Assembly (NCBI RefSeq): GCF_003334815.1
Contig: NZ_QOWO01000128.1
Length of the DNA: 557 nucleotides
Direction: 5' to 3' (one strand)
Source: Escherichia coli
GTDB lineage: Bacteria; Pseudomonadota; Gammaproteobacteria; Enterobacterales; Enterobacteriaceae
This document shows positions 1 to 557 of this stretch, in pieces. Under the pieces are notes generated by a model. It did no database searches and was not told the origin of the DNA. It saw nothing but the letters and a program-made list of their open reading frames with translations. The position numbers and the translations under genes were made by a program. Numbering within the stretch: the first letter of the stretch is position 1; each line of letters opens with the position of its first letter.

Positions 1-57
1 GTCCTTCATCGCCTCTGACTGCCAGGGCATCCACCGTGTACGCTTAGTCGCTTAACC
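1..57 (-). rRNA. rrl: 23S ribosomal RNA, 5' end only (gene continues beyond the left edge of the window)
   Basis: The reverse complement of 1..57 reads GGTTAAGCGACTAAGCGTACACGGTGGATGCCCTGGCAGTCAGAGGCGATGAAGGAC, which matches the canonical 5' end of enterobacterial 23S rRNA as I recall it. The mature 5' end (GGTTAAG) falls at position 57. Boundary is from memory of the mature end, not from mapping. Confidence 0.93.
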
Positions 58-231
58 TCACAACCCGAAGATGTTTCACTTCAGAGTTGCGAAAATTTGA
101 GAGACTCACGAACAACTTTCGTTGTTCAGTGTTTCAATTTTCAGCTTGATCCAGATTTTTAAAGAGCAAAACTTCGCAGTGAACCTTTGCAGGTACACTC
201 TGAAGTATTTTTTATTTAATCACTACAGAGA
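58..231 (-). other. Transcribed spacer between tRNA-Ala and 23S rRNA (distal part of the 16S-23S ITS)
   Basis: Lies between the tRNA-Ala 3' end (232) and the 23S 5' end (57). AT-rich, with no ORF carrying a plausible start and ribosome-binding site on either strand. Contains the boxA-like motif and a tetraloop hairpin listed separately. Confidence 0.9.
156..168 (-). promoter_or_regulatory. boxA-like rRNA antitermination element in the spacer
   Basis: The reverse complement of 156..168 is TGCTCTTTAAAAA, which closely resembles the rrn boxA consensus (GCTCTTTAACAA), the NusB/NusE-binding element of the rRNA antitermination system. A spacer copy of boxA between the tRNA genes and 23S is a known feature of E. 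coli rrn operons. Exact extent is approximate. Confidence 0.6.
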
Positions 232-307
232 TGGTGGAGCTATGCGGGATCGAACCGCAGACCTCCTGCGTGCAAAGCAGGCGCTCTCCCAGCTGAGCTA
301 TAGCCCC
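232..307 (-). tRNA. alaT: tRNA-Ala, anticodon UGC, 76 nt, CCA encoded
   Basis: The reverse complement of 232..307 is GGGGCTATAGCTCAGCTGGGAGAGCGCCTGCTTTGCACGCAGGAGGTCTGCGGTTCGATCCCGCATAGCTCCACCA. It has the G3:U70 identity pair of tRNA-Ala, a D-loop (AGCTGGGAGAGC), anticodon TGC (plus-strand GCA at 272..274), a T-arm (GGTTCGATCC) and a 3' CCA. This matches the E. coli spacer tRNA-Ala(UGC). The paralogue (alaT, alaU or alaV) cannot be told apart from this window; the symbol is the family representative. Confidence 0.97.
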
Positions 308-349
308 ATAACATGTAGTTAAAACCTCTTCAAATTTGCCGTGCAAATT
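308..349 (-). other. Short spacer between tRNA-Ile and tRNA-Ala
   Basis: 42 nt between the two tRNA genes. Contains an 8-bp inverted repeat (332..339 pairing with 343..350) that abuts the tRNA-Ile 3' end. Confidence 0.9.
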
Positions 350-426
<77 letters not shown>

Positions 427-494
427 GTAGAGGTTTTACTGCTCATTTTCATCAGACAATCTGTGTGAGCACTGCAAAGTACGCTTCTTTAAGG
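427..494 (-). other. Transcribed spacer between 16S rRNA and tRNA-Ile (proximal part of the ITS)
   Basis: The reverse complement begins CCTTAAAGAAGCGTACTTTGCAGTGCTCACACAGATTGTCTGATGAAAATGAGCAG, directly after the 16S 3' terminus. This matches the enterobacterial ITS sequence that forms one half of the 16S RNase III processing stem. Confidence 0.9.
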
Positions 495-557
495 TAAGGA
501 GGTGATCCAACCGCAGGTTCCCCTACGGTTACCTTGTTACGACTTCACCCCAGTCAT
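495..557 (-). rRNA. rrs: 16S ribosomal RNA, 3' end only (gene continues beyond the right edge of the window)
   Basis: The reverse complement of 495..557 is ATGACTGGGGTGAAGTCGTAACAAGGTAACCGTAGGGGAACCTGCGGTTGGATCACCTCCTTA. This is the universally conserved 16S 3' domain: the binding site of the 1492R universal primer, helix 45, and the anti-Shine-Dalgarno CCTCC (plus-strand GGAGG at 498..502). The mature 3' end is at position 495. Confidence 0.96.

Follow-up and report, generated by a model that had tools for sequence, protein, structure and literature searches.

A 66-codon open reading frame antisense to tRNA-Ala in the Escherichia coli rrnD spacer is almost certainly a chance open frame

We conclude that the 66-codon open reading frame (ORF) at positions 122..322 on the plus strand of a 557-nt stretch of Escherichia coli DNA (the whole stretch analysed, hereafter the window) is almost certainly not a gene but a frame that happens to be open on the wrong strand of the rrnD spacer. 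The original prediction, that this ORF is an antisense artefact that should not be called as a coding sequence (CDS), is supported by the length of the ORF, its signals, the conservation of its frame, the pattern of substitutions, searches of protein families and the existing annotation. Nothing that we found is a positive argument for coding, and we infer that the ORF is not translated; that any part of its frame is translated into a functional product is very improbable.

The window matches E. coli K-12 with 100% identity and is the reverse complement of the rrnD 16S-23S spacer (NC_000913.3 3426727-3427283), flanked in K-12 by yrdA and yhdZ. A match to it was found in every one of the 5426 complete E. 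coli genomes searched (5426/5426). The layout of an Ile/Ala-type spacer is complete on the minus strand, leading from the 3' end of the 16S rRNA through tRNA-Ile(GAU), tRNA-Ala(UGC) and boxA to the 5' end of the 23S rRNA. The elements of this spacer and the landmarks of the ORF on the opposite strand are as follows.

1..57, minus strand: 5' end of the 23S rRNA (rrlD), from an Rfam search and the K-12 annotation.
65..164, minus strand: StyR-44 (RF01830), a pre-23S spacer segment whose 5' part is antisense to ORF codons 1-15; 106.9 bits against a gathering score of 54.
98..100, plus strand: in-frame TGA, the stop that bounds the ORF on its upstream side, from the sequence.
122..322, plus strand: mechanical ORF of 66 codons with a TTG start and a TAA stop (320-322), from the six-frame ORF listing; judged non-coding.
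156..168, minus strand: spacer boxA, TGCTCTTTAAAAA, with 1 mismatch to the consensus and a chance expectation of 0.03.
232..307, minus strand: tRNA-Ala(UGC), alaU (b3276), with encoded CCA, lying beneath ORF codons 37-62; from ARAGORN, Rfam (RF00005, 65.6 bits) and NC_000913.3.
242..244, plus strand: first and only in-frame ATG (codon 41), within the antisense of tRNA-Ala, from the sequence.
350..426, minus strand: tRNA-Ile(GAU), ileU, outside the ORF; from ARAGORN, Rfam and the K-12 annotation.
495..557, minus strand: 3' end of the 16S rRNA (rrsD), including the anti-Shine-Dalgarno tail, from an Rfam search and the K-12 annotation.

NusB and NusE are brought to the rrn antitermination complex by boxA. 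The spacer boxA is an established antitermination element of rrn operons (Berg et al., 1989; Pfeiffer and Hartmann, 1997; as cited in PMC10250234, ref. 22, and PMC4807359, ref. 26), and StyR-44 was originally reported as a 109-nt RNA upstream of every 23S gene, with the caveat that it might merely be a metastable intermediate of rRNA processing (PMC2943607). Set against the Ile/Ala-type spacers of E. coli (rrnA, rrnD and rrnH, with spacer boxA and StyR-44), the window shows no difference, being rrnD itself. Relative to rrnA and rrnH of K-12, rrnD lacks 9 nt near window position 76 and differs at positions 79-85, 121, 220, 474 and 480. The StyR-44 segment therefore varies between the K-12 operons, especially over window 70-90, and in rrnD the loss of 9 nt and the differences at 79-85 coincide with a gap and with non-canonical pairs in the terminal hairpin of the StyR-44 Rfam alignment.

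The ORF is present as predicted, lying between the in-frame TGA at 98-100 and the TAA at 320-322 and corresponding to 3426848-3427048 (plus strand) of NC_000913.3, and its overlaps with the spacer boxA (156-168) and with the entire tRNA-Ala (232-307), both in antisense, are confirmed. Its start had been described as an ATG at 122 without a Shine-Dalgarno (SD) sequence; the second half of this description holds, as no SD precedes position 122 and pairing with the 16S 3' tail yields +0.1 kcal/mol at best, whereas the codon itself is TTG. The N-terminus had been called low-complexity, hydrophobic and AT-driven. It is indeed AT-driven, with a GC content of 34% over 122-231 versus 63% over the tRNA, but the low complexity is only mild and the hydrophobicity modest, so that these two terms were overstated (in residues 1-36, F, L, I, Y, N and K make up 58%, the entropy is 3.77 bits and the GRAVY score is +0.34).

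The length of the ORF is no greater than chance. When the 557-nt window was shuffled 2000 times with its dinucleotides preserved, the longest ORF in six frames had a median of 65 codons and reached at least 66 codons in 50% of the shuffles. A scan confined to this short 557-nt window revealed no sigma-70-like promoter and no terminator-like site on either strand. Four of the five Arg codons of the ORF are rare ones (AGG, AGA, CGG and CGA), and ATA, GGA and CCC are also present. The mean codon score of the ORF is -0.03 versus 0.17-0.43 in eight neighbouring genes, a contrast that is somewhat inflated, as the scores of the neighbours are in-sample. A Pfam scan of the 66-aa peptide returned nothing significant (best E = 0.092), an NCBIfam scan returned no match, and no Rfam family was significant on the plus strand of the window, where OxyS (17.5 bits), HPnc0260 (30.5 bits) and Plastid-ycf2 (17.6 bits) scored far under their gathering scores and were set aside as chance.

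The window also holds other mechanical ORFs over its tRNA genes: one of 57 aa (212-385, minus strand) that runs in sense across tRNA-Ala and part of tRNA-Ile, one of 39 aa (349-468, plus strand) that is antisense to tRNA-Ile, and one of 21 aa with an ATG start (231-296, plus strand) that lies over tRNA-Ala. These three ORFs are presumably artefacts of the same kind.

The frame, the start and the stop of the ORF are not conserved among related spacers. Because protein databases hold only ORFs that have been called, and are thus a biased sample, we fetched spacers without reference to the ORF, by a pattern consisting of the antisense core of boxA, a gap of 45-75 nt and the 32 nt with which the tRNA-Ala antisense begins. 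This ORF-blind sample comprised 75 gammaproteobacterial spacers (Enterobacterales, Vibrionales, Shewanella and others), of which 70 were evaluable for an upstream stop, and tRNA-Ala set the frame in which we read each locus. Of the 70 evaluable loci, 61 had an in-frame stop no more than 83 nt upstream of the tRNA, and only 9 had a frame open beyond boxA. The start and stop of the window were reproduced solely by two E. coli-type loci (L042 and L082), and in the spacer locus of S. enterica subsp. diarizonae both differ from those of the window. Measured from the tRNA 3' end, the downstream stop was 82-325 nt away across the loci and 91 nt away in the window. The gap between boxA and the tRNA measured 46-74 nt and showed no preference for multiples of 3 across the 75 spacers: (gap - 63) mod 3 was 0, 1 and 2 in 16, 25 and 34 loci, respectively. 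The antisense of boxA, TT-TAA-AGAGCA, contains a TAA at 160-162 (plus strand), which is out of frame in E. coli because the boxA-tRNA gap there is 63 nt. The commonest gap in the sample, 62 nt (17 loci), brings this TAA into frame, and in 11 of the 17 no other in-frame stop lies closer upstream of the tRNA. A single base of spacing is thus what leaves the frame open in E. coli.

Two loci of this sample have labels at odds with their sequence. L082 (USBZ01000017.1, a 39-kb contig), labelled 'uncultured Desulfovibrio sp.', holds an enterobacterial-type rrn spacer with the exact ORF geometry of E. coli, and L071 (CACSKA010000050.1, 600 bp), labelled 'Chryseobacterium sp. 18061', likewise holds an enterobacterial-type rrn spacer. 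Mis-binning or contamination of both assemblies is probable.

Alignment of 55 unique spacers to window 119-323 revealed no excess of substitutions at third codon positions, either in the spacer part or in the tRNA part. For codon positions 1, 2 and 3 of the ORF frame, the spacer part had divergences of 0.329, 0.373 and 0.376, and the free part of the tRNA had 0.031, 0.061 and 0.038. Nor was there a preference for in-frame indels within 122-231, where 18, 61 and 57 indel runs had lengths of 0, 1 and 2 modulo 3. Conservation was 0.89-1.00 across boxA with its flank (139-168), 0.87-1.00 across the tRNA (229-308) and approximately 0.3 at the start (119-128) and the stop (309-323) of the ORF. The conservation profile follows the RNA elements of the minus strand, not the ORF.

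These observations are best explained by a simple account. The functional sequences are those on the opposite strand, namely the pre-23S segment StyR-44, boxA and tRNA-Ala (alaU), and constraint at the RNA level on these elements keeps the DNA conserved. A reverse-strand translation of such DNA therefore gives the impression of a 'conserved' peptide at every place where this tRNA is encoded. That the frame is open in E. coli is an accident of spacing, as the 63-nt gap between boxA and the tRNA shifts the TAA of the boxA antisense into another frame. K-12 carries the ORF intact and identical in each of its Ile/Ala-type operons (rrnA, rrnD and rrnH), and nearly all E. coli have it with at least 99% identity. 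We considered and rejected selection on the ORF as the reason for this intactness, which is uninformative because it is expected from the homogenisation of rrn operons together with the constraint on the RNAs of the other strand.

At the protein level, the 66-aa peptide had 325 matches among 5.8 billion clusters; every named one was a 'hypothetical protein' or equivalent, and most sit on contigs a few hundred bases long. The matches range from 39 to 116 aa and have unrelated termini. Among the best 120 of the 325, 117-119 cover residues 38-62, exactly the codons that translate tRNA-Ala, whereas residue 1 is covered by 8 and residue 66 by 15. All four distant matches that we inspected in their genomic context are antisense to a tRNA-Ala gene, three of them in rrn operons, including those of Vibrio aestuarianus and Aeromonas schubertii. 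The fourth, P0021, a 99-aa call, lies antisense across several genes of a five-gene stand-alone tRNA-Ala cluster (L005 2257-2811, minus strand) with the order GGC, UGC, UGC, GGC, GGC, in a 5.3-kb locus that has no rRNA match. Because coverage is confined to residues 38-62 and P0021 lies outside rrn, the similarity tracks tRNA-Ala and not the rrn spacer. The expectation that any BLASTP hits would be other mis-annotated rrn spacers was thus right in that all named matches are hypothetical, and has to be amended in that their anchor is tRNA-Ala rather than rrn spacers as such. A conserved homologue outside rrn operons had been proposed as grounds for refutation; P0021 fits this wording, yet it overlaps stand-alone tRNA-Ala genes, and we rejected the wording as too loose, the proper form being a homologue that does not overlap a tRNA-Ala gene.

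Individual matches illustrate how these calls come about. In the Salmonella match P0063, the spacer is read in the frame of the ORF and the tRNA then in a different frame, that of the 231..296 ORF of the window, so that the peptide ends in ...MVELCGIEPQTSCVQSRRSPS; this frame switch is a signature of conservation at the level of the DNA, not of the protein. The closest matches, P0001 and P0002 (83 aa), are single, rare metagenomic variants that carry a mutation in the TGA at 98-100, so that the call begins at the ATG at 71. P0020 (113 aa, on a 5106-bp NCBI contig) carries the same string, TLTVCRFNFQLDPDF, near both termini, and its motif FNFQLDPDF is the translation, in another frame, of the boxA-flanking region of the window (ORF 97..162), which suggests that this organism has two copies of the boxA-flanking region, one on each side of tRNA-Ala.

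The exact 66-aa peptide is absent from approximately 15 billion predicted proteins, even though its DNA is present in several copies per E. coli genome. We consulted two K-12 records, the curated one and that from PGAP, and a further 40 E. coli records of RefSeq, drawn from along the ranking. None of them has a CDS at the ORF; tRNA-Ala is the only feature annotated there, joined in one case by tRNA-Ile. Mis-annotated cases do exist, such as SARI_04232, SARI_02749 and SARI_03528 of Salmonella arizonae (UniProt A9MN88, A9MHG4), partial 'hypothetical proteins' of E. coli and Salmonella on tiny contigs and many metagenome calls. The statement that ORFs of this type are often mis-annotated by automated pipelines is therefore accurate for older GenBank entries and metagenome calls, but not for current PGAP annotation of E. 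coli.

Spurious families of this type have been described before. Eleven of the original custom-alignment families of AntiFam (Table 2; Spurious_ORF_10 to _20) are entitled 'Translated bacterial tRNA' (Eberhardt et al., 2012; PMC3308159). As in those families, our ORF overlaps a confidently identified tRNA gene, with alaU lying wholly inside it, and its 'homologues' are hypothetical proteins with unrelated termini that resemble each other only through conserved tRNA DNA; this likeness is to the families as described (PMC3308159) and not one of HMM score. Unlike them, the ORF runs 110 nt past the tRNA into the boxA spacer, an extension whose DNA is conserved only within Enterobacterales and Vibrionales. 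A further parallel is PF10695 'Cw-hydrolase', a withdrawn Pfam family that is antisense to rRNA (PMC3308159). There too, the reverse strand of the highly conserved rrn operon gave rise to a spurious 'family', but PF10695 lies within rRNA genes, whereas the ORF studied here lies over the 16S-23S spacer and a tRNA.

Could the frame nonetheless encode a protein? A 66-aa small protein might have arisen de novo in Escherichia only and be made, from the TTG at 122, on an antisense transcript of low abundance that crosses the rrn spacer. Such a protein would fit with the ORF being intact in rrnA, rrnD and rrnH of K-12 and in essentially all E. coli genomes, but this intactness is explained by the constraint on the tRNA, boxA and pre-rRNA of the opposite strand. 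The codon score is the best of the three plus-strand frames (-0.03 compared to -0.46 and -0.30), yet rare Arg and Ile codons are frequent. Ribosome profiling could also have missed the ORF, since at least one published E. coli pipeline, that of Weaver et al., drops tRNA and rRNA reads, retains unique mapping only and leaves out ORFs within 18 nt of annotated genes (10.1101/511675); the preprint of Stringer et al. does not mention how rRNA and tRNA reads were handled. The lack of the ORF in such a catalogue is no evidence, because the pipeline is blind to tRNA, rRNA and multi-copy loci. Against the 66-aa protein stand the chance length of the ORF, a TTG without SD, the lack of a promoter-like site within the window, a frame that a stop interrupts in 61 of the 70 evaluable related spacers and that in Salmonella has another start or is switched, and the fact that no gene caller delivered the exact protein among 15 billion. 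We consider it exceedingly unlikely. No more probable is that only the distal part is translated, as a 26-aa peptide (MRDRTADLLRAKQALSQLSYSPITCS) from the ATG at 242. This ATG is the sole one in the frame, the SD-like GGAG at 236-239 (plus strand) can form a duplex of -5.6 kcal/mol with the anti-SD, and the segment is the one common to nearly all database 'homologues'. However, the GGAG is the mere complement of the ...CUCC... near the 3' end of tRNA-Ala (acceptor/CCA end, GCUCCACCA), and its distance of 2 nt to the ATG is too short for a normal SD. The conservation of the segment is fully explained by the tRNA and comes with no third-position excess, the stop beyond the tRNA is not conserved (82 to 325 nt) and the peptide has no family match. 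As a built-in look-alike of an SD, the GGAG might be rewarded by gene callers.

Pervasive antisense transcription is common in bacteria, and the plus strand might give rise to a non-coding antisense RNA that acts on the processing of pre-rRNA or tRNA-Ala, the ORF being incidental. What speaks for such an RNA is this general commonness and nothing specific to the locus. The plus strand of the window bears neither a promoter-like nor a terminator-like site and no significant Rfam family (OxyS, HPnc0260 and Plastid-ycf2 being far below their gathering scores), and conservation tracks the known elements of the minus strand exactly; we regard this RNA as the least probable of the readings weighed here. 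For the coding alternatives as a whole, an Escherichia-restricted de novo protein, made at a low level from the three Ile/Ala-type spacers as 66 aa (from TTG 122) or 26 aa (from ATG 242) and undetected because pipelines discard such reads and ORFs, is very unlikely. If the ORF were translated, an rRNA operon would harbour a protein gene on its antisense strand, a real curiosity.

The chance open frame that we favour instead is relevant only to the hygiene of annotation: the conservation of tRNA DNA creates apparent protein families from spurious ORFs once these have been deposited. Such cases come with a simple diagnostic, in that the similarity of the matches collapses exactly at the borders of the tRNA and the spacing of boxA ignores the reading frame.

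Follow-up and report, generated by a model that had tools for sequence, protein, structure and literature searches.

The 16S-23S spacer of an Escherichia coli rRNA operon encodes a short, perfectly paired hairpin capped by GAAA, and the question that it raises is what such an element does in the pre-rRNA and whether its GNRA loop serves as a docking site, as a preliminary description of this DNA had suggested. The stretch of DNA that we analysed (557 nt, hereafter the window) shares 100% identity with rrnD of E. coli K-12 over its whole length, and the neighbouring genes likewise identify the operon as rrnD. The window covers the 16S-23S spacer of this operon with the 16S rRNA 3' end (495-557), tRNA-Ile (350-426), tRNA-Ala (232-307) and the 23S rRNA 5' end (1-57), the latter placed by the LSU_rRNA_bacteria model (positions 1-57) as well as by annotation. 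Every annotated gene lies on the minus strand, from which the rRNA is read, and all features given below are minus-strand features. The tRNA and rRNA annotations thereby bear out the earlier placement of the hairpin in the minus-strand transcript between tRNA-Ala and 23S. A plus-strand hairpin has no independent support because all annotated features are on the minus strand. A coding reading was also considered and set aside: the window contains just 10 open reading frames of 20-66 amino acids, within or overlapping the tRNA genes and the rRNA spacer, and none of them is meaningful.

A repeat finder recovered the two arms at 110-116 (GAACAAC) and 121-127 (GTTGTTC) as 100% complementary and 4 nt apart, so that the exact complementarity noted earlier is correct. 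The 7-bp core stem GAACAAC/GUUGUUC with its GAAA tetraloop at 117-120 (110-127 in all) has a predicted energy of -7.4 kcal/mol as an 18-mer. The preliminary description was right about this core but stopped short of the actual stem, which is longer: folding, the Rfam consensus and covariation agree on a 10-bp hairpin at 107-131, CAC-U-GAACAAC GAAA GUUGUUC-GUG, with U128 bulged and an energy of -10.3 kcal/mol. Its closing pair, C131-G107, is drawn from the conserved flanks ..GAAAC and GAGUC.. on either side. The hairpin is found in both the minimum-energy and the centroid fold of the whole 174-nt spacer segment, and the pair probability of the core is at least 0.997 in the leader alone as well as with the 23S trailer present. 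It was also correctly said not to be an intrinsic terminator: a terminator would have a G+C-rich stem and then a U tract, whereas just 2 of the 7 core pairs are G-C and GUGAGUCUCUC comes next, and a scan of both strands found no terminator-like or promoter-like sites.

How much the inverted repeat means by itself depends on what is expected by chance. Dinucleotide shuffling of the window yields a perfect 7-bp hairpin with a loop of 3-8 nt in 18% of cases, and shuffling of the 174-nt spacer does so in 9%. When the loop is required to be a GNRA tetraloop the figure falls to 0.3% of shuffles, with a criterion that was picked post hoc. The sequence by itself is weak evidence for the hairpin, and it is the comparison with related spacers that argues for more than a chance product.

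For this comparison each species was represented by a single genome, and we searched these genomes with a boxA-anchored pattern (GCTCTTTAAMAATYTGGA, 0-6 nt, AGCTGA), which recovered at least 120 loci from Enterobacterales, Vibrionaceae, Shewanella, Pseudoalteromonas, Aeromonas, Moritella and others, with a biased taxon sampling. As boxA and AGCUGA are fixed by the pattern, covariation is not detectable at those positions. Nearly all of these loci, at least 120 in number, have a hairpin between AGCUGA and (G)AGUYUCUCAA, and the stems, lengths and loops of these hairpins are unrelated. For instance, the 5' arm, loop and 3' arm read GAAUAGUC, GAAA and GAUUAUUC in E. albertii, CACACA, GCUCA and UGUGUG in Enterobacter cloacae, GAUAAUAUC, ACCGA and GGUAUUAUU in Photorhabdus, and AAUCAACAA, UUUA and UUGUUGAUU in Vibrio rotiferianus, while Citrobacter has a two-tier stem of ~55 nt at the same site. 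Among the matches listed, Moritella, Aeromonas popoffii and Zobellella lack the hairpin and have just 10-11 nt at the site; Zobellella was missed by the segment anchor and the absence of its hairpin was judged by eye.

The pairing itself is strongly maintained. Across 72 distinct segments among the matches listed, the median folding z-score was -4.9, and 97% fell below -2. A MAFFT alignment of ten hairpins shifted the Enterobacter stems one column out of register, so a covariance model was built instead for the counting of pairs, and with it we aligned 31 Enterobacterales sequences (28 distinct) from among the matches listed. In this alignment, which is fitted to the structure and leans towards the stem, 85.2% of the cells were paired as against 30-54% when the partners were slid, double-sided changes were seen in 9 of the 10 stem pairs, and the covariation score was 0.498 compared with at most 0.154. 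RNAalifold, applied to a gappy 126-column alignment, retained four pairs, all four of them compensatory, a result that is weak when taken alone. Judging from these alignments, the hairpin is a real covarying helix whose sequence is free to vary. The compensatory changes, which the preliminary description had named as the test to make, together with its place in the predicted leader-trailer helix described below, also agree with the earlier proposal of a structural role in the pre-rRNA.

The same comparison bears on the loop. If the hairpin were a docking site, the GAAA loop would bind a protein or enter into a specific tertiary contact with an RNA receptor, be it in the pre-rRNA, in the rrnTAC or in the pre-50S particle. 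The rarity of a 7-bp hairpin with a GNRA loop among shuffles speaks for such a contact, as does the GNRA loop of every Escherichia variant seen, including the divergent 8-bp allele common to E. albertii. However, only 13 of the 89 distinct homologous hairpins among the matches listed have a GNRA loop; UNCG is found in 11 of the 89, and the remaining loops are unrelated and 3-14 nt long. The GNRA carriers among the matches listed are Escherichia, Photobacterium piscicola, Pseudoalteromonas luteoviolacea and one Shewanella, whereas close relatives of E. coli differ (GCUCA or UUUAU in Enterobacter, CCGUAAUA in Citrobacter), and three lineages, Moritella, Aeromonas and Zobellella, do without the hairpin among the matches listed. 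GNRA and UNCG are the most stable caps, so their scattered recurrence fits selection for stability. We also searched for the two halves of the 11-nt GAAA receptor, UAUGG and CCUAAG; both were absent from the 23S leader and from the trailer, and nowhere in the operon did the two occur together at a distance of up to 80 nt, a search confined to this receptor as minor-groove helical receptors are not recognisable from sequence. The hairpin does resemble the GNRA/receptor modules of group I and II introns and RNase P in that a GAAA loop is closed by a C-G pair on a regular stem, but it differs from them in that GNRA is not conserved among its homologues and no receptor was identified. Since GNRA is kept just in Escherichia and a few unrelated lineages, the docking-site idea of the preliminary description finds no support here, and we consider it quite improbable.

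Within Escherichia the picture is more uniform. The seven K-12 operons have GAAA loops in rrnA, C, D, E, G and H and GAGA in rrnB, and in rrnH and rrnG the loop-closing C-G pair is replaced by U.G with pairing kept. The 8-bp allele of the E. albertii type (GAAUAGUC-GAAA-GAUUAUUC) is found with an identity of at least 99% in 164 records of E. coli. A GNRA loop is present in every Escherichia variant seen, including three K-12 stem variants and this 8-bp allele, and such constancy is not predicted by a purely sequence-blind model. Given this pattern, the hairpin could have gained a lineage-specific contact. One could imagine an Escherichia-specific contact of the loop with the leader-trailer helix, the rrnTAC or an early 50S assembly factor, or else a role in trans for the excised StyR-44 RNA, stabilised by the hairpin, under stress from ribosome-targeting antibiotics, but we regard either as a long shot.

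A GNRA loop near a boxA also calls to mind the nut sites of phage lambda, in which boxA and a boxB hairpin recruit the antitermination factor. The boxB of lambda has a GNRA-like loop, which counts in favour of a similar reading of our hairpin; it lies about 8 nt downstream of boxA and its loop is a pentaloop. In the window, the NusB/NusE-binding antitermination element boxA, UGCUCUUUAAAAA, can be read from the sequence at 156-168, 24 nt upstream of the hairpin. This neighbourhood is in keeping with a nut-like arrangement, but the spacing of 24 nt and the tetraloop do not agree with the position and loop of a nut-type boxB. Further, the fold of the spacer already contains a boxB-like hairpin with a GCAA loop at 171-206, upstream of boxA, and neither the loop, the stem length nor the presence of the downstream hairpin is conserved. 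The rRNA operons carry a second set of these elements upstream of 23S, their order is boxB-boxA-boxC, boxB is dispensable and the host has no N protein (PMC10250234, PMC8632103). That the hairpin and boxA jointly recruit an antitermination factor is therefore extremely unlikely.

We cofolded the 23S leader of rrnD with the 23S-5S spacer using RNAcofold; all structures given here are thermodynamic predictions from which the 2.9-kb 23S body, proteins and folding kinetics are excluded. Leader and trailer are predicted to form 65-66 intermolecular pairs (-117.6 kcal/mol) that span 23S helix H1 and CUUCGG:CCGAAG and reach out to the 3' edge of boxA. At the proximal end (50-70), CUUCGG-GUUGUGA-GGUUAAGC pairs with GCUUAACCUUACAACGCCGAAG at the 23S 3' end in a helix that includes H1 and the region of the RNase III site. 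At the distal end (147-157), UCA (147-149) is predicted to pair with UGA of the trailer and AAUCUG (152-157) with CAGAUU, in a stretch that overlaps boxA at its 3' end. Along the leader, 24 nt separate boxA from the start of the hairpin, which is itself some 42 nt upstream of the RNase III site, and the hairpin lies between two leader segments that are both predicted to pair with the trailer. Segment A on its 5' side, GCUGAAAAUU (136-145), pairs with GAUUUUCAGC in the 23S-5S spacer ~2.9 kb downstream (pair probabilities 0.82-1.0), and cofolds predict the same pairing in Enterobacter, Citrobacter, Photorhabdus, Vibrio, Shewanella, Pseudoalteromonas and Moritella. Segment B on its 3' side, UCUCUCA (98-104), pairs with UGAGAGA of the trailer (probabilities 0.86-1.0). 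Segment A is joined to the hairpin by GAAA (132-135), a junction that is unpaired in the cofold and that forms part of UUGAAAC, near-invariant in the alignment of Enterobacterales.

In the rrnD cofold the hairpin is the sole sizeable branch made by the leader alone. The trailer partners of segments A and B are just one nucleotide apart (UGAGAGA-A-GAUUUUCAGC), so about 25 nt of leader have no trailer partner and would fold on themselves, making a three-way junction. The 11 further operons for which leader and trailer were available gave 60-101 intermolecular pairs each, and the same branch layout is predicted in eight other genera, including Enterobacter, Citrobacter, Photorhabdus (two species), Vibrio, Shewanella and Pseudoalteromonas. 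Moritella has no hairpin, and there segments A and B are predicted to form one continuous duplex with the trailer. Several differences between taxa are compensated across the two strands: the Enterobacterales have GUCUCUC in the leader and GAGAGAU in the trailer where Vibrio has GUUCUC and GAGAAC, with two nucleotides fewer in both strands, and a leader-trailer pair beside AAGCUG is U-A in E. coli and A-U in Photorhabdus.

Helices of this kind are well known. Both rRNAs are bracketed by leader-trailer helices, which are universal and essential and bear variable leader-leader and trailer-trailer helices (PMC10250234, PMC11404451), and in E. coli the cleavage of the 23S leader-trailer helix by RNase III releases the pre-23S RNA (PMC8782170). 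The published helices, including those of Gemler et al. 2024, likewise consist of complementary 23S flanks that are cleaved by RNase III and that conserve structure over sequence. Their leader-leader helices vary between clades and even between operons, and the hairpin behaves in exactly this way. One difference is in extent, as the 23S helix is usually given as ~30 bp (PMC8782170) and the one predicted here runs for ~65 bp to boxA with the hairpin as the branch point. Given the published figure, the distal extension to ~65 bp, which is the part that flanks the hairpin, rests on our cofolds and a few taxa. Our literature searches turned up no usable published drawing of the hairpin among papers on E. 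coli spacer structure.

The hairpin is also present in Rfam, as part of a small RNA family. Positions 65-164 match StyR-44 (RF01830) with 106.9 bits (E = 7e-18) over the full model (positions 1-107 of 107), which exceeds the gathering threshold of 54 bits. The hairpin is the central stem-loop of the family: the consensus structure aligns to exactly the pairs of 107-131, and cmscan sets CACUGAACAAC, GAAA and GUUGUUCGUG on the element <<<-<<<<<<<____>>>>>>>>>> and flags no non-canonical pair within it. The StyR-44 RNA obtained by cloning is 109 nt long and maps upstream of 23S in each of the seven rRNA operons of S. Typhi and of E. coli, and the authors could not rule out a metastable intermediate of maturation (PMC2943607). 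It was found again as sYJ118, an RNA that goes up with tigecycline, and the possibility of a by-product was raised there as well (PMC3511261). In two respects the hairpin is already known, being the central stem-loop of StyR-44 and, within the 23S processing structure, a leader-leader helix of the usual variable sort; the preliminary description had missed both the family and the side-branch position. Our analysis confirms it as real, but as a known and ordinary component of the E. coli rRNA spacer.

What is described by Rfam and what is predicted here agree in the site directly upstream of 23S and in the central stem-loop (PMC2943607) but not in the surroundings of that stem-loop. Rfam models a stand-alone gene with a local outer stem, whereas in our cofolds the nucleotides of the outer stem are paired with the 23S trailer. 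This local outer stem uses GCUGAAAAUU, the same nucleotides as segment A; it forms just in the isolated 100-nt fragment and is absent both in the spacer fold and when the trailer is present. At its gathering threshold RF01830 also misses Photorhabdus, Vibrio and other groups, though the position of the hairpin is conserved there. The match stops 7 nt short of the 23S 5' end, and the same segment is found in 7 of 7 K-12 operons. These 7 nt are GUUGUGA (58-64), which separates the match from the mature 23S 5' end at 57. We take the RNase III cut to be 7 (or 3) nt upstream of the mature 23S 5' end, so the 3' end of StyR-44 looks like an RNase III cut.

These features bear on the alternative that the hairpin is the structural core of a trans-acting regulator, StyR-44 or sYJ118, that is separate from rRNA maturation. 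Such a regulator would fit the discrete RNA of ~109 nt seen on northern blots of S. Typhi and E. coli and its growth-phase regulation (PMC2943607), its 8-fold increase with tigecycline or tetracycline in Salmonella and its increase in Klebsiella (PMC3511261), and its standing as a curated Rfam family that was also detected in Pectobacterium RNA-seq (PMC4710047). However, a metastable processing by-product is possible according to both experimental papers (PMC2943607, PMC3511261), and no target or phenotype has been reported. The 3' end of the RNA at 7 nt upstream of 23S, a body that is the leader strand of the predicted duplex and an outer stem confined to the isolated fragment all sit better with a piece of processed leader, and the complete turnover of the hairpin sequence between genera is unlike that of a regulator that bears a seed. 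We accordingly rate a dedicated regulator as improbable. The StyR-44 "small RNA" family is a worked example of an RNA that is best interpreted as one strand, that of the leader, in the 23S processing helix, and the local outer stem of its model probably competes with the long-range pairing.

The hairpin probably branches off the leader strand of the long processing helix with which leader and trailer enclose 23S in the primary rrn transcript, a reading that draws on the predicted structures. We hypothesize that the hairpin would fold on emergence from RNA polymerase and lock up the leader-only insert for about half a minute until the trailer is transcribed, an estimate derived from the ~20 s given for 17S in the preprint of Chaban et al. 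(10.64898/2026.03.17.712431). In doing so it may keep the insert from mispairing with the nascent 23S or with flanking leader segments, and it may hold segments A and B free and adjacent, ready for the trailer to zip on. The leader would meanwhile be held at the polymerase by boxA via the rrnTAC; it has been proposed that rrnTAC bound to boxA retains the leader strand and hands it over to the trailer, and this complex makes RNase III processing more efficient (PMC8632103; preprint 10.64898/2026.03.17.712431). Selection would then act on the closed helix and not on its sequence, length or loop, with GAAA as one of several interchangeable stable caps. Following RNase III cleavage, the hairpin would leave with the excised leader fragment, which would be the metastable StyR-44, and would then be degraded. 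Both the role against misfolding and in keeping register and the fate as a by-product are what we infer from the layout of the helix.

Deletions and substitutions in silico bear on how much the side branch contributes. When the hairpin was deleted, leader-trailer pairing was unchanged (66 pairs, same probabilities). When its 3' arm was replaced by the complement, the unpaired probability of segment B in the leader alone went from 0.41 to 0.19, and this predicted fold lends weak support to a role in keeping the segments available. Because the deletion has no effect on pairing and three lineages lack the hairpin, the contribution would be small or conditional.

The same deletion also suits a further explanation, that the hairpin is a functionless but tolerated insertion in which pairing is kept since unpaired inserts are selected against, the hairpin itself being of no help. 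It accords with the three lineages without a hairpin among the matches listed, with inter-anchor segments bearing the hairpin that range over 28-94 nt among the matches listed, and with a turnover of sequence that is complete and that leaves several alleles in one genome (Photobacterium alginatilyticum, L086-L095). Against it stand the strong maintenance of the pairing, seen in both covariation and z-scores, and a hairpin that recurs at exactly this junction throughout Enterobacterales, Vibrionaceae, Shewanella and Pseudoalteromonas; the reduced genome of Candidatus Steffania has one as well. On balance we think a functionless insertion rather unlikely. A neutral tolerated insert and a helper fold are hard to tell apart. 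The sole difference between the two is any positive contribution of the hairpin.

Viewed as a side branch of the processing helix, the hairpin carries little weight as a discovery, as the element is in Rfam and fits the published variable leader-leader helices. It does illustrate that a textbook-looking GNRA hairpin can be selected just for being a closed helix. If the extended pairing to boxA is true, the layout of 23S would equal that of 16S, where the leader strand of the processing helix comes straight after boxA, and this would bear on current models that have the antitermination complex hand the leader strand over to its trailer. In the boxC region of 16S, whose leader strand is brought to the trailer by rrnTAC bound to boxA, a leader segment that pairs with a distant trailer likewise lies within 10-20 nt of boxA: positions 432-489 of the window are predicted to pair with the boxA-boxC region of the rrnD leader through 53 pairs. 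The leader strand at the 16S boxC forms an uninterrupted predicted run of 26 bp with no branch, whereas the leader strand of 23S is broken by the hairpin.

Within single species, the hairpin of the tRNA-Ala to 23S spacer (GAACAAC-GAAA-GUUGUUC; window 110-127, minus strand) was found to occur in more than one form. Of the 5,430 E. coli records that matched, 164 have the E. albertii-type allele, GAAUAGUC-GAAA-GAUUAUUC, instead of the K-12 type, counted at an identity of at least 99% to positions 24-79 of L009, a locus from our boxA-anchored scan (E. coli sequence-match hits H16-H23). Judged from the sequences, this looks like a cassette-like replacement with compensatory changes within one species. 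Photobacterium alginatilyticum (L086-L095) carries at least four different alleles of the hairpin in one genome, with loops ACUA, AUCA, GUUA and UUUAC and compensating changes in the stem, and a second variable hairpin lies downstream of the first.

Among the loci listed, the apical module of the long two-tier hairpins is near-identical: it reads UUCU(U)CCGUAAUAA(A)GAA, and its loop is CCGUAAUA. This module is present in Citrobacter, Shimwellia and Escherichia sp. ESNIH1 (L029, L071, L079, L111 and L116-L119), and the basal stems beneath it differ; from sequence comparison the module resembles an inserted, conserved tip. The hairpin is absent in Moritella (L021), Aeromonas popoffii (L031) and Zobellella (L064-L066), where only 10-11 nt separate the conserved AGCUGA and AGUUCU blocks. 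In Moritella, the leader/trailer duplex is predicted by cofolding to run uninterrupted across the hairpin site.

Our comparison of the K-12 operons (L122-L127) identified window 78-88 (minus strand) as the site of a second variable leader branch, nearer to the RNase III site than the studied hairpin. The rrnD and rrnG operons have the short variant CUCUGAAGUG here; in the remaining five, the site holds a longer segment of the ACACGAUGAUGAAUCGAAAG type, able to fold its own small hairpin.

In the Rfam StyR-44 model, GCUGAAAAUU (window 136-145) and AAAUUUUCGC (window 89-98, both on the minus strand) pair to form an outer stem, which, as modeled, is in competition with the long-range pairing of GCUGAAAAUU with the 23S trailer. 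This outer stem was seen only when the isolated 100-nt fragment was folded and was absent from the predicted folds of the spacer and of the leader plus trailer. Further, its 3' partner is not kept in Photorhabdus or Xenorhabdus among the loci listed.

The fold of the spacer also contains a compound hairpin with a GCAA tetraloop (window 171-206, loop 187-190, minus strand) directly 5' of the spacer boxA, the position expected for a spacer boxB. Together with the studied hairpin, it places boxA of rrnD between two GNRA-capped hairpins; the sequence 5' of the spacer boxA differs in tRNA-Glu-type operons. At window 331-351, within the 42-nt tRNA-Ile/tRNA-Ala gap, a repeat finder detected two perfectly complementary 9-bp arms around a 3-nt loop (CAAAUUUGC-ACG-GCAAAUUUG on the RNA), an inverted repeat stronger than the 110-127 hairpin. 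Finally, the trailer strand of the 16S leader-trailer helix lies just 3' of the 16S, at window 432-489 (minus strand). When this segment was cofolded with the leader of rrnD, 53 intermolecular pairs were predicted; they include a run of 26 bp with the boxC region (UUUAUCAGACAAUCUGUGUGGGCACU) of that leader, and the predicted pairing extends as far as boxA.

Follow-up and report, generated by a model that had tools for sequence, protein, structure and literature searches.

The spacer boxA of the Escherichia coli rrnD operon and its surroundings in the 16S–23S spacer

Results

The window, that is, the whole 557-nt stretch of DNA that was analysed, is 100% identical to E. coli K-12 and represents the reverse complement of the rrnD 16S–tRNA-Ile–tRNA-Ala–23S spacer. 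A match to it was present in all complete E. coli genomes (5,426/5,426). Rfam and ARAGORN together placed four genes on the minus strand of the window (Table 1). The operon was assigned to rrnD because of its flanking genes, which are yrdA upstream and 5S–thrV–5S and yhdZ downstream. For the comparisons below, the complete rrnD operon was used in sense orientation as a 9.5-kb locus (L001), so that positions 557..1 of the window correspond to L001 4501..5057. The scanning of both strands of the window for promoters and terminators identified none, and there is no sign that the boxA described below is part of a promoter or of an intrinsic terminator. Rfam matches to HPnc0260, Plastid-ycf2 and OxyS remained far under the gathering scores and were dismissed as noise, those to HPnc0260 and Plastid-ycf2 being antisense to the tRNA genes.

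Table 1. Features of the 557-nt window, in the order of transcription.
Feature	Position	Strand	Basis or remark
16S rRNA, 3' end	495–557	minus	Rfam/ARAGORN
tRNA-Ile(GAU)	350–426	minus	Rfam/ARAGORN
tRNA-Ala(UGC), alaU; last gene ahead of the hairpin-boxA unit	232–307	minus	Rfam/ARAGORN
BoxB-like hairpin (predicted)	171..206	minus	structure prediction
Spacer boxA 13-mer, UGCUCUUUAAAAA	156..168	minus	sequence and published core/consensus
23S leader-trailer long-range helix, outermost part of the 5' strand, AAUCUGGAUCAAGCUGAAAAU	137..157	minus	pair count
Pre-23S leader, from boxA to the mature 23S 5' end, including an internal hairpin and the inner portion of the processing helix	58..155	minus	
23S rRNA (rrlD), 5' end	1..57	minus	spacer boxA sits 98 nt ahead

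The first-pass annotation of the window had proposed a boxA-like motif on the minus strand within the spacer. Window 168..156 reads TGCTCTTTAAAAA, exactly as proposed. This 13-mer equals the rrn leader boxA 13-mer TGCTCTTTAACAA at 12 of 13 positions, and the core read by NusB-NusE, UGCUCUUU, occupies window 168..161. The two differ only at position 11 (leader C, spacer A), which lies at window position 158 (minus) when compared with L001 2888. In the coordinates of the complete locus the leader copy is found, as an exact match, at L001 2878-2890 and the spacer copy at L001 4890-4902, both on the rRNA sense strand.

The 8-mer core by itself was matched at ≤1 mismatch in 97 out of 200 shuffles and is not significant in isolation. 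As the bare 8-mer is uninformative, the 13-mer at ≤1 mismatch was adopted as the test against chance. By this measure the window holds a single site, where 0.01 would be expected, and only one of the 200 dinucleotide-preserving shuffles contained any. Within 2 mismatches, on either strand of the 9.5-kb rrnD locus, the leader and spacer copies were the only ones found, while a 3-mismatch search added a spurious match within tRNA-Ile. Since the bare 8-mer is not significant, the case for a boxA is built on the 13-mer together with its strand, position and conservation.

The positions that matter for binding are well described. As seen in the crystal structure of NusB–NusE bound to BoxA, base-specific contacts are made at nucleotides 1–8, and the U1C and A9C mutants fix the E. 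coli numbering such that nucleotides 1–8 are those of the core given above (PMC3177189). Baniulyte et al. defined the functional consensus of γ-proteobacteria as GYTCTTTAANA, with C4 being critical (PMC5725501). The spacer copy is an exact match to GYTCTTTAANA and thereby retains the whole 8-nt core and C4; the C11 to A change is outside nucleotides 1–8 and coincides with the N of GYTCTTTAANA. The first-pass annotation had held that a divergence at positions essential for NusB/NusE binding would speak against a boxA. As the core and C4 are intact and the sole change falls on the N, no such divergence exists.

The same arrangement is found throughout the K-12 genome. Each of its seven rrn operons contains exactly two boxA-like sites and no others within 2 mismatches, in agreement with the proposal that the spacer carries a second boxA in addition to the leader copy. 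In 7/7 operons the leader boxA ends 131 nt ahead of 16S. The spacer boxA ends 98 nt ahead of 23S in rrnD and rrnG and 107 nt ahead in the other five, placing it on the transcribed strand and a short distance (98-107 nt) ahead of an rRNA gene in all seven. The alignment with the leader boxA of the same operon and with the other E. coli spacers thus gave a one-base difference from the former and, in all seven operons, full identity among the latter, with the C to A difference between leader and spacer being fixed in every operon.

Counted from boxA to 23S, rrnD has a pre-23S leader of 98 nt, 9 nt less than the 107 nt of rrnA, B, C, E and H. The short form is common to rrnD and rrnG, the latter being a tRNA-Glu operon, and appears in the StyR-44 alignment as a gap in a small hairpin. 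The presence of the 98-nt leader in both rrnD and rrnG suggests mosaic exchange between the spacer types.

Upstream of the motif, window 206..171 was predicted (centroid structure) to fold into a hairpin of 36 nt with −15.5 kcal/mol, reading ACUUC..AGUG.ACCU-GCAA-AGGU.CACU..GAAGU and located 2 nt upstream of boxA. Over the seven operons, the identical spacer boxA is preceded by three unrelated hairpins with predicted energies of −10.5 to −16 kcal/mol, so that the tRNA-Glu-type operons also carry hairpins, though of unrelated sequence, at the equivalent place. The predicted loops are GCAA in rrnA, rrnD and rrnH, UUCG in rrnB, rrnC and rrnE, and GUUA in rrnG, the structure and the position being kept and the sequence not. 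The boxB of rrn operons has been described as a hairpin without consensus sequence that is dispensable for antitermination (PMC6614797). With the predicted hairpin taken as boxB, the spacer would show the order boxB then boxA, the reverse of the lambda nut sites. When 92 nt around the motif were folded, the overall stability was not significant (z = −1.1) and only the local hairpin was robust. The 8-nt core was unpaired in the centroid fold, and three of its bases were paired in the cofold with the 23S trailer. The core is therefore predicted to be available as linear, largely unpaired RNA.

On its downstream side the motif runs into the long-range helix that brings together the two flanks of 23S. 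Window 157..137, whose first two bases are the two A that close the 13-mer, can form 19 Watson–Crick pairs out of 21 with L001 7939–7959, a segment of the 23S trailer 35–55 nt past the 3' end of 23S. None of 5000 shuffles reached this count, their maximum being 16, and in the cofold the entire 23S leader pairs with the trailer. An equivalent is found at the leader boxA: L001 2895-2918, in the boxC region and starting 5 nt after the leader boxA, pairs at 22 of 24 positions with window 475..452 (0/5000 shuffles). Window 452-475 on the minus strand, GCAGUGCUCACACAGAUUGUCUGA, is situated just after 16S and provides the 3' strand for the helix at which RNase III processes 16S. A duplex-energy test was applied to 16 other operons that have a spacer boxA, and in nine of them the 40 nt following the boxA paired with the 23S 3' flank at z < −3. 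The same test was weak for the outer 23S helix of E. coli, an AU-rich duplex (z = −1.6), and for this reason the pair count and shuffles were used there.

The Rfam family StyR-44 (RF01830) matched window 164..65 over the full model (1-107) with 106.9 bits against a gathering score of 54. This family describes a cloned fragment of the pre-23S leader and not a Nus site; it overlaps boxA without defining it. Its 5' end falls inside boxA, after UGCU, leaving out the first four bases of the core. StyR-44 has been located upstream of 23S in all rRNA operons, and its discoverers did not exclude a metastable processing intermediate (PMC2943607). The start of StyR-44 within the Nus-binding core could reflect an RNase cut or a protection boundary.

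To assess orthologous spacers, a conserved segment of the 23S 5' end was searched for in genome contigs, which gave a sample of 120 loci from many phyla that was not selected by the motif. The 350 nt upstream of the 23S anchor were examined, amounting to 96 unique regions. The core pattern G[CT]TC[CT]TT[AG][AG] was present in sense orientation in 38 of these and in antisense orientation in three (mean of the shuffles 1.9, maximum 7). The consensus GYTCTTTAANA occurred in 16 regions in sense and in none in antisense, and the 11-mer at ≤1 mismatch in 61 and 16, respectively. Absence of the motif from orthologous spacers, another outcome that would have counted against it, is thus not what the sample shows, given the strong enrichment and strand specificity of boxA-like cores ahead of 23S. 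In the 50 operons for which both rRNA anchors were found, the strict pattern was present in both leader and spacer in 22, in the spacer only in five, in the leader only in seven and in neither in 16; several operons of the last group have recognisable variants, such as CGTTGTTTGAGAA in Streptomyces.

Among close relatives, Enterobacter cloacae has the exact leader/spacer pair of E. coli, and Escherichia albertii has the same spacer 13-mer. Within the γ-proteobacteria, no strict core was found within 350 nt of 23S in SAR86 (L064, L115), Legionella nagasakiensis (L090-L091) and Pseudomonas oryzihabitans (L122). L. nagasakiensis carries AGTTCATTAACAA, with one core mismatch, at the usual distance, and in P. 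oryzihabitans nothing convincing was seen within two mismatches.

Discussion

We conclude, with a probability of roughly 93%, that minus-strand window 168..156 represents the spacer boxA of E. coli rrnD. Each E. coli rrn operon has two boxA copies, of which this is the second. The finding adds nothing new, because the element is the textbook spacer boxA, which has been known for decades. Spacer boxA has been described since the 1980s and mutated in vivo, and the leader version of its complex has been solved by cryoEM.

As far as the spacer boxA of Berg, Squires & Squires 1989 and of Pfeiffer & Hartmann 1997 can be followed through the papers that cite these studies, the motif is the same element, here in rrnD: the position between the spacer tRNA genes and 23S, the order of boxB and boxA, and the sequence all fit the parts of the published description available to us, in which no difference was found. 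The reviewing literature likewise places boxA and boxB in both the leader and the spacer of E. coli rrn operons and, in the parts consulted, cites experiments on the spacer copy (PMC6614797, PMC4807359).

Two known boxA types offer themselves for comparison. The leader boxA of the E. coli rrn operons (UGCUCUUUAACAA) shares with the spacer boxA the strand and the 8-nt core for NusB-NusE. Like the spacer copy, it is invariant across the seven operons, with a hairpin ahead of it and, within 0-4 nt behind it, the 5' strand of a helix processed by RNase III. It differs in having C11 in place of A11 and in being followed by boxC and the 16S helix, whereas the spacer copy is followed by the 23S helix. 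The structures and binding data consulted were obtained with rrnG nut-like or 'rrnG BoxA' RNAs, which we take to be of the leader and not of the spacer form.

The boxA of lambda nutL and nutR is likewise a linear RNA that is bound by NusB-NusE and nucleates a complex of Nus factors on RNA polymerase. Unlike rrn boxA, it has transversions at positions 8 and 9 (PMC3177189), and its binding is about ten times weaker (80-90 nM, vs 5-8 nM for the 'rrnG BoxA' RNAs; PMC2800207). In the lambda nut sites boxA is followed by boxB, which binds N protein, whereas in rrn the order is reversed and boxB is dispensable. A lambda-type nut site was considered for the rrnD spacer and rejected, as here the hairpin precedes boxA and the next structure downstream is the 23S processing helix. 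Functionally, the spacer boxA resembles a nut site without being of the lambda type.

The polymerase modified by the Nus factors is Rho-resistant and elongates faster. According to the structural work, boxA RNA is bound by the heterodimer of NusB and NusE (S10), which together with NusA, NusG, SuhB and S4 builds a ring at the RNA exit channel and fastens the nut-like RNA to the polymerase (PMC8632103, PMC6614797). The assembly of this rrnEC nucleates on a nut-like element of the leader and of the 16S–23S spacer, and the nut RNA is kept within the modifying complex (PMC8632103). For the spacer copy itself, NusB-NusE binding and a Nus-dependent effect are taken from the literature (Berg et al. 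1989; Pfeiffer & Hartmann 1997), to the extent that these studies are reported in PMC6614797 and PMC4807359. As summarized in the latter, boxA copies are located upstream of 16S and of 23S and boxA mutations lower rRNA synthesis (citing Heinrich 1995 and Pfeiffer & Hartmann 1997), those in the spacer copy (Pfeiffer & Hartmann 1997) being among them (PMC4807359). The NusB and SuhB signals in ChIP span the locus from the first boxA on, and thus show no separate contribution of the spacer copy.

A role for a second copy can be envisaged from the processing of the transcript. RNase III would cut the 16S helix while transcription is still going on, by which the leader boxA would become detached from the polymerase. 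Given such a detachment, the spacer copy would let the complex re-assemble for the 2.9-kb 23S gene. Once tethered, the spacer boxA may also hold the neighbouring 5' strand of the 23S helix close to the polymerase until transcription has passed 23S and the partner strand appears. The claim of the first-pass annotation that the spacer boxA keeps the antitermination complex engaged through 23S is supported in its essence, and is better worded as the Nus/SuhB complex nucleating afresh at a new RNA site. As the window is 100% identical to rrnD of K-12 in any case, little is gained from its further remark that the motif points to a functional operon.

The antitermination role assumed in the same annotation is supported as well, with its rank as the main benefit being disputed between antitermination and the tethering and folding of RNA (PMC4807359). 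It is conceivable, at somewhat less than even odds in our estimation, that the Nus complex is bound at the spacer boxA but that its main job is to tether the 5' end of pre-23S, the resulting loop aiding co-transcriptional folding and delivering the helix strand to its partner 2.9 kb further on. Consistent with this, boxA adjoins the 5' strand of a long-range helix in both leader and spacer, as judged by pair count and cofold, and the segment after the spacer boxA pairs with the 23S 3' flank in the nine other operons mentioned above. Deletion of nusB or suhB reduces the occupancy of RNA polymerase over the rRNA loci, measured by ChIP, by only about 25%, and the same authors argue that antitermination is not the main role; in addition, NusB relies on SuhB to associate with the elongating polymerase (PMC4807359). 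A model of 'delivery' exists for boxC and the 16S helix (PMC8632103), but the arguments and tests for it mainly concern 16S and 30S biogenesis and not 23S. Against tethering as the main job also stands that boxA fragments suppress Rho termination in reporters and that boxA mutations lower rRNA synthesis, as far as these experiments are reported in PMC6614797 and PMC4807359. The two roles are not mutually exclusive.

That the sequence is kept as a structural part of the pre-23S leader or of StyR-44, as an element for processing or for recognition by an RNase, and not for the binding of Nus factors, could be argued from the StyR-44 match, which overlaps the last nine bases of the motif, and from the predicted pairing of the last two A of the 13-mer with the trailer. 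This we regard as very unlikely: the 8-nt core is predicted to be largely unpaired, the leader has the same core ahead of a wholly different sequence, and this core recurs upstream of 23S in distant phyla with unrelated flanks. Moreover, the StyR-44 authors themselves could not exclude that their RNA is a metastable processing intermediate (PMC2943607). Still less probable is that ribosomal protein S1, and not NusB-NusE, is the relevant ligand. S1 is reported to have an affinity for leader and spacer boxA (PMC8632103), yet, as the same review points out, it would need to dislodge NusB-NusE from the boxA on which cryoEM structures of the rrn complex place it (PMC8632103). NusB-NusE moreover binds rrn boxA with nanomolar affinity (5-8 nM for the 'rrnG BoxA' RNAs, taken as the leader form and not the spacer; PMC2800207). 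A chance resemblance without a function of its own, for which the A/T-rich spacer and the frequency of the bare 8-mer core in shuffles might be invoked, has a negligible probability in view of the 0.01 sites expected per window at ≤1 mismatch, of a sequence that is the same in seven operons and lies there 98 or 107 nt ahead of 23S, a nearly constant position, and of the strand bias of 38 to 3 across phyla, a sample which excludes gene conversion among close relatives as its source.

The fixed difference at position 11 deserves a separate comment. The ACA triplet inside the leader boxA was reported in a 2025 paper as a cleavage site of MazF, the spacer copy not being discussed there (PMC12541390). 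The C11 to A change removes this triplet from the spacer copy, and in six out of seven operons no ACA occurs within about 35 nt on either side of the spacer boxA, rrnG having one at −29. The split into leader C and spacer A is also seen in E. cloacae (L087-L089) and Pseudomonas marginalis (L095-L096). One could therefore imagine that the difference is functional and makes the spacer copy a MazF-resistant point for Nus re-loading. If true, MazF would under stress abort transcripts at the leader and spare the polymerases already committed to 23S. We consider a functional meaning of the difference to be improbable, however, because ACA triplets are present in the spacer unit at +36 and +43 nt and because position 11 varies between lineages: Vibrio hannami (L043-L044) has C in both copies, Cycloclasticus (L074) has the reversed arrangement, and the spacers of Vibrio and Marinomonas keep C.

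Conclusions

The value of the finding is one of annotation only. In the rrnD spacer, the boxA marks the presumed point at which the polymerase is re-equipped with the Nus factors and SuhB before entering the 2.9-kb 23S gene, and the outer limit of the pre-23S processing helix lies here too.

Follow-up and report, generated by a model that had tools for sequence, protein, structure and literature searches.

Does the spacer that directly precedes the 23S rRNA gene of Escherichia coli form one strand of a long-range processing helix, and which of its nucleotides take part? We address this question for a 557-nucleotide stretch of E. coli DNA (contig NZ_QOWO01000128.1, assembly GCF_003334815.1), referred to throughout as the window. 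Read as its reverse complement, the window is an E. coli 16S-tRNA-Ile-tRNA-Ala-23S spacer, and all of its features lie on the minus strand (cmscan, ARAGORN). A first-pass annotation had assigned 58..109 to the 23S-proximal spacer and 427..494 to the 16S-proximal spacer, and had proposed that each forms one strand of a processing stem. It was unable to show the pairing because the partner strands lie outside the window. Rfam, ARAGORN, and the RefSeq annotation of the identical locus all agree with the layout it gave, position 58 being the first spacer base 5' of the 23S rRNA and position 494 the first spacer base 3' of the 16S rRNA.

The window is 100% identical, among others, to rrnD of K-12 MG1655 (megablast), and its 557 bases are matched in 5,426 of 5,426 complete E. 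coli genomes (megablast). The far flanks used for pairing in E. coli are K-12 sequence, namely the MG1655 rrnD copy with 4.5-kb flanks (locus L001; window position = L001 - 4500). The yrdA/aroE genes upstream and the 5S-tRNA-Thr-5S tail identify this locus as rrnD. Its RefSeq coordinates are 1654-4557 for 23S, 4995-6536 for 16S, and 1444-1559 for the first 5S. Complementarity to the far flanks, which the first-pass annotation had named as the check to make, was found at window-equivalent positions -2901..-2845 and +2125..+2182. The distances it had anticipated (~2.9 kb upstream and ~1.6 kb downstream) and its strand logic were correct, the extents being merely approximate. We conclude that 58-109 almost certainly belongs to the leader strand of the E. 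coli 23S leader-trailer (processing) helix. Coordinates of all features are collected in Table 1.

Table 1. Features of the window and their pairing partners. Positions are those of the window; L001 is the MG1655 rrnD locus with its flanks.
Feature	Position	Strand	Partner or basis
23S rRNA 5' end, nt 1-57	1..57	minus	Rfam LSU_rRNA_bacteria positions 1-57; RefSeq annotation of identical locus
Helix H1 5' strand in 23S	57..50	minus	partner is 23S 3' end; pairs invariant in 30/30 operons
23S helix, proximal block, leader strand	58..77	minus	pairs L001 1655..1635 (23S nt 2903-2904 and trailer +1..+19)
Rfam RF01830 StyR-44 match	65..164	minus	cmscan, 106.9 bits, E=7e-18, full-length, model positions 1-107
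Internal loop or 3-bp local hairpin breaking the long-range helix	78..88	minus	cofold
23S helix, middle block, leader strand	89..104	minus	cofold
Local hairpin branching off the leader strand	107..131	minus	cofold; stem 121-131 with 107-116, GAAA loop
23S helix, distal block, leader strand AAUCUGGAUCAAGCUGAAAAUU	136..157	minus	pairs trailer L001 1599-1620 GAUUUUCAGCCUGAUACAGAUU
Spacer boxA UGCUCUUUAAAAA	156..168	minus	exact motif; directly 5' of leader strand, 2-nt overlap
tRNA-Ala(UGC)	307..232	minus	
tRNA-Ile(GAU)	426..350	minus	
Possible outer extension of 16S helix (GAGCAGU)	438..447	minus	predicted partner is leader boxA region, E. coli cofold
16S helix, 3' (trailer) strand	448..489	minus	pairs leader L001 6667..6625 (-131..-89)
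16S rRNA 3' end, nt 1471-1542	495..557	minus	Rfam SSU_rRNA_bacteria; RefSeq annotation

For the 23S flanks, one cofolding partner was the tRNA-Ala-to-23S spacer extended by 20 nt into 23S, and the other was the 94-nt trailer preceded by the final 20 nt of 23S. In E. coli, this yields four colinear intermolecular blocks: 50-57, 58-77, 89-93 together with 98-104, and 136-157. The 58-77 helix is contiguous with H1 (50-57 paired with L001 1663-1656), and its partner lies 2.85-2.90 kb upstream on the plus strand. Only two irregularities occur within it, a bulged trailer G (L001 1648) and a U.C mismatch (window 71 with L001 1641). In other operons, the column of this mismatch is occupied by C-G (10), U-A (7), U-G (7), and G-C (2). 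Located 14 nt away from the 5' end of 23S, the mismatch recurs in E. hormaechei and Citrobacter MGH106, and most of the remaining genera carry a Watson-Crick or G-U pair at this position.

Because the mature ends fix the position of the proximal helix, its complementarity can be scored with the start forced at the 23S boundary. This anchored score is 35; the shuffles average 2.5, and none of 5000 attains the observed value. The true register also outscores all 215 slid registers of the real downstream sequence. Unanchored local complementarity is far less discriminating for 23S: 24 of 500 shuffles do as well for 58-109 (p ~0.05), and 7 of 300 for the whole 23S spacer (p ~0.02). Duplex energies of the 23S blocks calculated with RNAduplex give z-scores of just -1.2 to -2.6, with dinucleotide shuffle means of -27 to -36 kcal/mol. 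The shuffling itself proved to be correct, and this statistic was dropped because many tiny helices are chained through large loops, which makes the background very high. Thus, whereas the unanchored Smith-Waterman search is decisive for 16S, it is marginal for 23S, and we used the anchored test and comparative analysis instead.

For the comparison, a genome collection was scanned for a 35-nt motif located in the 5' part of 23S, and the scan returned 106 Enterobacterales rrn stretches. Both 23S flanks are present in 36 of these, and both 16S flanks in 39. The 23S alignment holds 30 distinct flank sets from about 15 genera, all Enterobacterales sharing the 35-nt motif, and includes Escherichia, Enterobacter, Citrobacter, Klebsiella, Phytobacter, Buttiauxella, Pantoea, Tatumella, and Mixta. 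The motif also matched loci L070, L080, and L084, labeled as an Oxalobacter MAG, Microbispora bryophytorum (coverage 0.8), and an uncultured Desulfovibrio, respectively. These contigs are probably contamination or mis-binned.

We find that the E. coli pair map holds across this set. In the 30 operons, 92.5% of alignment cells are paired, compared with 37-47% for partners displaced by 1-3 columns. For the proximal helix alone, the value is 98.1% (30 operons). Three proximal positions covary across genera (columns 136/214, 141/209, and 137/213), and the proximal compensatory columns exchange A-U for G-C (18:12) and C-G for U-A (15:12). The remaining sequence is strongly constrained, with 21 of 27 proximal pairs never varying in the sampled genera. 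The number of independent covariation events is small because a large part of the covariation follows the division into two clades. RNAalifold, which was blind to the E. coli map, recovers the same proximal helix (columns 131-158 with 191-219). When the own flanks of every operon are cofolded, they adopt the three-block architecture, with 51-81 intermolecular pairs.

The second helix was also anticipated by the first-pass annotation, as pairing of 427..494 with the 16S leader. This complementarity is real (z = 15), but its conserved part is restricted to 448-489. The partner of 448-489 lies 1.63-1.69 kb downstream and forms 40 pairs in 44 columns, a score reached by 0 of 300 shuffles without any anchoring. 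The E. coli 16S flanks cofold with 49 pairs in total. Across operons, 85.5% of cells in the 16S map are paired, compared with 35-48% in slid registers, and the core is 100% paired. Compensatory columns in the core are 43/114 and 44/113. The cofold also predicts pairing of 438-444 with the leader boxA. We rejected this as part of the conserved helix, since only 57.8% of its cells are paired across genera.

Both helices can be compared with the ends that RNase III is known to generate. Published RNase III ends on 23S lie at +3 or +7 on the 5' side and at +7 on the 3' side (PMC8708148), and those on 16S at +115/+33 (PMC8708148, PMC6943124). On our map, the 23S -7 cut falls between window positions 65 and 64, and the -3 cut between 61 and 60; both are inside the 58-77 helix. 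Nucleotide -7 (window 64) pairs with trailer +5, and the 3' end at +7 (L001 1647) leaves a 2-nt 3' overhang. The 16S stem behaves alike: the partner of nucleotide -115 (L001 6651) is +31 (window 464), so that with the 3' end at +33 (window 462) two nucleotides again protrude on the 3' side. A 2-nt 3' overhang is the canonical geometry of RNase III products. The published cuts therefore provide independent support for the register of both helices. At the level of geometry, they are consistent with a model in which RNase III cleaves both strands within each helix. In addition, the trailer that remains up to 5S is 85-87 nt long, which agrees with the reported 9S precursor (+85; PMC8708148).

Not all of 58-109 is engaged in the long-range helix. 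The proposal that this interval is a strand of the 23S stem stands insofar as it pairs with the 23S trailer, but in the cofold only 58-77, 89-93, and 98-104 form long-range pairs, and the leader strand resumes at 136-157. The interruption at 78-88 differs in length and sequence between genera (columns 111-130 of alignment A1 are gappy). Positions 105-109 lie outside the long-range helix, at the base of the local hairpin 107-131. For this hairpin, RNAalifold predicts five pairs, all five with compensatory changes. It is ~25 nt long in Escherichia and Klebsiella and ~55 nt long in Pantoea, Buttiauxella, and Citrobacter, and these long forms contain a conserved UCUCCGUAAUAAGA loop region.

In the middle block, 89-93 (CGCUU in RNA sense, in the context CUUUUCGC) pairs with trailer L001 1633-1629, and 98-104 (the UCUCUCA region, within the conserved GAGUCUCUC) pairs with trailer L001 1628-1622 (GAGAGA...). 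The block is found in each operon's own cofold, with column counts of 39-87% paired. Counts for the middle block and for the outermost distal pairs understate the pairing because MAFFT places trailer indels inconsistently. For these regions, per-operon cofolds and a duplex test of own against cross trailers were added to the column counts. We have moderate confidence in the long-range pairing of the middle block.

The distal block comprises 20 pairs in 22 columns in E. coli. In a compact alignment, 88.6% of its cells are paired, compared with 24-50% when slid, and two of its columns show compensatory exchange (U-A/C-G, 11:7; U-A/A-U, 10:7). In 23 of 23 operons, the own trailer pairs more stably than trailers of the other 5' variant (-11.2 versus -6.6 kcal/mol), the two variants corresponding to two clades. 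Thus, the 23S leader strand, which is usually drawn as ~20 nt, may instead be ~100 nt long and consist of three blocks (58-157), starting at the spacer boxA.

The distal block contains an invariant segment, GCUGAAAAUU (window 145-136), which has two conserved partners. These are near-repeats in sequence, and pairing with one excludes pairing with the other. The local partner is AAUUUUCGC (window 89-97), as in the Rfam fold of the small RNA StyR-44, and is paired in 89.9% of cells. The trailer partner is AUUUUCAGC (L001 1611..1620), paired in 96.1%. The trailer duplex is the stronger of the two in 24 of 24 operons (-25.6 versus -6.9 kcal/mol). Covariation is unable to separate the two partners because the 5' segment never varies. 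Folded by itself, the spacer strand reaches -29.7 kcal/mol (z = -3.2), and in this structure a hairpin of 90-58 sequesters the proximal strand. Since the local fold is conserved too, the long-range middle and distal blocks are not the sole conserved option for these nucleotides.

These observations bear on a more conservative explanation, namely, that only the ~28-bp proximal helix is real and that the middle and distal extension is a prediction artefact of an AU-rich, conserved spacer. The middle and distal segments would then take up the local StyR-44 fold in vivo, or bind proteins, Nus factors for example, near boxA. Reviews put the 23S helix at about 30 bp (PMC8782170), as this explanation would predict. 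The weak unanchored statistics, the poor column statistics of the middle block, and a local alternative nearly as conserved as the long-range one point in the same direction, as does the inner distal sub-helix, which lacks covariation, its 5' segment being invariant. However, the two outer distal compensatory columns are predicted solely by the long-range model. The preference for own over cross trailers in all 23 operons, the stability of the trailer duplex over the local one in all 24, and the identical colinear architecture in every genus also argue against a proximal-only helix. Furthermore, pre-23S carrying up to ~100 extra nucleotides at both ends has been reported to build up in rnc mutants (PMC8708148), and extensions of this size fit the length of the extended helix. 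We therefore consider it unlikely that the helix is limited to its proximal part.

The two partners of GCUGAAAAUU raise another possibility, which builds on the extended 58-157 strand: the spacer could act as a co-transcriptional folding switch in which GCUGAAAAUU swaps its local partner for the trailer. Local AAUUUUCGC would be at hand directly upon transcription and would keep the leader strand parked in the StyR-44 fold. Once trailer AUUUUCAGC had been transcribed, 2.9 kb further on, it would take over GCUGAAAAUU, and the excised strand would snap back to the StyR-44 fold. Such a switch with snap-back would explain why StyR-44 is detectable as a metastable RNA. Folding energies make the park-then-exchange pathway plausible as a model, but we regard such a switch as rather improbable.

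The StyR-44 match (Table 1) is coextensive with the extended leader strand of the 23S helix and lies above the gathering threshold of 54 bits. In Rfam, StyR-44 is modeled as an RNA in its own right that folds into three local hairpins, whereas here the same nucleotides constitute the leader strand of the 23S helix. StyR-44 was cloned by Chinni et al. in 2010 and is present in all 7 rrn operons, upstream of 23S (PMC2943607). Northern blots detect it in S. Typhi and E. coli, where it is regulated by growth phase (PMC2943607). According to its discoverers, it is "processed from longer precursors" and is possibly a maturation intermediate (PMC2943607).

The interval could, on this basis, be mainly a free-standing regulatory small RNA gene whose complementarity to the trailer is incidental. 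A strong, full-length RF01830 match and an RNA that is detectable on northern blots and growth-phase regulated (PMC2943607) are what such a gene would produce, and the strand alone folds beyond its shuffles, with a conserved local pairing. Yet no promoter-like or terminator-like site was found anywhere in the window, and the StyR-44 3' end lies at -8, immediately before the cut that RNase III makes at -7. The interval also covaries with a trailer 2.9 kb away, for which an independent small RNA would have no need, and growth-rate regulation is expected of any fragment derived from rrn. The longer precursors reported by the discoverers, who themselves allow for a mere maturation intermediate (PMC2943607), likewise speak against a separate gene. 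The interval was thus rejected as a candidate independent small-RNA gene, its 3' end being explained by RNase III processing, and we judge it very improbable that this is its main role. Since the match is coextensive with the leader strand and ends at the cut, no promoter- or terminator-like site was found in the window, and processing from longer precursors has been reported, we interpret StyR-44 as most likely being the leader strand after its excision, and hence a by-product of RNase III cleavage. We argue that it refolds locally after excision.

The same study describes a second rrn-derived RNA, StyR-215, which is 62 nt long and ends 123 nt upstream of 16S (Chinni et al., PMC2943607). StyR-215 maps to L001 about 6660..6721, outside the window, and its end and the RNase III -115 cut are no more than 8 nt apart. 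It may be an analogous excised fragment of the 16S leader.

We give practically no credence to the idea that the spacer is unstructured filler, conserved by recent common ancestry and by gene conversion among rrn copies: the invariance of 21 of the 27 proximal pairs is indeed uninformative on structure, but double changes keep the pairing at three proximal and two distal positions, with the partner displaced by a single column about 45% of cells are paired instead of 92.5%, and the published cleavage sites fall in the helix with RNase III geometry.

The observed complementarity, its anchoring on the mature ends, its conservation with covariation, and its register with the published cuts can be assembled into a model of processing. 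In the nascent 30S precursor, the spacer upstream of 23S would pair with the trailer, which appears ~2.9 kb later in the transcript. This pairing would extend H1 to a duplex of ~28 bp (window 50-77), followed by colinear blocks at 89-104 and 136-157 that would reach up to boxA. RNase III would cut both proximal strands (-7 or -3 on the leader side and +7 on the trailer side), which would free pre-23S for trimming by exonucleases. In the same way, 448-489 would pair with the 16S leader, and RNase III cleavage at -115/+33 would release 17S. From established knowledge, RNase III is the enzyme concerned, cleavage is co-transcriptional, and boxA-bound Nus factors help to bring the two strands into contact.

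The position of the boxA elements is similar in both stems. The leader boxA, UGCUCUUUAACAA at L001 6680-6668, is one base apart from the spacer boxA UGCUCUUUAAAAA. The 16S helix begins at L001 6667, right after the leader boxA, and the 23S leader strand likewise begins beside the spacer boxA, at window 157. BoxA is the loading site of the rrn antitermination complex. For the role of boxA and the Nus antitermination complex as an RNA chaperone, what we see here is the sequence arrangement alone, in both stems. A stable hairpin at 168..210 (core 171-206, minus strand) lies directly upstream of the spacer boxA, where a boxB-like element is expected.

Both stems are already known and have been textbook E. 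coli biology since 1978-1980. A review puts the leader-trailer helix of 16S at more than 40 bp and that of 23S at about 30 bp, with RNase III cutting both (PMC8782170). Two articles (PMC6582327, PMC8708148) credit the first demonstration of the E. coli stems to Young & Steitz in 1978 and to Bram, Young & Steitz in 1980, the former describing "complementary sequences 1700 nucleotides apart" for the 16S stem. The window contains the very element known as the E. coli 23S RNase III stem, with the same extension of H1 and the same cuts (-7/-3, +7). Beyond the ~30 bp of reviews, the present map suggests colinear extensions, with ~100 nt of leader and ~55 nt of trailer. For the E. coli 16S RNase III stem, 448-489 is the 3' strand, the helix exceeds 40 bp, the register agrees with the -115/+33 cuts, and the sole addition of our map is the unconserved pairing of 438-444 with the leader boxA. 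Because the window is E. coli itself, it does not represent a new member of the family. The boundary refinements and our reading of StyR-44 are useful for annotation and are not discoveries.

Through these stems, E. coli obtains separate 16S, 23S, and 5S rRNAs from one common transcript; the stems also help to couple transcription to ribosome assembly. For annotation, 58-157 and 448-489 should be labeled as strands of processing helices and not as free regulatory RNA, and the Rfam StyR-44 match is to be taken as an RNase III by-product. If the dual-partner arrangement of GCUGAAAAUU proves to be a functional switch, it would be a small mechanistic addition to what is understood of co-transcriptional pre-rRNA folding.

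Follow-up and report, generated by a model that had tools for sequence, protein, structure and literature searches.

Introduction

Pairing between the 5′ leader and the 3′ trailer is familiar from the pre-tRNAs of eukaryotes and archaea, where it extends the acceptor stem and modulates the access of RNase P; Ziehler et al. reportedly addressed leader-trailer pairing and yeast nuclear RNase P in 2000. Stem-loops that directly abut a CCA end are likewise familiar, because Rho-independent terminators follow the CCA in proK, proL, proM, leuX, pheU, leuU, secG-leuU, and the metT operon. Intrinsic terminators are recognized by a G+C-rich stem with a U-tract within 0–2 nt. For the tRNA to mature, the CCA-abutting terminators have to be taken off, a task carried out by RNase E, PNPase, or RNase P (PMC2241853, PMC2811032, PMC5291269). 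As long as RNase E has not removed such a 3′ hairpin, RNase P is blocked on the upstream tRNAs (PMC2241853). RNase E acts on single-stranded A/U-rich RNA and usually cuts 1–3 nt past the CCA (PMC5291269). Its distal groove binds stem-loops and tRNAs, and neighboring structured elements help the enzyme (PMC9841416). In proline tRNAs, precise cleavage by RNase E at the CCA depends on a C1–G72 pair, in RNAs with a ...GACCA end (PMC5291269, PMC8860583).

Because tRNA-Ile(GAU) lies inside the rrn operon, its excision matters both for translation capacity and for ribosome biogenesis. To our knowledge, the processing pathway of spacer tRNAs is much less mapped than that of stand-alone tRNA operons. 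In E. coli, ileT, ileU, and ileV are carried by rrnA, rrnD, and rrnH (PMC9514646). A curated list of the known RNase III sites in rrn, as quoted in one paper, places them 5′ and 3′ of 16S rRNA and 3′ of alaT, gltT, 23S, and 5S (PMC6212723).

The closest named analogue of the element described below is the cyanobacterial internal transcribed spacer helix “V2” (nomenclature of Iteman et al. 2000), a variable hairpin between tRNA-Ile and tRNA-Ala (PMC8997340). V2 serves as a taxonomic marker of 7–90 nt to which that source assigns no function, and its structure rather than its sequence is compared among taxa (PMC8997340), as also applies to the hairpin of E. coli. At the E. coli locus, a stem-loop again stands between the two spacer tRNAs, and its stem reaches into the CCA end of tRNA-Ile itself.

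Results

Genomic Context

The window, by which we mean the whole 557-nt stretch of E. coli DNA that was analyzed, is the antisense strand of an Ile/Ala-type 16S–23S spacer, and the RNA under study is read from its minus strand (Table 1). Its 195-nt Ile-Ala segment matches E. coli at 100% identity and occurs in every one of 5,426 complete genomes of the species. In the MFE fold, the 12 nt immediately upstream of tRNA-Ala form the sole long unpaired stretch of the Ile-Ala spacer. In the window, the nucleotide at position –1 of tRNA-Ala is U, as in 78 of the 79 unique spacers collected for comparison.

Table 1. Features of the window and of the RNA encoded on its minus strand
Feature	Position	Strand	Sequence or landmarks	Evidence or remark
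16S rRNA 3′ end	495-557	(-)		Rfam
Leader arm of leader-trailer helix	429..438	(-)	UAAAACCUCU; tRNA-Ile -12..-3	inverted repeat; MFE of 305-445(-)
tRNA-Ile(GAU)	350-426	(-)		ARAGORN; Rfam tRNA 353-426, 66.3 bits
tRNA-Ile landmarks		(-)	A1 = 426, discriminator A73 = 353, C74 = 352, C75 = 351, A76 = 350
Hairpin 5′ arm	343..351	(-)	CAAAUUUGC; C75, A76, trailer +1..+7	inverted repeat 9 nt, 100% complementary; MFE
Hairpin loop	340..342	(-)	ACG in RNA	MFE hairpin
Hairpin 3′ arm	331..339	(-)	GCAAAUUUG; trailer +11..+19	inverted repeat 9 nt; MFE
Trailer arm of leader-trailer helix	320..329	(-)	AGAGGUUUUA; trailer +21..+30	inverted repeat; MFE
tRNA-Ala 5′ leader, single-stranded	308-319	(-)	ACUACAUGUUAU	MFE fold
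tRNA-Ala(UGC), downstream neighbor of tRNA-Ile	232-307	(-)		ARAGORN + Rfam
Spacer boxA	156-168	(-)	UGCUCUUUAAAAA	own upstream hairpin ~171-206(-), 3′ of tRNA-Ala
StyR-44	65-164	(-)		Rfam
23S rRNA 5′ end	1-57	(-)		Rfam

A Hairpin That Includes C75 and A76

An earlier note on this DNA had described aaatttgc (332–339) and gcaaattt (343–350) as exact reverse complements around cgt (340–342), had identified position 350 as the terminal A of the tRNA-Ile CCA, and had written the RNA as AAAUUUGC-ACG-GCAAAUUU. These coordinates, the assignment of A76 (the CCA occupies 352, 351, and 350), and the RNA string are all correct. The pairing of the proposed 8-bp stem starting at A76 is also exact, but its length is not, since 331–339 and 343–351 form 9 bp when C75 is included. 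The partner of C75 (351) is G331, which places two of the three CCA nucleotides inside the stem. Thus, the original hairpin observation is confirmed, was slightly understated, and is better supported than the window alone could show.

The 21-nt hairpin has a folding energy of –6.9 kcal/mol (z = –4.4), and none of 200 shuffled sequences folds equally well. The structure is nevertheless only moderately stable, because three of its nine pairs are G–C and the other six are A–U. Perfect stems of at least 8 bp with loops of 3–8 nt occur in 4.7% of dinucleotide-shuffled windows, and those of at least 9 bp with the same loop sizes occur in 1.1%. For the stem alone, these window-level chance figures are suggestive and not decisive, and the comparative data presented below settle the matter. 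In E. coli, each arm of the hairpin contains the self-complementary octamer CAAATTTG. Because both arms are palindromic, the sense and antisense strands fold equally well. A search of Rfam over positions 331–351 returned only tRNA models touching the hairpin at E values up to 1; the nearest other match, at 352-383(+), is sub-threshold (30.5 bits versus a gathering score of 59).

Conservation of the Hairpin Across Species

The earlier note had proposed that orthologous spacers be compared for conservation of the stem. We scanned 100,044 species-representative genomes using the tRNA-Ile 3′ end and the tRNA-Ala 5′ end as anchors, with a permitted gap of 6–66 nt, which yielded 100 stretches, 97 spacers, and 79 unique spacers. 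A spacer was scored as carrying the hairpin when, in the sequence formed by CCA plus spacer, the earliest helix with 6 bp or more starts at C74, C75, or A76. Such anchored helices are present in 49 of the 79 unique spacers (starting at C74 in 26, at C75 in 21, and at A76 in 2), compared to 14.5 ± 3.5 when each spacer is dinucleotide-shuffled (maximum 24 in 200 rounds). Among the remainder, 12 have a helix that starts later and 18 lack any helix of at least 6 bp. The comparison thus shows the hairpin to be conserved in Enterobacterales, Vibrionales, and Pasteurellales, with a position that is fixed relative to the CCA and stem sequences that are unrelated.

Anchored helices are found in 23 of 27 Vibrionales, 13 of 18 Pasteurellales, and 13 of 25 Enterobacterales spacers. 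Several further Pasteurellales spacers carry 5-bp versions. None of the nine spacers from Oceanospirillales, Orbales, Ferrimonas, and Piscirickettsiaceae has an anchored helix, and the anchored hairpin is absent from Xenorhabdus, where the spacer is short. The element is not universal and must therefore be dispensable in some lineages.

The stem occupies the same place with different sequences in different genera: CAAAUUUGC/GCAAAUUUG in Escherichia, Citrobacter, and Enterobacter; CAACUC/GAGUUG in Franconibacter and Yersinia; CACUCA/UGAGUG in Pasteurellaceae; CCAAUCUUC/GGAGAUUGG in Vibrio; CCACUUUCUCU/AGAGAAGGUGG in Photobacterium; and CCAACACAU/AUGUGUUGG in Salinivibrio. Altogether, the 5′ arms comprise 25 distinct hexamers. 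Covariation was assessed by an alignment-free test in which the CCA-anchored 5′ arm is compared with its own spacer or with that of another species, requiring at least six contiguous complementary bases. The arm pairs with its own spacer in 41 of 70 cases, versus 12.2 ± 3.0 cases when spacers are swapped (maximum 24 in 2,000 permutations). Because of the shared ancestry of the sequences, these counts do not represent independent events.

Additional observations indicate that the feature resides in the RNA. Folded from the sense strand, the hairpins have greater stability than when folded from the antisense strand (–8.79 versus –7.76 kcal/mol; p = 0.003, Wilcoxon test), and G·U pairs make up 23 of their 440 pairs. 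Both the sense-strand stability and the G·U pairs point to an RNA-level rather than a DNA-level feature. Among the close relatives of E. coli, the loop reads ACG, ACC, GAU, GAA, or CCU while the stem is retained, and the stem of Enterobacter asburiae has one compensatory change from U–A to C–G and one U·G pair. In an alignment of five E. coli-type sequences, every loop column varies and 100% of the cells of the stem pair, versus at most 47% in slid registers, a result that is by itself not significant with so few sequences (110 of 500 shuffles). Five E. coli genomes were sampled among those in which the best copy is 99.5% identical, and in each of them the sole difference from the window is at position 340, the third nucleotide of the loop.

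Alignment of 25 Vibrionaceae sequences comprising leader, tRNA, and spacer with MAFFT, followed by RNAalifold, recovered the cloverleaf only and not the hairpin, because these spacers are too divergent in sequence and length. Scoring simply whether C75 is paired in the MFE fold was discarded as too permissive, given that 39% of shuffled sequences pair C75. Taken together, the fixed position, the covariation, and the strand preference make it very probable that the hairpin is a real structure maintained by selection.

A Leader-Trailer Helix and a Predicted Three-Way Junction

The trailer past the hairpin has a pairing partner on the other side of the tRNA. Positions 320–329 are the exact complement of 429–438, which yields a 10-bp helix between the tRNA-Ile leader and trailer, with A330 as the sole nucleotide between this helix and the hairpin. 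The inverted-repeat search reported somewhat longer arms (320–332 and 426–438, 13 nt, 92% complementary). In the MFE fold of 305–445(-), the leader-trailer helix, the acceptor stem, and the CCA hairpin meet in a three-way junction whose linkers (AC, A73–C74, and A330) are 1–2 nt each. Thus, the hairpin and the leader-trailer helix are predicted by folding to close pre-tRNA-Ile into a compact three-way junction. Neither the participation of C75 in the stem nor the leader-trailer helix and its junction had been noticed in the earlier note.

Conservation of the helix was examined by requiring at least seven contiguous pairs between leader positions –14 to –1 and the spacer. The helix is present in 50 of 78 unique sequences, versus 16.7 ± 3.3 with shuffled leaders (maximum 25) and 14.8 ± 3.2 when leaders are combined with the spacer of another species (maximum 27). 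A control with the distal leader, conducted in an earlier run, gave 13 of 52. The location of the helix is also constrained: the leader arm ends 1–4 nt from tRNA-Ile +1 in 41 of 45 cases, and the trailer arm starts 1–9 nt past the hairpin in 29 of 31. As with the hairpin, the paired sequences vary among taxa, including CGAUACU/AGUAUCG in Vibrio, AAAAGACU/AGUCUUUU in Photobacterium, UCCUUUUG/CAAAAGGA in Pasteurellaceae, and UACCUUGUUG/CAAUAAGGUG in Yersinia. Both elements are present in 31 of 73 sequences, the hairpin alone in 13, and the leader-trailer helix alone in 14.

When applied to tRNA-Ala, the same test gave no excess (23 of 75 versus 21.5 ± 3.7), which demonstrates that it is not trivially positive. 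A candidate leader-trailer helix of tRNA-Ala in the window (ACUACA/UGUAGU) was therefore rejected for E. coli, being at chance level across taxa. RNAduplex z-scores for 40-nt leaders against the spacer were uninformative (median z of –0.1), because any 40 × 40 comparison yields some duplex.

Other tRNAs and More Distant Lineages

A CCA-engaging helix occurs in only about 3 of 28 non-spacer tRNAs of the same loci, near the shuffle expectation, and the CCA hairpin is thus specific to spacer tRNAs. Among these, it is not confined to tRNA-Ile. The trailer of Vibrionaceae tRNA-Ala has a long hairpin starting at C74, and over all taxa the tRNA-Ala trailer has a CCA hairpin in 34 of 80 cases (14.4 ± 3.5 expected). 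In the tRNA-Glu spacer of E. coli, the trailer can form CACUUGC-UGGUUU-GUGAGUG from C75, with 7 bp including two G·U pairs; taken alone, this hairpin is not significant (z = –1.1).

A metagenome scan for tRNA-Ile genes with other T-arm types produced 27 stretches. In one abundant, unrelated lineage among them, whose tRNA-Ile T-arm is of a different type, both parts of the architecture recur with new sequences. Its hairpin, CCAC-CUUACC...GGUAA-GUGG, starts at C74, and its leader UGAGCCUA pairs with the trailer UGGGCUUG. Neither the hairpin nor the leader-trailer helix was found in spacers of 7–20 nt (Pseudomonas-type and others).

Discussion

Alternative Explanations

Several explanations that assign the hairpin no part in tRNA-Ile maturation, or a different one, can be weighed against these data. 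It is hardly credible that the palindrome arose by chance or serves at the level of DNA, for instance as a cruciform or as a binding site for a protein made from the two CAAATTTG octamers. The palindromic arms of E. coli, which let both strands fold equally, and the 1.1% of shuffled windows with a stem of at least 9 bp speak for such an origin, but other genera lack CAAATTTG and keep a hairpin at the same RNA position. Furthermore, this hairpin is anchored to C74 or C75 of a transcribed tRNA, has G·U pairs and greater stability on the sense strand, and pairs with its own spacer rather than swapped ones. The excised Ile-Ala spacer fragment might instead be a trans-acting RNA, for example an sRNA sponge stabilized by the hairpin. 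E. coli offers precedents in the leuZ 3′ETS and the metZ-metW ITS (Lalaouna et al. 2015, as recounted in PMC5222698), and a 5′ hairpin could protect such a fragment. We regard this as highly improbable, given that sequence conservation ends with the close relatives of E. coli and the fold alone persists, the reverse of the pattern expected for a regulator that acts by base pairing, that the CCA nucleotides in the hairpin must end up in the tRNA, and that there is no match to an Rfam family.

An excision stalk of the RNase III type is very unlikely as well, even though rrn stalks are known to be cut by this enzyme. In E. coli, the 10-bp helix could stack on the 9-bp hairpin across the single nucleotide A330 to form a quasi-continuous duplex of about 19 bp into which the tRNA is inserted, and the trailer arm lies 1–9 nt past the hairpin in 29 of 31 taxa. 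Compared to the roughly 20 bp or more of mostly continuous duplex expected of an RNase III substrate, the E. coli hairpin alone has 9 bp and the stacked helices 19 bp; across taxa, helix and hairpin together reach a median of 16 bp (range 13–25), short of the approximately two helical turns usual for this enzyme. One strand is broken by an 81-nt insertion, several taxa have just one of the two helices, and the curated list of known rrn sites, as quoted in PMC6212723, contains none adjoining ileT. Less improbable, yet still unlikely in our estimation, is a pure folding insulator, wherein the helices only prevent mispairing with nascent tRNA or rRNA and compact the spacer, leaving nucleases unaffected. 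Such a role would fit with the conservation of structure and position with no nuclease-readable sequence motif, with the dispensability of the element where spacers are short, and with a junction whose linkers are only 1–2 nt. However, an insulator has no need for a start exactly at C74 or C75, which is seen in 47 of the 61 spacers with any helix of at least 6 bp. Moreover, judging from the known nuclease determinants (PMC2241853, PMC5291269), burying the CCA and the RNase P-proximal leader necessarily alters access to them. Insulation overlaps with a role in processing rather than opposing it.

A Possible Role in Processing

On balance, we favor by a modest degree the view that the hairpin is a cis-acting pre-rRNA structure with a processing or folding role for tRNA-Ile. 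The sequences themselves show the fold, where it sits with respect to the CCA, and that it is conserved; the function proposed for the hairpin and the junction draws on enzymology and precedent. The interpretation offered in the earlier note, in which a hairpin at this site could influence 3′-end maturation by RNase E and the 3′ exonucleases or the separation of tRNA-Ile from tRNA-Ala, is therefore partly supported: the element is conserved, and it may affect maturation.

In a processing or folding role, the hairpin would bury C75, A76, and the next 7 nt, while the leader from –12 to –3 would be paired close to the RNase P site. Bacterial RNase P RNA is said to pair with the CCA (Kirsebom and Svard, 1994). 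RNase P cleavage at the 5′ end of tRNA-Ala would create the 3′ end of the tRNA-Ile trailer. With only the 12-nt tRNA-Ala leader (308–319) left unpaired, the first cuts would be directed to the tRNA-Ala side, and the helix and hairpin could then act as a barrier to 3′-to-5′ exonucleases entering after the RNase P cut at tRNA-Ala, which may stall at the defined feet of the two structures. The closing of the module might also insulate the folding of tRNA-Ile. By these means the junction would impose the sites and order of the endonucleolytic events that release tRNA-Ile, and both the RNase P cut and the exposure of the CCA may be delayed until the helix and hairpin are opened. The hairpin would presumably be opened or degraded last, thereby exposing the CCA. 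PNPase and RNase II can break down hairpins that contain no more than four G–C pairs (PMC5291269), and the E. coli hairpin, with three, should be weak enough for either enzyme.

A stronger proposal, which we offer only as a tentative possibility, is that the CCA hairpin and the leader-trailer helix make up a conserved closing module, a gate through which the cell's principal isoleucine tRNA leaves the nascent pre-rRNA. Under such gating, the 5′ cut by RNase P and the exposure of the CCA would need prior endonucleolytic or helicase-assisted opening, and the supply of the tRNA would be coupled to the order of rRNA processing. The same logic would extend to tRNA-Glu in E. coli and to tRNA-Ala in Vibrionaceae. 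In an RT-qPCR study, mature tRNA-Ile was not reduced after inactivation of RNase E or RNase P (PMC9514646), a result that, as a weak indication, does not support a strong dependence on these enzymes. Our search for cleavage sites covered main texts, the supplements of Clarke 2014, Chao 2017, and Altuvia 2018, and exact-sequence and gene-pair queries; in the literature thus searched, we found no RNase E, RNase P, or RNase III sites, intermediates, or mutant phenotypes for the ileT, ileU, or ileV spacer.

A shape that buries the CCA and pairs leader with trailer, conserved over several orders of Gammaproteobacteria, provides a concrete hypothesis on the order in which RNase E, RNase P, and exonucleases act on pre-rRNA. 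If the element is only a folding insulator, the outcome is a modest annotation of a well-known locus.

Comparison with Known Systems

The terminators that abut CCA ends resemble the hairpin in placement, but in tRNA-Ile C75 and A76 are themselves part of the stem. An intrinsic terminator was rejected as an explanation: a scan of the window found no terminator-like or promoter-like sites on either strand, only three of nine pairs are G–C, the stem is followed by GAAGAGG with no U-tract, and the hairpin is internal to the transcript. Compared to proline tRNAs, whose maturation involves RNase E, tRNA-Ile shares the stem-loop directly after the CCA (with its stem from C75) and differs in the terminal pair, which is A1–U72 in an RNA that starts with A (426) and ends with ...CCUACCA. 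The boxB-boxA antitermination element has a hairpin immediately 5′ of the boxA sequence (UGCUCUUUAA...). This assignment was also rejected, as the tRNA-Ile hairpin lies about 165 nt upstream of the spacer boxA, which has a hairpin of its own. Nor does the element belong with the sRNA sponges exemplified by the leuZ 3′ETS and the metZ-metW ITS, in that sequence conservation is not seen outside close relatives.

Closer parallels are found among structures that enclose a mature RNA. In the 16S and 23S stalks, which are substrates of RNase III, flanks pair around the mature RNA, and structure is kept while sequence varies, as is true of the tRNA-Ile module. This module is far shorter (7–10 bp plus a hairpin of 6–13 bp) and encloses a tRNA. 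The leader-trailer pairing of eukaryotic and archaeal pre-tRNAs is similar in that it extends the acceptor stem, although the bacterial module has an extra hairpin at the junction, a genomically encoded CCA, and a location within pre-rRNA. In the literature searched, we found no description of CCA sequestration or of a leader-trailer junction in bacterial spacer tRNAs, although sequencing papers from 1979–1981 may have drawn such structures. The combination of a leader-trailer helix with a CCA-hairpin junction appears to be new, and its kind is already known from structured tRNA trailers and rrn processing helices.

The E. coli hairpin has the position and the fold by which V2 is defined (PMC8997340), a likeness that is positional and does not denote homology. 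The passages on V2 in that source link the helix neither with the CCA end nor with any leader-trailer pairing, and they list cyanobacterial tRNA-Ile as 74 nt, which is 3 nt shorter than the 77-nt CCA-bearing tRNA-Ile of E. coli (PMC8997340). The module described here may thus offer a possible functional reading for the V2 helix of cyanobacteria, which is widely used in taxonomy.

tRNA-Ile Leader-Trailer Helix

The 5′ leader of tRNA-Ile pairs with its trailer just past the CCA hairpin, the stem-loop that includes C75 and A76 of this tRNA. The resulting 10-bp helix closes a three-way junction around tRNA-Ile. Leader-trailer helices of at least 7 contiguous base pairs were found in 50/78 spacers versus 16.7 ± 3.3 with shuffled leaders, and the helix is kept across taxa while its sequences differ. 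In the tRNA-Glu-type spacer of E. coli (locus L133), no such helix was found at tRNA-Glu. The trailer hairpin there also begins at C75, and alone is not significant (z −1.1). Closer to 23S, the boxB-like hairpin is conserved in Enterobacteriaceae.

Features of the window and of compared spacers
Feature	Position	Strand	Details
StyR-44 (Rfam family)	65-164	minus	106.9 bits; spacer directly upstream of 23S
Spacer boxA	156-168	minus	UGCUCUUUAAAAA; overlapped by StyR-44
boxB-like hairpin	171-206	minus	ACUUCAGAGUG...CACUGCGAAGU; ahead of spacer boxA
tRNA-Ile leader-trailer helix	320-329 + 429-438	minus	10 bp
tRNA-Glu 3′ trailer hairpin	L133:335-354		CACUUGC-UGGUUU-GUGAGUG; 7 bp, 2 G.U
Vibrionaceae tRNA-Ala trailer hairpin	first ~40-55 nt past tRNA-Ala CCA		CCAUCUUUAAG...CUUAAAAAUGG; e.g., L029, L028, L084, L051, L090

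The combination of a hairpin from C74 with a leader-trailer helix is also present in metagenome contigs L101, L102, L110, L113, L118, L121, and L124. These represent one lineage with a different tRNA-Ile T-arm, in which the flanking proteins are PntB, PrfC, and a histidine kinase.

Loci L031, L089, and L044 include one MAG contig labelled Bacillota and another labelled Desulfovibrio, both with an Ile-Ala spacer that matches the E. coli one exactly; this identity suggests contamination or mis-binning. The same set includes a record titled Pseudomonas stutzeri NCTC11607 that carries a Pasteurellaceae-type spacer.

Arms and Loop of the CCA Hairpin

Because both arms of the CCA hairpin contain the self-complementary octamer CAAATTTG (window 331-338 and 344-351), the element is simultaneously a direct and an inverted repeat, and slipped or intermolecular pairing of the arms is possible. 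Among E. coli genomes with a best copy 99.5% identical, 5/5 sampled show a sole difference from the window, at position 340 within the loop, where ACG becomes ACC in the RNA.

In Vibrio, Photobacterium, and Salinivibrio, the CCA hairpins of the Ile-Ala spacers almost invariably have CCCA in their loops, in the forms ccc|A, ccca, cuccca, and ccccaa (e.g., L029, L051, L090, L099). The motif is conserved above stems that vary.

tRNA-Ala Flanks

Trailer hairpins from C74 of tRNA-Ala occur in 34/80 cases versus 14.4 ± 3.5 when all taxa are taken together. In Vibrionaceae this hairpin is long (16-23 bp) and starts at C74, so that the CCA is sequestered in both spacer tRNAs of this family. Pasteurellaceae tRNA-Ala is flanked by a leader-trailer helix of 8-11 bp (AGUUAUGAUG/CAUCAUAACU; e.g., L034, L050, L059, L071, L074) that begins 2-3 nt past the CCA. 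This type of tRNA-Ala helix is lineage-specific, and none was seen in E. coli.

Position −1 of tRNA-Ala (window 308) is U in 78/79 unique Ile-to-Ala spacers. Bacterial RNase P is known to prefer U(−1), and the conservation observed here is consistent with this preference.
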